Shown here in pieces: positions 1 through 64,000 of a stretch of 64,000 bases of DNA; the stretch's first letter is position 1; each line of letters starts with the position of its first letter. The translations under genes and the position numbers were made by a program. The notes beneath the pieces were generated by a model. That model ran no database searches. It had not been told where the DNA came from and worked only from the letters and a program-made list of their open reading frames with translations. This stretch comes from an uncultured Hydrogenophaga sp. (lineage in GTDB: Bacteria; Pseudomonadota; Gammaproteobacteria; Burkholderiales; Burkholderiaceae_C): positions 10,335-74,334 of the forward strand of contig CAZYUD010000009.1 in NCBI GenBank assembly GCA_964650505.1, given 5' to 3'.

Positions 1-297
1 TTTTGCGCGCTGCAAAGCCCGTCGATGGACAAACTCTGGGCCCAGGTGCGCACCCAAGGGTGGCAAATGCTGGCGCTGTCTGTTGACCGACGCTCTGAGG
101 ATGCGGCCGCCTATATTCGCACCAAGCGTTACAGTTTTCCGGTGGCCTGGACCTCGCCGGCGTGGCGCAGCGCTTTTCCCAAGCCGCGTGGACTGCCCAT
201 TACCTTGTTGGCAGGGGCCGACGGGCGCCTCAAAGTGGCCGAGAAAGGCCAGTTGTTTGACGAGGATGTGATCGCCTTGCCCGACGCTTTGTTGTGA
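1..297 (+). CDS. Thioredoxin-fold thiol:disulfide oxidoreductase (TlpA/ResA-like), C-terminal fragment; 5' end lies outside the window
   Basis: In-frame ORF running from the window edge to a stop at 295-297. The C-terminal sequence resembles the tail of TlpA-family periplasmic thioredoxins. No start codon is visible. Confidence 0.35.
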   Translation, partial: FCALQSPSMDKLWAQVRTQGWQMLALSVDRRSEDAAAYIRTKRYSFPVAWTSPAWRSAFPKPRGLPITLLAGADGRLKVAEKGQLFDEDVIALPDALL

Positions 298-304
298 CAG
301 CGGC

Positions 305-330
305 GCTTTGTCACAAGCTTGTCACACAAG
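305..330 (+). promoter_or_regulatory. Pho box (PhoB binding site) upstream of pstS
   Basis: Direct repeats TGTCACA at 309-315 and 320-326 with 11-bp periodicity, plus a third TGTGACA at 293-299. They lie ~60 bp upstream of the pstS ATG and overlap the spurious 5' extension of ORF 319..1419. Confidence 0.6.
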
Positions 331-387
331 CTTTTTAGAGTCCCGGTTGTCAACACTGTTGCCAACCCTGAAACCAAGGACTCTGAC

Positions 388-1419
388 ATGACTTCCAAGC
401 GCATTTTCCTCAAATCGGTCGCCGCTGCCGCTTTCGCTTCTGTGGCCATGGGCTCTGCCATTGCTGCCGACATCACCGGCGCTGGCGCCACCTTCCCCTT
501 CCCGATTTATGCCAAGTGGGCCGAAGCTTACAAAGCCGCCACCGGCACGGGTCTGAACTATCAGTCGATCGGTTCGTCGGGTGGCATCCGCCAAATCCGT
601 GCCAAGACGGTCGCTTTTGGTGCCTCCGATGCTCCAGTGCCTGGTGCCGATCTGGACAAAGACGGCATGGTGCAGTTCCCCGCCATCATCGGCGGCACAG
701 TGCCCATTTTTAACCTCGAAGGCTTTGCCAAGGGCGAGCTGCGGGTGACCGGTCCGGTGCTGGCCGAAATGTTCTTGGGCAAGATCGCCAAGTGGAACGA
801 CCCCAAGCTGGTCGCGTTGAACCCGGGCAAAAAGCTGCCCGACATGCCCATCACCATCGTGCACCGCGCGGATGGTTCGGGCACCACCTTCAACTGGACA
901 GATTACCTCTCCAGCGTGAGCAAAGACTGGGAAACCACCGTGGGCAAGGGCGCTGCTGTCAAGTGGCCTGCCTCCACCTCGGTGGGCGGCAAGGGCAATG
1001 AGGGCGTCGCCGCCAACGTGGGCCGTGTCAAAGGTTCGCTGGGCTATGTCGAATACGCCTATGCCAAGAAGAACAACATCCCGGTGATGCAACTGCAAAA
1101 CCGCGATGGCAAGTTCATGATGCCCGATGACGCCACGTTTGCGGCTGCAGCTGCGGGTGCCGATTGGTCCGCGGCGCCCGGTATGGGCATTTCCCTGGTG
1201 AACCAGCCTGGCGCCAACGCTTATCCGGTGGTCACCGCATCGTTCATCCTGATGTACAAGGATCCCGCTGACAAGGCGCAATCGGCCGAAGTGCTCAAGT
1301 TTTTTGACTGGGCGTTCAAGAACGGCAAGCAGATGGCCATCGATCTGGATTACGTGCCGCTGCCCGACAGCCTGACCAACGAGATCCGCACCAAGGTGTG
1401 GTCGCAGATCAAGCGCTGA
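388..1419 (+). CDS. pstS: Phosphate ABC transporter substrate-binding protein PstS
   Basis: MTSKRIFLKSVAAAAFASVAMGSAIAADITGAGATFPFPIYAKW... A signal peptide followed by PstS-family motifs. The start was moved to the internal ATG at 388 because the Pho box overlaps the upstream extension. Confidence 0.9.
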   Translation: MTSKRIFLKSVAAAAFASVAMGSAIAADITGAGATFPFPIYAKWAEAYKAATGTGLNYQSIGSSGGIRQIRAKTVAFGASDAPVPGADLDKDGMVQFPAIIGGTVPIFNLEGFAKGELRVTGPVLAEMFLGKIAKWNDPKLVALNPGKKLPDMPITIVHRADGSGTTFNWTDYLSSVSKDWETTVGKGAAVKWPASTSVGGKGNEGVAANVGRVKGSLGYVEYAYAKKNNIPVMQLQNRDGKFMMPDDATFAAAAAGADWSAAPGMGISLVNQPGANAYPVVTASFILMYKDPADKAQSAEVLKFFDWAFKNGKQMAIDLDYVPLPDSLTNEIRTKVWSQIKR

Positions 1420-1437
1420 TATGGCTCAGCCTTGTTG

Positions 1438-1471
1438 ACACCTGAAAGGCCGTGCCTTTCAGGTGTTTTTT
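1438..1471 (+). terminator. Rho-independent terminator/attenuator between pstS and pstC
   Basis: Perfect 12-bp stem ACACCTGAAAGG / CCTTTCAGGTGT with loop CCGTG followed by TTTTTT. This is the classic device that lowers pstCAB relative to pstS. Confidence 0.7.
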
Positions 1472-1498
1472 GTAAGCTGTCACACATTCTTTTCGTCC

Positions 1499-2494
1499 AT
1501 GGAACGCACCATGTCTTTGCCATCTTCTGTGGCGCCTTTGCACGACGCGGCCAATATGCTCGCCGTGGCAAAGCGCCAACGTCTGCAAGATGCCGTGTTT
1601 CACCGGCTGACCCAGTTCTTTTCTTTGCTGGTGCTGGTGGCCTTGGTGGGCATCATCGTCTCCCTCTTTATCAACGCGTGGCCCACGTTGCAGAAATTTG
1701 GTGTCCGCTTCCTGTGGTACGTGGAGTGGGACATCATCAACGAAGAGTTTGGTGCGGCCATTGCCATTGTGGGCACCCTGATCAGCGCGGGCATTGCCAT
1801 GCTGATCGCGGTGCCCTTGGCATTTGGCATTGCGCTGTTTCTGACCGAGACCTGCCCGGTCTGGTTGCGGAGACCACTCGGCACCGCGATTGAGTTGTTG
1901 GCAGCTGTGCCGTCCATCATCTACGGCATGTTTGGTTTGTTTGTGTTTGCGCCCTTGTTTGCCGACTATGTGCAGGTGCCTGCGCAATCGCTGATCGGTG
2001 GCATGCCGCTGATTGGCTGGTTGGTGGGTGGCGCTCCCACCGGCTTGGGCATCATGGCGGCGGGCATCATTTTGTCGTTCATGGTGTTGCCGTTCATCGC
2101 GGCGGTGATGCGCGATGTATTTGAAATTGTGCCGCCCATTCTGCGCGAATCGGCCTATGGCTTGGGCTGCACCACCTGGGAAGTGGTGCGCAAGGTGGTG
2201 CTGCCCTACACCAACAAAGGTGTGATCGGCGGGGTGATGTTGGGTCTGGGCCGCGCGCTGGGTGAAACCATGGCGGTCACTTTTGTGATCGGCAACGCCA
2301 ACCGCCTGCCGACCTCGTTGTTCTCGCCGGGCACCTCTATCGCCTCCACCCTGGCCAACGAATTTGCCGAGGCCGCCGATTTCCATCTGTCCACCTTGTT
2401 TGCCCTGGGCTTGCTGCTGTTCCTCATCACCTTTGTGGTGCTGGCCTTGGCCAAGTGGATGATTGTGCGCAACGAAAAAGCCAAGGGAGCCTGA
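1499..2494 (+). CDS. pstC: Phosphate ABC transporter permease PstC
   Basis: Multi-TM permease with an ABC TMD signature. The sequence [43 protein letters not shown] is typical of PstC. It lies in the pstSCAB gene order. Confidence 0.9.
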
Positions 2495-2496
2495 CC

Positions 2497-3351
2497 ATGA
2501 CAATGAATAGCGCTTTGTACGCCCGGCGCCGCCGCGCCAACGCTGTGGGCTTGACCCTGTCCATGGGCGCCATGGCCTTGGGTTTGGCCGTGTTGCTGTG
2601 GATTTTGTACGTGTTGTTTTCGAATGGCGTGGCCGCCATCGACGGCAATTTGTTCACCCAAGACACGCCCGCACCGGGCACCGAAGGTGGAGGCTTGCGC
2701 AACGCCATTGTGGGCAGTCTGATGATGTTGGGTTTGACCGTGCTGGTGTCCACCCCCGTGGGCATTTTGGCGGGCATCTACTTGGCCGAATACGGTGATC
2801 AGAGCAAAACCGCAGGCTTCACCCGCTTTGTGACCGACATCATGTTGTCGGCGCCCTCGATTGTGCTGGGCCTGTTTGTCTACGCGATTGCGGTAGCCAC
2901 AGTAGGCAATTTCTCGGGGTACGCCGGGAGTTTGGCGCTGTCGCTGATCGCCATTCCGGTGGTGGTGCGCACCACCGAGAACATGCTGCGCTTGGTGCCT
3001 GGTAGCCTGCGCGAAGCGGCGTTTGCCCTGGGCGCTCCGCGCTGGAAGGTGGCGACGATGATCACCTTGCGCGCGGCCAAGAGCGGCGTGATCACCGGCT
3101 TGCTGTTGGCGGTCGCCCGCATCAGCGGCGAGACCGCTCCTTTGCTGTTCACCGCCTTGAACAACCAGTTTTTCAGCACCGACATGGGCAGTCCGATGGC
3201 CAATTTGCCGGTGGTGATTTTCCAGTTCGCCATGAGCCCTTACGACAACTGGATACGACTCGCTTGGGCGGGTGCGCTGATCATCACCTTGGCGGTGCTC
3301 TTGCTCAACGTGATCGCGCGTGTTTTCTTCCGTGACAAGGTGGCCGCTTAA
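2497..3351 (+). CDS. pstA: Phosphate ABC transporter permease PstA
   Basis: [38 protein letters not shown]... PstA-type N-terminus and permease TMD. It starts 3 nt after the pstC stop. Confidence 0.9.
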
Positions 3352-3389
3352 GGCGTGTGCACCGACCTAATTTATTGCAGGACAACCCC

Positions 3390-4166
3390 ATGACCGCTGT
3401 CGCCATTGACACCAAAAACGCGCTGGAAGTGCGTAACCTGAACTTCTTTTATGGCAAGTTTCAGGGGCTGAAAAACGTGTCGCTCAACATCGCCGAGCGC
3501 AAAGTCACCGCCTTTATTGGCCCCTCGGGCTGCGGCAAATCCACTTTGTTGCGCACGTTGAACCGCATGTACAGCCTTTATCCAGGCCAGCGTGCCGAGG
3601 GTGAAATCAACTTCTATGGCCAGAACATTTTGGCCGATGGCCAAGACTTGAACCTGCTGCGCGCGCGCATCGGCATGGTGTTCCAAAAGCCCACGCCGTT
3701 CCCGATGACCATTTACGACAACATTGCGTTTGGCGTGAAGCTCTACGAGAGCCTGAGCAAAAGCGAGATGGACGACAGGATCGAATGGGCGCTGACCAAA
3801 GCGGCTTTGTGGAGCGAGGTGAAAGACAAGCTGGGCCAAAGTGGCATGAGCCTCTCCGGTGGACAGCAGCAGCGCCTGTGCATCGCGCGCAGCGTGGCGG
3901 TCAAGCCGTCGGTGTTGTTGTTGGACGAGCCGACTTCAGCGCTCGATCCGATTTCCACGGGCAAGGTGGAAGAGCTGGTGCACGAACTCAAGCAGGACTA
4001 CACCATCGCCATCGTGACCCACAACATGCAGCAGGCGGCCCGCTGCAGCGACTACACCGCCTACATGTACCTGGGCGAGCTCATCGAATTTGGAGAGACG
4101 CAGCAGATCTTCTTCAAACCTCAGCGCACCGAGACCGAGGATTACATCACCGGTCGTTTTGGTTGA
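3390..4166 (+). CDS. pstB: Phosphate ABC transporter ATP-binding protein PstB
   Basis: Walker [13 protein letters not shown] signature [13 protein letters not shown] and Walker [12 protein letters not shown]. The sequence is PstB-like throughout. Confidence 0.95.
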
Positions 4167-4192
4167 TTCACACTTTTTCAAGGGGACTTTGC

Positions 4193-4894
4193 ATGGGCGA
4201 CAAACACATTTCCAGCCAGTTCGACGCCGAGCTCAATTCCATTTCCACCCACGTGCTGGAGATGGGCGGTTTGGTCGAGTCGCAACTGCACCAAGCGGTG
4301 TACGCGCTGATCCACTTGAGCACCGACTCGGCGCGTCAGGTGCTAGAGAACGAAACCCGTCTCAACCGCATGGAAGTGGATATTGATCACGAGATCATTT
4401 CCACCATCGGTCGGCGCCAGCCCACCGCGCGCGACCTGCGTTTTTTGATGGCCATTTCCAGCGCCACCAGCAATCTGGAGCGAGCGGGCGACGAGATCGC
4501 GCGCATGGCGCGCATGGTGCTGTCCATCATCGACGCCGGCACGCCGCGCAACCTGCCCAGTTCTGAGCTGCGCGTGGCCGCCGAGCTGGCCGCTGCCCAG
4601 CTGCGCAAGTCTCTGGACGCCTTTGCCCGCTTGGACACAGCGGTGGCGGTGGCCATCATGAAAGAAGACAATGCCATCGATGACGAGTACAACGGCTTTT
4701 TGCGCAAACTCATCACCTACATGATGGAAGACCCGCGCACCATTTCGCCCAGCTTGGACCTGCTGTTTTTGGCCAAGGCGATTGAGCGGGTGGGCGACCA
4801 CGCCAAAAATATCGCTGAGCAGATCATCTTTATCGTCAAAGGCGAAGATGTGCGACACAGCCCCATGGACAAGGTGGAGTCGGTGGCTCGATGA
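4193..4894 (+). CDS. phoU: Phosphate signalling complex protein PhoU
   Basis: MGDKHISSQFDAELNSISTHVLEMGGLVESQLHQAVYAL... Two PhoU repeats. The ORF 3785..4894 is an upstream out-of-context extension overlapping pstB. Confidence 0.9.
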   Translation: MGDKHISSQFDAELNSISTHVLEMGGLVESQLHQAVYALIHLSTDSARQVLENETRLNRMEVDIDHEIISTIGRRQPTARDLRFLMAISSATSNLERAGDEIARMARMVLSIIDAGTPRNLPSSELRVAAELAAAQLRKSLDAFARLDTAVAVAIMKEDNAIDDEYNGFLRKLITYMMEDPRTISPSLDLLFLAKAIERVGDHAKNIAEQIIFIVKGEDVRHSPMDKVESVAR

Positions 4895-5610
4895 GAAAAC
4901 TCCCTCGCGTGCTGGTGGTGGAGGATGAGCCCTCCATCGCCGAGCTGATCGCAGTCAACCTGCGGCACAACGGCTTTGCGCCCACCATCGTGTTCGACGG
5001 GGCAGGTGCCCACCGCGAGATCGATGCGGTCCTGCCCGATTTGATTCTGTTGGATTGGATGTTGCCGGGTGAGAGTGGAGCGGTGCTGGCGCGCCAGTGG
5101 CGCAAGCACGAGCGCACCAAGGGTGTGCCGATCATCATGATCACCGCCCGCAGCGACGAAAACGACAAGGTGCAGGGCTTGGACGCCGGTGCCGACGACT
5201 ACATCACCAAGCCGTTTTCCACCCAAGAGTTGTTGGCGCGCATCCGGGCGGTGCTGCGCCGCCGCGCGCCCGAGGTGGTGAGCGACTCGGTGCAGGTCGG
5301 CGATTTGTCCTTGGACGCCGCCACCTACCGCGTGAGCTTTCGCGGGCAGGAACTGAAGGTCGGGCCCACCGAATTCAAACTGCTCCATTACTTGATGAAA
5401 CACGCTGAACGTGTGCACACCCGAGCCACGCTGCTCGATAAGATATGGGGTGACCATGTTTTTATCGAGGAGAGAACAGTGGATGTGCACATCAAACGCT
5501 TGCGCGAGTCTTTGGGTGATGCCGCTGCTCTGATTGAGACGGTGCGCGGTGCGGGTTATCGCTTGTCGGTGCAGGCGATGGCCTCGACCAACGGCCAAGC
5601 GGGCGCATGA
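4891..5610 (+). CDS. phoB: Phosphate regulon response regulator PhoB
   Basis: A receiver domain (VLVVEDEP...LILLDWMLPGESG) plus an OmpR/PhoB winged-helix domain. It overlaps phoU by 4 nt. Confidence 0.95.
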   Translation: MRKLPRVLVVEDEPSIAELIAVNLRHNGFAPTIVFDGAGAHREIDAVLPDLILLDWMLPGESGAVLARQWRKHERTKGVPIIMITARSDENDKVQGLDAGADDYITKPFSTQELLARIRAVLRRRAPEVVSDSVQVGDLSLDAATYRVSFRGQELKVGPTEFKLLHYLMKHAERVHTRATLLDKIWGDHVFIEERTVDVHIKRLRESLGDAAALIETVRGAGYRLSVQAMASTNGQAGA

Positions 5611-6917
5611 CCCGCCGTGCGATCGAGCTGCTGCTCTTGGTGACCCTCGGGGCGGTCTGGGGGTTGGCGCACGATTCCGCTCCCTGGACACTGGCGGGCT
5701 CCGTGTTGGGTGCGGTGGTCTGGGGGGTGTTTGACGGCCTGCGCGCCTACCGTGTGTTGCACTGGCTCGGCTCGCTGGACATGGACGATGTGCCCAGGGT
5801 GTCGGGTTTGTGGGCCGAGGTTTTGGAGCGCAGCCGCAAGCTGGTGCGCAAATTCGAAAAAAAAATCGGCAATGCCGACGCCCGATTGGAGGACTTTTTG
5901 GCCGCCATTCAAGCCTCCCCAAATGGCGTGGTGCTTCTGGATGCACAGACCCGCATCGAGTGGTCCAACCTGACCGCAGCCGACCATCTGGGGTTTGATG
6001 CCCAGCGCGACTTGGGCAACTACATCCGCAATCTGGTGCGCCACCCCGGCTTCACCGCTTATTTGGCAGCGGGCGACTTTAGCCACGAGATCCAAATTGA
6101 GGCGCCACACACACCGCCCACCCAGTCGCGCCAAATCTCCCTACAAATCCACCCCTACGGCAAAAAACGCAAATTGCTGCTGTCGCGCGACGTGACCGCT
6201 GTGCAACTCGCTGAGGCGATGCGGCGCGATTTTGTGGCCAATGTATCGCACGAAATTCGCACACCCTTGACCGTGCTCAGTGGGTTTGTCGAAACCATGC
6301 AGAACCTGCCTTTGAGCGACACCGAGCGCCACCAGTACTTGGCCATGATGAGCCAACAAGCGCACCGCATGCAGACCCTGGTGAGCGACTTGTTGACGCT
6401 GTCTCGTTTGGAGGGCAGCCCCTCACCGGGCGTGGGTGACTGGATGGGTACCCAGGAATTGTTGGCCCATGTGCATCAGGAGGCCTTGGGCTTGTCACAG
6501 ACCTTGGGGACCGTGCTGCACCAGATTGATGTCCAAGAAGCGCCGTCGTTCTGGATTTCGGGCGCCAAGACCGAGGTGCTCAGCGCGATGTCCAATTTGC
6601 TCAGCAATGCCGTGCGTTACACACCGCCTGGTGGACGGATTCGCTTGGGTTGGCAGACCACGGAAGAAGGCTCTGCGGTGTTCTCCGTGAGCGATACCGG
6701 GCCCGGCATTGCCGCAGAGCACATTCCCAGACTGACTGAGCGCTTTTACCGGGTGGACCGCAGCCGCTCGCGCGAGTCGGGCGGCACCGGTTTGGGGCTG
6801 GCAATCGTCAAACATGTGACCCAGCGCCACGGAGGCCAGCTGCAGGTGAGCAGTGAGCTTGGAAAAGGCTCAACGTTCGCCATTGTGTGGCCTGCGGCCC
6901 GGGTCAAGCAGGCTTAA
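5607..6917 (+). CDS. phoR: Phosphate regulon sensor histidine kinase PhoR
   Basis: An N-terminal TM region and an H-box HEIRTPLTVLSGFVETM. The HATPase region (GTGLGLAIVKHV) is present. It overlaps phoB by 4 nt. Confidence 0.95.
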   Translation: MTRRAIELLLLVTLGAVWGLAHDSAPWTLAGSVLGAVVWGVFDGLRAYRVLHWLGSLDMDDVPRVSGLWAEVLERSRKLVRKFEKKIGNADARLEDFLAAIQASPNGVVLLDAQTRIEWSNLTAADHLGFDAQRDLGNYIRNLVRHPGFTAYLAAGDFSHEIQIEAPHTPPTQSRQISLQIHPYGKKRKLLLSRDVTAVQLAEAMRRDFVANVSHEIRTPLTVLSGFVETMQNLPLSDTERHQYLAMMSQQAHRMQTLVSDLLTLSRLEGSPSPGVGDWMGTQELLAHVHQEALGLSQTLGTVLHQIDVQEAPSFWISGAKTEVLSAMSNLLSNAVRYTPPGGRIRLGWQTTEEGSAVFSVSDTGPGIAAEHIPRLTERFYRVDRSRSRESGGTGLGLAIVKHVTQRHGGQLQVSSELGKGSTFAIVWPAARVKQA

Positions 6918-6948
6918 CAGCCGCGCCGGTGTGGGCGCGCGGCAACAC

Positions 6949-7392
6949 TTACCTCAAGACCAACACCGGGACATGGCAGTGGGTCAGCACCTGCTGGGTT
7001 TCGCTGCCCAAGAGCAGGCGTTTGATGCCCTTGCGCCCGTGTGAGGCCATGACCACCAGATCGCTCTTGCTGCGTTTGGCCGCTGCAATGATCGCCTCGG
7101 CCACCAAGTCGGAGCGCACCACACTGGGCTTGACCTTGACTTGCATCTTTTGTCCCAGGTCTTTGACGTGGTTGAGGTCGGCGGTGGCCTGCTCTATCCA
7201 GCCTTTCTCGATGCGCTGCGCCTCGTTGGCCTGCATGGCCACACCACCTTCAAAATAGGTCTGTGGGTAGCGGCTGACCACCCGAAGCGCCACCACCTCG
7301 GCTCCAGTGATATCGGCCAGACGCAGGGCGTGATCCACGGCTTTGGCCGAGAGTTTGCTGCCGTCGGTGGCGACCAGAATGCGCTTGTACAT
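6949..7392 (-). CDS. Universal stress protein (UspA family)
   Basis: MYKRILVATDGSKLSAKAVDHALRLA...VVMASHGRKGIKRLLLGSETQQVLTHCHVPVLVLR. This is the full Usp fold. It is divergent from ccoI with FNR boxes between them. Confidence 0.85.
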   Translation of the reverse strand: MYKRILVATDGSKLSAKAVDHALRLADITGAEVVALRVVSRYPQTYFEGGVAMQANEAQRIEKGWIEQATADLNHVKDLGQKMQVKVKPSVVRSDLVAEAIIAAAKRSKSDLVVMASHGRKGIKRLLLGSETQQVLTHCHVPVLVLR

Positions 7393-7455
7393 GGATGTCT
7401 CCTTGGGAAAAAGCTGGGGATGTGTCCATGCTATGACGCTGTGTGCGTCCCCCGT

Positions 7456-7469
7456 TTGACCGATGTCAA
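7456..7469. promoter_or_regulatory. FNR/Anr-type box TTGACCGATGTCAA in the usp-ccoI divergent region
   Basis: Perfect TTGAC-N4-GTCAA palindrome. Confidence 0.6.
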
Positions 7470-7490
7470 ACAAGCGCTTGGCTTGAGCGA

Positions 7491-7504
7491 TTGACACAAG
7501 TCAA
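7491..7504. promoter_or_regulatory. FNR/Anr-type box TTGACACAAGTCAA in the usp-ccoI divergent region
   Basis: Perfect TTGAC-N4-GTCAA palindrome, 35 bp from the first box and ~40 bp upstream of the ccoI ATG. Confidence 0.6.
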
Positions 7505-7539
7505 GCGCGCAGCATCTGGATTTGGTCTAATCGGCAGCC

Positions 7540-9909
7540 ATGTCAGCCCCGTCTGGCGGCGACACCGTCCCGCCCCGTTCCCCAGCCTTAGCGTTTGCCT
7601 CCGCCAGTGGCGCCTCTGCCACGGCGGATGGCTGGCTGGGCGATCACCGTGGTCCGTTGACGGTGACCGACAATTTTGGTGTGCTCGACGATCCCCAGGA
7701 GCAAGAGGCGTTCACCGAATACCGGGAAGAGGCGGGCGTTCGCTGTGCCCGCTCGGTGCTGTTGGTGCAGGGCATGTACTGTGCCGCTTGTGCCGACACG
7801 GTCGAATCTGCGCTGCAAGGGGTGCCGGGGGTGCGCCAAGTGCAGGTCCACGCCGCAACCCGGCGACTGACCATCGATTGGGAGCCCGCCCTCGCGCGCA
7901 TTTCCGATATGGCGCAGCGCGTGGGTGAGACGGGTTATCGCCTGCTGCCTTTGCACGAGGCGCTGTCGATTTCCGAGCGCATCGCGCAAACTCGGCAAGC
8001 GCTCTGGCGCCTGTTTCTGGCCGGCTTTTGCATGATGCAGGTGATGATGTACGCGTGGCCAGCGTATGTGGCAGGCCCAGGTGAGATGCCGCCCGACATC
8101 GATCAGCTGCTGCGCTGGGCCAGCTGGGTGATCAGCCTGCCGGTGGTGTTTTGGGCCAGTGGACCGTTTTTTTCACAGGCTTGGCGCGACCTGAAGCGGG
8201 GGCGCATTGGCATGGACACGCCGGTGTCGGTGGGTATTTTGGTGACCTTTGTGGCCAGTACCGCCGCCACGTTTGACCCCACCGGCCCTTGGGGTGCCGA
8301 GGTGTGGTTCGACTCACTCACCATGTTTGTGTTTTTCCTGCTCGGTGGGCGCTATCTGGAGTTCAAGGCGCGCGACCGCACCGCTGGCGCGCTCGACCAC
8401 TTGATGAACCGCCTGCCCGAGGTGTGTGAGCGCCTCAAACCCGATGGGCAATACGAAGTGGTGTCGGCGCGTCGGTTGCAATTGGGCGATCGGGTGCGCA
8501 TCCACGCCGGCCAAGCGGTGCCAGCCGATGGCGAATTGCTCAGCGACTCGGCCACGGTGGACGAGGCCTTGCTCACCGGTGAGTCGCGCCCGCTGACCCG
8601 GCAGCGTGGCGACGAGTTGATCGCTGGCAGCTACAACTTGGCGGGAGCGGTAGAGCTGCGCGTCGATCGGCTGGGAAAAGACACGCGGTTTGCCCAGATC
8701 GTGGGCCTGATGGAAAAAGCCAGCACCGACAAGCCGCGCCTGGCGCTGTTGGCCGATCGCATTGCCTCGCCGTTTTTGGTGCTGGTGATGTTGGCGGCGG
8801 CTGGCGCCGCATGGTACTGGTGGCAGATCGATCGGCAGCAGGCTTTGGCGGTGGCGGTGGCGGTATTGATCGTGACCTGCCCGTGTGCGTTGGCGCTGGC
8901 CACCCCGGCGGCGATGCTGGCATCGGCTGGCAACTTGGCGCGTGCGGGCATTTTGGTGCGGCGCTTGCAAGCTTTTGAGGCCATGGCCGAGGTGGACATG
9001 GTGGTATTCGACAAAACCGGCACCTTGACCGAAGACCGCTTGAGCTTGCACGCGGTGCATGTGCGCCCCGGCGCTGCGGCCGATGTGGCGCTGCAGCGGG
9101 CGGCGTTTGTGGGCGCGCGGTCTTTGCACCCCTTGTCGCGTGCGCTGGCGCAAGCCGCCGATGGCGCTGCACTGGACCTGCCTGAGCCGCACTGGCAGGA
9201 ACACGCAGGCCAAGGGGTGGAAGCGCGTTGGCCCGATGGGCGCGTTTGGCGTCTCGGTTCGGCCGGTTTTGTCGGGGTGTCGGCGCAAGAGCAGGGCGCT
9301 TTGCCCGACAGCGACCACGCCAGGGTCTGGCTGGCCGACGAGCAGGGCTGGCTGGCGCGTTTTGATCTGCGTGAGCAACTGCGCGAAGACGCGCGCGCGA
9401 CGGTGCAGCGCTTGCAGGCCTGGGGCTTGCGCACCGTGATGCTCTCGGGTGACCGGCAGCAGGCGGCACAACAGGTGGCCGATCAACTGGGCATCTCCGA
9501 AGTGCACGCGCTCACCACACCCCAAGACAAGCTGGCCCGGGTGGCCGAATGGCAGGCACAAGGCCTGAAAGTGGCGATGGTGGGCGACGGGCTCAACGAC
9601 GGTCCGGTGCTGGCGCTGGCGCACACCTCCTTTGCTCTGGGCAAGGCGGCAGGGCTGACCCAAGCGCAGTCGGATGTGGTGCTGCAAAGTGGCCACTTGT
9701 CGGATGTGACGCTGAGTCTGCAGCAAGCGCGCGACACTTTGCGGGTGGTGCGGCAAAATTTGGTGTGGGCCGCCGTCTACAACGTGGTGAGCGTGCCGCT
9801 GGCGGTGTTGGGGTTTATGCCGCCATGGTTGGCGGGTTTGGGCATGGCAGGCAGCTCGCTGCTGGTGATTGGCAATGCGCTGCGCTTGTCGCGGCGTTCA
9901 GAAAGCTGA
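7540..9909 (+). CDS. ccoI: Cu-translocating P1B-type ATPase CcoI/FixI for cbb3 oxidase maturation
   Basis: HMA motif GMYCAACADTVESAL, CPC motif VTCPCALALATP and DKTGTLTE phosphorylation site. MVGDGLNDGP is also present. It sits immediately upstream of ccoS-ccoNOQP. Confidence 0.9.
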   Translation: MSAPSGGDTVPPRSPALAFASASGASATADGWLGDHRGPLTVTDNFGVLDDPQEQEAFTEYREEAGVRCARSVLLVQGMYCAACADTVESALQGVPGVRQVQVHAATRRLTIDWEPALARISDMAQRVGETGYRLLPLHEALSISERIAQTRQALWRLFLAGFCMMQVMMYAWPAYVAGPGEMPPDIDQLLRWASWVISLPVVFWASGPFFSQAWRDLKRGRIGMDTPVSVGILVTFVASTAATFDPTGPWGAEVWFDSLTMFVFFLLGGRYLEFKARDRTAGALDHLMNRLPEVCERLKPDGQYEVVSARRLQLGDRVRIHAGQAVPADGELLSDSATVDEALLTGESRPLTRQRGDELIAGSYNLAGAVELRVDRLGKDTRFAQIVGLMEKASTDKPRLALLADRIASPFLVLVMLAAAGAAWYWWQIDRQQALAVAVAVLIVTCPCALALATPAAMLASAGNLARAGILVRRLQAFEAMAEVDMVVFDKTGTLTEDRLSLHAVHVRPGAAADVALQRAAFVGARSLHPLSRALAQAADGAALDLPEPHWQEHAGQGVEARWPDGRVWRLGSAGFVGVSAQEQGALPDSDHARVWLADEQGWLARFDLREQLREDARATVQRLQAWGLRTVMLSGDRQQAAQQVADQLGISEVHALTTPQDKLARVAEWQAQGLKVAMVGDGLNDGPVLALAHTSFALGKAAGLTQAQSDVVLQSGHLSDVTLSLQQARDTLRVVRQNLVWAAVYNVVSVPLAVLGFMPPWLAGLGMAGSSLLVIGNALRLSRRSES

Positions 9910-9969
9910 AGGCAAACTGACAGCTTGGACTCCAAAAGGCTGCCAGAGATCAAACAAAGAGGTGTTGTC

Positions 9970-10110
9970 ATGGACATTTTGTATTTGCTGGTGCCGCTTT
10001 CGGTGGTGTTGGTCTTTGTGGTCATTGGGGTGTTTTGGTGGGCGTTACAAAACGGCCAGTTCGACAGCGTCGAACGCGAGGGCGAACGCATCCTGCGCAA
10101 CGATGGCTGA
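9970..10110 (+). CDS. ccoS: cbb3-type cytochrome oxidase maturation protein CcoS/FixS
   Basis: MDILYLLVPLSVVLVFVVIGVFWWALQNGQFD... A ~46-aa single-TM CcoS signature. Confidence 0.85.
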   Translation: MDILYLLVPLSVVLVFVVIGVFWWALQNGQFDSVEREGERILRNDG

Positions 10111-10111
10111 G

Positions 10112-10125
10112 TTGACATAAGTCAA
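10112..10125. promoter_or_regulatory. FNR/Anr-type box TTGACATAAGTCAA upstream of ccoN
   Basis: Perfect palindrome centred ~70 bp upstream of the ccoN ATG. Confidence 0.65.
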
Positions 10126-10149
10126 GGCGGTTGCTCCGCCTCTCAGGGA

Positions 10150-10184
10150 AACTCCTCACCGGTCTCATCCTGAGGAGTTTTTTT
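10150..10184 (+). terminator. Hairpin plus U-tract: ccoS terminator that also sequesters the ccoN Shine-Dalgarno
   Basis: 9-bp stem AACTCCTCA / TGAGGAGTT with a 12-nt loop and a T7 run ending at the ccoN ATG. The 3' arm contains GAGGAG, the only SD candidate for ccoN. Confidence 0.55.
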
Positions 10185-11630
<1,446 letters not shown>

Positions 11631-11643
11631 GGAGAAGAACAAC

Positions 11644-12264
11644 ATGGCCAGCAATGAAAAGCCGACCGGTCACGCCCGGATCGAGACCAGCAACTTTCTG
11701 ATGATCGTCCTCATCACCCTGGTGGTGGCGGTGGGTGGTCTGGTGGAGATTGTTCCGCTGTTCTTCCAGAAGTCGACCACCCAACCGATCGAAGGACTGA
11801 AGCCCTACACCGCATTGCAGATCGCCGGTCGCGATGTGTATGTGAAAGAGGGTTGCTACAACTGCCACTCGCAGATGATTCGTCCCTTCCAGGCCGAAAC
11901 CCTGCGTTATGGCCCTTACTCGGTGGCCGGCGAATTTGTGTACGACCGTCCCTTCCAGTGGGGCTCTAAGCGCACCGGCCCCGACCTCCACCGCGTGGGC
12001 GGCCGCTACAGCGACGAATGGCACCGTGTTCACCTGATCAACCCGCGCGATCTGGTGCCCGAGTCGAACATGCCGGCCTACCCTTGGCTGGACAAGAAGA
12101 CCGTCGACGCTGCGAGCCTGCCCAAACGCATGGAAGTGCTGCGCACCCTGGGCGCACCCTATACCGACGAGGACATCGCCGGCTCGGTAGAAGCCGTGAA
12201 AGGCAAAACCGAGTTGGAAGCGGTGATCGCCTACCTGCAGGTGCTGGGCACCGCGCGCAAATAA
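11644..12264 (+). CDS. ccoO: cbb3-type cytochrome c oxidase subunit II CcoO (monohaem cyt c)
   Basis: An N-terminal TM anchor and a [12 protein letters not shown] haem-binding site. Confidence 0.95.
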
Positions 12265-12279
12265 ACACGGAGGCCAGTC

Positions 12280-12417
12280 ATGGATATCAACGACATGCGC
12301 AGCGCTTTTACGGTGCTGAGTCTGCTGAGCTTTGTAGGCATCGTGGTGTGGGCTTGGTCCAAGCGCAACAAAGAGCGCTTTGACGAAGCCGCCCATTTGC
12401 CGCTTCAAGACGACTGA
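12280..12417 (+). CDS. ccoQ: cbb3-type cytochrome c oxidase subunit CcoQ (45 aa; not in the ORF track because it is under 60 aa)
   Basis: MDINDMRSAFTVLSLLSFVGIVVWAWSKRNKERFDEAAHLPLQDD. A single TM helix. The position between ccoO and ccoP matches the canonical ccoNOQP order. Confidence 0.7.
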   Translation: MDINDMRSAFTVLSLLSFVGIVVWAWSKRNKERFDEAAHLPLQDD

Positions 12418-12438
12418 GCCCCCAACAAGAGAACCATC

Positions 12439-13347
12439 ATGAGTGACTTTACAAGCGACTTCTGGCACCTGTTTGTGGCGGTCGGCACCCTGGTCAGCAT
12501 CATCGCCTGCTTGGTGTTGCTGTGGATCAGTGGCACCACCAAGGCTGCGACCCACGAGGACAACACCACCGGCCACGTCTGGGACGAAGACCTCAAAGAA
12601 ATGAACAATCCACTGCCCAAGTGGTGGGTCTACCTGTTCATCATCACCTGCATTTTTGCGCTGGGCTACGGAGCTCTGTACCCCACATTCGGCAAGTTCC
12701 AGGGTGCACTGGGCTGGTCGTCTCAAGGGCAGCATGTCCTTGAGGTGCAGAAGATGGAGCAGAACATTGCCCCCATCTACGCCAAGTTCACCGCCATGCC
12801 CCCCGAGGATTTGACCAAAGACCCACAGGCCATGGCCATTGGTGAGCGCTTGTTCATGAACAACTGCGCCCAGTGCCACGGCTCGGACGCGCGTGGCGCA
12901 CGCAGCTTCCCCAACTTGGCCGATGGCGACTGGCTCTATGGCGGTGACGCTGTGGCCATCAAGACCACCATCACCCAAGGCCGCAACGGCATCATGCCCC
13001 CCATGGGCGAAGCGGTTGGTGGCGCGGAAGATGTGCGCAATCTGGCCCATTACGTGATGAGCCTGTCGAGCACCCCCCACGACAGCGTGCGCGCCACCCT
13101 GGGCAAATCCAAGTTTGGTGCCTGCGCCGCCTGCCATGGCATGGACGGCAAAGGCAACACCGCCATGGGCGCCCCCAACTTGACCGACGGTGTGTGGCTG
13201 CACGGCTGGGGCGAAGAGGCCATCATCAAAGCCATCACTGCTGGCTTTAACAACCAGATGCCTTCGCAGGCGAAACTGCTTAACGAAGCGCAAATCCATG
13301 TGTTGACGGGCTATGTCATGAGCTTGTCGAGCAAAACTGGCAACTGA
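12439..13347 (+). CDS. ccoP: cbb3-type cytochrome c oxidase subunit III CcoP (dihaem cyt c)
   Basis: An N-terminal TM region and two CxxCH sites (CAQCHG, CAACHG). Confidence 0.95.
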   Translation: MSDFTSDFWHLFVAVGTLVSIIACLVLLWISGTTKAATHEDNTTGHVWDEDLKEMNNPLPKWWVYLFIITCIFALGYGALYPTFGKFQGALGWSSQGQHVLEVQKMEQNIAPIYAKFTAMPPEDLTKDPQAMAIGERLFMNNCAQCHGSDARGARSFPNLADGDWLYGGDAVAIKTTITQGRNGIMPPMGEAVGGAEDVRNLAHYVMSLSSTPHDSVRATLGKSKFGACAACHGMDGKGNTAMGAPNLTDGVWLHGWGEEAIIKAITAGFNNQMPSQAKLLNEAQIHVLTGYVMSLSSKTGN

Positions 13348-13392
13348 TCGAAACCGCGCCAAGAGGGCTGCCCAAAGCCGCTCCTTGGCTTT

Positions 13393-14829
13393 TTGTTTGG
13401 AACCTGTGTGACCCAAGCCGCAGAAAAAGCCGACCGCTCCGCCACCGAAGAGGTGGTTGTGTCACTGTACCAGTCGCGGCAGAAGATTTACCCACGCGCG
13501 GTGGTGGGGTTGTTCTCCAAATGGCGCTGGATCACCGTCTGGCTGACCCAGCTGGTGTTCTACGGCTTGCCTTGGTTGGTATGGAACAACCGGCAAGCCG
13601 TGTTGTTCGATTTGGAAGCGCGCCGCTTCTACATATTTGGCCTGGTGCTGTATCCCCAGGACTTTATTTACTTGACCGGCTTGTTGGTCATCTCGGCTCT
13701 GGCGCTCTTTTTGTTCACCGCCATCGCTGGGCGTTTGTGGTGTGGTTACGCCTGCCCCCAAACCGTCTACACCGAAATTTTTCTTTGGATAGAAAAACAG
13801 GTCGAAGGCGACCGCTCGGCCCGCATGCGGCTGGACAAGTCCGATCTGTCGATGGGCAAGGTCGGCAAAAAGTGGCTCAAGCACACGCTGTGGATCGTGT
13901 TTTCGCTCTGGACCGGTTTGACCTTTGTGGGCTATTTCACACCGATTCGCGATCTCGCCGCACTCAGCTGGACGCTGGCACTGGGTCCCTGGCAGACCTT
14001 TTGGATCTTCTTCTACGGTTTTGCCACCTATGGCAATGCCGGCTTTATGCGCGAACAGGTGTGCAAGTACATGTGTCCGTACGCCCGCTTTCAAAGCGCG
14101 ATGTTCGACAAAGACACCATGATCGTCACCTACGACGAGGCCCGGGGCGAGCCGCGTGGCGCGCGCAAAAAAGGCACCGATCCAGCCAGCGTGGGCTTGG
14201 GTTCGTGTATCGACTGCACCTTGTGTGTGCAGGTCTGTCCCACCGGCATCGACATCCGCAAAGGCCTGCAATACGAATGCATCGGCTGCGGCGCTTGCGC
14301 CGACGTGTGCGACGAGGTGATGGACAAGGTCGGTTACCCGCGCGGTTTGGTGAAGTACTCGACCCAAAACGGCATGCAGCAGGGCTGGACCCGCGCCCAA
14401 ATGCTGCGCCGCGCTTTGCGCCCACGCGTCTTGGTCTATAGCGCCATTCTGTTGGCCATCACCGTGGCGGTGTTTGTCAGCCTGGCGCTGCGCACGCCGC
14501 TCAAAGTGGACGTCATCCGCGACCGTGGCGCGCTGGCGCGCATGGTGGAGCAGGGCCGCATTGAAAACGTGTTCCGCCTGCAGATCATGAACGCGACCGA
14601 GTCGACGCAGCGTTACAGCATCAGCGTCTCGGGTCTGCCAGGGATCACATTGGCCTCACCCGCCGAGGTTGAGGTCTTGCCCACCGAGGTACGCTCCGCC
14701 GCCGTGCGGGTGCAAATTCCCCCAGGTGCGGCAGCCAGCGGTTCGCATACCATTGTGTTTGACGTTCGTTCGCAGGGCGAGGACGTCTCTCAGGTCAGTG
14801 AAAAAGCGGCGTTTTTGGTGCCGCGTTGA
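13393..14829 (+). CDS. ccoG: Cytochrome oxidase accessory 4Fe-4S ferredoxin CcoG/FixG
   Basis: Two ferredoxin-type clusters CIDCTLCVQVCPTGID and CIGCGACADVC, plus an N-terminal TM region. The exact start is uncertain (TTG at 13393 or a later GTG). Confidence 0.85.
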   Translation: MFGTCVTQAAEKADRSATEEVVVSLYQSRQKIYPRAVVGLFSKWRWITVWLTQLVFYGLPWLVWNNRQAVLFDLEARRFYIFGLVLYPQDFIYLTGLLVISALALFLFTAIAGRLWCGYACPQTVYTEIFLWIEKQVEGDRSARMRLDKSDLSMGKVGKKWLKHTLWIVFSLWTGLTFVGYFTPIRDLAALSWTLALGPWQTFWIFFYGFATYGNAGFMREQVCKYMCPYARFQSAMFDKDTMIVTYDEARGEPRGARKKGTDPASVGLGSCIDCTLCVQVCPTGIDIRKGLQYECIGCGACADVCDEVMDKVGYPRGLVKYSTQNGMQQGWTRAQMLRRALRPRVLVYSAILLAITVAVFVSLALRTPLKVDVIRDRGALARMVEQGRIENVFRLQIMNATESTQRYSISVSGLPGITLASPAEVEVLPTEVRSAAVRVQIPPGAAASGSHTIVFDVRSQGEDVSQVSEKAAFLVPR

Positions 14830-14854
14830 GCCTTTTGCCATCAGGATTTTCCAC

Positions 14855-15142
14855 ATGAACAAGCCCCAGACCTCTGTGCCCGAGACAGCTGCAACCCCGA
14901 TGTGGAAAGTGCCGCAAGCGGTGCTGGTGCCCGGTTTGTTGCTGGTGGGGGTGATTGCCACCACGGTGATGGTGGTGGTGTCCTCCATGGGGCAAGACCC
15001 GGTGCTCGACAAGGACATGTATGAGCGTGAGCGACTGGCGGCCCAAGCGCTGCAAGGCGAAGAGCGGGCCAAGGCGCTGTTGGCGGCACAGCCTGCCAGC
15101 CAAGGCCGCAACCACGCCGCCTCGCCGGTGTTGCCCGATTGA
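14855..15142 (+). CDS. Small single-TM membrane protein, possibly a FixH/CcoH-like remnant
   Basis: MNKPQTSVPETAATPMWKVPQAVLVPGLLLVGVIATTVMVVVSSMGQDPVLDKDMYERERLAAQ... It occupies the ccoH position after ccoG but is only 95 aa. Confidence 0.4.
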   Translation: MNKPQTSVPETAATPMWKVPQAVLVPGLLLVGVIATTVMVVVSSMGQDPVLDKDMYERERLAAQALQGEERAKALLAAQPASQGRNHAASPVLPD

Positions 15143-15183
15143 GTGTTTCACCCCCCCCCCTTGATCCCAGCGGGAGACCGAAC

Positions 15184-15441
15184 ATGATCAAACCCCAGCG
15201 TTGGATGACTGTGCTGTGGCCGGCTTTTTTGATGGCCGCTGTGCTGGAGATGGTGGTGTTTGCGCTGATCGACCCGGCGGACCTGCACTGGCACGGTGCG
15301 GTGCTGGACTGGTCGCGGCCGGCGGTGTACACCGCCGCGTTTTTTGTGTTTTGGGCGGTGGTGGCCGGCGCCACGTTTTTGACCGCCTTGCTCAGCTGCT
15401 CGGCGCGCGAAATCAACGGCGGCGAGGCGAGCGCCGACTGA
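15184..15441 (+). CDS. Small 2-TM membrane protein of unknown function
   Basis: MIKPQRWMTVLWPAFLMAAVLEMVVFALIDPADLHWHGAVLDW... It lies between ccoG and fnr. There are no recognisable motifs. Confidence 0.4.
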   Translation: MIKPQRWMTVLWPAFLMAAVLEMVVFALIDPADLHWHGAVLDWSRPAVYTAAFFVFWAVVAGATFLTALLSCSAREINGGEASAD

Positions 15442-16161
15442 TCAGTCGTTGTGGCAGGGCGTGACGATGCGTTTGAGCGCGTCGGTGTCGAGGATGCGCA
15501 CGTAGCGCTGTTTGACCTCGATGATGCCTTCGTCGACAAACTTCGAGAAGGTGCGGCTCACGGTTTCGAGCTTCATGCCCAAGTAGCTGCCAATTTCCTC
15601 GCGCGTCATGCGCAGCACCAGTTCCGACTGCGAAAAGCCGCGCGCGTGCAGGCGCTGCACCAGGTTCAACAAAAACGCCGCCAGCCGTTCTTCGGCCCGC
15701 ATGCTGCCCAGCAGCAGCATCACGCTGTGGTCGCGCACGATCTCGCGGCTCATGATCTTGTGGACATGGCTTTGCAGCGTGGTGAATTCGCGCGACAAGG
15801 CCTCGACCTGGTCAAACGGCATCACACACACCTCGGCGTCTTCCAGCGCCACCGCATCGCAGGCGTGGCGTTCGTTGACGATGCCGTCGAGCCCGATGAT
15901 TTCGCCCGTCATCTGAAAGCCGGTGACTTGGTCGCGGCCGTCTGGTGTGGTCACGCAGGTTTTGAAAAAGCCCGAGCGCACCGCATAGAGCGAGGTGAAG
16001 GGGTCACCCACGCTGAACAGCGAAGTGCCGCGCTTGATGCGGCGGCGGGTGGAAACCAGGCGGTCGAGTTTGGTGATTTCGTCGCTGTTGAGGCCCATGG
16101 GCAGGCAGAGCTCGCGCAAATTGCAATTCGAGCAGGCGACTTTGATAGCGGGCATGTCCAT
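15442..16161 (-). CDS. fnr: FNR/Anr-family oxygen-sensing transcriptional regulator
   Basis: An N-terminal cysteine cluster CSNCNLRELC plus an internal Cys. The cNMP-binding fold and C-terminal HTH ETVSRTFSKF are present. It is located beside cco and hemN. Confidence 0.9.
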   Translation of the reverse strand: MDMPAIKVACSNCNLRELCLPMGLNSDEITKLDRLVSTRRRIKRGTSLFSVGDPFTSLYAVRSGFFKTCVTTPDGRDQVTGFQMTGEIIGLDGIVNERHACDAVALEDAEVCVMPFDQVEALSREFTTLQSHVHKIMSREIVRDHSVMLLLGSMRAEERLAAFLLNLVQRLHARGFSQSELVLRMTREEIGSYLGMKLETVSRTFSKFVDEGIIEVKQRYVRILDTDALKRIVTPCHND

Positions 16162-16264
16162 AAGTGCTTGAGCATACAGCAGGGTTTCCCCTTGTGTCGA
16201 GTCCGAAAAATGGGCGTGTCAGCGCAAAGTGTTCATGCCAAATCAAGTGCTTAGCTGTGTTCCC

Positions 16265-16278
16265 TTGATGCATGTCAA
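16265..16278. promoter_or_regulatory. FNR-type box TTGATGCATGTCAA between fnr and hemN
   Basis: TTGAT-N4-GTCAA sits 42 bp upstream of the hemN start codon in the divergent region shared with fnr. Confidence 0.5.
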
Positions 16279-16319
16279 GCCGATGAGGGGTCGTCTGGTG
16301 CACATTTGAATTCATCAGA

Positions 16320-17711
16320 TTGGAGCGCCCAGTGAGTACAGTGATTGATCCCGATTTGCTCAAACGGTTCGATGTCCCCGGGCCGCGATACACCTCTTAT
16401 CCCACAGCGGATCGTTTTGTAGAGGCTTTTCGCGAGCCGGAATACATCCAAGCCTTGGAGCAGCGCCGTGAATCGGCGCAGGCCGCGCCTTTGTCGCTGT
16501 ACGTGCATGTGCCGTTTTGTGAATCGGTGTGCTATTACTGCGCCTGCAACAAGGTCATCACCAAACACCACAACAAGGCCGCCGAGTACCTGCGCTACCT
16601 GGAGCGCGAAATGGAGCTGCAGGTGGCGCACTTTGGCAGCGGGCGCAAGGTGTCGCAGCTGCACTTGGGCGGCGGCACGCCGACGTTTTTGTCGGACGAA
16701 GAAATTGGCCAGTTGATGGTGGCGATCCGGCGCCATTTTGTCTTGGTGCCGGGCGGCGAATACTCGATTGAGGTCGACCCCCGCACCGTCTCTGAGCAGC
16801 GCCTGCAGACCCTGTCGCGCCTGGGCTTTAACCGCCTGAGTTTTGGCGTGCAAGACTTTGACGCGGCGGTACAAAAAGCGGTGCACCGGGTGCAACCGGC
16901 CGAGCAGGTGTTTCGCTTGGTGCAGGTGGCGCGCGAGATCGGTTTTGAGTCGGTCAACATCGACCTGATTTATGGCCTGCCGCTGCAAACCCCCAGCTCG
17001 TTTGCCCAGACCCTGGCCACGGTGTGTGAGCTGCGGCCCGACCGCATCGCGCTCTACGCCTACGCCCATTTGCCCGAGCGCTTTAAGCCGCAGCGGCGCA
17101 TCCACGCCATTGATCTGCCGTCGGGGGGCAACAAGCTCCACATGTTGTCGATGTCGCTGCAGTCCTTGCAGGACGCCGGTTATGTGTACGTGGGCATGGA
17201 CCACTTTGCGCTGCCCGACGACGCGCTGGCGGTGGCCAAACGCCAGGGGCGTTTGCACCGCAATTTCCAGGGCTACAGCACCCAACCCGATTGCGACCTG
17301 ATCGCATTGGGCGTGTCCTCGATTGGCCGCATCGGCGCCACCTACAGCCAAAACGCCAAGACGCTGGAAGAGTATTACGACGCCATCGACCAAGGGCATT
17401 TGCCCATCGTGCGCGGGCTTGCGCTCAGCCGAGACGACCTGCTGCGCCGCTCGGTCATCATGGCCATCATGTGCCAGGGCGAACTGATTTACGAGTCGAT
17501 CGAGCTGGGCCACCTGATCAACTTCAAAAGCTACTTCGCGCGCGAGCTGGAGCTGTTGGGCGATTTGGCGGGGCAGGGCTTGGTGGAGTTGGACGCCCAA
17601 GGCCTGCGGGTGACGCCCAACGGCTGGTACCTGGTGCGTGCGATTGCCATGGTGTTCGACAAATACCTGCAAAGCGACAAAGACCGGGCGCGTTTTTCGA
17701 AGATCATCTGA
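16320..17711 (+). CDS. hemN: Oxygen-independent coproporphyrinogen III oxidase HemN (radical SAM)
   Basis: CxxxCxxC radical-SAM motif VPFCESVCYYCAC. The HemN-length C-terminal domain is present. Confidence 0.95.
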   Translation: MERPVSTVIDPDLLKRFDVPGPRYTSYPTADRFVEAFREPEYIQALEQRRESAQAAPLSLYVHVPFCESVCYYCACNKVITKHHNKAAEYLRYLEREMELQVAHFGSGRKVSQLHLGGGTPTFLSDEEIGQLMVAIRRHFVLVPGGEYSIEVDPRTVSEQRLQTLSRLGFNRLSFGVQDFDAAVQKAVHRVQPAEQVFRLVQVAREIGFESVNIDLIYGLPLQTPSSFAQTLATVCELRPDRIALYAYAHLPERFKPQRRIHAIDLPSGGNKLHMLSMSLQSLQDAGYVYVGMDHFALPDDALAVAKRQGRLHRNFQGYSTQPDCDLIALGVSSIGRIGATYSQNAKTLEEYYDAIDQGHLPIVRGLALSRDDLLRRSVIMAIMCQGELIYESIELGHLINFKSYFARELELLGDLAGQGLVELDAQGLRVTPNGWYLVRAIAMVFDKYLQSDKDRARFSKII

Positions 17712-17716
17712 GGCCG

Positions 17717-18385
17717 ATGCAAACCTCTTTGATCCTCTCGGCTTTTTTGATGGGCTTGGTGGGTGGCCCACACTGTGTGGCCATGTGTGGGGCCGCTTGC
17801 ACCGGCATTGTGCGGCTGGCGGGCGACCGGCCGCGCCGCGCCTTGTCGGTGTTTCAGGTCAGCCGCGTCACCGGGTACGCGCTCTTGGGCGCTTTTGCGG
17901 CGGGCTCGGTGCAGGGCTTGGCCTGGCTCAGTGGCAATACCGCCGTGGTGCGGCCGGTGTGGGCCAGCTTTCATGTGGCGGCCTTGCTCTTGGGCATCAG
18001 CTTGGTGTGGCTGGCGCGCCAGCCGGCCTGGGTCGACGGCCTGTCACAAGGCTTGTGGCGGCGCTTCAAACCGACCCTGCAGCGCCTGGGGCCACGCGCC
18101 CCTTGGGCCCTGGGCACCGCCTGGGCCTTGATGCCGTGTGGCCTCTTGTACTCCGCGCTCATGGTGGCGGCCTTGTCGGCCTCGGCCTTGCAGGGCGCGC
18201 TGATCATGGCGGCCTTTGGTGTGGGCACCGCCATCACCTTGACGATTGCGCCATGGTTACTGCTGCGCTTGCGCGGCGGCGCCTCGGGCGCTTGGGGCAT
18301 TCGGCTGGCAGGTGTGGCCTTGATGGCCACCTCCGGCTGGGCGCTGTGGATGGGCATCACCCGGCCCAGCGGCTTGTGGTGTTGA
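17717..18385 (+). CDS. DsbD_2/COG2836-family membrane protein with a predicted metal-binding cysteine motif
   Basis: MQTSLILSAFLMGLVGGPHCVAMCGAACTG... A 6-TM protein with a HCxxMCG motif. It starts 6 nt after the hemN stop. Confidence 0.5.
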   Translation: MQTSLILSAFLMGLVGGPHCVAMCGAACTGIVRLAGDRPRRALSVFQVSRVTGYALLGAFAAGSVQGLAWLSGNTAVVRPVWASFHVAALLLGISLVWLARQPAWVDGLSQGLWRRFKPTLQRLGPRAPWALGTAWALMPCGLLYSALMVAALSASALQGALIMAAFGVGTAITLTIAPWLLLRLRGGASGAWGIRLAGVALMATSGWALWMGITRPSGLWC

Positions 18386-18388
18386 GCG

Positions 18389-19299
18389 TCACGCCGCTCG
18401 GGCGCGCGAGGGCAGGGTGGCGAGCAACACACCCAGCAAAGCAATGCCAAAGGCCAGCGCCTGCACCGGGCTGAGCCGTTCACCCAAGGCCAGTACCCCC
18501 ACCGCTGCGGCGCTCACCGGCAGCATGACGGTGAACACCCCGGCGCGCGACGCCGGCACCCAGCGCAGCCCGGTCATCCACAGCCAGACCGTCCACACAC
18601 TGGCGGCCAGGGCGTAAAACACCAGCAGCAGCCACAGGCCAGAGGGCACCGCCGCAAAGTCGAACGACCAGGCCCACCACAGGCCCAGCGGCGTCACCAG
18701 CGCAAACCCCCACAGGTTGATGATGGCCGAAATGCGCCGTGGGCCAATGGCGCCGCTCAGGTGTTTGCCGATCACCACATACGCGGCTTCACACACCACC
18801 GCTGCGAACACCAGCGCATTGCCCAGCCACACCTGGGCGCCTGCTGCGCCGCTGGCGCTGGACTTTTCCATCGAATACAGCCCAATGCCCAGGGCCGCCA
18901 GCCCAATCGCCAGCCAGGTGCGCCAGCCAATGCGCTCGCGCAAACACACCCAGCTCAGCACCGCCACCACCGCTGGGATGGTGGACATGATCACACCAGC
19001 GGCCACCGCGGTGGTCATGCTCACGCCATAGAGCATGCAGATGGAAAACAAGAAATTGCCCAGAAAGGACTCTAGGAACAGCAGGCCTTTGGTGCGTGGG
19101 CTCAGCGGCGCTTCGTCGGCCGGTTTTTTCAACCAGCGCCACATGGCGATGCCCCCAATGCCAAAACGCAGCCAGGCCAGCAAAAACACCGGGATGGCAG
19201 CCACCAGTGGTTTGGACAGCGCCACATAGCTGCCCACCAAGGCCATGCTGAGCGCCAGCGCGCCATAAGCCCACCAAGGTGTGTGAGAGGGTTGTGACA
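18389..19299 (-). CDS. DMT-superfamily (EamA-like) transporter
   Basis: A 10-TM protein with duplicated EamA domains (MSQPSHTPWWAYGALALSMALVGSYVALSKPLVAA...). The start was set at the internal ATG. Confidence 0.8.
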
Positions 19300-19421
19300 T
19301 ATCGGTGCGTTGCGCTGGGGTGGGGTGCACCACCGTGGTGAGCCCAATCCCCCTATGCGGGTGGTGGATTTTATGATGAGGAAATGCCTTTTCTTAATAT
19401 GAAAAACAGCCTTGTTGCAGC

Positions 19422-19458
19422 GCAAAATATTTTCTCAATACAAGAAAAAATATTTTGC
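19422..19458. promoter_or_regulatory. 12-bp inverted repeat GCAAAATATTTT-N13-AAAATATTTTGC in an AT-rich island upstream of aceA
   Basis: Perfect inverted repeat inside a ~220-bp region of ~28% GC (19340-19560). Further palindromes follow: TCTTATATAAGA at 19508-19519 and TATAAGAC direct repeats. Confidence 0.5.
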
Positions 19459-19625
19459 ATAGAGAAAATTACATGCAAGCCATTGATTTATATAAAAAAA
19501 TATTTACTCTTATATAAGACATAAGAGCCTTCAAAAGTCTTGTATAAGACTTAAACTCTGTCCATCGGCACTGCAATTGCATGCGTTGCCGAACCGATCA
19601 CTTTGTCAACCCACCGGAGTTTGTT

Positions 19626-20957
19626 ATGCCCCAGTCTCTCAAAGAGCAACTCAGCCGTCAGCAACAAATCGAAGCCCTGGAAAAAGACTGGGCCACCAAC
19701 CCCCGTTGGAAAGGCGTCAAGCGCGGCTACAGCGCCGCCGACGTGGTGCGTCTGCGTGGCAGCGTACAGCCCGACTACACCTTTGCCCAGCGCGGCGCTG
19801 AGAAGCTGTGGGACAAGGTCAACGGCGGTGCCAAAAAAGGCTATGTGAACGCCTTTGGCGCCATCACCGCTGGCCAGGCCATGCAGCAGGCCAAAGCCGG
19901 TCTGGAAGCCGTGTACCTGTCGGGCTGGCAAGTTGCCGCCGACGGCAACACCTCTGAAACCATGTACCCCGACCAGTCGCTCTACGCCTACGACTCGGTG
20001 CCGACCATGGTGCGCCGCATCAACAACACCTTCAAGCGCGCCGACGAAATCCAGTGGAGCCGTGGCATCGAGCCGGGTTCGGCCGAGTTCATCGACTACT
20101 TCCTGCCCATCGTGGCCGACGCTGAAGCCGGTTTTGGTGGCGTGCTTAACGCCTTCGAACTCATGAAGAACATGATCGCCGCCGGTGCGGCTGGCGTGCA
20201 CTTCGAAGACCAGCTCGCCGCTGTGAAGAAGTGCGGCCACATGGGTGGCAAGGTGCTGGTGCCCACCCAAGAAGCTTGCGAAAAGCTGATCGCCGCGCGT
20301 TTTGCCGCCGACACCATGGGCGTGCCCACCCTGATCCTGGCCCGCACCGACGCGGAAGCCGCCAACCTGATCACCAGCGACCACGACGCCAACGACAAGC
20401 CCTTCCTGACCGGTGAGCGCACCCAAGAAGGTTTCTACCGCGTCAAGAACGGTCTGGAGCAAGCCATCAGCCGTGGCGTGGCCTACGCCCCCTACGCCGA
20501 TCTGGTGTGGTGCGAGACCGGCACGCCCGACCTGGGCTTCGCCCGCGAATTCGCCCAAGCCGTGCACGCCGCCTGCCCGGGCAAGCTGCTGTCCTACAAC
20601 TGCTCGCCGTCCTTCAACTGGAAGAAGAACCTGGACGACGCCACCATCGCCAAGTTCCAAGACGAGCTGTCGGCGCTGGGCTATAAGTACCAGTTCATCA
20701 CCCTGGCCGGTATCCACATCAACTGGTTCAACACCTTCCAGTTTGCCCACGCTTACGCCCGCGGCGAAGGCATGAAGCACTACACGAATATGGTGCAAGA
20801 GCCCGAGTTCGCCGCCCGCGAAAAGGGCTACACCTTTGTGTCGCACCAGCAAGAAGTGGGCGCTGGTTACTTCGACGACGTGACCACCGTGATCCAAGGC
20901 GGTTCGTCCAGCGTCAAGGCCCTGACCGGCTCGACCGAAGAAGAGCAGTTCCACTGA
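19626..20957 (+). CDS. aceA: Isocitrate lyase
   Basis: [46 protein letters not shown]... ICL signature KKCGHMGGK. It is full length at 443 aa. Confidence 0.95.
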
Positions 20958-21012
20958 TCTTCACAGGCGCCTGAGCGGGCGCTTGTGTCCAAAAAAGCCG
21001 TCTGGCGCTTAG

Positions 21013-21603
21013 GTGCTAGGTGGCTTTTTTGTGCCGTTTTGGCGGGCCAGTGTTGACAACACAAGCCCGGTCTTCAGTACATTGGCATTTCTTTCGGACT
21101 TTGGCAAACAACTCGTGCGGGCTTTGAACCAGAAGGGCATCTTGGTGGACCTGGCGCACTCCAGTGCCTCTTCGGTCGACCAAGCGCTGGAGATTGCCAC
21201 CCAACCGCTGGTGTGGTCGCACAGTTTTTTGAGCGCCAGTGAGCAGACGTTCAAGTCGCGTGGTTACCAGGCGCGGGCACTGAGCGAACGACTGGCCCGA
21301 AAAATCGCCGCCAAGGGCGGGGCGGTGGGTTTGTGGTCTTTGGGGCCGTCGTTTGGTTCAGGCGGATTGGATGGCTACGCCAGGGAGATCATCCACATGA
21401 TCGACACATTGGGCCCTGAACACGTCATGTTCGGCACAGACGAAGACGGCCTGCCCGAAGGCTCTGTCATCGAAGAGCTGGCGCACATCCGGCAGGTGGT
21501 GGACATCTTGATCAAGCGCGGCGTGGACAAGTCCACGATCAAGGCTGTTGCTTTTGACAACTACGCGCGCTGTTTGCGCATGGCCATGCAGGTCGCGGCC
21601 TGA
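21013..21603 (+). pseudogene. C-terminal half of an M19 membrane dipeptidase (renal dipeptidase family); the N-terminal ~150 aa are missing
   Basis: ILVDLAHSSASSVDQALEIATQPLVWSHSFL...HVMFGTDEDGLPEG matches the C-terminal half of peptidase M19. The ORF begins at a TTG only 55 nt after the aceA stop. The His/Asp zinc-binding N-terminal half is absent. Confidence 0.5.
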
Positions 21604-21837
21604 GGCGCTCATGGCGAGTGCGCTGTTCCGCGCTCTGCCGAGCGCGTGGGCCGTTTTATGAGAAAATCAGATGCTGTATTGGCATTTGATAAGAGCGAGA
21701 AAGGCGACCGGTTATGACACCGCGAACTCCCCGGGTTTTCCTTTTGGCCTCCTGAGGTCTGCAGTTCGCGCCTGCCCGTTTCCTTCAACACCCCATCAGC
21801 GCGGCCCATGCCGCGCTGTTTTGTTTCTGGACCACCC

Positions 21838-23745
21838 ATGATTCACATCACGCTTCCCGACGGTTCTCAGCGCCAGTTTCCCGGCCCGGTCACGGTGGCC
21901 GACGTCGCCGCATCGATCGGCACCGGTTTGGCCAAAGCCGCCTTGGGCGGTAAGGTCAACGGCAAGCTGGTGGACACCAGTTACCAGATCACCGAAGACG
22001 CGTCGCTGGCCATCGTCACCGCCAAAGACGCCGACGGACTGGACATGATCCGCCACTCCACCGCCCACCTGCTGGCCTATGCCGTCAAAGAGCTGTTTCC
22101 CGACGCGCAGGTCACCATCGGGCCAGTGATTGAGCACGGCTTTTATTACGACTTCTCGTACAAGCGCCCCTTCACGCCTGAGGACTTGAGCGCCATCGAA
22201 AAAAAGATGGCCGAGCTGGCCGCCAAAGACGAAGCGGTGGTGCGCCGGGTCTTGCCACGCGATGAAGCGGTGGCGCATTTCAAAGGCATGGGCGAACACT
22301 ACAAGGCCGAAATCATCGCCAGCATCCCGGCCAACGAAGACGTGAGCCTCTACCGCGAAGGCGGTTTTGAAGACCTCTGCCGTGGCCCCCATGTGCCGAG
22401 CACCGGCAAGCTCAAACACTTCAAGTTGATGAAAGTGGCCGGTGCCTACTGGCGCGGCGACAGCAACAACGAAATGCTGCAGCGCATTTACGGCACCGCT
22501 TGGGCCAGCAAAGAAGAGCTGCAGCAGTACCTCACCATGCTGGAAGAGGCCGAAAAGCGCGACCACCGAAAACTCGGCCGCGAGCTCGACCTGTTCCACA
22601 TCGACGAATACTCGCCCGGCACCGTGTTCTGGCACCCCAAGGGCTGGACCGTGTGGCAAGAGGTGGAGCAGTACATGCGCCGCGTCTACCGCGACAACGG
22701 CTACCAAGAGGTCAAGGGCCCGCAGATCTTGGACAAGACCCTGTGGGAAAAAACCGGCCATTGGGACAAGTACCGCGAGAACATGTTCACCACCGAATCG
22801 GAAAAGCGCGATTACGCGTTGAAGCCGATGAACTGCCCGGGCCACATCCTGATTTACAAGCAGGGCATCAAGAGCTACCGCGATCTGCCGTTGCGCTACG
22901 GCGAGTTCGGCCAGTGCCACCGCAACGAGCCCAGTGGCGGCCTGCACGGCATCATGCGGGTGCGCGGCTTTGTGCAGGACGATGGTCACATTTTCTGCAC
23001 CGAAGACCAGATCCAGGCCGAGGTGCAGGCCTTCACCACGCTGCTGCAAAAGGTCTACAAAGACTTTGGCTTCACCGACATCATTTACAAGCTCTCGACC
23101 CGCCCCGAAAAACGCATCGGCACCGAAGAAAGCTGGGACAAGGCCGAGCACGCGCTGGCCGAAGGCTTGCGCGCCTCGGGTTGCGAATTTGAGTACCTGC
23201 CGGGCGAGGGCGCCTTCTACGGCCCCAAGATCGAATACACCCTTAAAGACGCGCTGGGCCGTCCTTGGCAGTGCGGCACCATCCAAGTCGACCCCAATCT
23301 GCCCGAGCGCCTGGACGCGGAATACGTGGGTGAGGACGGCAACCGCCACCGCCCCGTCATGCTGCACCGCGCCATCGTCGGCAGCTTGGAGCGTTTTATC
23401 GGCATTTTGATCGAGCAACACGCTGGCGCGCTGCCGGCTTGGCTGGCGCCGGTGCAGGTGTCGGTGCTCAATATCACCGACGCGCAGTCCGATTACTGTC
23501 GGGAAATCGCCAAAACGCTGAAAAATCAAGGGCTTAGGGTCGATCTGGATCTGCGCAACGAGAAAATCACGTATAAAATACGTGAGCATGCAATGCAAAA
23601 GCTGCCTTACATCCTGGTTGTGGGCGACAAGGAAAAGGCGGCTGGCGCGGTGGCGGTGCGTGCCCGGGGCAACAAAGACCTGGGCGTGATGCCACTGCAA
23701 GCCTTCCTCGATCAGGTGATGGCCGACGTGAACAACCGCGTCTGA
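21838..23745 (+). CDS. thrS: Threonine--tRNA ligase
   Basis: [28 protein letters not shown]... A TGS domain, the class II core ([18 protein letters not shown]) and an anticodon-binding domain. Confidence 0.95.
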
Positions 23746-23835
23746 GTCCCTGTTTGGTGTGACCGCTTTGCATGAAAACCCGGCTGTGGCCGGGTTTGTT
23801 TCATTTTGTTGTCCGCCCGCACAAAGGAAAGCACC

Positions 23836-24438
23836 ATCGCTACGAACTTTCGTGACCGTCGCCAACGCGAAGAGCGCGCGCACCGTCTGAACCGCGAAAT
23901 CATGGCCCCTGAGGTTCGCCTCAATGGTCCGGAAAACGAGCCGCTGGGCATCGTCAGCCTGCAGGAAGCCCTGCGCATGGCCGGCGATCTCGATGTGGAC
24001 TTGGTGGAAATTGCCGCCACCGCCAACCCGCCTGTGTGCCGGTTGATGGACTACGGCAAGTTCAAATACCAGGAACAGAAAAAAGCGGCCGAGGCCAAAG
24101 CCAAGCAGACGGTCATTGAGATCAAGGAAATCAAATTCCGTCCGGGCACGGACGAGGGCGATTACCAGATCAAGATGCGCAACATCCGCCGCTTTCTGGA
24201 AGACGGTGACAAGTGCAAGGTGACCTTGCGTTTCCGTGGGCGTGAGATCACGCACCAAGAGCTGGGTCTGGCGCTGCTCAACCGCATCCGCGACGACTTG
24301 GCCGACACGATTGTGGTGGAGCAGTTCCCCAAGCTCGAAGGCCGGCAAATGATCATGATGATCGCGCCGGGCCGCAAAAAGCCGGGGGCGGCACCCGCCA
24401 AACCGGCGGCTGATGCGGCCACCAGCTCCGCTGCCTGA
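23836..24438 (+). CDS. infC: Translation initiation factor IF-3, probable non-AUG (AUC) start
   Basis: [40 protein letters not shown]... aligns with E. coli IF3 from residue 11. No in-frame ATG precedes the conserved block. An ATC at 23836 lies 6 nt after GGAAAG. Confidence 0.8.
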
Positions 24439-24629
24439 TTGCAGGCGAGGGAGAAGAACCAGATGGTCGGGTTGGTCCCCGACCGTCGGGGGCACTTGAG
24501 AGGCTTCGGCTTGTCGGGTGTTCAGCGAGCGGGGCCCTTGTGGCGCCGTTCTAAAAAGTGGCTCGGGGCCAGCAAGTCCGCGGAAGGTTCGCGGCGCCTC
24601 ACGAGCACAAATGAAAAAGGAGCATGAGA

Positions 24630-24833
24630 ATGCCCAAAATGAAGACCAAGAGCAGCGCGAAAAAGCGTTTTCGCGTTCGTCCGGGTGGCACCGTCAAGCG
24701 CGGTCAAGCCTTCAAACGTCACATCCTGACCAAGAAGACCACCAAGAACAAGCGCCACCTGCGCGGTGCGGTGACTGTCCATGAGACCAATATGGGTCAC
24801 ATGGCTCAGATGCTGCCCATGGCTGGCCTGTAA
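24630..24833 (+). CDS. rpmI: 50S ribosomal protein L35
   Basis: [39 protein letters not shown]... Confidence 0.95.
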
Positions 24834-24858
24834 TCACCGACGAACAAGGAGAACACAC

Positions 24859-25218
24859 ATGCCTCGCGTCAAACGTGGTGTCACGGCTCGCGCCCGACAC
24901 AAAAAAGTTCTGGCTCTGGCCAAAGGTTTCCGCGGCCGCCGCGGCAACGTCTTCCGCATCGCCAAACAGGCGGTGATGAAGGCTGGTCAGTACGCTTACC
25001 GCGATCGCCGCACCAAGAAACGCGTGTTCCGCCAACTGTGGATCGCCCGTATCAACGCTGGTGCACGCGCTTGTGGCCTGACGTACAGCCAGTTCGCCAA
25101 CGGCCTGAAGAAAGCCCAGATCGCCATCGACCGCAAGGTCTTGGCCGATCTCGCCGTCCATGACGTCGCGGCTTTCAACAGCATCGTGGAACAAGTCAAA
25201 GCCAAGCTGGCCGCTTGA
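24859..25218 (+). CDS. rplT: 50S ribosomal protein L20
   Basis: [51 protein letters not shown]... Confidence 0.95.
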
Positions 25219-25272
25219 TTCACGGCGCCGTCCGGGTGACCTGGTGTCGCCCGGGCAGGTCGGTCGCTCTGA

Positions 25273-25319
25273 GGGGCTGAATGCAGGCGCGTAGCGCCCC
25301 GCCGTTCAGCCCTTTTTTT
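25273..25319 (+). terminator. rplT terminator / pheST leader attenuator hairpin
   Basis: Outer stem GGGGCTGAA / TTCAGCCC with an inner GGCGC-GTA-GCGCC hairpin, then a T7 run. It lies between rplT and pheS. Confidence 0.6.
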
Positions 25320-25340
25320 CTGCACACAACGCCACATTCC

Positions 25341-26393
25341 ATGAACGAGTTGGACACCCTGGTCAGCGGCGCACAAGCGGCGTTTGCCGCCGCCGCCACC
25401 CCCGCCGATCTTGAGAACGCCAAGGCCCAGTTTTTGGGCAAGTCCGGGCGCGTCACCGAGCTGATGAAGGGCATGGCCGCGCTCTCGGTGGACGAAAAAA
25501 AGACCCGGGGTGCGGCCATCAACGTCGCCAAACAAGCGATTGAGGCCGCGCTCACCGAACGCCGCCAAGCCCTGGCCGATGCCGAGTTGCAGGCCCAGCT
25601 CAAGGCCGAGGCGCTGGACGTGACCCTGCCAGGCCGCCAGCGCGGGCAGGGCGGTTTGCACCCGGTGAGCTTGACGCTCGAGCGCATCGAGGCGATTTTT
25701 GGCTCGATGGGTTTTGAGGTGGCTGAGGGCCCCGAGATCGAGTCCGACTGGTTCAACTTCACCGCACTGAACACGCCCGAGGACCACCCGGCGCGTTCGA
25801 TGCACGACACCTTTTATGTGGAAGGTGGCAGCGCCAAGCAGCCCAATCTGCTGCGCACCCATACCAGCCCAATGCAAATCCGCCATGCGGTGCAGCATGT
25901 CAAGCGCCACCGCGCCGCCATCGACAGTGGTGCCGGCATGCCGGAAATTCGGGTGATTGCGCCGGGCCGCACCTACCGGGTGGACAGCGACGCCACCCAC
26001 TCGCCCATGTTCCACCAGTGCGAAGGCCTGTGGATTGGCGAGAACGTGAGCTTCAAAGACTTGAAGGTCGTGTTCACCGATTTCTGCCGCACCTTCTTTG
26101 AGAGCGACGACTTGGTGCTGCGCTTTCGCCCGAGCTTTTTCCCCTTCACCGAGCCCAGCGCCGAGATCGACATCCAGTTCCAGAGCGGCCCGCTGGCGGG
26201 GCGTTGGCTGGAAGTCGCCGGCTCGGGGCAGGTGCATCCGAACGTGGTGTGCAACATGGGGCTGGACCCTGAGCGCTACATCGGTTTTGCCTTTGGCATG
26301 GGGCCGGACCGCCTGACCATGTTGCGTTATGGCGTGAACGACCTGCGCCTGTTCTTTGATGGCGATATCCGTTTCCTGAGTCAGTTCAAGTAA
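25341..26393 (+). CDS. pheS: Phenylalanine--tRNA ligase alpha subunit
   Basis: [38 protein letters not shown]... A class II core with [14 protein letters not shown]. Confidence 0.95.
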
Positions 26394-26414
26394 TCCCCCC
26401 GCACGGAATGAACA

Positions 26415-26488
26415 TCCCCCCGCGCCGCTTCGCGTCACCCCCCAGGGGGCAACACCTGCAGCCCGGCAAAGCCGGTTCTGCGGTGTTC
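26415..26488 (+). repeat. Structured intergenic repeat, copy 1 (GC-rich triple-hairpin element)
   Basis: CCCCCCGCGCCGCTTCGCGTCACCCCCCAGGGGGC...CCGGCAAAGCCGG...CTGCGGTG. It begins 22 nt after the pheS stop. It shares the core with copies at 40964, 43808 and 46208. Confidence 0.7.
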
Positions 26489-26528
26489 CGGACGAAAGCC
26501 ATTGTCGTGCCACGTACTGAGTCCTTAC

Positions 26529-28949
26529 ATGCAATTCCCTGAATCCTGGCTGCGCGCCTTTTGCAACCCACCCCTGAGCAGCCAACAGTTGGCCGACACC
26601 TTGACCATGGCGGGTCTGGAGGTGGAAGAGCTGCAGCCGGTGGCGCCCGCGTTCACCGGTGTGGTGGTGGGGCAGATCCTGAGTGCCGAACAGCACCCCA
26701 ACGCCGACCGCCTGCGCGTGTGCCAAGTGGACGTGGGGCAGGGCGCGCCCTTGAACATTGTGTGCGGCGCCCCGAACGCGCGCGCTGGCATCAAAGTGCC
26801 CTGCGCCACCGTGGGTGCCTTGTTGCCGCCGGGCGAGGACGGCAAGCCCTTTGCCATCAAGCTCGGCAAGCTGCGCGGCGTGGAGAGCCAGGGCATGTTG
26901 TGCTCGGCCAAAGAGCTGCAGGTGTCGGAAGAAGGCAGCGGTCTGCTGGAGCTGGCCGATGATGCGGTGGTCGGCCGCAACATCCGCGAGCAACTGGGCT
27001 TGGACGACATGCTGTTCACCTTGAAGCTCACGCCCAATTTGGCCCATTGCCTGAGCGTGTATGGCATTGCGCGCGAGGTGTCGGCGCTGACCGGTGCGCC
27101 GCTGCAGCAGCCCACTTTTGCAACGGTGCCAGTGGCGGTATCCGATCGGCTGGCGGTGGATGTGCAAGCGCCCGACCTGTGCGGCCGTTTCAGCGGCCGG
27201 GTGGTGCGTGGTGTGAACACCCAAGTCAAGACCCCGGCCTGGATGGTGGAGCGGCTGGCGCGCTGTGGCCAGCGCAGCGTCTCGCCGCTGGTGGACATTT
27301 CCAACTACGTGATGTTCGAGTTGGGCCGCCCATCGCACATTTTTGACCTCGACAAGATCCACGGCGGTCTGCAGGTGCGCTGGGGCCGCGCCGGTGAACA
27401 GCTCAAGCTGCTCAATGGCAACACCATTGCCGTGGACGCGGAGGTTGGCGTGATCGCCGATGACCATCAGGTCGAGTCGCTGGCCGGCATCATGGGCGGC
27501 GACGCCACCGCCGTGTCGGACGACACGCAGAACATCTTCATCGAAGCCGCTTTCTGGTGGCCCAAAGCCATTGCCGGCCGTTCGCGCCGCTACAACTTCA
27601 GCACCGACGCCGGTCACCGCTTCGAGCGTGGCGTGGACCCTGCCACCACAGTGGAACATGTGGAGCGCATCACCGCATTGGTGTTGGAGATTTGTGGTGG
27701 CCAGGCGGGCCCGATCGACGACCAAACCCTGGTCTTGCCCGACGGCAAACCGGTGAGCCTGCGGGTGGCGCGCGCGGCCAAGGTGATTGGCATGCCGCTG
27801 ACCCAAGCCCAGTGCGCCGACGCCCTGAAGCGCCTGGGCCTGAGCGTGACCGAAGGCGAAGGCACGGTGACGGTGGCGCCGCCAAGCTTCCGCTTTGACC
27901 TGCAGATCGAAGAAGACCTGATCGAAGAGGTGGCGCGGGTCATCGGTTACGAGCAGCTGCCGACCACACCGCCGTTGGCGCCGATCACGCCGAAGCTGCG
28001 CGCTGAGGCCAAGCGTGGTCCGTTTGCGGTGCGCCGGCAACTGGCGCAGCTGGGCTATCTGGAAACCATCAATTTCAGCTTTGTCGACGAACGCTGGGAG
28101 CGTGAGTTGGCGGGCAATGCCGACCCCATCAAACTGCTCAACCCCATCGCGAGCCAGATGAGCGTGATGCGCTCTTCGCTGCTGGGCAGCTTGGTGTCGG
28201 TGCTCAAGTTCAACATCGACCGCAAGGCGCCGCGTGTGCGCCTGTTCGAGCTGGGCCGGGTGTTCCACAAAGACGCCAGCGTGGTCGACAGCGACACCAG
28301 CGTGGCTGGCTTTGCCCAGCCCATGCGGGTGGCCGGTTTGGCCTGGGGCGGCGTGGACACGCTGCAGTGGTCGGGCGACAAGCGCAGCGCCGACTTCTTT
28401 GACATCAAAGGCGATGTGGAGGCCTTGCTGGCGCCCCGCCAAGCCCGTTTTGTAGCCGCCGAGCACCCCGCCATGCACCCGGGCCGCTGTGCCGCCGTGT
28501 GGCTCGACGAGGTGTGCATTGGCCACGTGGGCGAGCTGCACCCGCGCTGGCGCCAGGGCTACGAGCTGCCCAGCGCACCGGTGATGTTTGAGCTGTCGCT
28601 CGACGCGGTGCTGGCCAAAGGCCTACCGACTTTCAGTGGCGTGAGCCGCCACCAGCCGGTGGAGCGCGACCTGGCCGTGGTGGTGCAAGAGGCGGTGTCG
28701 CACGATGCCGTCATGCAAGCGGTGCGCGACGGTGCGGCCGCTTCGGGGCTGCTCAAAGACGTGGTGCTGTTTGACGTCTACCGCCCCAAGACCGACGGCA
28801 TGGGTGGCGTGGCCAGTGGTGAAAAAAGCCTGGCCATTCGCCTGCACTTGCACGCCGCCGACGCGACCTTGCAAGACGAACAGATTGACCAAGTGATACA
28901 CGCGGTGTTGGCCAGCTTGGCCGAACGCGTACAGGCCCGACTGCGCTAA
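26529..28949 (+). CDS. pheT: Phenylalanine--tRNA ligase beta subunit
   Basis: MQFPESWLRAFCNPPLSSQQLADTLTMAGLEVEE... tRNA-binding, B3/4, B5 and FDX-ACB domains. It is 806 aa. Confidence 0.95.
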   Translation: MQFPESWLRAFCNPPLSSQQLADTLTMAGLEVEELQPVAPAFTGVVVGQILSAEQHPNADRLRVCQVDVGQGAPLNIVCGAPNARAGIKVPCATVGALLPPGEDGKPFAIKLGKLRGVESQGMLCSAKELQVSEEGSGLLELADDAVVGRNIREQLGLDDMLFTLKLTPNLAHCLSVYGIAREVSALTGAPLQQPTFATVPVAVSDRLAVDVQAPDLCGRFSGRVVRGVNTQVKTPAWMVERLARCGQRSVSPLVDISNYVMFELGRPSHIFDLDKIHGGLQVRWGRAGEQLKLLNGNTIAVDAEVGVIADDHQVESLAGIMGGDATAVSDDTQNIFIEAAFWWPKAIAGRSRRYNFSTDAGHRFERGVDPATTVEHVERITALVLEICGGQAGPIDDQTLVLPDGKPVSLRVARAAKVIGMPLTQAQCADALKRLGLSVTEGEGTVTVAPPSFRFDLQIEEDLIEEVARVIGYEQLPTTPPLAPITPKLRAEAKRGPFAVRRQLAQLGYLETINFSFVDERWERELAGNADPIKLLNPIASQMSVMRSSLLGSLVSVLKFNIDRKAPRVRLFELGRVFHKDASVVDSDTSVAGFAQPMRVAGLAWGGVDTLQWSGDKRSADFFDIKGDVEALLAPRQARFVAAEHPAMHPGRCAAVWLDEVCIGHVGELHPRWRQGYELPSAPVMFELSLDAVLAKGLPTFSGVSRHQPVERDLAVVVQEAVSHDAVMQAVRDGAAASGLLKDVVLFDVYRPKTDGMGGVASGEKSLAIRLHLHAADATLQDEQIDQVIHAVLASLAERVQARLR

Positions 28950-28953
28950 GGAC

Positions 28954-29283
28954 ATGACCATGGATTTCGCCGTTGACAGCCTGGAAACCCCAGCGCTCAC
29001 CAAAGCCCAGCTCGCCGACATGCTGTTTGATCAGATTGGTCTGAACAAACGCGAGTCCAAAGACATGGTCGATGCGTTTTTTGATCTCATCACCCACAGC
29101 CTGGTCGAAGGCCAAGACGTCAAGATCTCGGGTTTTGGCAACTTTCAAATCCGCACCAAAGCGCCGCGCCCGGGCCGCAACCCCCGCACGGGTGAGCCGG
29201 TGGCGATTGAAGCGCGGCGGGTGGTGACTTTCCACGCCAGCCCCAAGCTCAAGGAGCAGGTGCAAAGTGGTGAGCTTGCTTAA
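28954..29283 (+). CDS. ihfA: Integration host factor alpha subunit
   Basis: LTKAQLADMLFDQIGLNKRESKDMVDAFFDLITHSLVEGQDVKISGFGNFQIRTKAPRPGRNPRTGEPVAIEARRVVTF... The position after pheT is canonical. Confidence 0.9.
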   Translation: MTMDFAVDSLETPALTKAQLADMLFDQIGLNKRESKDMVDAFFDLITHSLVEGQDVKISGFGNFQIRTKAPRPGRNPRTGEPVAIEARRVVTFHASPKLKEQVQSGELA

Positions 29284-29375
29284 GGGCGCCGAGTGAAACC
29301 CCGATGTGTCACTGCCTTTGCTGAAAAAGCCATTGTGCAGTAAAGTCTTAGGCTGTTCTTTTCACGTACGGTCAC

Positions 29376-29774
29376 ATGGACAATGGTCTGCCAAGCATCC
29401 CGGTCAAACGCTACTTCACCATCGGTGAGGTAGGCGACCTCTGTGGTGTCAAACCCCATGTGCTGCGTTACTGGGAGCAGGAGTTCACTCAGCTGCGCCC
29501 CATGAAACGGCGTGGCAATCGCCGCTATTACCAGCACCATGAGGTGTTGATGATCCGCCGCATCCGCGAGCTGCTGTACGAGCAGGGCTTCACCATCAGT
29601 GGCGCACGCAACAAGTTGCAGGAGATCGCTGCACACGAACGCGGGCAGCGCCGCGACGATGCGCCTGTGGCTGTGCCATCGACCGTGGCCTTGCCCCCGT
29701 TGTCACTGGCCGAGGGCGCTGCGGTGGACCTGCGCAGTGAGCTGGCCAAGATTCGCGAGCTGCTCGTTTTTTGA
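29376..29774 (+). CDS. MerR-family transcriptional regulator
   Basis: YFTIGEVGDLCGVKPHVLRYWEQEFTQLRPMKRRGNRRYY is a MerR HTH. A conserved MerR-like gene follows ihfA in Betaproteobacteria. Confidence 0.85.
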   Translation: MDNGLPSIPVKRYFTIGEVGDLCGVKPHVLRYWEQEFTQLRPMKRRGNRRYYQHHEVLMIRRIRELLYEQGFTISGARNKLQEIAAHERGQRRDDAPVAVPSTVALPPLSLAEGAAVDLRSELAKIRELLVF

Positions 29775-29805
29775 GACTCAAAAGCAGGCTATAATTGTGG
29801 TCTTG

Positions 29806-29883
29806 TCGGCGTGTAGCGCAGCCTGGTAGCGCACTTGCATGGGGTGCAAGGGGTCGCGAGTTCGAATCCCGCCACGCCGACCA
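29806..29883 (+). tRNA. tRNA-Pro (anticodon GGG)
   Basis: Acceptor stem CGGCGTG/CACGCCG. D-arm GCGC-AGCCTGGTA-GCGC. Anticodon stem CTTGC/GCAAG with loop ATGGGGT, giving anticodon GGG. T-loop TTCGAAT, and a 3' ACCA. TATAAT at 29790-29795 sits upstream. Confidence 0.85.
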
Positions 29884-29898
29884 TTTATACCGAACAAC

Positions 29899-29932
29899 GG
29901 CCCACAAACTCAGAGTTTGTGGGCCGTTTTTT
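29899..29932. terminator. Rho-independent terminator after tRNA-Pro, convergent with the minus-strand operon
   Basis: 12-bp stem GGCCCACAAACT / AGTTTGTGGGCC, loop CAG, then T7. Confidence 0.8.
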
Positions 29933-29948
29933 TATGGTGTTGTGCGAC

Positions 29949-31283
29949 TCAGCGCGCGTAGGGCGGCACCGCGGCAATGGCCGCCCAGTTCGCTTCAATC
30001 ACGCCACGCAGCGCAGCGCTGGGCACACGGGCGGGATCGCCCAAAAACTCCAGGGTGCGTTTTTGGTTGCGCGAGAAGTGCACCGCCAGCCGCAGCGACG
30101 CGGCGGCGGTGTTGGCCTCGTTGGTCTCGGCCATGAGTTCGGCGAGGTTGCTCCAGGCGTTGGTTCGGGTAGGGGCCATCAGCAAAGCGGTGACCAGGTT
30201 CTGCTGCGCGCTGTCGTGGCGGCCCAGGCGCAGCTCGGCAAAGCCCAGGTTGTTGCGGATTTCGGCGTCGTTGGCGTTGGACTGCACGCCCATCTCAAAC
30301 AGGCCGTGGGCCGCGACCCAGTCGCCTTGGTTGATGAGGTCGAGCCCGCCTTGGTTGAAGGCGCGGGCGGTGGCTTTGTCTTTCACCAAATGGGTTTGGG
30401 GCCGCTTCTCGCGCAGCAGGGCTCGCACGCCGGCCCAGTCGTCGGTGGCGGCCATGCGCAGCAGGGCGTTGAGATCGTCGGTGTTGAGCACCACGGCCGA
30501 GGTGGTCTGGCTGTCGCTGATGGGCGGAGGTGCTTGCAGCTGCGCCACACCCGAGCGGGTGAGCGCGCTGGCGGTGTCGCTGGACAGGCTCGGTGTGTCG
30601 AGGGCTTGCACCAACAGATAGCCACCCAAGCCGAGCGCCGCGCCCACCAGCCACCAAGCCCAGGAAGAAGAGGCTTTGGGGGAGGGCTCTGCGGCTGCTG
30701 TGTGGGCTTGTTCTAAGGGCGGCTCGTCGGCGCTGGGCTCGGGCAGCTGGCGCACGCCCCAGATTTCGGCCAAGGGCTGACCACGGTGCACGGTGTCGCC
30801 CACCTTGACCAGCAGGGCGCGGACCTGGCCGTCGCAGTCGCTGGGTATCTCAAAAATGAAGTCGTCGGTCTCTAAACACACCACGGCTTGGTCTGCCGTG
30901 ACGGAGTCGCCCACTTGCACCATCACTGCGGAGACCAGCGCTTCGGTGGCGTCACCAAAATCGGACAGGGCAACGGTGTGCAGGGCGGCGCTGGGCGCTG
31001 GTGCCGCTGGGTCTGCCGCGCCCAGTGCCGGCGCGGCCTCGTATACGGGGGTGACAGGGGCGTCCGCTGCTGCGGGTGAGGCCACAGCGGCCACTGGCTC
31101 TATGGGGACGGGTGCCGGTGCAGGTGCGTGTGCGGCGGCCTCAGGCACGAGCGCGGGTGTGGGTGCGGGGGGCGCAATGGGGCTGGCCTCGGCGGTGTCT
31201 CCAGAGTTGGGCACCACTGTGCCGCATTGGATGCACACCCGTGCGGTGTGGCGCAGCGTGGCGCCGCAATGGCTGCAAAGCAT
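29949..31283 (-). CDS. Gene F of the novel operon: zinc-ribbon / lipoyl-like barrel / TM / TPR protein (444 aa)
   Basis: An N-terminal CxxC-x11-CxxC zinc ribbon (CSHCGATLRHTARVCIQCG) and a Pro/Ala-rich linker. A biotinyl/lipoyl-like segment follows (VMVQVGDSVTADQAVVCLETDDFIFEIPSDCDGQVRALLVKVGDTVHRGQPLAEI). One TM helix (WAWWLVGAALGLGGYLLV) precedes C-terminal TPR-like repeats. It starts 18 nt after the gene E stop. Confidence 0.6.
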   Translation of the reverse strand: MLCSHCGATLRHTARVCIQCGTVVPNSGDTAEASPIAPPAPTPALVPEAAAHAPAPAPVPIEPVAAVASPAAADAPVTPVYEAAPALGAADPAAPAPSAALHTVALSDFGDATEALVSAVMVQVGDSVTADQAVVCLETDDFIFEIPSDCDGQVRALLVKVGDTVHRGQPLAEIWGVRQLPEPSADEPPLEQAHTAAAEPSPKASSSWAWWLVGAALGLGGYLLVQALDTPSLSSDTASALTRSGVAQLQAPPPISDSQTTSAVVLNTDDLNALLRMAATDDWAGVRALLREKRPQTHLVKDKATARAFNQGGLDLINQGDWVAAHGLFEMGVQSNANDAEIRNNLGFAELRLGRHDSAQQNLVTALLMAPTRTNAWSNLAELMAETNEANTAAASLRLAVHFSRNQKRTLEFLGDPARVPSAALRGVIEANWAAIAAVPPYAR

Positions 31284-31301
31284 GTGGGGGTTCCGGGTGG
31301 C

Positions 31302-32699
31302 TCAGACGGTGATGGTCACGCCGCGCAGTTGCGCGAGCTGGCGGATGAAGGCTTCGGCCGCGACCGGGGTGGGTGCCAAGCCGAAGGTCACAGCGAGGTG
31401 GATGAGGGTGGCCAGTTCGCTGGCATCAATTTCACCGTTGCTGGCGGCGCCGTCAAAGGCCAGGTTGAACGCCTGTTGCGCGCCAGCGGGTGGGGCGGCT
31501 GGGGCTGGAGCTGCCGCCGGCGCGGCGGCTGGGCTGTTGACCGGGGGCTGTGAGCCCGGTGGCAGGCGGCGCTGGTATTCGCTGAGGATCTGCGGTTCGG
31601 CGTCGGCGGGGAAGGACACGCCTTCGGCGTCGTCGGTGCTGCGGATCAGCAGCTGGCCCAGGGCTTGGCCTTTGGAAATGGCGGTGAGTGCCACTTGGCG
31701 GGCGGAGTAGGGGCCTTGTTCGCCGCGTTCGGTGACCACAAAAAACGCCACTTGGCTGCTGAGCACACCGGCCGGGCGCGCGGGCGGGGCGCTGCGCTGC
31801 GGGGGGCGGCTGATGCCGGTGAGATTACCGCCCAAGTTCATGCCGCCCAAGATGAGCGGGCCGTTGCCCGATTCGAGGCCTTTGCCCAGGCCTTCGAGCG
31901 CGGAGCGCTGGGCCTGGATCATGTTGAATTCGGCAAAACCGTCGTTGGTGGCAAGCTGCATGCCTTTGGCTTGCAGCGCGAGTTGGGCTTCTTGTTTGCC
32001 GAATTCGCGCAGCAGGGCAAAGCTGGCCTCGTCCAGCGCCAGCGCCATGTCGAACACACGACCGATGTCGATGCCCAGCGGCACAAATTCGCTGCGGGCG
32101 AGGGTTTTGACGTCTTCGCTCAGTGCCTCGGCGTCGACGTTGGACACCACGTTGAGGATGGGCATGCGCTGGGCGCGCTGGCCCACAGCGGCGCGCAGCT
32201 GATTGAACATGCGGCCGTTGAAGGCGGTTTCGATGTTCGACTCCGACCCCGCATGTTGGCCGCCCAGTTCAATGACCAGGCGCGCCGGGTCGGTCACCTT
32301 GACGGTGTACGACAAGCTGCCGCGCATGGCGACCACGTTGGCGGAGTTCAGGTCTTTGTATTGCCCCAGTTCGGTGCGCGGGGCGTCGAAGCGCTTTTCG
32401 CTGAGCCGAACAAAAAACACCTCACAAATGAAGTGGTTGGCGTCGGTGAACTTGTCGATCAGCAGGTGACCGAGGAAGGGAATGTTGGCGGTGTCGAGCT
32501 GGACGGTGGTGCCCGGGTTGATCTTGCCGATGTACTTGCCTTCGCGAAAGAAAAGCACACATTCGTCGCTGCGTACAGTGAGTTTGGTGCCGCGCGGAAT
32601 CGATTTGTCGGGATGCAAGTAGATGAGGTCGTCCGCCCGATCGGCCGGACGGGCCACGTACATCGATTTTGTTTCTTTGCTGAACCAGCCTAAAACCAT
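31302..32699 (-). CDS. Gene E: YdjI/COG4260-like SPFH (band-7) family protein with C-terminal extensions (465 aa)
   Basis: The N-terminal ~260 aa align with B. subtilis YdjI (DDLIYLHPDKSIPRGTKLTVRSDECVLFFREGKY...ANIPFL). A GYF/DUF4339-like block then follows (FFVVTERGEQGPYSARQVALTAISKGQALGQLLIRS). A Pro/Ala linker and a small C-terminal helical domain complete the protein. An SD GAGGA lies upstream. Confidence 0.6.
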   Translation of the reverse strand: MVLGWFSKETKSMYVARPADRADDLIYLHPDKSIPRGTKLTVRSDECVLFFREGKYIGKINPGTTVQLDTANIPFLGHLLIDKFTDANHFICEVFFVRLSEKRFDAPRTELGQYKDLNSANVVAMRGSLSYTVKVTDPARLVIELGGQHAGSESNIETAFNGRMFNQLRAAVGQRAQRMPILNVVSNVDAEALSEDVKTLARSEFVPLGIDIGRVFDMALALDEASFALLREFGKQEAQLALQAKGMQLATNDGFAEFNMIQAQRSALEGLGKGLESGNGPLILGGMNLGGNLTGISRPPQRSAPPARPAGVLSSQVAFFVVTERGEQGPYSARQVALTAISKGQALGQLLIRSTDDAEGVSFPADAEPQILSEYQRRLPPGSQPPVNSPAAAPAAAPAPAAPPAGAQQAFNLAFDGAASNGEIDASELATLIHLAVTFGLAPTPVAAEAFIRQLAQLRGVTITV

Positions 32700-32714
32700 G
32701 GTGTCCTCAGTGGG

Positions 32715-33140
32715 TCATTGCCCGTTGGTGGGATCTTCGTAGGTGCGGCGGTCGCTGGCTTTGGGCAAGGGCGCGGCGCTGCGCCCGGCCAACAGCGGCA
32801 GGGCGACGGTGAGCAGCAGCGACAGGCCAACGACACCCCACACTGGTGTGGGCACGTCGTTGACCTGGGCGATGTCGCCGCCATAGACCACAAACATGCC
32901 GATGGTGGTGACGACCGTGACCAGCAAGGACACGATGTTGAGCCCCAGAGTGACGGCGCCATAGGTGAAATCGTCGGCGCGCAGGAGCTGGAACAGCGGG
33001 CCTTGCCAAACCACCACATACACATGCGCCAGCATCACGCCGAGCAGCGCCAAGTTGCCCGGCAGCTGCAGCGACGGCCAACCACACAGCAGCCACAGCA
33101 GCGGTGGCAGCACCAGGGTGAAGATCAGTCGGGTCATCAT
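32715..33140 (-). CDS. Gene D: small 4-TM membrane protein (141 aa)
   Basis: Four hydrophobic helices with no motifs. It overlaps the gene C stop by 4 nt (ATGA), indicating translational coupling. Confidence 0.55.
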   Translation of the reverse strand: MMTRLIFTLVLPPLLWLLCGWPSLQLPGNLALLGVMLAHVYVVVWQGPLFQLLRADDFTYGAVTLGLNIVSLLVTVVTTIGMFVVYGGDIAQVNDVPTPVWGVVGLSLLLTVALPLLAGRSAAPLPKASDRRTYEDPTNGQ

Positions 33141-34132
33141 GCGGTGTGGCAGACGGTTTGCAGAATCCAGCGCTCTTCGTCGGTGAGCGGCGCCAGGGCC
33201 TTGTCGAGCTGCTGGCGGCGGATGTTGGGCGCGTAGTGTTCAAACTCGAAGCCACATTTGAGCATTTGGGTCAGGCTGTTGACCGCTTCGCTGATTTTGG
33301 AAATGTCGCTGATGCGCCCGCCAATCGACAGCACCCATTTCTGCACCTGGCCTTGGTGCTCTTCGTCGAGCGCGGGGTTGGCCAAGGTGGTGGCGCGTAC
33401 CCAGTCGGTTTGCGGGTAGAGGCGGGCGTAGGCGGGGTACTTCACATCGGGTTGTTGCAGCCGGTTCATCAGCCCCCGGCCGTGGCGGATGGCGGGGTAA
33501 TACCGCACATCGGCATCCAACACGGTGCTTGGCGCGGTTTCCATGGGCGCAAACACTGGGGCGTTGAGGCTTTCACCCAGGCTGTGCAGCATGACGCAGT
33601 GGCCCTCAAAGGTGACGTCTCGGCTGGCGTAGCCGCCAATCGTGCTCATGCGCACCTTGAGGCTTTCGTCGACCAAGCAGGTGCCCAGCACCAGCGAGTT
33701 TTCCAGCACACAGTGGGTAGCGCGGATGCTGCCAAACACGATGGCGTTGCGCAGGTAGACGCCTTGGTTGACGGCGATGTCGCCTTTGACAATCACACGC
33801 GCGGCGTCCATGCCGTCTTGCAGACCGGGCAGGGGTTGCAGCGGGTCGTAGCGGCAGTTGAGAGAGCCGTTGATGGTGATGCCCGAGTCGAGCTGGATGC
33901 GGTGGGCGCCGGGGTTGAGCACTGTGTCGCCGCGCGAGACCACCGGGCCTTGCACATGCACATTGCCACGCAGCTCCAACGAGCGGCCATAGACCGAGCC
34001 GCCAATGCGCACCGCTTGTTCGCTGCCGTCGATGAGCACCGGAAACACCAGCTCGCGTTCGCTGGTGGGGAACACACTGCCGGCCACCGATCGGTTGACC
34101 ACCACGTTGCTGCCTTCTTGTTGCACGGCCAT
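33137..34132 (-). CDS. Gene C: bactofilin-like beta-helix repeat protein (331 aa)
   Basis: Residues ~10-190 show beta-helix periodicity rich in G/V/I/S (VVVNRSVAGSVF...VRIGGSVYGRSLELRGNVHVQGPVVSRGDTVLNPGAHRIQLDSGITINGSL). This resembles bactofilin/DUF583 or Toastrack-type folds. The C-terminal 140 aa are unassigned. Confidence 0.5.
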   Translation of the reverse strand: MAVQQEGSNVVVNRSVAGSVFPTSERELVFPVLIDGSEQAVRIGGSVYGRSLELRGNVHVQGPVVSRGDTVLNPGAHRIQLDSGITINGSLNCRYDPLQPLPGLQDGMDAARVIVKGDIAVNQGVYLRNAIVFGSIRATHCVLENSLVLGTCLVDESLKVRMSTIGGYASRDVTFEGHCVMLHSLGESLNAPVFAPMETAPSTVLDADVRYYPAIRHGRGLMNRLQQPDVKYPAYARLYPQTDWVRATTLANPALDEEHQGQVQKWVLSIGGRISDISKISEAVNSLTQMLKCGFEFEHYAPNIRRQQLDKALAPLTDEERWILQTVCHTA

Positions 34133-34134
34133 GC

Positions 34135-35241
34135 TTATTTCTCCAGAACGCTGAGCTTGCCCGAGCCCAGGAAGTCTTCAAACAGTGCGCGGGCGTCGGA
34201 CGAGATGAGGTTTTTTTGCAGCAGCGATGCGGCCGCTTTGCCCAAGCGCACCACCTCGTCGGGCTTGAGCGCACGGTGGCTGTGCTTGGGCACCTGTTGG
34301 GCGACGCGCTGCTGCGCCGCCTTGCCGTGAAAGACGGCCAAGCTGTTGTCGGCCACCTGCAGCGACACCGGCTGATCGCCCTGCACCCGCAGCGCAGCGT
34401 GGCCACTGAGCACGGTCAGGTCTTTGCCAGACGACACCGCCAGGCCTTGCACACACAGTGTGTCGGCGCTGCGCCGGCGCGCCAGGCCAGAATCCTTGTA
34501 CGCCTTGAGGGTCTGGTCGAGTGCGTCGAGCGAGTGGACCACCTCGTCGAGCCGGCTGGTTTTGAGCAGCTTGAGGGTTTCGTCGAGGTTGGCCGAGCGC
34601 GCAGAGAGGCGCTTGAGGTCCATTTCAATCGGCAGGCTGTGCGCGTCTTCGTAGGGCACACGCGCGGCCTTGAAGGCGGGAGCGTTGTCTTCGAGCTTGA
34701 TGCGGAAGATGTGCTCGCCAATCGTGCGCAGCTTGTTTTGGTAGTCGTCGGTGATTTTCTGGAAGTTCTGGTTGTACAGCTCGTAGTTCAGCCCCACGCC
34801 CACCAGCGAGCGGTCGTAGCGGCTTCGAATGTCTTGGAAAAACGCTTCGAGCTTGCCTTTGAGGCCAGTGGCATCGGCCACTTTTTTGCCCACTTCAATT
34901 TGCAGGCTCGATTCGGTTTGCACCTCAATGCGTCCACGGGTGGCCTGAAAGTCTGCCTCGATTTGCTGTTTGGTGCGTTCCAGCATGGCGGTGGTGGCCG
35001 CCACCCCGCCAACAACTGCCACCGTCTGTTTGTTGATGGCGCCGACGATCATTTCACCGACTTCTCTCATTTCGTCCTCCAATCTCTGGATTTCGCTTTC
35101 GACCCAGCGCCGCAGGTCGCGGATTTCACCGCGCATTTCGCTGCGCACGCTGTTGATTTCGCCCCGCATTTCCGAGCGCAGGGAGCTAATGGCGCTGTTG
35201 AGTTCCGCGTACGAGATGCCTGATGGGGCCTGTGTGGACAT
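34135..35241 (-). CDS. Gene B: helical/coiled-coil protein with an N-terminal tandem repeat (368 aa)
   Basis: SLRSEMRGEINSVRSEMRGEIRDLRRW is a near-exact 10-aa tandem repeat (SEMRGEIxxx). A heptad-like charge pattern runs throughout. It stops 2 nt before the gene C start. An SD GAGGAG lies upstream. Confidence 0.55.
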   Translation of the reverse strand: MSTQAPSGISYAELNSAISSLRSEMRGEINSVRSEMRGEIRDLRRWVESEIQRLEDEMREVGEMIVGAINKQTVAVVGGVAATTAMLERTKQQIEADFQATRGRIEVQTESSLQIEVGKKVADATGLKGKLEAFFQDIRSRYDRSLVGVGLNYELYNQNFQKITDDYQNKLRTIGEHIFRIKLEDNAPAFKAARVPYEDAHSLPIEMDLKRLSARSANLDETLKLLKTSRLDEVVHSLDALDQTLKAYKDSGLARRRSADTLCVQGLAVSSGKDLTVLSGHAALRVQGDQPVSLQVADNSLAVFHGKAAQQRVAQQVPKHSHRALKPDEVVRLGKAAASLLQKNLISSDARALFEDFLGSGKLSVLEK

Positions 35242-35254
35242 GGCGGCTCCTCGG

Positions 35255-37348
35255 TCACTGGTTGAGCAGGCGCGGCTGCTGGGCGCCAGCGTAGGGCAGC
35301 AGCGCGTCGGGCTCGCGAATCAGGTCAATCGGGTCGTGCACCGAGCCCCGGTTGGCGGCCTGTGTTTGCGGCATGCCGCTGAGCAGGGTTTCAAATTTCT
35401 CTGCCGTGGTGAGGGTGGAGTCGCCCATCACCAGTTTTTGCAGTTTGTCGTCCGACACGGCCTCGGCGGCGCGCTCGGACATCAAGCCCAGCGCGCTCAT
35501 GCTGTCGCGGAAAGACAGGATTTCGGCGTATTTGGACTTGAGGTCGGATTCGAGCAGGTAGACGTTTTCACGCACCGCCCGCATGTCGGCGCGGAACTGG
35601 TTGGCGATGTCGATGAGCTTTTCCGATTCCTTCTCGGTCATGCGGCGCATTTCCTCGTTGGTGCGGAACAGCTCGGATTTGCGGAAATCGGCCTTCTCGG
35701 TCCACAGGTGTTCCCACAGCGGGATCATGAGATCGGAATAGGCCTTGACCACGCTGCCAAAGCGGATGGCGTCGGCGGTGCTGTAGACATAAGGCGTGGT
35801 GTTGGACGACCACTCTTGGTTGTCCGGGTCGTAATAGAGCTGGGCTTCGGTGGAGAAGTTGAGCACCGGATAGGCCGAGCCGGTCATCACCTTTTGCAGC
35901 ACATGGCCAAAGTGTTTCACCGCTTCGTCGAACTGCGATTCGATGTGGCGCGGGCGTTGGCCCACGTCCAGGCGGCGGCCTTCGGCGTCGAACTGAGCGC
36001 CTTCCATGAACTGCTGCACCGCGTCGTAGCTCTGGGCCAGCTGCTCTTCCAAATCGGGTTTGGACTGCAGGCGTTTGTGGATTTCCACATCGTCGTGCAA
36101 TCGGGTGATGAGGTCGTCAAACGACAGCAAATAGGCTTTGGAAGCCTTGATGCCCAGCAGTTCTTCAATGTAGGCACTCGATTGGATGGTGCGCGGGCAA
36201 TACACCCGGCGGCTGCACCAGGCGGCGCTGCCCAGCACATCGAGCAGGTTGGTGTGCAGGGTGTTGACCGAGGCCACCCGGGCTTGGGCGTAGAGCGCAC
36301 ACACCCGGTCGAGGTTGTTGAACACCTCGTTGAGTTCGGCAAAGATGGCCAGCCCGCGTTCGCGGTTGCTGTTGACCCGGTCGACAAACGCCGAGATCGC
36401 CTTGGGGTCGAGCTGGCTGCTCATGTGCACACGCGGACCGGCGTCGGCGCTGGGCAGCGACGCGCTCGCAGCGCGCTCCACCAGCAGGCTGTTTTTGGGC
36501 ACCAAGGGCAGGGTGAGGTCGATGTCGCGCAGCTTGCCCAGGCTCAAGGTGAATTGGCCCACCAGTTGCTGCAAATCGCTTTCTTCGCCAAACAGTTCGT
36601 GCACCGGGTCGTCGCTGTGTGCGTGCTCCTCGGGCGTGAGCAGCGGCGGCACCTGCAGCAGCGCCTGCACCTTGTCGGAGATGTGGGACAGGCCTTCTTC
36701 CATGGCCGACACATCGATGGCCTTGAGCTTGACCGGGGCGTGCGACTCTGAGAGGTCGAGCAGCACCTGGTGGCCCGACACCTCGGCGCTGCGCAAAGCA
36801 AAGTCGATGGGCGTGACCTTGGTGTCGGGGAAACCCACCGCGCGGCTTTTTAACTCGGTCTTGAGTTCCTCGATGCGGCGGCTGTTGTGTTGGCAGGCGC
36901 TGTCGGCGCTGGCCAGCGCAGCGTCGGCCTGGGCCAAGGCTTGTGAGAGCTCGGCCTTGATGGCGTTGGCGGCTTTTTTGGCGGTGCTGAAAGCCCAAGC
37001 AACCAGCACCGCCAGCACCACCACAGCGGTGATGGCGCCCATGAACCACCAGCCCAGCAGCGCGCCGGTCACGGCGGCCACCGCTTGGCCGATGGCCGCG
37101 CCGTTGAACACACGGTCTTGTGCGGTGGCCAGCGCTTCGCTGGCGGTTTTTTGCGCCTTGCGGGCTTGATCGAGTGTGGACTGCAAGCCGGGTTGCTGGC
37201 GCTCGGCGGCCTCGATGTCGCCGCGCAAGTCTTCGCCGCGCCGCCATGCGGCCAGCATAGGCATCAGGTGGTGAATCACGCCAAGCACCACCGTCTCATC
37301 TGCGCTGTCGACGTTTTCAATGGGTTTGGCCAAGGCCAATTGGGACAT
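35255..37348 (-). CDS. Gene A: large single-TM protein of unknown function (698 aa)
   Basis: The start was set at the ATG preceded by GGAGG. One TM helix (LLGWWFMGAITAVVVLAVLVAWAF) follows at ~aa 100-125. A ~570-aa soluble domain follows with no P-loop or known catalytic motif. It is the first gene of the operon. Confidence 0.55.
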   Translation of the reverse strand: MSQLALAKPIENVDSADETVVLGVIHHLMPMLAAWRRGEDLRGDIEAAERQQPGLQSTLDQARKAQKTASEALATAQDRVFNGAAIGQAVAAVTGALLGWWFMGAITAVVVLAVLVAWAFSTAKKAANAIKAELSQALAQADAALASADSACQHNSRRIEELKTELKSRAVGFPDTKVTPIDFALRSAEVSGHQVLLDLSESHAPVKLKAIDVSAMEEGLSHISDKVQALLQVPPLLTPEEHAHSDDPVHELFGEESDLQQLVGQFTLSLGKLRDIDLTLPLVPKNSLLVERAASASLPSADAGPRVHMSSQLDPKAISAFVDRVNSNRERGLAIFAELNEVFNNLDRVCALYAQARVASVNTLHTNLLDVLGSAAWCSRRVYCPRTIQSSAYIEELLGIKASKAYLLSFDDLITRLHDDVEIHKRLQSKPDLEEQLAQSYDAVQQFMEGAQFDAEGRRLDVGQRPRHIESQFDEAVKHFGHVLQKVMTGSAYPVLNFSTEAQLYYDPDNQEWSSNTTPYVYSTADAIRFGSVVKAYSDLMIPLWEHLWTEKADFRKSELFRTNEEMRRMTEKESEKLIDIANQFRADMRAVRENVYLLESDLKSKYAEILSFRDSMSALGLMSERAAEAVSDDKLQKLVMGDSTLTTAEKFETLLSGMPQTQAANRGSVHDPIDLIREPDALLPYAGAQQPRLLNQ

Positions 37349-37360
37349 GTGGGGACCTCC

Positions 37361-37440
37361 TAAAGCGGTCAAAAATCCAATGAAATCTATCAATTGTTAT
37401 TTTTTATTGTCAAAAATTCCAATAAACCCAGGCAGACCAT
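37361..37440 (-). promoter_or_regulatory. AT-rich promoter region of the six-gene operon with a direct repeat
   Basis: ~30% GC. GTCAAAAATCCAAT at 37368-37381 is repeated as GTCAAAAATTCCAAT at 37410-37424. It lies immediately upstream of gene A. Confidence 0.45.
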
Positions 37441-37645
37441 CAAGAATGTCAGTCGTAGGTGCTGCAAAGCGCTGCATTCGGCAGGCACAACTCATGCCAT
37501 AGCGTTCCTTGTGTGCGGCGCTTGGTGAAAACCCCAGACATGCGGGCGACAGCGGCGTATTGGCGCGGCCCACAAACTTCCTAGAATGGCTTTTGAAAAC
37601 GAACGACCGTTCTTTTATCTGGCAACCGCATTCAAGGAGAGTGGA

Positions 37646-39754
37646 ATGACCGCGACTTACCAGGCGCACGGCGATGTGGCCGTGATCACGCTGGACAACC
37701 CGCCCGTCAACGGTTTGGGTTACGACACCCGGCGCGCGCTGACCGATGGGTTGGCGCGTGCGCAGGCCGATGCGGCCATCCGCGCGGTGGTGATCACCGG
37801 CGCTGGCAAGGCGTTTTCGGGTGGCGCGGACATCCGCGAATTTGGCACCCCGAAAGCGCTGCAAGAGCCCAATTTGTTGTCGGTGATCTTGGCGGTGGAG
37901 CATTGCAGCAAGCCGGTGGTGGCCGCCATGCACACGGTGTGTATGGGCGGTGGGCTGGAGCTGGCGCTGGGCGCGCATTACCGCATCGCCGCTCCTGGCT
38001 GCAAGGTGGCGCTGCCGGAAGTGAAGCTCGGCTTGATTCCCGGCGCCGGCGGCACGCAGCGTTTGCCGCGTGTGCTGGGGGTGGAGGCGGCGCTGAACAT
38101 GATTGTCAGCGGCGAGCCGGTCAACAGCGAGATGTTGGCCCAGCTGCCGGGGCAAAAGCTGTTCGACAAGCTGGCCGCATCGGCCGAGTCGCTGGCCGAC
38201 GAAGCCTTGGCCTTGGCGCGCGAGGTGGCCGCCAAGCACGCCGACGGCAGCGCCTTGCCGCTGGTGCGTCACCTGCCGTGCAAGCACCCGCAGGGCGACG
38301 CCTATTTCCAGTTTGCGCGCAACATGGTCAAAGGCATGGCCAAACACTTTCCAGCGCCGGCCAAGTGTGTGGACGCGGTGGAAGCGGCCACCAAAAAGAA
38401 GTTCGCCGACGGCATGCTGTTGGAGCGCGAGATCTTCATCAACCTGATGTGGACACCCGAGTGCCGTTCGCTGCGCCACCTGTTCACGGCAGAGCGCGCC
38501 GCCAGCAAAATCCCGGACGTGCCGGAAGGCACCGTGCAGCGCCCCATCGCCAAGGTGGCGGTGATTGGCGCGGGCACCATGGGCGGCGGCATCAGCATGA
38601 ATTTCTTGAACGCGGGCATTCCGGTGACGATTCTGGAAACCAGCCAAGAGGCACTGGACCGTGGCATCGGCGTGATGCGCAAGAACTACGAAGCGCAGGT
38701 GAAAAAAGGCAAGCTCAAGCAAGACAAGTACGAGCAGCGCATGGCCTTGCTGAGCACCACGCTGAGCTACGAAGGCATTGCCGACGCCGACTTGGTGATT
38801 GAGGCGGTGTTTGAAGAAATTGGCGTGAAAGAAAAGGTGTTTCGCCAGCTCGACGCGGTGATGAAGCCCGGCGCGATTTTGGCGAGCAACACCTCCACGC
38901 TCGACCTCAACACCATCGCCAGCTTCACCCAGCGCCCGCAAGACGTGGTGGGCCTGCACTTTTTCAGCCCAGCCAATGTGATGAAGCTGCTGGAGGTGGT
39001 GCGCGGTGCCCACACCGCCAAGGACGTGATGGCCACGGTGATGACCGTGGCCAAGAAGATCAAAAAGGTCGCGGTGGTCTCGGGCGTGTGCGACGGCTTT
39101 ATTGGCAACCGCATGATCGAGCAGTACGCGCGCCAAGCGGGCTTTTTGCTCGACGAGGGCTGCACCCCTGAGCAGGTGGACAAAGCGATTGAAAAGTTTG
39201 GTTTTGCCATGGGGCCGTTCCGCATGGGCGACTTGGCGGGCAACGACATTGGCTGGGCCATCCGCAAGCGCCGTTATCAGGAATACCCCGACATGCGTTA
39301 CAGCAAAACCGCCGACCTGCTGTGCGAACAAGGCCGCTTCGGCCAAAAGGTGGGCAAAGGCTGGTATGACTATGTGGCCGGCAAGCGCGACCCAGTGCCC
39401 AACGCCGAGGTGGTGCAGATGATCGAGGCCAACCGCAAGGCCTTGGGCATCACGCCACGCAAGATCGCCGACGAAGAGATCGTGCAGCGCTTGGTGTTCA
39501 GCCTGGTCAACGAGGCGGCGCACATTTTGGAAGAGGGCATTGCCAACAAGGCCAGCGACATCGACGGGGTCTACATCTTTGGCTACGGCTTCCCGGTGCA
39601 CCGTGGCGGCCCACTGAACTACGCCAACGAGCTGGGCTTGTTCAATGTGGTGCAGGCGATGAAACGCTTTGCCCAGAACCCGCTGGACGACGCCAAGTTC
39701 TGGCAGCCGGCGCCACTGCTGGCCCGCCTGGTGGCGGACGGAAAAACATTTTGA
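37646..39754 (+). CDS. Bifunctional enoyl-CoA hydratase / 3-hydroxyacyl-CoA dehydrogenase (FadB/FadJ-like)
   Basis: An N-terminal crotonase fold (AVITLDNPPVNGL...AFSGGADIREF). A C-terminal NAD-binding 3HCDH domain follows (VAVIGAGTMGGGIS). The SD is AAGGAGAG. Confidence 0.9.
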   Translation: MTATYQAHGDVAVITLDNPPVNGLGYDTRRALTDGLARAQADAAIRAVVITGAGKAFSGGADIREFGTPKALQEPNLLSVILAVEHCSKPVVAAMHTVCMGGGLELALGAHYRIAAPGCKVALPEVKLGLIPGAGGTQRLPRVLGVEAALNMIVSGEPVNSEMLAQLPGQKLFDKLAASAESLADEALALAREVAAKHADGSALPLVRHLPCKHPQGDAYFQFARNMVKGMAKHFPAPAKCVDAVEAATKKKFADGMLLEREIFINLMWTPECRSLRHLFTAERAASKIPDVPEGTVQRPIAKVAVIGAGTMGGGISMNFLNAGIPVTILETSQEALDRGIGVMRKNYEAQVKKGKLKQDKYEQRMALLSTTLSYEGIADADLVIEAVFEEIGVKEKVFRQLDAVMKPGAILASNTSTLDLNTIASFTQRPQDVVGLHFFSPANVMKLLEVVRGAHTAKDVMATVMTVAKKIKKVAVVSGVCDGFIGNRMIEQYARQAGFLLDEGCTPEQVDKAIEKFGFAMGPFRMGDLAGNDIGWAIRKRRYQEYPDMRYSKTADLLCEQGRFGQKVGKGWYDYVAGKRDPVPNAEVVQMIEANRKALGITPRKIADEEIVQRLVFSLVNEAAHILEEGIANKASDIDGVYIFGYGFPVHRGGPLNYANELGLFNVVQAMKRFAQNPLDDAKFWQPAPLLARLVADGKTF

Positions 39755-39787
39755 TGACCGCTTGCACAACGATTTAAGGACACCATC

Positions 39788-40963
39788 ATGACCAACGCTG
39801 TCATCGTTTCCACCGCCCGCACGCCCCTGACCAAAAGCTGGAAGGGCGCCTTCAACATGACCCACGGTGCCACGCTCGGTGGCCATGCGGTGCAGCACGC
39901 TGTTGAGCGCGCCGGCATCGACGCCGCCGAGGTCGAAGACGTGATCATGGGCTGCGCCAACCCCGAGGGCGCGACCGGTGCCAACATCGCGCGCCAGATC
40001 GCGCTCAAGGCCGGCCTGCCGATCACCGTGTCGGGCATGACCGTCAACCGCTTTTGTTCCTCGGGTTTGCAGACCATCGCCCTGGCCGCGCAACGCATCA
40101 TCGCCGGCGAAGGCTCGGTGTATGTGGCCGGTGGGGTGGAGAGCATTTCTTGTGTGCAGCAAGAGATGAACCAGCACATGCTCAAGGACTTGGCGCTCGA
40201 AAAACAAAAGCCCGAGATCTACTGGAACATGCTGCAGACCGCCGAACAAGTGGCCAAGCGCTACGGCATTGGCCGCGACGCCATGGACGAATACGGCGCC
40301 GCCAGCCAACAGAAGGCGGCGGCTGCGCTGGAAGCCGGCCTGTTCAAGGCCGAGATCGCGCCCATCACCGTGACCGCTGGCGTGGCCGACAAAGTGATGG
40401 GCTTGATGACCAAACAAGTGACGGTGGAGCACGACGAAGGCATTCGCCCTGGCACCACCTTTGACGCCATCCACGGCCTGCGCTCGGCGCTGCCCGGTGG
40501 CTTGGTGTCGGCCGGCAACGCCAGCCAGTTCAGCGACGGCGCGGGCGCTTGTGTGGTGATGGACGAGGCGCTGGCCGAGAAAAAAGGCTTGAAGCCGCTC
40601 GGGCGCTTCTTGGGTTTTGCGGTGGCCGGTTGCGAACCCGACGAAATGGGCATTGGCCCGGTGTTTGCGGTGCCCAAGGTGCTGTCGCGCCTGGGCCTGA
40701 AGGTCGGCGACATCGACCTCTGGGAACTCAACGAGGCGTTTGCGGTGCAGGTGCTGTATTGCCGCGACAAGCTGGGCATTCCGGCCGACCGGCTCAATGT
40801 GAACGGCGGCGCGATTGCGGTGGGCCACCCTTATGGCGTGTCGGGCCAGCGCCTGACCGGCCACGCCCTGATCGAAGGCAAGCGCCGGGGCGCCAAGCGC
40901 GTGTGCGTGACCATGTGCATTGGCGGGGGCATGGGCGCGGCCGGGGTGTTTGAGGTGTTGTAA
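39788..40963 (+). CDS. Acetyl-CoA C-acyltransferase (thiolase II)
   Basis: The active-site Cys context [10 protein letters not shown] and the C-terminal catalytic motifs [15 protein letters not shown] and CIGGGMGAA. Confidence 0.9.
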
Positions 40964-41062
40964 CGCCGCGCGCTGCGCGGACGTACAACACCCCCCCCGC
41001 GCCGCTGCGCGGCACCCCCCAGAGGGGGGCGATGCCTGTGGGCCGGCGGAGCCGGACCCACG
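40964..41062 (+). repeat. Structured intergenic repeat, copy 2
   Basis: CCCCCCCCGCGCCGCTGCGCGGCACCCCCCAGAGGGGGGCG...GGCCGGCGGAGCCGGACCCACGG begins 1 nt after the thiolase stop. Confidence 0.7.
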
Positions 41063-41123
41063 GCATCCTGGAGTTGGGGCACGCGCTCCGGACATTGTTG
41101 TTTGGCTTGACACTTCTTTGACC

Positions 41124-42962
41124 ATGGCTGTTCGACCTACCCTGGATTTTTTGTTGTACGACTGGTTGGGGGCGGCGGGTCTGAGCGAGCGGCCGCGTTT
41201 TGCCGACCACTCGCGCGAGACCTTTGGCGCGGTGTTGGACACCTGCGAGCGCATCGCGCGCGAGAAGTACGCGCCATTCAACCGGCTGGTCGACACCCAA
41301 GAGCCGCGCACCGAGCCCGATGGTGCGGGCGGCTTGCGGGTGGTGTTGCCGCAGGCCACCCACGACGCACACCGTGCCTATGTCGAGAGCGGCATGCTGA
41401 GCGCCGCGCAAGACTACAAGGTGGGCGGCATGCAATTGCCCTACACGGTGGAGGCCGCGGCCAATGCGTTGTTTGCCTGTGCGTCGGTGAGCATCGGCGC
41501 CGGCATGTTGACCACCGGCAACGCCAATTTGCTGATGGCGCACGGCAGCGAGGCGCAACAGCGGGTGTTTGCACTCAACGAGTTTGCCGGCCGCTGGTCG
41601 GGCACCATGTGCTTGAGTGAGCCGCAGGCCGGATCATCGCTCAGCGATGTGGCCACCCGCGCGCTGTCCGACGGCGACCAATTTGCCGCCGATCCACTGG
41701 GCCCGCGCTACCGGCTCAGGGGCAGCAAGATGTGGATTTCGGCCGGCGAACACGAGTTGACCGAGAACATCGTGCACCTGGTGTTGGCCAAGATCCCGGG
41801 GCCAGACGGCCAGTTGGTGCCCGGTGTCAAAGGCATATCGCTGTTCATCGTGCCCAAGCGGCTGGTGGACGTCGACGGCCAACTCACCGGCGAGCGCAAC
41901 GACGTGGCGCTGGCGGGCCTGAATCACAAATGTGGTTGGCGCGGCACCACCAACACGCTGCTCAATTTTGGCGAGGGCACCTACCCGGTGCGCGGCGCTC
42001 CAGGGGCCATTGGCTATTTGGTGGGGCAGCCCGGCGAAGGCCTGAAGTGCATGTTCCACATGATGAACGAGGCGCGCATCGGCGTGGGCATGGCCGCGAC
42101 CATGTTGGGCATGGCGGGCTACCTCGCGTCCTTGGAGTACGCCAAAAACCGGCCGCAGGGCAGGGCGATGGGGCCGGCCGGAAAAGACCCGGCCCAGCCG
42201 CAGGTGCGCATCATCGAACACGCCGATGTCAAGCGCATGTTGCTCGCACAAAAGAGCTACGCCGAAGGCGCGCTGGCGCTGGAGCTGTATTGCGCCCGCT
42301 TGGTGGATGAGCAGCACACTGGCTCTCCCGAGGCGACCAACGAGGCGCGCCTGTTGCTGGAGGTGCTGACGCCGATTGCCAAAAGCTGGCCCAGCGAATG
42401 GTGTCTGGAGGCCAATTCGCTCGCCATCCAGGTGCTCGGCGGCTATGGCTACACCCGCGACTTTCCGGTGGAGCAGTACTGGCGCGACAACCGCCTGAAC
42501 ATGATCCATGAGGGCACCCACGGCATCCAGGCCATGGACCTGTTGGGCCGCAAGGTGCTGATGGAAGGCGGGCAGGGTCTGCAGCTGCTGGCCGGGCGCG
42601 TCAACGCCACCATCGAGCGCGCGATTCAGGTGCCCGCCTTGGCCGAGCACGCCAACGCGCTGGGCAAAGCCTTGCAAGACGTGGACGCGGCCACCAAATC
42701 CGCCTGGGCCACGGGCGAACCGGTGCCCGCCCTGGCCAATGCGGTGCCCTACATGCAGGCCTTTGGCCACACCGTGTTGGCCTGGATCTGGCTGGACGTG
42801 GCGCTGGTGGCCCAAGCCGCGCCCGAGAGCCCTGCGCGCACCGGTCGGCTGGCCGCGGCGCGCTATTTTTTCCATTACGAGCTGCCCAAAATCGGCGCTT
42901 GGCTGCAGGTGGTGCGCACACGCGACACCACTTGCGCCGACATGCCCGAAGATGCGTTTTGA
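41124..42962 (+). CDS. Acyl-CoA dehydrogenase (long-form, ~612 aa)
   Basis: ACAD N-terminal, middle and C-terminal domains (GSKMWISAGEHELTENIVHLVLAK; EYRITDK-type C-terminal extension). The start was set at ATG 41124. The ORF-track start at 40920 lies in the repeat. Confidence 0.85.
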   Translation: MAVRPTLDFLLYDWLGAAGLSERPRFADHSRETFGAVLDTCERIAREKYAPFNRLVDTQEPRTEPDGAGGLRVVLPQATHDAHRAYVESGMLSAAQDYKVGGMQLPYTVEAAANALFACASVSIGAGMLTTGNANLLMAHGSEAQQRVFALNEFAGRWSGTMCLSEPQAGSSLSDVATRALSDGDQFAADPLGPRYRLRGSKMWISAGEHELTENIVHLVLAKIPGPDGQLVPGVKGISLFIVPKRLVDVDGQLTGERNDVALAGLNHKCGWRGTTNTLLNFGEGTYPVRGAPGAIGYLVGQPGEGLKCMFHMMNEARIGVGMAATMLGMAGYLASLEYAKNRPQGRAMGPAGKDPAQPQVRIIEHADVKRMLLAQKSYAEGALALELYCARLVDEQHTGSPEATNEARLLLEVLTPIAKSWPSEWCLEANSLAIQVLGGYGYTRDFPVEQYWRDNRLNMIHEGTHGIQAMDLLGRKVLMEGGQGLQLLAGRVNATIERAIQVPALAEHANALGKALQDVDAATKSAWATGEPVPALANAVPYMQAFGHTVLAWIWLDVALVAQAAPESPARTGRLAAARYFFHYELPKIGAWLQVVRTRDTTCADMPEDAF

Positions 42963-43005
42963 CGCAGGAAAAAACGAACCTGACCCCATTAAAAGGAGAC
43001 ACAGC

Positions 43006-43800
43006 ATGACAGAACGGCACGTGCACCAATTGCTGAATTTGACGGGCAAGACCGCGCTGATCACCGGCGGCTCGCGCGGGCTGGGGCTGCAAATGGCCCG
43101 GGCGCTGGGCGAGGCCGGCGCGCGGGTGCTGATCAGCTCGCGCAAGGCGGATGACTTGGAAGAGGCCACCGCCGAACTGCAGGCCGCCGGCATCGACACC
43201 CGGTGGACGGCGGCCGATTGCCAAAAGGAAGACGACATTCGCCGCTTGGCCAGCGACGCGTTGGAGCGCTTGGGCCGGGTCGATATTTTGGTCAACAACG
43301 CCGGCGCCGCTTGGGGCGCACCGGCCGAAGACCACCCGCTCGACGCCTGGGACAAGGTGATGAACCTGAACGTGCGCAGCTATTTCCTGCTGAGCCAGCT
43401 GATCGCCAAACTCAGCATGATTCCGCACAAAGGCGGCAGCATCATCAACACCGCCAGCATCGCTGGCTTGGGCGGCAACCCGCCCGAGATGAAGACGATT
43501 GCCTACAACACCTCCAAAGGCGCGGTGATCAACTTCACCCGCGCACTGGCGGCCGAGTGGGGCCACTACGGCATCCGCGTCAACGCGATTTGCCCAGGCT
43601 TTTTCCCGAGCAAGATGACCCAAGGCACCTTAAAAGCGATGGGTGAAGACAAACTCGCCGCCCACGCGCCGCTGCGCCGCCTGGGCGACGACGAAGACCT
43701 CAAAGGCATCACGCTGCTGTACGCCAGTGATGCGGGCAAGCACGTCACGGGGCAATGGCTGGCGGTCGATGGGGGTGTGTCGATCATCACTGGAGGCTAG
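43006..43800 (+). CDS. SDR-family oxidoreductase
   Basis: TGGSRGLG is a Rossmann motif. The YxxxK active site and a NAG-type motif are present. Confidence 0.85.
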   Translation: MTERHVHQLLNLTGKTALITGGSRGLGLQMARALGEAGARVLISSRKADDLEEATAELQAAGIDTRWTAADCQKEDDIRRLASDALERLGRVDILVNNAGAAWGAPAEDHPLDAWDKVMNLNVRSYFLLSQLIAKLSMIPHKGGSIINTASIAGLGGNPPEMKTIAYNTSKGAVINFTRALAAEWGHYGIRVNAICPGFFPSKMTQGTLKAMGEDKLAAHAPLRRLGDDEDLKGITLLYASDAGKHVTGQWLAVDGGVSIITGG

Positions 43801-43807
43801 GTGGTCC

Positions 43808-43885
43808 ACCCCCGCGCCGCGCCTTCGGCGCGTCACCCCCTCCAGGGGGCGGCACCGGCAGACCGGCGAAGCCGGATCTGCGGTG
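43808..43885 (+). repeat. Structured intergenic repeat, copy 3
   Basis: ACCCCCGCGCCGCGCCTTCGGCGCGTCACCCCCTCCAGGGGGCGGCACCGGCAGACCGGCGAAGCCGGATCTGCGGTG begins 8 nt after the SDR stop. Confidence 0.7.
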
Positions 43886-43931
43886 CCCTTGATTGAGTTC
43901 CCCCTCATTCGTGGCTCTGTATCCTTCCTGC

Positions 43932-44360
43932 ATGACCTTTCCTGTTTCGATTCCTTTTGTTGAGCACCTGGGTTTTGAGCTGCTGCACTTTGCGGACGGC
44001 CAGGCGCGCATTGCGTTCACGCCCCGGGCGGAGCACCTCAACTCGTTCAACGTGACCCACGGCGGCGCCAGCATGACGCTGCTCGATGTGGTGATGGCGC
44101 ACGCCGCCCGCTCGGTAGAGCCGGGTGTGGGCGCGGTCACGATTGAAATGAAGACCAGCTTTATGGCGGCCGCCACCGGGCCCCTGGTGGCGCACGGCAC
44201 GCTGCTGCAGCGCACCGCCACGCTGGCCTTTACCGAAGGCCGCATTGTGGACGCCGAGGGCAAGCTCTGTGCCCACGCCACCGGCACCTTCAAATACGTG
44301 CGGCGTTTGCCGGTGTCGGCCAGCAGCAGCCACGCCCTCAACAGCCCCGCCACCGATTGA
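43932..44360 (+). CDS. PaaI-family (hotdog-fold) thioesterase
   Basis: FNVTHGGASMTLLDVVMAHAA is the PaaI/YbdB core. The start was set at the internal ATG because the TTG at 43893 lies in the repeat. Confidence 0.75.
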   Translation: MTFPVSIPFVEHLGFELLHFADGQARIAFTPRAEHLNSFNVTHGGASMTLLDVVMAHAARSVEPGVGAVTIEMKTSFMAAATGPLVAHGTLLQRTATLAFTEGRIVDAEGKLCAHATGTFKYVRRLPVSASSSHALNSPATD

Positions 44361-44369
44361 ACACCCCCT

Positions 44370-45191
44370 ATGGACACTGCACACACAGACGCGCCGGTGG
44401 CGCTGGTCACGGGCGCGGCCCGGGGCATTGGGCTGGCCATCGCAGGCTGGTTTTTGCGGCAGGGCCACCGGGTGGCCATGCTCGACATCGACGCCCACAC
44501 ACTGGCCACCAGCCACGCGGCCTGGGTGGCCGAGAACGGCGCTGAGCGCCTGTTGGCGCTGCCGGCCGATGTGTCGAACGCGGCCCAGGTGGCCGATGCG
44601 GTGGCCGCCATTGAGGCCCGCTGGGGCCGGCTTGACGCGCTGGTGAACAACGCCGGTGTCGCGGTCTTCAAGCCCATTGGCCAGACCACGCTGGACGACT
44701 GGCGCTGGGTCATGGCCAGCAACCTCGATGGCCCGTTCATCTGCACCCAAGCCTGCGCGCCCCTGATGCTCCAACACGGTGGCGGCGCGGTGGTCAACAT
44801 CGCCTCCATCTCGGGCCTGCGCGCCAGCACCTTGCGCGTGGCCTATGGCACGTCCAAAGCGGCGTTGATTCACCTCACCAAACAGCAGGCGGTGGAATAC
44901 GGCAACGCGGGCATCCGCGTCAACGCGATTGCGCCCGGCCCGGTGGAAACCGAGATGGCCAAACAAGTGCACACACCCGCCATCCGCGCCGACTACCACG
45001 ACACCATTCCGCTGGCGCGTTACGGCTCGCTCGACGAAATCGCCAACGCGGTCGGCTTTTTGTGCAGCCCGCAGGCCAGTTATGTGAACGGCCAGGTGTT
45101 GGCGGTAGACGGTGGCTTTGACGCCGCCGGCGTGGGTCTGCCCACCTTGCGCCGCCCCCCCCGTTTGAACACATTTCACAGGAGACTTTGT
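44370..45191 (+). CDS. SDR-family oxidoreductase, read through into the next gene with no in-frame stop
   Basis: TGAARGIGLAIA...NNAGVAVFKP...YGTSKAA...VDGG covers the whole SDR fold by ~aa 250. A C8 tract at 45155-45162 sits 3 nt before an out-of-frame TGA, with a C7 tract the ORF would terminate at that TGA (45166-45168). Confidence 0.7.
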
Positions 45192-46208
45192 ATGCCCCAG
45201 AACCGCCAAATCGTGCTCGACAACCGCCCGCAAGGCGAGGCCACGGTGTCGAACTTCAAACTCGTCACCACCGACACGCCCGCGCTGCAAGACGGGCAGG
45301 TGCTGGTGCGCCACCACTACCTGAGCCTAGACCCCTATATGCGCGGTCGCATGAACGAGAGCAAGAGCTACGCCCAGCCCCAGCCCCTGGGCGAGGTGAT
45401 GATCGGCGGCACCGTGGGCGAGGTGGTGGAGTCGCGCCACCCCAAATTCAAAGCCGGTGACCCAGTGGTGGGCATGGGCGGCTGGCAGGAGTACAGCGTG
45501 GTTGACGCCAACGTGCCCGGCAACTTGCGCCGGGTCGACACCACCCATGTGCCGCTGTCGCATTACCTGGGCGCGGTGGGCATGCCGGGTGTGACCGCTT
45601 GGTACGGGCTGGTCAAAATCATCGAACCCAAGGCCGGAGAGACGGTGACGGTGAGCGCGGCCAGCGGCGCGGTGGGCAGCGCTTACGGCGCACTGGCCAA
45701 GGCGCGCGGTTGCCGCGTGGTCGGCATTGCCGGGGGCAAAGACAAGTGCGACTACGTGGTGAATGAACTCGGCTTCGACGCCTGTGTGGACTACAAAGAA
45801 CACGCCGATTACCTGAGCTTGTCCAAGGCCTTGAAGGCGGCCTGCCCGAACGGCATCGACGGCCATTTTGAGAACGTGGGCGGCATGGTGCTGGACGCGG
45901 TGATGCTGCGCACCAACGCCTTCGCGCGTGTGGCGGTGTGCGGCATGATCGCCGGCTACGACGGCGCGCCCCTGCCCATGGCCAACCCGGCGCTGATTCT
46001 GGTGAACCGCATGAAGGTGCAGGGCTTTATCGTCAGCGAGCACATGGAGGTCTGGCCCGAGGCGCTGTCCGAGCTGGGCCAGTTGGTGGGCTGCGGCCAG
46101 CTGCGCCCGCGCGAGACCGTGGCGCAGGGTATTGAGAGCGCGCCCGAGGCGTTTTTGGGGCTGCTCAAGGGCAAGAACTTTGGCAAGCAGCTGGTGAAAC
46201 TGGTGTAA
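45192..46208 (+). CDS. NADP-dependent oxidoreductase (MDR superfamily, CurA/YncB-like)
   Basis: It has its own SD AGGAGA and ATG. MPQNRQIVLDNRPQGEATVSNFKLVTTDTPALQDGQVLVRHHYLSLDPYMRGRM is the characteristic N-terminus. GAVGSAYGALAK is the nucleotide-binding motif. Confidence 0.85.
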   Translation: MPQNRQIVLDNRPQGEATVSNFKLVTTDTPALQDGQVLVRHHYLSLDPYMRGRMNESKSYAQPQPLGEVMIGGTVGEVVESRHPKFKAGDPVVGMGGWQEYSVVDANVPGNLRRVDTTHVPLSHYLGAVGMPGVTAWYGLVKIIEPKAGETVTVSAASGAVGSAYGALAKARGCRVVGIAGGKDKCDYVVNELGFDACVDYKEHADYLSLSKALKAACPNGIDGHFENVGGMVLDAVMLRTNAFARVAVCGMIAGYDGAPLPMANPALILVNRMKVQGFIVSEHMEVWPEALSELGQLVGCGQLRPRETVAQGIESAPEAFLGLLKGKNFGKQLVKLV

Positions 46209-46282
46209 CCCCCCGCGCCGCCTGCGGCGTCACCCCCCCAGGGGGCGCCACCTGCGGACCGGCGGAGCCGGATCCGCAGTGG
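46208..46282 (+). repeat. Structured intergenic repeat, copy 4
   Basis: ACCCCCCGCGCCGCCTGCGGCGTCACCCCCCCAGGGGGCGCCACCTGCGGACCGGCGGAGCCGGATCCGCAG overlaps the stop codon of the upstream gene. Confidence 0.7.
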
Positions 46283-46318
46283 CCTTGCTTGAGGCCTTGG
46301 CGCTCGAAAGGAGTTTGC

Positions 46319-48085
46319 ATGAACGCAACCCATGAGGTTTTTAACCAGGCTCCGTCTTTTGTCGATGTGAACCTGTTCGCCGGCAATCTGGCGATGCAAG
46401 ACGCTTTGCGTTGGCATGCGCCGGGCTTGGACACCGCGCCGCTGCACGCGCTGGGCGCATTGGCGGGCAGCGCCGAGATGCAGCAGCACGCGCGGCTGGC
46501 CAATGTGTTCACGCCGCAGCTCAAAAGCCACAGCCGCTTCGGCCACCGCATTGATCAGGTGGAGTTTCACCCGAGCTACCACGCGCTGATGGCGGCGGCC
46601 ACGGCGTATGGGCTGCACGGCACGCCTTGGGGGAGCCCTCACCCCAACCCTCTCCCGCCAGCGGGAGAGGGGGCAAGACAGGGGCTCTCCTCAGCGGAAG
46701 ATGTGGCAAGGCGAGACGTTTCACTCCCTCTCCCGCTAGCGGGAGAGGGCGGGGGTGAGGGTGGACCGCATCCACACCTACAGCGGGCGGCCGCCTTCCA
46801 GCTCTTCACCGAGCTGGAGCCGTCCATCCTGTGCCCCATCTCCATGACCTACGCGGTCACGCCTGCGCTCAAAGACAACCCCGCCATTTACCGCGACCTC
46901 GCGCCCGGCCTGACCGCCCGCGCCTACGACCCCGCGCTCAAGCCCTGGCACCAAAAAGCCGGCTTGACCATGGGCATGGGCATGACCGAAAAGCAGGGCG
47001 GATCGGACGTGCGCGCCAACACCACCCAAGCCGTGCCGGATGGCAGCGACGGCTGGGGCCAGCGCTACCGCGTCACCGGCCACAAATGGTTTTTCTCGGC
47101 GCCGATGTGCGACGCGTTTTTGATCTTGGCGCAAACCGCCGGCGGGCTGAGCTGTTTGTTTTTGCCGCGTGTGTTGCCCGACGGCTCGCTGAACACCGTG
47201 TTCATCCAGCGCCTCAAAGACAAACTCGGCAACAAAGCCAACGCCAGTTCCGAGGTCGAGTTTGTCGGCGCCAGCGCCTGGCTGGTGGGCGAGGAGGGAC
47301 GCGGTGTGCCACAAATTTTGGCCATGGGCACGATGACGCGGCTCGACTGCGCCCTGGGCACCAGCGCGCTGATGCGCCACGCTCTGTCCATCGCGCTGCA
47401 CCACACGCGCCAGCGCAAGGCCTTCGGCAAGACCTTGATCGAACAGCCCTTGATGCAAAACGTGTTGGCCGATCTGGCACTGGAAAGCGAAGTCGCCACC
47501 GCGCTCGCGCTGCGCCTGGCGCACAGCTTTGACCACGCGGCGCAGAGCGAACACGAGCGGGTCATGCAGCGCCTGCTCACGCCCGTGGCCAAGTTCTGGA
47601 TTTGCAAACGCGGCAGCCACTTTGCGCAAGAGGCCATGGAATGCCTGGGCGGCAACGGTTATGTGGAGGAGGGCGGCGAAGGCGTGATGGCGCGCATCTA
47701 CCGCGAAATGCCGGTCAACAGCATTTGGGAAGGCGCGGGCAACATCATGGCGCTGGACTTGCTGCGCGCCCTGCGCAAGGCCGACGCCGCCGCCGCGCTG
47801 GCGCAAGAGCTGGCCCCCGCCAAAGGCATGCACCGCGCCTTGGACCACCTGGCCGCGACCTTGCCCACACGGGTGGAAGAAATGGCCACCGAGGTCGAAG
47901 CCCGGCGCTTGGCGCAAGACGTGGCACTGGCCGTGCAGGCCGCGTTGCTCGCGCAAACCGCGCCGTCGGCGGTGTTCTCGGCCTTTTGCGACAGCCGCAT
48001 CGCCGGCCATTGGGGTCACAGCTTTGGCTGCCTCGGCGCCTCGGCGGATATGCCCGCCATCATCCAACGCGCCTTGCCCCAGTAA
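46319..48085 (+). CDS. aidB: AidB-like acyl-CoA dehydrogenase family protein carrying a 42-aa in-frame insertion
   Basis: It is colinear with E. coli AidB (LGMGMTEKQGGSDV, GHKWFFSAP, LAQTAGGLSC, RLKDKLGN, YREMPVNSIWEGAGNIM). An extra PLPPAGEG...LPLPLAGEGGGEG segment lies between the conserved LHG and SILCP blocks. Confidence 0.85.
   Translation: MNATHEVFNQAPSFVDVNLFAGNLAMQDALRWHAPGLDTAPLHALGALAGSAEMQQHARLANVFTPQLKSHSRFGHRIDQVEFHPSYHALMAAATAYGLHGTPWGSPHPNPLPPAGEGARQGLSSAEDVARRDVSLPLPLAGEGGGEGGPHPHLQRAAAFQLFTELEPSILCPISMTYAVTPALKDNPAIYRDLAPGLTARAYDPALKPWHQKAGLTMGMGMTEKQGGSDVRANTTQAVPDGSDGWGQRYRVTGHKWFFSAPMCDAFLILAQTAGGLSCLFLPRVLPDGSLNTVFIQRLKDKLGNKANASSEVEFVGASAWLVGEEGRGVPQILAMGTMTRLDCALGTSALMRHALSIALHHTRQRKAFGKTLIEQPLMQNVLADLALESEVATALALRLAHSFDHAAQSEHERVMQRLLTPVAKFWICKRGSHFAQEAMECLGGNGYVEEGGEGVMARIYREMPVNSIWEGAGNIMALDLLRALRKADAAAALAQELAPAKGMHRALDHLAATLPTRVEEMATEVEARRLAQDVALAVQAALLAQTAPSAVFSAFCDSRIAGHWGHSFGCLGASADMPAIIQRALPQ
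46636..46761 (+). mobile_element. 126-bp MITE-like palindromic element inserted in frame in the aidB-like gene
   Basis: ~36-bp terminal inverted repeats CCCTCACCCCAACCCTCTCCCGCCAGCGGGAGAGGG and CCCTCTCCCGCTAGCGGGAGAGGGCGGGGGTGAGGG. Each holds an internal CTCTCCCGC-NAGC-GGGAGAG hairpin. The length is a multiple of 3. Confidence 0.55.
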
Positions 48086-48556
48086 ATGCACTCTGACCCC
48101 ATTTTCGGATTTCGCTGTTTGCCGTTTGGCGCGCTGTTGCCGCACACCTTGTACGCGCTGCTGCGCTTGCGCTCAGAGGTGTTTGTGGTGGAGCAGCGCT
48201 GTGTGTTCCAAGACATGGACGGCGCCGACGCCGATTGTTTGCACCTGCTGTGTGAAGGGCCAGACGGGCGCCTTTTGGCCAGCGCGCGGCTGGTGCCGGC
48301 GGGGCTGAAATACGCCGAGGCCAGCATCGGCCGGGTGGTCAGCGACCCCGCCGCCCGGCATTTGAAGCTGGGCCACACGCTCATGGCCGAGGCGGTGCGC
48401 CAGCTGCTGCACCTGTGGGGGCCGCAGCCGATCCGCATTGGCGCGCAGGCGCATTTGCAGCACTTTTACCAGCGCCACGGTTTTGTGACTGCGAGCGCGC
48501 CCTACGACGAAGACGGCATCCAGCATGTGGAAATGCTGCGCGTCCCTGCGCGCTGA
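48086..48556 (+). CDS. GNAT-family N-acetyltransferase (ElaA-like)
   Basis: Acetyl-CoA binding region RIGAQAHLQHFYQRHGF. Its start overlaps the aidB stop (TAAATG). Confidence 0.8.
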   Translation: MHSDPIFGFRCLPFGALLPHTLYALLRLRSEVFVVEQRCVFQDMDGADADCLHLLCEGPDGRLLASARLVPAGLKYAEASIGRVVSDPAARHLKLGHTLMAEAVRQLLHLWGPQPIRIGAQAHLQHFYQRHGFVTASAPYDEDGIQHVEMLRVPAR

Positions 48557-49312
48557 TCAGTCGCGCAACAGACGCTCCAGCGTGCGCTGGCGGTCGTTCA
48601 AAAAACGGCGGCTGATCTGTACATGCTCGGTGTCTTCGTAGTCGACACGTTGCAGCCCCCGGGCAGAGCACTCATAAATCCAAGCCTCCGGATAGCCCAT
48701 CAAGATGGGCGAATGGGTGGCGATGATGAACTGTGCTCCCTCGGTCACCAAGTCGTGCATACGCTTGAGTGCCGCGAGTTGGCGTTGCGGCGACAAGGCC
48801 GCCTCGGGTTCGTCCAGGATGTACAGCCCTTGCCCGGAGAAACGGTGTAACAGCAAAGCCATAAAAGACTCGCCGTGCGACTGTTCGTGCAGCGACACGC
48901 CGCCATACGAATCGATGATCGGTGGCGAGGGCGCCGGCTCGGCGTCAAGGGCCTCGATGTGGGTCGCCACGTTAAAGAAACTCTCGGCCCGCAAAAAATA
49001 GCCAGTCTTGGGGCGGCGCATGCCCTTGGCCACCCGAATGTGCTCGTGCAACACCGAATGCGACGCCCGGGTGTTGAACGCCATATGGCGCGAACCGCCC
49101 TCGGCGTTAAAACCCAGCGCGATGGCCAAGGCTTCCAGGATGGTGGATTTGCCCGCACCGTTTTCGCCGATCAAGAACGTCACGCCCGGGTGAAAGTCCA
49201 GCCCATCGAGCGCCTGTACAGCGGGCAGCGTGAAGGGAAACACCCCCGGATCGCCCGGTCGGTCGGTCCGCAAGCGCGCCCGGATCACAAATTGTTGCGA
49301 CAACACCGACAT
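48557..49312 (-). CDS. AAA/ABC-like ATPase of the COG3910 type (predicted ATPase, no partner gene)
   Basis: Walker A GENGAGKST and Walker B ILDEPEAALSP with a downstream H-loop (IIATHSP). The start was set at the internal ATG 49312. Confidence 0.65.
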   Translation of the reverse strand: MSVLSQQFVIRARLRTDRPGDPGVFPFTLPAVQALDGLDFHPGVTFLIGENGAGKSTILEALAIALGFNAEGGSRHMAFNTRASHSVLHEHIRVAKGMRRPKTGYFLRAESFFNVATHIEALDAEPAPSPPIIDSYGGVSLHEQSHGESFMALLLHRFSGQGLYILDEPEAALSPQRQLAALKRMHDLVTEGAQFIIATHSPILMGYPEAWIYECSARGLQRVDYEDTEHVQISRRFLNDRQRTLERLLRD

Positions 49313-49482
49313 CAACCCTTTCTGTCCTGCCTGCCCAACGCGAGACCGCGCGGCACCGGTTTCACACCGCACCGATTGTCCGCTGTCGGCGCCGCTTGGG
49401 GGCGGCGACTGTCTCGCATTTGCTTGGGGCGGCGTCGCGCTAAATTTACAAACGGGTGGTTCGTTACCACACAAGGTCCTCC

Positions 49483-50385
49483 ATGATCGAACGGTTTTCA
49501 GGCACCACCGCCGTCATCACCGGCGCCGGCTCGGGCTTTGGCCTAGAGCTGGCCCGTTTGTGCGCCCAGCGCGGCATGCGCCTGGCGTTGGTCGATGTGC
49601 AAGCCGACGCGCTGGCCGCCGCCACCGATGAGCTGACAGGGCAGGGCGCCGAGGTGTTGGCGCAGCGGGTGGACGTGGCCAGCGCCAGCGAGATGCAGGC
49701 CCTGGCCGACGCGGTGGTGGCGCGTTTTGGTGCACCCCACCTGGTGTTCAACAACGCCGGTGTAGGTTCGGGCGGGCTGATTTGGGAAAACTCGGTCGCC
49801 GACTGGGAATGGGTGCTGGGCGTGAACCTGTGGGGCGTGATCCACGGGGTGCGCTTGTTCACCCCGCTGATGCTCGCCGCCGCGCAAGCCGACCCCAGCT
49901 ACCGCGGGCACATCGTCAACACCGCCAGCATGGCGGGCTTGCTGACGCCACCCAATATGGGGGTGTACAACGTCAGCAAACACGCGGTGGTCAGCCTCAC
50001 CGAGACGCTGTACCAAGACCTGAAGTTGGTGAGCGACCAGGTGAGTGCCAGCGTGTTGTGTCCCTACTTTGTGCCCACCGGCATCGCCAAGAGCCACCGC
50101 AACCGCCCGGTGGCCTTGCGATCTGAAGCGCCGACGCAGAGCCAATTGATCGGCCAGGCCATGACCGCCAAAGCGGTGGACTCTGGCAAGGTCAGCGCGG
50201 CCGATGTGGCGGCGCTGGTGCTCGACGCGGTACAGCACGACCGCTTCTACATCTACAGCCACCCGCAGGCCTTGGGCAACGCCCGCACGCGTTTTGACGC
50301 GGTGGTGGCTGGCGCCAACCCGCCCGACCCGTTTGCCGAGCGGCCCGACATTGGGCGGGCGTTGCGCCAAGCGCTGCGCGGCTGA
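49483..50385 (+). CDS. SDR-family oxidoreductase
   Basis: TGAGSGFGLELARL, NNAGVGS and YNVSKHAV motifs. Confidence 0.85.
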   Translation: MIERFSGTTAVITGAGSGFGLELARLCAQRGMRLALVDVQADALAAATDELTGQGAEVLAQRVDVASASEMQALADAVVARFGAPHLVFNNAGVGSGGLIWENSVADWEWVLGVNLWGVIHGVRLFTPLMLAAAQADPSYRGHIVNTASMAGLLTPPNMGVYNVSKHAVVSLTETLYQDLKLVSDQVSASVLCPYFVPTGIAKSHRNRPVALRSEAPTQSQLIGQAMTAKAVDSGKVSAADVAALVLDAVQHDRFYIYSHPQALGNARTRFDAVVAGANPPDPFAERPDIGRALRQALRG

Positions 50386-50393
50386 GCGCTGCC

Positions 50394-51503
50394 TTAGGCG
50401 CGCTCGCTTGAGGCAGCGGCCAAGCCCTGTGCCAGCGCCAAAGCCGACAGCGGCGCGCAGCCCTCGGCCTTGTTGCTGATGGTCACATAGGCGTTTTGGC
50501 CCGCGCCTGTCACGCCACGCACCGTGCGCACCAGCAGGGCGCGGGTGTCGTCGTCCACATCGTGGATGCGGTCATACGGTTCATAAGACCGTTGCGCGTC
50601 TTCATACCCATAAGCGCCGTGCAGCGGGTTCAGGTTCCAGCGGCAGACCATGGGCCCGGGCCACAGGGCGCGCAGCAGCGGCAGTTGTTCGGCCAAACGC
50701 GGCATCTTGGCGTGCAGGCCCAGGCAATAGGTGGCCCCGCTGTCTTTGAGCACCGCCGCCAGCTGCGGCGCCACCGTGGGCGACAGCCACTCGGGGTCGC
50801 GCACCTCCACCGCCACCACACCGTCGCGGGTGGCGCTCCGCACATCGGGCAGGGCTTGCAGCATGGCGCGCAGGCGCTCCAGCAGCCAGGGCAGGCGCTG
50901 CAATAGCGAAAACGGCAGGGGGCTGAGCTGAAACACCAGCGCGCCCACCTTGTCGCCCAGACCGGTGAGCGCGGGGGTGATGAACTCCTGCGTCGCCAGC
51001 ACCGGATCCAGAAACGCGGTGTTCGGCTGGCGACCCTGGCCGTGTTCGCCGCGCACCAGGGCGTCCGTCACCAAGGCCGGTGCTTTCACCACAAAACGGA
51101 AGTCGTCCGGCACCTGGGCGGCAAAGCGTGCGTACTGGGTGTCGGTCAGCGGGCGGTAAAACGAGCGGTCGATGCACACGCAGCGCATCAGCGGGTGTTG
51201 GGTGTAGGCGCTCAGCCCGTTCTTGGCCAGCACCGCTTCGGAATAAGGCCCTTCGTCCCAGACGATGCCGGCCCAACCGGGATAGCTCCAAGTGGACGCA
51301 CCCAGGCGCGCGCGCGGGTTCAGGCGCTGCGCCAGCGCTTGGGTGTCGGCGCTGTGCTCCAGCGCGCGCACCTCGCCAGCGCGGCGGCGTGCGGCCGCCG
51401 ACAGTGTGGCTGGTGTGGAAAGACCATGGGGCTCGGGCGGTGCGGGTGGTGCACCAAACAAATCATCCTGCATGGGGTGATGCGGTAGCTGCTTGTGCCA
51501 CAT
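50394..51503 (-). CDS. DUF72 (UPF0759) family protein with a ~60-aa N-terminal extension
   Basis: LGASTWSYPGWAGIVWDE...LMRCVCIDRSFYRP is the DUF72 N-terminal signature. The true start is possibly at 51473. Confidence 0.7.
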   Translation of the reverse strand: MWHKQLPHHPMQDDLFGAPPAPPEPHGLSTPATLSAAARRRAGEVRALEHSADTQALAQRLNPRARLGASTWSYPGWAGIVWDEGPYSEAVLAKNGLSAYTQHPLMRCVCIDRSFYRPLTDTQYARFAAQVPDDFRFVVKAPALVTDALVRGEHGQGRQPNTAFLDPVLATQEFITPALTGLGDKVGALVFQLSPLPFSLLQRLPWLLERLRAMLQALPDVRSATRDGVVAVEVRDPEWLSPTVAPQLAAVLKDSGATYCLGLHAKMPRLAEQLPLLRALWPGPMVCRWNLNPLHGAYGYEDAQRSYEPYDRIHDVDDDTRALLVRTVRGVTGAGQNAYVTISNKAEGCAPLSALALAQGLAAASSERA

Positions 51504-51704
51504 GGTAGCCCCAGCGGTTGCCCAAGCGCTCCGGGCCTGTGTCAGTGACAGAGTTCACGAAAATAATGCTTTAGAACCCATGTGGCACTTTGTTTTTAAT
51601 ATTTAACGGTTTAGCATGCATCAAAAATAATAAAAAGTTACCTTAAAAGCACTTGACTGAGTTTGTCATTTTTGCAGAGGTGACCAGACCACAGGGCTTG
51701 TTTT

Positions 51705-52322
51705 ATGTTCCAACACCAGGAGAACGCCGTGCTGCACTACACCAATCTGATCTGGCAAGTGGTCGGTTTGCTGATGCTGTTTTGCATCTTGTTGGACGCG
51801 TTGGCGTGTGAGATTCGCCAACGCCAAGTGCCGGTGATCCACGTTGTGTTGCTGTTGGTGGTGGGCCTGTTGTGGCACGGGGTGGACATGGCCCAGCCGG
51901 GCGAAGGCTTTTTCAGCAGCCAGATGGGGCCGGCCGGCATGGTGTTTGCCGCCCTGGGCGCGGTCACCGCAGGGCTTCTGTGTTTGCCCTTGCTCTTGGT
52001 GGGTCGCTTGCGCTTTTCACAGGTTTGTTTGGCCGCTGGGGTGGGGGCATTTGCGGGGTTCCAGGCGGTGATCGATGTGGTGCTGTTTGGAGCGGTCGCC
52101 TACTTGGTGCTGTATGTGGTGGCGGCATGGTCGGGGCCGGGGTATCTGGCGTTCTTGCGCCAACTGGCACACGCGCTGGAGCATTGGGTGCCCGGATCGC
52201 GGGGGGTGGTCTACCGTGGCCGCGGCACACCCGCCATGCCCGCGTCCTTGGTGATGGCTGGCGCTCTGTGCCTGTATGGGCTGTGGATTGCGCTGGGCCT
52301 GTCGCCCATTGTGCGGCTCTAA
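51705..52322 (+). CDS. Polytopic membrane protein, possibly an A24-family prepilin peptidase (CpaA/TadV-like)
   Basis: Five or six TM helices. ILLDALACEIRQRQVP resembles the first catalytic-Asp motif (D..R.IP) of A24 peptidases. It is preceded by a 150-bp AT-rich region. Confidence 0.35.
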   Translation: MFQHQENAVLHYTNLIWQVVGLLMLFCILLDALACEIRQRQVPVIHVVLLLVVGLLWHGVDMAQPGEGFFSSQMGPAGMVFAALGAVTAGLLCLPLLLVGRLRFSQVCLAAGVGAFAGFQAVIDVVLFGAVAYLVLYVVAAWSGPGYLAFLRQLAHALEHWVPGSRGVVYRGRGTPAMPASLVMAGALCLYGLWIALGLSPIVRL

Positions 52323-52415
52323 AACGGCAGCGTACCGAGCGCCCCCAGGGGCTGTGGCACACTCTGCCGCTTCGTTCGGTACCCGGGCGCCTGATGGGCG
52401 CCTTTTTCTTGCCCC

Positions 52416-54782
52416 ATGCAAAAAATCCTTTCGCAGATCGCCCAAGAAATCAAGGTCAACCTGGCCCAGGTCAAAGCGGCGGTTGATTTGCTCGACGGTG
52501 GCGCCACCGTCCCCTTTATTGCCCGTTACCGCAAAGAGGCCACTGGCGGCCTCGACGACATCCAGCTGCGCGAGTTGGAATACCGCCTGGGCTATTTGCG
52601 CGAACTGGAAGACCGGCGCGCCGCGGTCATCAAAAGCATCCAGGAGCAGGGCAAGCTCACGCCTGAGCTGCTGGCCGCCATTGAGGCCGCCCCCACCAAA
52701 CAAGAACTCGAAGACTTGTATTTGCCCTACAAGCCCAAGCGCCGCACCAAGGGCATGATCGCCCGCGAGGGGGGCATTGAGCCGCTGGCCGACAAGCTGC
52801 TGGCCGACCCGACGCTGGACCCGGCCGCCGAGGCCCAAGCCTTCACCAGCCCGGTGGGCACGGTGGAAGGCGCCGATTTCAGCACCGTGCCCGCCGTGCT
52901 CGACGGCGTGCGCGACATCCTCTCCGAGCGCTGGGCAGAAGACGCGGCGCTGGTGCAAGGCCTGCGCGAATGGCTGTGGACCGAGGGCCTGCTGCAAAGC
53001 AAGCTGGTGGCCGGCAAGGACGAAAACCACCCCGATGTGGCCAAGTTCCGCGATTACTTTGATTACGACGAGCCGATTGGCCGTGTGCCCAGCCACCGCG
53101 CACTGGCGGTGTTTCGCGGCCGTGCGCTGGAGATCTTGGACGCCAAGCTGGTGTTGCCCGAGATGCCCGAGCCAGGGCAACCGAGCTTGGCCGAAGGCCG
53201 CATTGCGCTGCACCTGGGCTGGAGCCACGCCGGCCGCAAGGCCGACGACCTGCTGCGCAAATGTGTGGCCTGGACTTGGCGTGTGAAGCTGAGCCTGAGC
53301 ACCGAGCGCGATCTGTTTGCCCGCCTGCGCGACAACGCCGAGGCGGTGGCGATCAAGGTGTTTGCCGACAACCTGCGCGACCTGCTGCTGGCCGCGCCCG
53401 CCGGGCCGAAGGCGGTGATGGGTCTGGACCCCGGCATCCGCACTGGCGTGAAAGTGGCCGTGGTGGACGCCACTGGCAAGCTGGTGGACACCGCCACCGT
53501 CTATCCCCACGAACCGCGCCGCGATTGGGACGGTTCGTTGTTTACGCTCGCCAAGCTGTGTGAGAAACACGGCGTCGACCTGATCGCCATTGGCAACGGC
53601 ACCGCCAGCCGCGAAACCGACAAGCTCGCCGGCGACCTGATCAAACAACTGGCCAAGCTGCACCCGGACCACGCCATCACCAAGGTGGTGGTGAGCGAGG
53701 CCGGCGCGTCGGTGTATTCCGCCAGCGAATTCGCCAGCCAGGAAATGCCCGATGTGGACGTGAGCCTGCGCGGCGCCGCGTCCATCGCCCGCCGCTTGCA
53801 AGACCCGCTGGCCGAGCTGGTCAAGATCGACCCCAAATCGATTGGCGTGGGCCAGTACCAGCACGACGTGAACCAGAGTGAACTCGCCCGCACGCTGGAC
53901 GCGGTGGTGGAAGACTGCGTGAACTCGGTCGGGGTGGACCTGAACACCGCGAGCGTGCCGCTGCTGTCCCGCGTGTCGGGCCTGTCGGCGTCTGTCGCCA
54001 AAGCGGTGGTGCGCTGGCGCGAAGCCAACGGCGCGTTCAAAAGCCGACAAGAGCTGCTCAAGGTCACTGGCCTGGGCCCCAAGTCGTTTGAACAAAGCGC
54101 GGGCTTTTTGCGCATCCGCGCCGGCGACAACCCGCTGGACATGACCGGTGTGCACCCCGAGGCCTATCCGGTGGTCGAAGCGATTGTTGAAAAATCGGGC
54201 AAACCGGTGGCCGAATTGATGGGCCGCGCCGACATGCTCAAAACCCTGCGGCCCGAGCTGTTTGCCAACGAGCGTTTTGGGGTCATCACCGTCAAAGACA
54301 TTTTGGGTGAGCTGGAGAAACCCGGCCGCGACCCGCGCCCCGACTTCCAGGTGGCGCGCTTCAACGAGGGGGTCGAAGACATCGCCGACCTCAAAGAAGG
54401 CATGGTGCTCGAAGGCACGGTCAGCAACGTGGCGCAGTTTGGCGCCTTTGTGGACCTGGGTGTGCACCAAGACGGCTTGGTGCATGTGAGCCAGCTCAGC
54501 AACAAGTTTGTCAACGACGCGCGCGAAGTGGTCAAGACCGGCGACATCGTCAAGGTCAAGGTGCTTGAGGTCGATGCTGCCCGCAAGCGCATCAGCCTGA
54601 CCATGAAGCTCGACGCCGCGCCGGCCCGCAAAGACGGCCCGCGCGACAACCGCTTTGAACACGCGCCGCGCGGCCACAGCCCACGCGGTGGCGGTGGCTA
54701 CAGCGGCGGTCGCCAAGACAGCAACGCGGGCGCGGGTGCCATGGCCTCGGCCTTTGCCAAGCTGCAAGGCTTGAAGCGCTGA
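52416..54782 (+). CDS. tex: Transcription accessory protein Tex (S1 RNA-binding)
   Basis: MQKILSQIAQEIKVNLAQVKAAVDLLDGGATVPFIARYRKE, then a YqgF/HhH region and a C-terminal S1 domain (GMVLEGTVSNVAQFGAFVDLGVHQDGLVHVS). Confidence 0.95.
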   Translation: MQKILSQIAQEIKVNLAQVKAAVDLLDGGATVPFIARYRKEATGGLDDIQLRELEYRLGYLRELEDRRAAVIKSIQEQGKLTPELLAAIEAAPTKQELEDLYLPYKPKRRTKGMIAREGGIEPLADKLLADPTLDPAAEAQAFTSPVGTVEGADFSTVPAVLDGVRDILSERWAEDAALVQGLREWLWTEGLLQSKLVAGKDENHPDVAKFRDYFDYDEPIGRVPSHRALAVFRGRALEILDAKLVLPEMPEPGQPSLAEGRIALHLGWSHAGRKADDLLRKCVAWTWRVKLSLSTERDLFARLRDNAEAVAIKVFADNLRDLLLAAPAGPKAVMGLDPGIRTGVKVAVVDATGKLVDTATVYPHEPRRDWDGSLFTLAKLCEKHGVDLIAIGNGTASRETDKLAGDLIKQLAKLHPDHAITKVVVSEAGASVYSASEFASQEMPDVDVSLRGAASIARRLQDPLAELVKIDPKSIGVGQYQHDVNQSELARTLDAVVEDCVNSVGVDLNTASVPLLSRVSGLSASVAKAVVRWREANGAFKSRQELLKVTGLGPKSFEQSAGFLRIRAGDNPLDMTGVHPEAYPVVEAIVEKSGKPVAELMGRADMLKTLRPELFANERFGVITVKDILGELEKPGRDPRPDFQVARFNEGVEDIADLKEGMVLEGTVSNVAQFGAFVDLGVHQDGLVHVSQLSNKFVNDAREVVKTGDIVKVKVLEVDAARKRISLTMKLDAAPARKDGPRDNRFEHAPRGHSPRGGGGYSGGRQDSNAGAGAMASAFAKLQGLKR

Positions 54783-54793
54783 AGGGCGGATCG

Positions 54794-55891
54794 GTGGCCC
54801 AGCGCGCGCTCCGCCTGTACGCCGGACCAGCGGCGCTGGCGCACATCCGCACCCACGGCCTGCGGCCCGAACACATTGGTGCCATCCCGGGCGCGGCCGG
54901 TGGGCCGAAAGGGCTCATCCTGGGTCCGCTCGACCGCTTTATTTTTGGCGACTGGCTCACGCAGGGCATTCAGCCGGTGCACCTGATCGGCGCGTCCATT
55001 GGCGCTTGGCGCATGGCCACCGCCGCGTTGACCGACCCAGTGCCGGCTTTTGAGCGGCTGCAGCGCGACTACATCGCCCAGCACTACGAGCTGCCCGTCG
55101 GACAAAAGCGGCCCAGCGCCGAGCAAGTGAGCCGCGAGTTTGGCCACAACCTGCAGGCCTTTTACGGCGGGCGCATCGGCGAGGTGCTGAGCCACCCGCG
55201 CTACCACCTGCATGTGATCGCCTCGCGCGGCAAAGGTGTGTTGCGGCGCGAACACCGGCTGCTCACCCCGCTGGGCTACGGCGCGGCTTTTGTGGCCAAC
55301 GCGCTGCAGCGCCGCGCGCTCGGGGGCTTGTTGGAGCGGGTGGTGTTTTCCAGCCCGGGGCAGGGCGGGGCGTCGGCCGCCGCACCGTTTGCCTTGGACG
55401 ACTTTCCGAGCCGCCAGTTGCCGCTGACGGCCACCAACTTCATGCCGGCGGTGCAGGCCAGTTGCTCGATCCCGTTTGCGCTGCAAGCGGTGCACGACAT
55501 TCCGGGGGCGCCGCCCGGTGCGTATTGGGACGGCGGCATCACCGATTACCACCTGCACCTGCGCTATCAGCCGCCGGCGGGCAGCCCCATCGTGCTGTAC
55601 CCGCATTTCCAGCGCCAAGTGGTGCCCGGCTGGCTCGACAAGGCCTTGAAGCACCGCCACCGCGCCACAGCGGCGCTCGACCACATGCTGCTGCTCGCGC
55701 CCGACCCGCAGTGGGTGGCGGGTTTGCCCAATGGCAAGCTGCCCGACCGGCACGACTTTATGACCTACGCCAATGACCTGCCCGGCCGCATGCGGGTGTG
55801 GACCGGGGCCGCGCAGGCGGCGCAACAGCTGGCCGACGAGTTCGCCGACTGGCTGCGGCAGCCCGAGGTGCGGTGCGTCGAAACCCTGTGA
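54794..55891 (+). CDS. Patatin-like phospholipase family protein
   Basis: A Gly-rich oxyanion region AAGGPKGL. The nucleophile elbow GASIGA is a GxSxG motif. A DGG catalytic Asp (YWDGGITDY) is present. It starts 12 nt after tex. Confidence 0.7.
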   Translation: MAQRALRLYAGPAALAHIRTHGLRPEHIGAIPGAAGGPKGLILGPLDRFIFGDWLTQGIQPVHLIGASIGAWRMATAALTDPVPAFERLQRDYIAQHYELPVGQKRPSAEQVSREFGHNLQAFYGGRIGEVLSHPRYHLHVIASRGKGVLRREHRLLTPLGYGAAFVANALQRRALGGLLERVVFSSPGQGGASAAAPFALDDFPSRQLPLTATNFMPAVQASCSIPFALQAVHDIPGAPPGAYWDGGITDYHLHLRYQPPAGSPIVLYPHFQRQVVPGWLDKALKHRHRATAALDHMLLLAPDPQWVAGLPNGKLPDRHDFMTYANDLPGRMRVWTGAAQAAQQLADEFADWLRQPEVRCVETL

Positions 55892-56078
55892 GTTGGCGCG
55901 ATCGGTGTGAAGTCCTGAAGACTGTGGCGTTTTGCCCGCGCAGCAGGGATTCACAAATGGCAAAAGCCGCCAAAGCGCCGCACAAACCCGCATAATTGCC
56001 GCCAGCGGACGATGGCGTATTTACCTATTTTGATGGAAAATACGCGGTTTGCCATATTTTCCAATTCAGGGTGCCAAC

Positions 56079-56777
56079 ATGTCGGTGATTGCGTACAAGT
56101 TGTCCTTCGACAATGGGGAGGCGGTGGAGTTTTCGGTGGACACGGAACGCCAGTCACCCACCGAGGGCATCGGGCTCAAGCCATTCTGGACCCGCTTGGG
56201 CCACCACCAGTGCCCGAATTGCCCACTGGCTGCGCGCCCGGGGCGCTACTGCCCGGCAGCGCTCGACATCGAGCACATTGTCGACAGCTTTGCGCATGTG
56301 GAGTCGCACGCGCAGGTCCAGGTAGAGGTGCGCATTGGCGAGCGCACCCACAACAAACGCACCGACGTGCAGTCCGCTCTGCGTTCCCTCCTGGGCTTGA
56401 GTCTGGCCACCAGCTCTTGTCCGGTGCTGTCGCAAATGAAGGGGCCCGGGCGTTTGCACATGCCCTTTGCTACGGTCGAGGAAACCCTGTTTCGCATGGT
56501 TGGCGCCTATTTTGTGGGGCAGTATTTGAAAGCCCGCAAAGGCAAATTGCCCGATTTCAGTCTCGACAGCCTCAGCCGCATGTACGAAGAGGTGCAAACC
56601 GTCAACCAGCACCTGAAAAAGCGCTTGGACGACGCGGTGCTGCGCGACGCCAACGTCAACGCGGTGGTGTCGCTGATGTCGGTGGCGATGTTGGTGTCGT
56701 TTTCGCTCGACCAGCAGCTCGAAGAGCTGGAGCCGTTTGCCATCCACACCGGTTTTGGCGCTCCTGGCGCCTTGTGA
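56079..56777 (+). CDS. Hypothetical protein with a CPNCP...C cysteine motif
   Basis: MSVIAYKLSFDNGEAVEFSVDTERQSP...HHQCPNCPLAARPGRYCPAALD. No known domain was recognised. It is preceded by an AT-rich palindrome GGAAAATA-N12-TATTTTCC. Confidence 0.5.
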   Translation: MSVIAYKLSFDNGEAVEFSVDTERQSPTEGIGLKPFWTRLGHHQCPNCPLAARPGRYCPAALDIEHIVDSFAHVESHAQVQVEVRIGERTHNKRTDVQSALRSLLGLSLATSSCPVLSQMKGPGRLHMPFATVEETLFRMVGAYFVGQYLKARKGKLPDFSLDSLSRMYEEVQTVNQHLKKRLDDAVLRDANVNAVVSLMSVAMLVSFSLDQQLEELEPFAIHTGFGAPGAL

Positions 56778-56795
56778 GCGCCACGGGGTGTGGGC

Positions 56796-57932
56796 TCACA
56801 GGCTGGTGCTGAGCATGGTGCGGTAATCGTCCGCGCTGGCCAAGCGCGGGTTGGTTTTGTGGCAATGGTCGGCCAAGGCGCCGTCCACCACCCGCACAAA
56901 CAGGTCTTCGCCCACGCCCAAAGCGCCCAAGCCAGCGGGCAATCCCAGGCGCGCGTTCATGTCGCGGATCGCCGGCCCCACATCGGTGCCAGACGCCAAG
57001 CCCATGGCCTGCGCCATGCGCGTCAGGCGGTCTTCGCGGCGCACCGATTCGGCCTCGGCGTTGAAGGCCAACACCGACGGCAAAAACAGCGCATTCAACG
57101 TGCCGTGGTGCAGGCGCGGGTTGACGCCGCCCAAGCTGTGGCTGAGCGAATGCACACAGCCCAGGCCTTTTTGAAACGCCATGGCGCCGTGCATGCTGGC
57201 GCACATCATTTCGCGCCGGGCGTCGCGGTCGGTGCCATTGCGGGTGGCGCGCTCAATGTGCGCCCAGCCCCGGCGCAGGCCTTCGAGTGCAATGCCATCG
57301 GCCGGCGGGTTAAAGGCCGGCGCCAAAAAAGTCTCCATGCAGTGCGCAATCGCGTCCATGCCGGTGGCGGCCGTCAGTAGGGGTGGCAGGCCCAGGGTGA
57401 GTTCGGGATCGAGCAGGGCGGTTTTGGGCACCAGGTGCCAGCTGTGAAAACCCAGCTTGCGCCCGTCGTCCACGATCAAAATGGCGCCGCGCGCCACCTC
57501 GCTGCCGGTGCCGGCGGTGGTGGGCACCGCTATCAAGGGTGGCACGCTGTCGGTGATCTTGGGCGAGCCGCCTTCGATGGTGGCGTAGGTCTTGAGCGGC
57601 CCGGGGTGCGCCACGGCAATCGCCACCCCCTTGGCGCAGTCGATGGCGCTGCCACCGCCCAGGGCGATCAGTCCGTCGCAACTCTCGGCCACAAACACCG
57701 CCGCCGCCGCGCGCACCGCCGCTTCGGTCGGGTTGGCGGGGGTTTGGTCAAACACCGCCGCCATGCCAGCGGGCAGCTGGGCCAACACCTTGTCCAGCAA
57801 GCCCGCAGCGCGGATGCCGGGGTCGGTCACGATCAGCGGGCGGGCCATGCCCACGCGCTCGCATTCGTCTCGCAGGCGCTGCACCACGCCAAAGTCGAGC
57901 AAGATGTTGGTGATGTACAAAATCTGGGACAT
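56796..57932 (-). CDS. Iron-containing (group III) alcohol dehydrogenase
   Basis: GGGSAIDCAKG glycine-rich NAD motif. His-rich iron-binding region HCMETF...HSLSH. The ORF-track entry 56796..58961 over-extends in the wrong context. Confidence 0.85.
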   Translation of the reverse strand: MSQILYITNILLDFGVVQRLRDECERVGMARPLIVTDPGIRAAGLLDKVLAQLPAGMAAVFDQTPANPTEAAVRAAAAVFVAESCDGLIALGGGSAIDCAKGVAIAVAHPGPLKTYATIEGGSPKITDSVPPLIAVPTTAGTGSEVARGAILIVDDGRKLGFHSWHLVPKTALLDPELTLGLPPLLTAATGMDAIAHCMETFLAPAFNPPADGIALEGLRRGWAHIERATRNGTDRDARREMMCASMHGAMAFQKGLGCVHSLSHSLGGVNPRLHHGTLNALFLPSVLAFNAEAESVRREDRLTRMAQAMGLASGTDVGPAIRDMNARLGLPAGLGALGVGEDLFVRVVDGALADHCHKTNPRLASADDYRTMLSTSL

Positions 57933-58001
57933 GCGCGGTTCCGGTAAGGTTGAGGGTGTCGCCAAAACTATCACCGCCGCCGTGGCGGTGCTGTCGCCCG
58001 C

Positions 58002-59003
58002 ATGTCGCTGCACCAAAGCCCCCGCCATTTGCTCACCCCCGCCATGCGCGGGGTGATCGACCGCATCCACCGCGCCGGCCATCCGCCGATGCATGCCATG
58101 AGCCCGCAGCAAGCCCGCGCGTTTTACGAAGCCGGCGCCGGCGTGCTCGACATACCGCCGCACAAGATGGCGCGCGATGAGGCGCAGCACATTCCCACCC
58201 GCGACGGCCACACCCTGGCCGCGCGGCTGTGGGTGCCGCACAGCGCCGAGCCGGCCGCCAATGCCCATGGGCAACTGCCGGTGCTGCTGTACCTGCACGG
58301 CGGCGGCTTCACCGTGGGCAGCGTGGCCACCCACGCGGCCCTGTGCCGCCACCTGGCCCACCTGGCCCACTGCGCGGTGCTGTCGGTGGACTACCGGCTG
58401 GCGCCCGAGCACAAGTTCCCCACCGCCGTGTTTGACGCTTGGGACAGCCTGGCCTGGCTGCGCGAACAGGCCGCCGCCCTGGGCTTGGACGCGACCCGCA
58501 TCGCGGTGGGCGGCGACAGCGCGGGCGGCACCCTGGCGATTGCCACCGCCTTGCACGCGCGCGACCAAGGCTGGCCGTTGCGCCTGCAGCTGTTGTTTTA
58601 CCCCGGCTGTGTGGGCTACCAAGACACACCAAGCCACCGGCAATTTGCCCAAGGCTTCATATTGGAAGAGCCCCACATCCGCTACTTTTTTAGCCACTAT
58701 CTGCGCAACGACGCCGATCGGGACGACTGGCGTTTTGCGCCGCTCGACGGTGTGGACGAACAGGGCCAACAGACCGACCCCAGCGGCATGGCCCCGGCTT
58801 GGATTGGCCTGGCCGAATGCGACCCCCTGGTGGACGAGGGCGTGGCCTGGGGCGACCACCTGCGCCTGCACGGTGTGCCGGTGGATATCGAGATTTACCG
58901 GGGCGTGGTGCACGGCTTCATCCAGTTTGGCCGCGCCATTCCCGAGGCCTTGCAGGCCCACAACGACGCGGGCAGGGCGCTGCGGCAGGCCTTCGAGAAC
59001 TAA
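58002..59003 (+). CDS. Alpha/beta hydrolase (esterase/lipase, HSL-like fold-3)
   Basis: HGGGF oxyanion motif and GDSAGG nucleophile elbow. The catalytic His context VHGF is present. An alternative start exists at ~58044. Confidence 0.8.
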   Translation: MSLHQSPRHLLTPAMRGVIDRIHRAGHPPMHAMSPQQARAFYEAGAGVLDIPPHKMARDEAQHIPTRDGHTLAARLWVPHSAEPAANAHGQLPVLLYLHGGGFTVGSVATHAALCRHLAHLAHCAVLSVDYRLAPEHKFPTAVFDAWDSLAWLREQAAALGLDATRIAVGGDSAGGTLAIATALHARDQGWPLRLQLLFYPGCVGYQDTPSHRQFAQGFILEEPHIRYFFSHYLRNDADRDDWRFAPLDGVDEQGQQTDPSGMAPAWIGLAECDPLVDEGVAWGDHLRLHGVPVDIEIYRGVVHGFIQFGRAIPEALQAHNDAGRALRQAFEN

Positions 59004-59078
59004 TTTCTATCTGGCAATTTCTTTCATTGTTTGCAAAAATGTCAACATTGTTTGTCTTAGACATTTTTGGAGATTTGA

Positions 59079-61061
59079 ATGAGCCGAAGCCGGAATCGGA
59101 TGGTGTGTGTGGTGGCAGCGCTGGCGGCCTGGGGCGGAAGCGCCCGGGCACAGGAGGGTGCGGTCGGCATCACGGCGGGCGCGCAGCCGCGCGACGTGGT
59201 GGTGTCGGTGCAAAACGGCGCCAACAACTGCGGCATGCAAATCCGCTTCGGTGACGGCCGGGAAGAGAAAAAGCGCCTCGAAGCCGGCGAAGTCTGGACC
59301 GTCAACCACAGCTACGCCGCCGACGGCAATTTTGGTATCCAGGCCGAAGGTGTGCTGGTGGTGCGCGGCTTGCGCACCGTGGGGCCCTGCAATTTTGGCA
59401 ACCAAGCGCTGTTGGCTGTGGCCGGTGGCAACGCCAGCCTGCAAGTGGCCGCTGCCGCCCCTGCCCCAGCGGCAGGTGGCGCACAGGCCGCTGCGCCTGC
59501 GGCCCCCGCAGCGGCCCAGGGCGCGCACCAAGACATGGTGCTCATGGTGCGCAAAAGCGGCAGCGCCCTGAAGTTTGTCAACACACTCGACGGTGGCAAA
59601 CGGTTGAACAACGCCGATGAGCTGGCGCGCAGCGGCAGCACCTTGTGCATCGTCAAGTTTCCCAACGCGTATGGCAGCTTGCCCGACGCGTCGGTGGACG
59701 TGGTGGCGCGGGCCGAACTGCGGCGCTATTTCCGCGAGCTCACCAACGGCAAAGACGTGAACCTGCGCAACACCGAGTGCATCGTCAACGACGGCGCCAA
59801 CGCCAGCTTCCGGGCCTCGTCCGACCTGGTGCTGGTGCAGCGCCAGGCGCTGCCCATTCTGGCCAACGGCTCGCCGGAATTTGCCCAAGGCTACGAGGCG
59901 CTCAACGAGATCAGCCACACCAGCCTTTTTGCGATGGCCGATCAAATGCGGCAGGCCGAGGCGCGCCGCCAACAAGCTCTGGCCAACCGGGCGCAAGAGC
60001 TCGACGCGCTGGCCCAGGCCAACTCGGCCGACAAAGTGGGCTCCATCGCGTTTGGTGTGCCCCGCGGCTCGGGTGCGGTGGCGTTCTGCACCTTGTCGTA
60101 CGACGGGGATCAGGGTGCGGCCATTCTGGGCTATGCCTACCGGGGCTTTGCCACCCAGAGTGACGCCTTCCGTGCCCAAGCCGAGCGCTCACGCGCCACA
60201 CTCGACAGCAACCGCCCCTACGCCAAGGCTTACACCAGTGTGGAGGCCTTGTACGAAGCCCGGCAGACCCAGCCCGACGAGTGCCTGGTGTATGTGGACT
60301 TCCCCGCCAACCTGAAAAAAATCACCGCAGCCCTGCAGCGTGACGGCAAACCCGCGCCGGTGATCAACGAACTGGTGGCCACCGCCGACCTGCGCGACGA
60401 CTGGGCCAAAAAAACCGGCTACCGCCAATACGCCGAATACCAATCCGCGCGCGACATGAAGGTCAACGCCCAGCAATACAAACAATTGGGTGAATACCGC
60501 ATCACCGACAAAGCGGGCCTCGACACCGTGGTGCGTGAGATGCAAAACAGCCGCTACGCCAGCGGCAGCGATGTGGGCGACGTGCTCAACTTCCTGAAAG
60601 ACAAGGCCGAAGCGGCCGGCAAACCCGGTGCGACCGCCGTCAGCGTGCGCGACGCCCGCCAAAAAGCCGCCCGCCAAGCCGCCGAGGCCAACGCCGCCGC
60701 CGAGCGCCGCCGCCGCGAGGAATACGCCAAGGAATACCCCTACATCGCGGTGCTGACCTGCGGCATGCCCGGGCACATCAACATCATGGCTTGCTTTGCC
60801 GGTGGCAGCCGGGGCGTGGACACCGAACTCAAGCTGCGCAATGGCAGCAGCAGCGCCATGTACAAGGTCTACAACCTGCAGCAAGCCGGCCAAGAGCGCC
60901 GCGACGGCTTCTACATCGACCTGCGCCGCAACTTCGACCTGCGCGCCCAAAACGCCGACGACACCCTGATCCTCAGCCTCAAGATCATCGACCGCGTCAG
61001 CGGCCGTGTGGTGCACGAAGACCAAGCCTCGCGCTTTGAGGTGGTGTCCGCCCGCAAGTGA
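59079..61061 (+). CDS. Secreted hypothetical protein (660 aa) with a Sec signal peptide and no recognised domain
   Basis: MSRSRNRMVCVVAALAAWGGSARAQE is the signal. Low-complexity Ala/Pro linkers are present. An AT-rich upstream region carries CATTGTTTG direct repeats. Confidence 0.6.
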   Translation: MSRSRNRMVCVVAALAAWGGSARAQEGAVGITAGAQPRDVVVSVQNGANNCGMQIRFGDGREEKKRLEAGEVWTVNHSYAADGNFGIQAEGVLVVRGLRTVGPCNFGNQALLAVAGGNASLQVAAAAPAPAAGGAQAAAPAAPAAAQGAHQDMVLMVRKSGSALKFVNTLDGGKRLNNADELARSGSTLCIVKFPNAYGSLPDASVDVVARAELRRYFRELTNGKDVNLRNTECIVNDGANASFRASSDLVLVQRQALPILANGSPEFAQGYEALNEISHTSLFAMADQMRQAEARRQQALANRAQELDALAQANSADKVGSIAFGVPRGSGAVAFCTLSYDGDQGAAILGYAYRGFATQSDAFRAQAERSRATLDSNRPYAKAYTSVEALYEARQTQPDECLVYVDFPANLKKITAALQRDGKPAPVINELVATADLRDDWAKKTGYRQYAEYQSARDMKVNAQQYKQLGEYRITDKAGLDTVVREMQNSRYASGSDVGDVLNFLKDKAEAAGKPGATAVSVRDARQKAARQAAEANAAAERRRREEYAKEYPYIAVLTCGMPGHINIMACFAGGSRGVDTELKLRNGSSSAMYKVYNLQQAGQERRDGFYIDLRRNFDLRAQNADDTLILSLKIIDRVSGRVVHEDQASRFEVVSARK

Positions 61062-61080
61062 CCCCTGCGCTTTGGCGCTA

Positions 61081-61114
61081 TCCTCCGGCCACACCCGTGA
61101 CCGGAGGATTTTTT
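61081..61114 (+). terminator. Rho-independent terminator
   Basis: TCCTCCGG-N12-CCGGAGGA followed by TTTTTT. It sits just after the 59079-61061 gene and ends at the start codon of the next CDS. Confidence 0.75.
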
Positions 61115-61978
61115 ATGCCCGCCCACCGCGACGAATTTCGCCTCTTTCACCGCCTGCGCGTGCGCTGGGCCGAAGTCGATATGCAAAAAATCGTCTTCAA
61201 CGCCCACTACCTGATGTACTTCGACACCGCCATCACCGACTACTGGCGGGCCTTGGCTATGCCCTATGCCGAAGGCATGGAACTGCTGCAAGGCGATCTG
61301 TACGTGGTCAAAGCCACGGTCGAATTCCACGCCTCGGCGCACATGGACGACATGGTCGACGTCGCCCTGCGCTGCGAACACATCGGCAAGTCGTCCATGC
61401 GCTTCAAGGGCGCCATCTTCCGGGGCGAAGACCACCTCATCAGTGCCGAGCTGGTCTATGTGTTTGCCGACCCCGCCACCCAAACGTCTCGCCCGGTGCC
61501 CGATGCCTTGCGCGCCATGCTGCTGGGTTACGAGGCTGGCGAGGCCATGCTCGATGTGCGCGTGGGCACCTGGGCCGATCTGCGCGAGGGCGCCCGCACC
61601 TTACGCGACCAGGTGTTTGTGCAAGAACAGCGCATCCCGCTGAGTGTGGAATGGGACGACGCCGACGACAGCGCGGTACACGCCGTGGCCTTTAACCGCC
61701 TGGGCCAAGCCGTGGCCACCGGCCGCCTGCTGGCGCCCGAACCCGGTGTGGCCAAGATTGGCCGCATGGCGGTGCACCGCTTTTTGCGCGGCAGCGGCGC
61801 CGGCCGCGCGGTGCTGCTGGCCCTGATGCAAGCCTCCCGCGCACGCGGCGACCGCGCCGTGACGCTCAGCGCCCAACGCACCGCCGTGGGCTTTTATGAA
61901 CGCCTGGGCTTTGTGGCCGACGGCGCGCCGTTTATTGAGGCGGGCATACCGCATCAGGCGATGCGCTGTTCCTTGTAA
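61115..61978 (+). CDS. Acyl-CoA thioesterase (YbgC/4HBT hotdog) fused to a GNAT acetyltransferase domain
   Basis: The N-terminal 140 aa (FRLFHRLRVRWAEVDMQKIVFNAHYLMYFD) match a YbgC-type hotdog. The C-terminal ~140 aa (VHAVAFNRLGQAVATGRLL...IGRMAVHRFLRGSGAGRAVL) match a GNAT. Confidence 0.75.
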   Translation: MPAHRDEFRLFHRLRVRWAEVDMQKIVFNAHYLMYFDTAITDYWRALAMPYAEGMELLQGDLYVVKATVEFHASAHMDDMVDVALRCEHIGKSSMRFKGAIFRGEDHLISAELVYVFADPATQTSRPVPDALRAMLLGYEAGEAMLDVRVGTWADLREGARTLRDQVFVQEQRIPLSVEWDDADDSAVHAVAFNRLGQAVATGRLLAPEPGVAKIGRMAVHRFLRGSGAGRAVLLALMQASRARGDRAVTLSAQRTAVGFYERLGFVADGAPFIEAGIPHQAMRCSL

Positions 61979-62787
61979 GCCAGCGAACCCCATACCGGCT
62001 CCACACCGTCCACCCGGTGTGTCCACTCCTGCAACACCAGTTCCCACCCACTGCCACGCCGCTGCACCGCCGCGATGAGCGAGCTGCGGGTGCCGTAGCG
62101 CCGCTCGGGCCAATGCACAAAGGCGCTGGAGAGTTGGTTTTCGGCCTCGGGCGGCAGGCCGGTGTCGGGCCAGATGGGGCTGGTGCCGCGGTTGGCCAGG
62201 GCGTGGGTGAGGTCGGGCGAATCGTGCGGCGTGGGCTGGGCCAACGCCTGTTGCACGGCGGCGGCCAAGTGCTGGCTTTTGGGCCAAGGGGTGTTGAGGC
62301 TGGCGTTGCTGACGTGGCCCAGACCTGGAGCGATGGGCTGGCTGTGCCAGCGCACCGGAGCGTTCGCGCTGTGGCGGCGGTGCGGATCGGCGGGGTCGCG
62401 GTTGCTGCACCAGTGCCAGGGGCCGCCGCGCCAGTCGCCCAGCACCAGGTTAAAGCCGCCGTAGTCGGCGGGGCGCAGCTCGGCTTGCAGCTGCTGCACT
62501 GAGATGTCGCTGGCCAGCCAACGGGTGACGAGTTCGCCCCGGCTGCGCGCGGCCGGCGGCATGTGGGCTTCGCGCACATTGGTGAGGAAGGCCAGGCGTC
62601 CGCCTTCGCCAAAGCCCATCCAGCTGCCACCGTCGCGCGCGTCTTGTCCGGCCCAGAACGGGGTGCCGCCGTGTTCGGTCCAGCGCCGCAGGGGCAGGGT
62701 GGGGCGGTCCCAGGCTTCGTCGCGGTTGGCGGCGATCAGCAGGGGCAGGTCGTCGCGCGCCTGCAGCGCCCAGGCGATCAGGCACAT
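61954..62787 (-). CDS. NRDE-family (DUF833) protein
   Basis: MCLIAWALQARDDLPLLIAANRDE is the hallmark N-terminus. It overlaps the 3' end of the preceding gene on the opposite strand by 25 nt. Confidence 0.8.
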   Translation of the reverse strand: MCLIAWALQARDDLPLLIAANRDEAWDRPTLPLRRWTEHGGTPFWAGQDARDGGSWMGFGEGGRLAFLTNVREAHMPPAARSRGELVTRWLASDISVQQLQAELRPADYGGFNLVLGDWRGGPWHWCSNRDPADPHRRHSANAPVRWHSQPIAPGLGHVSNASLNTPWPKSQHLAAAVQQALAQPTPHDSPDLTHALANRGTSPIWPDTGLPPEAENQLSSAFVHWPERRYGTRSSLIAAVQRRGSGWELVLQEWTHRVDGVEPVWGSLAYKEQRIA

Positions 62788-62805
62788 GGGCGGCTCAGGC
62801 GGTGC

Positions 62806-63732
62806 TCAAATGTCATCGAGCAGGGCATAGGGCAGGGTGCCCAGGCGCAGCGCCGGGCCGCTGGCCGCGCCGGCGTGCAGGCTGCCGCTCTGGGTGCTGG
62901 CGATGGTGAGCGAGGCCAGCGCGTCCCAACCGCCGGTGGGCGCGGGGGCGGCCAGAGCAACCGTGCCGCAGGCTTGTTCGGCGTCGCCGCTGTGAAACAC
63001 CTCTTGGCCAGCGGCCAGCGGCTCGGCGCTGTGCAGCACAAAGGCGCGGCGTTTTAAGGTGCCGCGAAACTGGCTGCGCGCCACCACTTCTTGCCCGGGG
63101 TAGCAGCCTTTTTTGAAGTTGACGCCGCCCACCGATTCGTAATTGAGCATTTGGGGCACAAAGGCGTCGGTGGTGGCGGCCAGCACCGGCGCAATGCCAG
63201 ATTGCACCTCCAGCCAGCGCCAGGTGTCGGCGTTCAGCGCTGCGCCCGCTGGGGCGGCGGTGCCGGCCGGGGCCAGCCACAGTGCCCGGGCCACGCCCGC
63301 GCCGGGATACAGGCGCAGCACCTGCGCGTCGCCTTGGCGCACTTGTTGCCAGGGTTGGGCGGGCAGCTCGGCTGGGATGGCCGCACCGCACAGGCCGTGC
63401 AGCGCGAATTCATCGCTGGCGTCGCTGAGCTTGGCTTTGGCGCGCAGCACAAACATCTGCAGGCGCTTCAAGGTGGCGGGCAACAACTCGCGCTCCAGCA
63501 CCAGCAGCACCTCGTCGTGGCTGCGTTTGCAGCCCACAAAGCTGGCCAGCAGCCGGCCTTTGGCCGAGCAAAAGCCGGCCAGCCGGGCTTCGGACAAGCC
63601 GAGCAGCGAAAAATCCTGCGTCAACTGGCCGTGCAAAAACTTGGCGGCTTCTTCGCCACGGGCGGCGATCACGCCCAAATGGGGCAGGGGGCAAACGCCG
63701 TCAAAGGCCTGGGGGGCGGGGGTCTGGGTCAT
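62806..63732 (-). CDS. ygfZ: Folate-binding tRNA-modification/Fe-S repair protein YgfZ (GcvT-like)
   Basis: The conserved YgfZ C-terminal motif KGCYPGQE is present. It has the aminomethyltransferase-like fold length. Confidence 0.8.
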   Translation of the reverse strand: MTQTPAPQAFDGVCPLPHLGVIAARGEEAAKFLHGQLTQDFSLLGLSEARLAGFCSAKGRLLASFVGCKRSHDEVLLVLERELLPATLKRLQMFVLRAKAKLSDASDEFALHGLCGAAIPAELPAQPWQQVRQGDAQVLRLYPGAGVARALWLAPAGTAAPAGAALNADTWRWLEVQSGIAPVLAATTDAFVPQMLNYESVGGVNFKKGCYPGQEVVARSQFRGTLKRRAFVLHSAEPLAAGQEVFHSGDAEQACGTVALAAPAPTGGWDALASLTIASTQSGSLHAGAASGPALRLGTLPYALLDDI

Positions 63733-63850
63733 GGGCTGAATTATGATGCCCGGTCGCTGTGCGCACCGGGTGTGCGCCGCTGGCAACCCTGATGCGGCGG
63801 GGCTTTTTGGGGCCTTGTTGGTGGTCGTTTGATGTTCTGTGTGGTTCGCT

Positions 63851-64000
63851 CATGCGCTGGTTGATCCGACTGTTTGTGTTGGCGCTGCTGCTGTCTCTGA
63901 TGGCGGCGGTGGCCGCTGGCGTGTGGTGGTGGCGTTGGCCGCAGCAACCGGTGGCTTTGCAGGCGGGCACGGTGGCGTTTGAGGTCAAGCCCGGCGCTTC
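63851..64000 (+). CDS. mltG: Endolytic murein transglycosylase MltG/YceG, 5' fragment that continues beyond the window
   Basis: MRWLIRLFVLALLLSLMAAVAAGVWWWRWPQQP...VAFEVKPGA is an MltG-type N-terminal TM anchor and start of the YceG domain. Confidence 0.6.

What the first reader, a model, noticed from the sequence alone, without database searches (positions are those of the whole stretch)
46636..46761. 126-bp MITE-like palindromic element inserted in frame inside the aidB-like acyl-CoA dehydrogenase
Compared with E. coli AidB, the protein carries an extra ~42-45 residues between the conserved LHG and SILCP blocks. That segment is SPHPNPLPPAGEGARQGLSSAEDVARRDVSLPLPLAGEGGGEGGPHPH. At DNA level it is a 126-bp unit (a multiple of 3) bounded by ~36-bp imperfect terminal inverted repeats (CCCTCACCCC...CTCTCCCGC-CAGC-GGGAGAGGG / CCCTCTCCCGC-TAGC-GGGAGAGGGCGGGGGTGAGGG). 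Each arm contains its own hairpin. This mirrors Rickettsia RPE and Neisseria Correia-type elements that integrate into ORFs without disrupting them. Such intragenic palindromic elements are rarely described in Betaproteobacteria.
Basis: partly seen in the sequence, partly recalled or inferred. Interest (0 to 1): 0.65.

Follow-up and report, generated by a model that had tools for sequence, protein, structure and literature searches.

The report
BoxC repeat pair inside aidB-like gene
A 126-bp inverted pair of a widespread, already described bacterial repeat (BoxC, also called the intrastrand 'triplex motif') sits in frame inside an acyl-CoA dehydrogenase gene and adds a floppy 42-residue loop; the repeat family is known, but finding it inside genes is unusual though not unique.

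Summary
Window 46636-46761 is a 126-bp palindromic unit with 36-nt arms. It lies in frame in an AidB-family acyl-CoA dehydrogenase gene (46319-48085, +).

It is not a new kind of MITE. Each arm is a complete BoxC / PIT / "triplex motif" unit (CCCTCTCCC-loop-GGGAGAGGG-loop-GGGTGAGGG), described in E. coli and more than 260 genomes (Holder 2015). The whole element is colinear with E. coli's inverted BoxC doublets.

The insert is not ancestral:
- The nearest allele (94-98% nucleotide identity in flanking windows) lacks it.
- Most orthologues are 546-550 aa.
- Other orthologues carry full, half or single-block remnants.
- Some carry a second, unrelated hairpin repeat in the same loop.

AlphaFold gives the insert pLDDT below 50 with no secondary structure.

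Exact copies of the arm hairpin occur across Proteobacteria and in other phyla. A few lie in frame in other real genes (Lhr helicase, topoisomerase, CheA, IcmF-like mutase).

Best reading: a tolerated, unstable passenger repeat in a permissive surface loop. How it arrived is unknown.

Novelty: a known repeat family in an unusual location. Interest is moderate.

The parts
46319..48085 (+). Host gene: AidB-family acyl-CoA dehydrogenase, 588 aa (the listed ORF starts at TTG 46289; orthologues start at the ATG at 46319)
   Evidence: ORF. Pfam AidB_N (split in two), Acyl-CoA_dh_M and Acyl-CoA_dh_1. PDB 5ez3 at 1e-140 and E. coli AidB 3djl at 2e-131. Orthologues named Hydrogenophaga.
46636..46761 (.). 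Whole 126-bp element: an inverted BoxC/TM doublet, translated as residues about 106-148
   Evidence: Colinear with the E. coli rhaD-rhaA BoxC doublet and a Mitsuaria intergenic doublet.
46636..46645 (+). Left outer block CCCTCACCCC (complement of the triplex 'third strand' block GGGGTGAGGG)
   Evidence: The same block flanks 120 of 142 exact hairpins in other genomes.
46646..46647 (+). Left linker AA (read on the G-rich strand as TT: 'type A'-like loop)
   Evidence: Types A and B are defined in PMC4666352. Alignment.
46648..46671 (.). Left 24-nt palindrome CCCTCTCCCGC-CA-GCGGGAGAGGG (blocks 1 and 2 of a TM unit)
   Evidence: (I5, D1).
46672..46725 (+). 54-nt spacer. Its ends (GGCAAGA... / ...GTTTCACT) recur in other doublets; its centre is not conserved.
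46726..46749 (.). Right 24-nt palindrome CCCTCTCCCGC-TA-GCGGGAGAGGG
   Evidence: (I3, D1).
46750..46751 (+). Right linker CG ('type B'-like loop)
46752..46761 (+). Right outer block GGGGTGAGGG (triplex third-strand block). An identical block is all that remains in the 546-aa 'empty' allele.
   Evidence: L122.
46628..46635 (+). Left junction TGGGGGAG. Its GGGG run repeats the GGGG at 46752-46755. Deleting between the two runs reproduces the 546-aa allele.
   Evidence: Read directly.
46628..46786 (+). Patch that differs from the closest 'empty' allele (L129/P0002). Outside it the two genes are 94-98% identical, apart from the first 100 alignment columns at 85%.

Best explanation
The 126-bp segment is an inverted pair (doublet) of BoxC / PIT / 'triplex-motif' repeat units. 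This is a short GC-rich interspersed repeat found from E. coli to Burkholderiales. Here it lies within the codons for a surface loop in the N-terminal domain of an AidB-family acyl-CoA dehydrogenase.

Shown:
- Each arm has the three defining blocks.
- The doublet is colinear with E. coli BoxC doublets, including an A-type linker on one arm and a B-type linker on the other.
- The insert is absent from most orthologues, including one about 95% identical at DNA level.
- It is read through in a stop-free frame, giving SPHPNPLPxAGEG ... LPLPLAGEGxGEG.
- The added 42 residues are predicted to be disordered.

Inferred:
- It is a neutral or slightly deleterious passenger, tolerated because this loop is permissive. 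This would explain why a second, unrelated hairpin repeat also accumulates in the same loop.
- It is unstable. Deletions between 4-5-nt direct repeats (GGGG, AACCC) leave single-block scars (W-G-E-G or S-P-H-P).
- Short-patch recombination swaps alleles between strains.
- The arms are kept alike by DNA-level processes (copying or conversion from other copies, or arm-to-arm correction), not by selection on the peptide.

How the unit first arrived (transposition, templated repair or gene conversion) is not known for this family and is not resolved here.
For: Identity:
- The arms match the TM(ECO)/BoxC table and description in PMC4666352.
- The doublet aligns end to end with the E. coli rhaD-rhaA and Mitsuaria doublets, with blocks invariant and an A-type left and B-type right linker.
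- BLAST finds the element in 5049 of 5426 E. coli genomes. 875 of these matches are full length, and the 8 listed rows have no annotated feature under the match.
- In 120 of 142 exact hairpins in other genomes the third block lies on exactly one side.

Not ancestral:
- Of 120 retrieved homologues, 80 have the 550-type loop and 16 are short or decayed alleles. Eleven homologues plus the window carry this insert, 13 carry another insert, and 1 carries both.
- The window gene is 94-98% identical to L129 on both flanks, apart from the first 100 alignment columns at 85%, and L129 lacks the insert.
- Carriers are scattered on the tree.

DNA-level constraint:
- The arms are 92-97% identical between alleles whose host-gene third codon positions are only 60-66% identical.
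- Between those divergent alleles, spacers of equal length are only 31-41% identical; one pair (L121-L123) is 69%.

Scars: L122 keeps only GGGGTGAGGG. L127 keeps TGGGGGAGCCCTCACCCCA, identical to the filled left junction.

Permissive loop:
- AF2 gives pLDDT below 50 and no secondary structure for residues 101-147, between helices 85-96 and 152-166.
- The type B repeat in the same loop is itself a dispersed Burkholderiales repeat.

Generality:
- In-frame TMs occur between or within Pfam domains of Lhr, topoisomerase, an IcmF-like mutase, a double ABC ATPase and CheA.
- A second gene in contig L126 also carries one.
Against: - Only one copy lies in the 64-kb window, and the source genome could not be surveyed, so multi-copy status in this genome is unproven.
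- E. coli copies are reported as always intergenic, so this copy breaks one descriptive feature of the family.
- A doublet of about 111 nt with a 39-40-nt spacer and conserved spacer ends recurs in the Hydrogenophaga alleles, Mitsuaria and Cupriavidus. This fits a discrete mobile unit better than a chance pairing of two single repeats.
- Neutrality of the peptide and actual translation are inferred, not shown.
- The 546-aa allele could be the pre-insertion target rather than a scar.
Confidence: 0.75

Rival explanations
1. It is a true MITE. On this view the roughly 111-126-bp doublet is a non-autonomous transposon, moved as a unit by an unidentified transposase that recognises the 36-45-nt terminal inverted repeats, and it happened to land in frame.
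For: - 36-nt TIRs at 92% complementarity.
- Filled and empty alleles exist.
- The GGGG at both junctions could be a 4-nt duplication.
- Doublets with 39-40-nt spacers and similar spacer ends recur in the Hydrogenophaga alleles, Mitsuaria and Cupriavidus.
- In L126 two intragenic copies 4 kb apart share an identical 23-24-nt end.
- In L045, TM-containing 245-bp inverted repeats flank a gene cassette.
Against: - 118 of 142 exact hairpins carry the third block on one side only, and most of the 142 stand alone (only 14 adjacent pairs lie within 200 nt). Pairs occur in both relative orientations with spacers of 15-135 nt.
- Interiors are unrelated between most alleles.
- The Mitsuaria copy has no flanking direct repeat.
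- The GGGG is part of the element's own block.
- Holder 2015 found no association with transposons, phages or plasmids in E. coli.
Confidence: 0.12
2. It is a REPIN: an inverted REP doublet mobilised by a RAYT (Y1 tyrosine transposase).
For: It has the REPIN architecture: two short palindromic repeats in inverted orientation that form a long hairpin of about 110 nt.
Against: - No conserved GTAG/CTAC head lies next to the arms, here or in 142 copies elsewhere.
- The same sequence is shared across classes and phyla, whereas REP/RAYT pairs are lineage specific (background knowledge).
- No RAYT was looked for because the genome is not available.
Confidence: 0.03
3. The segment arose locally. A pre-existing GGGGTGAGGG (W-G-E-G codons) seeded a palindrome by template switching or fold-back synthesis, rather than by import of a repeat copy.
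For: - The 546-aa allele holds an exact GGGGTGAGGG at the site.
- Loop dinucleotides of the two arms are complementary in 5 of 6 sequenced alleles, with four different loop sequences.
- L128 carries a compensatory C>G / G>C pair that preserves arm-to-arm pairing rather than local pairing.
Against: - De novo synthesis would not reproduce the family's middle blocks, the A/B linker asymmetry and the spacer ends seen in E. coli and Mitsuaria.
- The single-block allele L127 carries the other end of the element, so it is a remnant.
- Loop complementarity is partly expected from a strand-biased loop composition, and it holds in only 3 of 14 adjacent hairpin pairs elsewhere.
Confidence: 0.06
4. The insert is a selected, functional protein loop (for example a Pro/Gly-rich interaction segment), and its DNA palindromy is incidental.
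For: The peptide motifs SPHPNPLPxAGEG / LPLPLAGEGxGEG are kept in 11 retrieved homologues plus the window protein, and all reading frames are intact.
Against: - The same DNA is overwhelmingly non-coding elsewhere.
- All three codon positions of the arms are conserved while host third positions are 60-66% identical.
- The centre of the loop is unconserved.
- Close relatives do without it.
- It is predicted to be disordered.
Confidence: 0.04

Closest known systems
BoxC / PIT (potential intrastrand triplex) element / TM(ECO) triplex motif of E. coli and more than 260 other genomes (Bachellier et al. 1990s; Hoyne & Maher 2000; Holder et al. 2015, PMC4666352)
   Same: - It has the same three blocks (CCCTCTCCC, GGGAGAGGG, GGGTGAGGG) with short loops.
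- It has the same inverted-doublet arrangement, with an A-type and a B-type linker.
- The doublet size is similar (122 bp in E. coli, 126 bp here).
- It shows local indel instability and partial deletions that still leave a hairpin.
   Different: - This copy is inside a gene and translated in frame, whereas E. coli copies are reported as always intergenic.
- The hairpin stem is extended by GC/GC (11 bp, 2-nt loop).
- The host is a Hydrogenophaga-like betaproteobacterium.
- Only one copy is seen in 64 kb.
Rickettsia palindromic elements (RPE; Ogata et al. 2000) and other repeats fused in frame into ORFs (ERIC: Delihas 2007; pneumococcal BOX; Anabaena MITEs), reviewed in PMC10969869 and PMC3184786
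   Same: - A palindromic interspersed repeat inserted in frame into a metabolic gene without breaking it.
- It adds a peptide at a site predicted to be compatible with the fold.
   Different: - There is no sequence relationship.
- RPEs are about 150 bp, are restricted to Rickettsia and relatives, and are frequently intragenic.
- Here only a few per cent of copies are intragenic.
REPINs (REP doublets forming hairpins) with RAYT transposases (Bertels & Rainey 2011; Nunvar 2010; from background knowledge)
   Same: It is an inverted pair of short palindromic repeats that forms one long hairpin of about 110 nt.
   Different: - It has no GTAG head.
- The sequence is shared across phyla rather than being lineage specific.
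- No RAYT is known for BoxC.
Neisseria Correia elements and enterobacterial ERIC (classical bacterial MITEs)
   Same: It is small, has TIRs, forms stable RNA hairpins and is occasionally found within transcripts or ORFs.
   Different: - Those families have conserved interiors, defined target duplications (TA for Correia; background knowledge) and functional motifs such as IHF sites and promoters.
- This element has a non-conserved centre and no clear duplication.

Membership tests
BoxC / PIT / triplex motif (TM) | Three consecutive 9-10-nt blocks CCCTCTCCC, GGGAGAGGG and GGGTGAGGG (or the complement), separated by loops of 1-6 nt | tested here: met
   Both arms have them. They were compared with Table 1 of PMC4666352 and aligned to an E. 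coli copy with the blocks invariant.
BoxC / PIT / triplex motif (TM) | Block 3 can lie antiparallel on block 2 with only G.G-C, A.A-T and T.A-T triads (class II purine motif) | tested here: met
   Read from the sequence: GGGTGAGGG against the mirror of GGGAGAGGG gives G.G x7, T.A x1 and A.A x1. This is inference from base-triad rules. No energy was computed.
BoxC / PIT / triplex motif (TM) | Inverted doublets pair a type-A linker (TTA) with a type-B linker (CCG) | tested here: met
   The left arm reads TT(G) on the G strand and the right arm reads CG(G). The E. coli rhaD-rhaA doublet has TTA / CCG in the same positions.
BoxC / PIT / triplex motif (TM) | Many dispersed copies in the same genome | tested here: inconclusive
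   There is one doublet in the 64-kb window and the whole genome is not available. Related contig L126 has 9 TM-like clusters in 21.8 kb. A Mitsuaria plasmid has 18 places and a Cupriavidus replicon has 35.
BoxC / PIT / triplex motif (TM) | Intergenic location (descriptive: 'always' intergenic in E. coli MG1655) | tested here: not met
   This copy lies inside an intact 588-aa ORF with Pfam domains on both sides.
BoxC / PIT / triplex motif (TM) | Forms an intrastrand triplex as single-stranded DNA | not testable with these tools
   Needs CD/NMR or chemical probing, as in PMC4666352.
MITE | Terminal inverted repeats | tested here: met
   36 nt, 92% complementary.
MITE | Target-site duplication flanking the element | tested here: inconclusive
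   GGGG occurs at both junctions but is part of the element's own outer block. No direct repeat flanks the Mitsuaria copy.
MITE | Several full-length copies with a related interior in one genome | tested here: not met
   No second copy was found in the window or in about 114 kb of related contigs. Interiors of most orthologous copies are 31-41% identical, with one pair at 69%. The complete genome was not available.
MITE | A parent IS or transposase with the same termini | not tested
   No genome to search. Holder 2015 reports no link to transposons in E. coli.
REPIN / REP-RAYT | Conserved GTAG head on each REP | tested here: not met
   Absent next to the arms here and in the 142 copies listed.
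REPIN / REP-RAYT | A cognate RAYT gene flanked by the repeats | not tested
   Whole genome unavailable.
In-frame intragenic palindromic insert (RPE-like behaviour) | The host ORF stays intact and the insert maps to a loop compatible with the fold | tested here: met
   The ORF is intact. The insert lies between two helices, with pLDDT below 50 and no secondary structure. 5ez3 has only a short loop at this position.

The most novel reading that the evidence does not exclude
BoxC/triplex-motif doublets may be a discrete palindromic unit of about 111-126 bp that is exchanged horizontally and keeps its two arms alike. On this reading the unit can colonise coding loops.

The Hydrogenophaga aidB loop preserves a natural series of alleles: filled, half, single-block scar, possibly flipped spacer, and arm-subtype-switched. 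That series would reveal how these elements insert, homogenise and delete:
- GGGG/AACCC microhomology at the deletion junctions.
- Compensatory arm-to-arm changes.
- Arm subtype matching another copy in the same contig.

The way BoxC spreads has been unknown since the 1990s. This locus could make that question testable.
Probability: 0.25. Interest if true: 0.6.

Novelty: new member of a known kind. Interest (0 to 1): 0.38.

Why it matters
BoxC/triplex-motif repeats are among the most widely shared short repeats in bacteria, yet they have no known function or means of spread, and they were described as strictly intergenic.

This locus shows three things:
- They can sit inside genes and be translated.
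- Such copies turn over quickly between strains that are about 95% identical.
- A single permissive protein loop can collect two unrelated repeat families.

The practical consequences are modest:
- The motif PHPNPLPxxGEG / PLPLAGEGxGEG in a predicted protein is a flag for a translated BoxC unit, not a domain.
- Length variation of 20-70 residues among orthologues at this site is repeat-driven, not functional divergence.
- The set of aidB alleles offers a small natural experiment on how these repeats are deleted and homogenised.

Tried and rejected
- **Rfam, permissive E-value.** It returned only sub-threshold microRNA or long-hairpin look-alikes (best 33 bits against a gathering score of 78; BjrC80 at 23 against 80). 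These are generic hairpin matches.
- **Peptide search with the 49-aa insert.** The word-indexed search found nothing. The exhaustive HMMER search found only 12 hits, mostly short ORFs read across repeat arrays. The query is too short and low in complexity to survey intragenic copies.
- **Metagenome scan with the left-junction pattern.** It returned only 2 loci, too few for a real covariation test.
- **Arm-to-arm covariation.** Two pairs change on both sides in the long pairing and none in the local hairpins. This rests on 5 sequences (4 of 500 shuffles reach the observed score). Loop complementarity holds in only 3 of 14 adjacent hairpin pairs elsewhere. I treat this as suggestive only.
- **Spacer inversion between alleles.** Reverse-complement identity is 0.67 against a shuffle maximum of 0.64. 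This is weak.
- **Internal terminator or promoter.** None found.
- **The 546-aa allele as a clean pre-insertion target.** This is possible, but the L127 allele keeps the opposite end of the element, so at least that allele is a remnant.
- **Ancestral loop.** Rejected.
- **Assembly artefact.** Rejected. The same insert is present in independent assemblies from ENA, NCBI and JGI, and in two metagenome contigs.
Full report
**1. Observation**

Window 46636-46761 reads CCCTCACCCC-AA-CCCTCTCCCGCCAGCGGGAGAGGG, then a 54-nt spacer, then CCCTCTCCCGCTAGCGGGAGAGGG-CG-GGGGTGAGGG.
- The repeat finder gives two 36-nt arms that are 92% complementary. Each arm has its own perfect 24-nt palindrome.
- Shuffles of the window give 0.00-0.07 expected matches to the arm patterns.
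- The RNA fold of 46620-46780 is -102.1 kcal/mol, z = -6.4.
- A scan for any homopurine/homopyrimidine hairpin finds only these two in the 64 kb.
- The unit is 126 nt and lies in frame in ORF 46319-48085.
- That ORF has AidB_N (split into two stretches by the insert), Acyl-CoA_dh_M and Acyl-CoA_dh_1.
- It matches the solved structures 5ez3 and E. coli AidB 3djl. In the 5ez3 alignment, query residues 112-151 have no counterpart, and the 3djl match resumes at residue 154.

**2. What the arms are**

- The loci come from Alpha-, Beta-, Gamma- and Deltaproteobacteria.
- Some come from MAGs labelled Chloroflexota, Bacteroidota, Acidobacteriota and Armatimonadota.
- In 120 of the 142 exact hairpins, a CCCTC[A/T]CCC block (or its complement) lies within 20 nt on exactly one side.
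- So the repeated unit is the asymmetric 36-nt arm, not the 126-bp element.

A full-text search for these strings led to Holder et al. 2015 (PMC4666352). Their findings on this unit:
- It is the BoxC repeat of E. coli, re-described as the PIT element and then as the G/C-rich intrastrand 'triplex motif' (TM).
- The consensus is CCCTCTCCC-loop-GGGAGAGGG-loop-GGGTGAGGG.
- MG1655 has 23 copies and all are intergenic. Five sites are inverted doublets that always pair a type-A linker (TTA) with a type-B linker (CCG).
- The motif is present in more than 260 genomes.
- There is no link to transposons and no promoter or terminator activity.
- It forms a triplex as single-stranded DNA in vitro, but this was not detected in vivo.
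- It is associated with local indel instability, including partial deletions of doublets that still leave a hairpin.

Direct comparison agrees with this.
- BLAST of the 126-bp element hits 5049 of 5426 complete E. coli genomes. 875 of these matches are full length, and the 8 listed rows have no annotated feature under the match.
- The element aligns end to end with the E. coli rhaD-rhaA doublet and with an intergenic doublet on a Mitsuaria plasmid. The blocks are invariant, with an A-type linker on the left and a B-type linker on the right.

**3. The insert is not ancestral**

Of the 120 homologues retrieved (77-94% identical, many named Hydrogenophaga):
- 80 have a 550-type loop (PFSDAEQASGTAH).
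- 16 are short or decayed alleles, mostly 546-556 aa.
- 11 carry this insert, as does the window protein.
- 13 carry a different insert (RRDAGPPQGAAAPLGGSEPHxVGSV, 'type B').
- One carries both.

On a neighbour-joining tree built with the loop masked, carriers of each type fall in at least five or six separate places among empty alleles.

The window gene is 94-98% identical at nucleotide level to L129 (protein P0002) on both sides of the site, apart from the first 100 alignment columns at 85%. L129 has the 550-type loop. Only a patch at about 46628-46786 differs. So presence or absence is a recent polymorphism, most simply a short-patch allelic replacement.

**4. Anatomy of the alleles**

- **Filled alleles** read TGGGGnAG | CCCTCACCCC-AA-hairpin-spacer-hairpin-Cn-GGGGTGAGGG | T GCA GCG AAC CCA CAC. 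The element is 111 nt in four of them, 105 nt in one and 126 nt in the window.
- **The 546-aa allele** (L122) reads TGG GGT GAG GGC GCA GCG AAT CCA CAC. This equals a filled allele minus the DNA between two GGGG runs, and it keeps an exact GGGGTGAGGG.
- **Allele L127** reads TGG GGG AGC CCT CAC CCC AGC CCA CAC. Its first 19 nt are identical to the window's left junction. It equals a filled allele minus the DNA between two AACCC repeats.
- **P0003** keeps only the right half.
- **L126 and L131** have an expanded centre and a different arm subtype (CCCCCACCCC / CCCTCCCCC).

At least L127 must be a remnant. L122 may be a remnant or the original target.

This graded series matches the TM-associated instability described in E. 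coli.

**5. Constraint acts on DNA, not on the peptide**

- Between alleles whose host-gene third codon positions are only 60-66% identical, the 72 nt of the arms are 92-97% identical at all codon positions.
- Between those alleles, spacers of equal length are 31-41% identical. One pair reaches 69%.
- Either the arms are repeatedly overwritten, by copying or conversion from other copies or arm to arm, or the site has been refilled independently.
- Supporting intragenomic copying: in contig L126 the aidB copy shares an identical 23-24-nt end with a copy in another gene 4 kb away.
- Loop dinucleotides of the two arms are complementary in 5 of 6 sequenced alleles (CA/TG twice, GA/TC, AA/TT, AGA/TCT).
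- L128 has a C>G / G>C pair that preserves arm-to-arm pairing but breaks both local hairpins.
- With so few sequences, and with only 3 of 14 adjacent hairpin pairs elsewhere showing complementary loops, this is only suggestive.

**6. The protein**

An AlphaFold2 model was built from a 50-sequence alignment (mean pLDDT 69, pTM 0.74). It gives pLDDT below 50 and no secondary structure for residues 101-147. These lie between helices 85-96 and 152-166.
- The insert is read in the frame that gives PHPNPLPxAGEG from both arms. Another frame would meet TGA in GGGTGAGGG or TAG in the right loop (read directly from the sequence).
- No terminator-like or promoter-like site lies in or near the element.

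I infer a tolerated, disordered surface loop. Translation itself is not shown.

**7. Is it unique?**

No. Among the 142 exact hairpins, stop-free frames with Pfam domains on both sides place TMs inside real genes:
- an Lhr helicase linker (L077, Metapseudomonas resinovorans);
- a topoisomerase domain (L111);
- an IcmF-like mutase linker (L082);
- a double ABC ATPase linker (L061);
- a CheA linker (L032);
- a LeuRS ORF (L074).

Contig L126 carries a 73-aa TM-derived insert in a second acyl-CoA dehydrogenase.

The type B insert is itself a dispersed repeat of Burkholderiales replicons and lies a few codons away in the same loop. Two unrelated repeat families in one loop argue for a permissive site (survivorship) rather than a specific target. 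A hot spot is not excluded.

**8. Comparison and novelty**

In-frame insertion of interspersed repeats into genes is well known for RPE, ERIC, BOX and cyanobacterial MITEs. Neither of those two reviews contains 'triplex' or 'box C', and Holder 2015 reports only intergenic copies.

The finding is therefore a known repeat family in an unusual, but not unique, location. I rate it a new member of a known kind, with moderate interest.

The strict MITE reading fails on copy number and on interior conservation, and it is inconclusive on target duplication. The REPIN reading fails on the GTAG head.

The recurring doublet of about 111 nt with conserved spacer ends (Hydrogenophaga alleles, Mitsuaria, Cupriavidus L011) keeps open the possibility that the doublet is a discrete mobile unit.

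**9. Limits**

- The source genome, and therefore the copy number, any donor copy and any transposase, could not be examined.
- The tree is a quick neighbour-joining tree.
- The phylum labels of some MAG hits may reflect binning errors.
- Function, translation and non-B DNA formation are all inferred.

Noticed in passing
window 44370-46208 (junction about 45160-45190): One 612-aa ORF joins an SDR (adh_short_C2, aa 15-250) to an ADH_N_2/ADH_zinc_N oxidoreductase (aa 279-568). The junction holds a C8 run (CGCCGCCCCCCCCGTTTGAAC). One C more or less would restore a TGA stop just before the AGGAGA ribosome-binding site and the ATG of the second gene. This could be a sequencing slip, a slippery run or a real fusion.
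   Followed up: partly
L125 3684-3779; L124 about 3104-3200 (aidB orthologues): A second, unrelated GC-rich hairpin repeat ('type B'...GGCCGCCCCAAGGCGCGGCAGCCCCCTTGGGGGGCAGCGAACC...) lies in frame in the same aidB loop in 13 retrieved homologues, and in tandem with the BoxC doublet in one. It is a dispersed repeat in Rhodoferax, Acidovorax, Variovorax, Burkholderia and Azoarcus replicons. It has no Rfam match and is absent from the window.
   Followed up: partly
L126 6075-6269 (gene 5335-7377): A 73-aa in-frame insert made of TM-like units lies in a second acyl-CoA dehydrogenase of the same contig. Its end GCCCCCACCCCAGCCCTCCCCCAG is identical to the end of the aidB copy 4 kb away. The contig has 9 TM-like clusters in 21.8 kb.
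   Followed up: partly
L045 1040-1283 and 3104-3346: 245-bp inverted repeats (92-94% complementary), each containing a TM unit, flank a 644-aa ORF with an NPPY methyltransferase-like motif. The ORF lies between DAP epimerase and an Ffh-like gene in an alphaproteobacterial MAG. This may be a cassette bounded by TM-bearing repeats.
   Followed up: partly
L074 576-3689: A leucyl-tRNA synthetase reading frame contains a DUF559 (endonuclease-like) domain at aa 420-523, followed by an in-frame TM at aa 539.
   Followed up: no
L014, L020, L063, L070, L067, L069, L059: The exact 24-nt hairpin with its third block occurs in MAGs labelled Chloroflexota/Dehalococcoidia, Bacteroidota, Thermoanaerobaculia and Fimbriimonadales. 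Horizontal spread and binning contamination were not distinguished.
   Followed up: no
P0121, P0122, P0125, P0127 (proteins): Predicted 'proteins' made of tandem repeats of 30-60 aa each contain PHPNPLPxxGEG. These are tandem arrays of TM-bearing DNA repeats read as ORFs.
   Followed up: no
L124, L128, L130 versus L121, L123 (element spacers): Spacers of some alleles fit the reverse complement of others slightly better than the forward strand (0.67 against a shuffle maximum of 0.64). The spacer ends swap accordingly (GGCAAG... / ...CTTGCC). This may be a flip of the spacer by recombination between the arms. The evidence is weak.
   Followed up: partly
window 48086-48556 and orthologous loci L122, L123, L128: The GST gene that follows aidB in most orthologous loci is absent in the window and in its closest relative L129. 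In both, a GNAT acetyltransferase starts immediately after the aidB stop.
   Followed up: no
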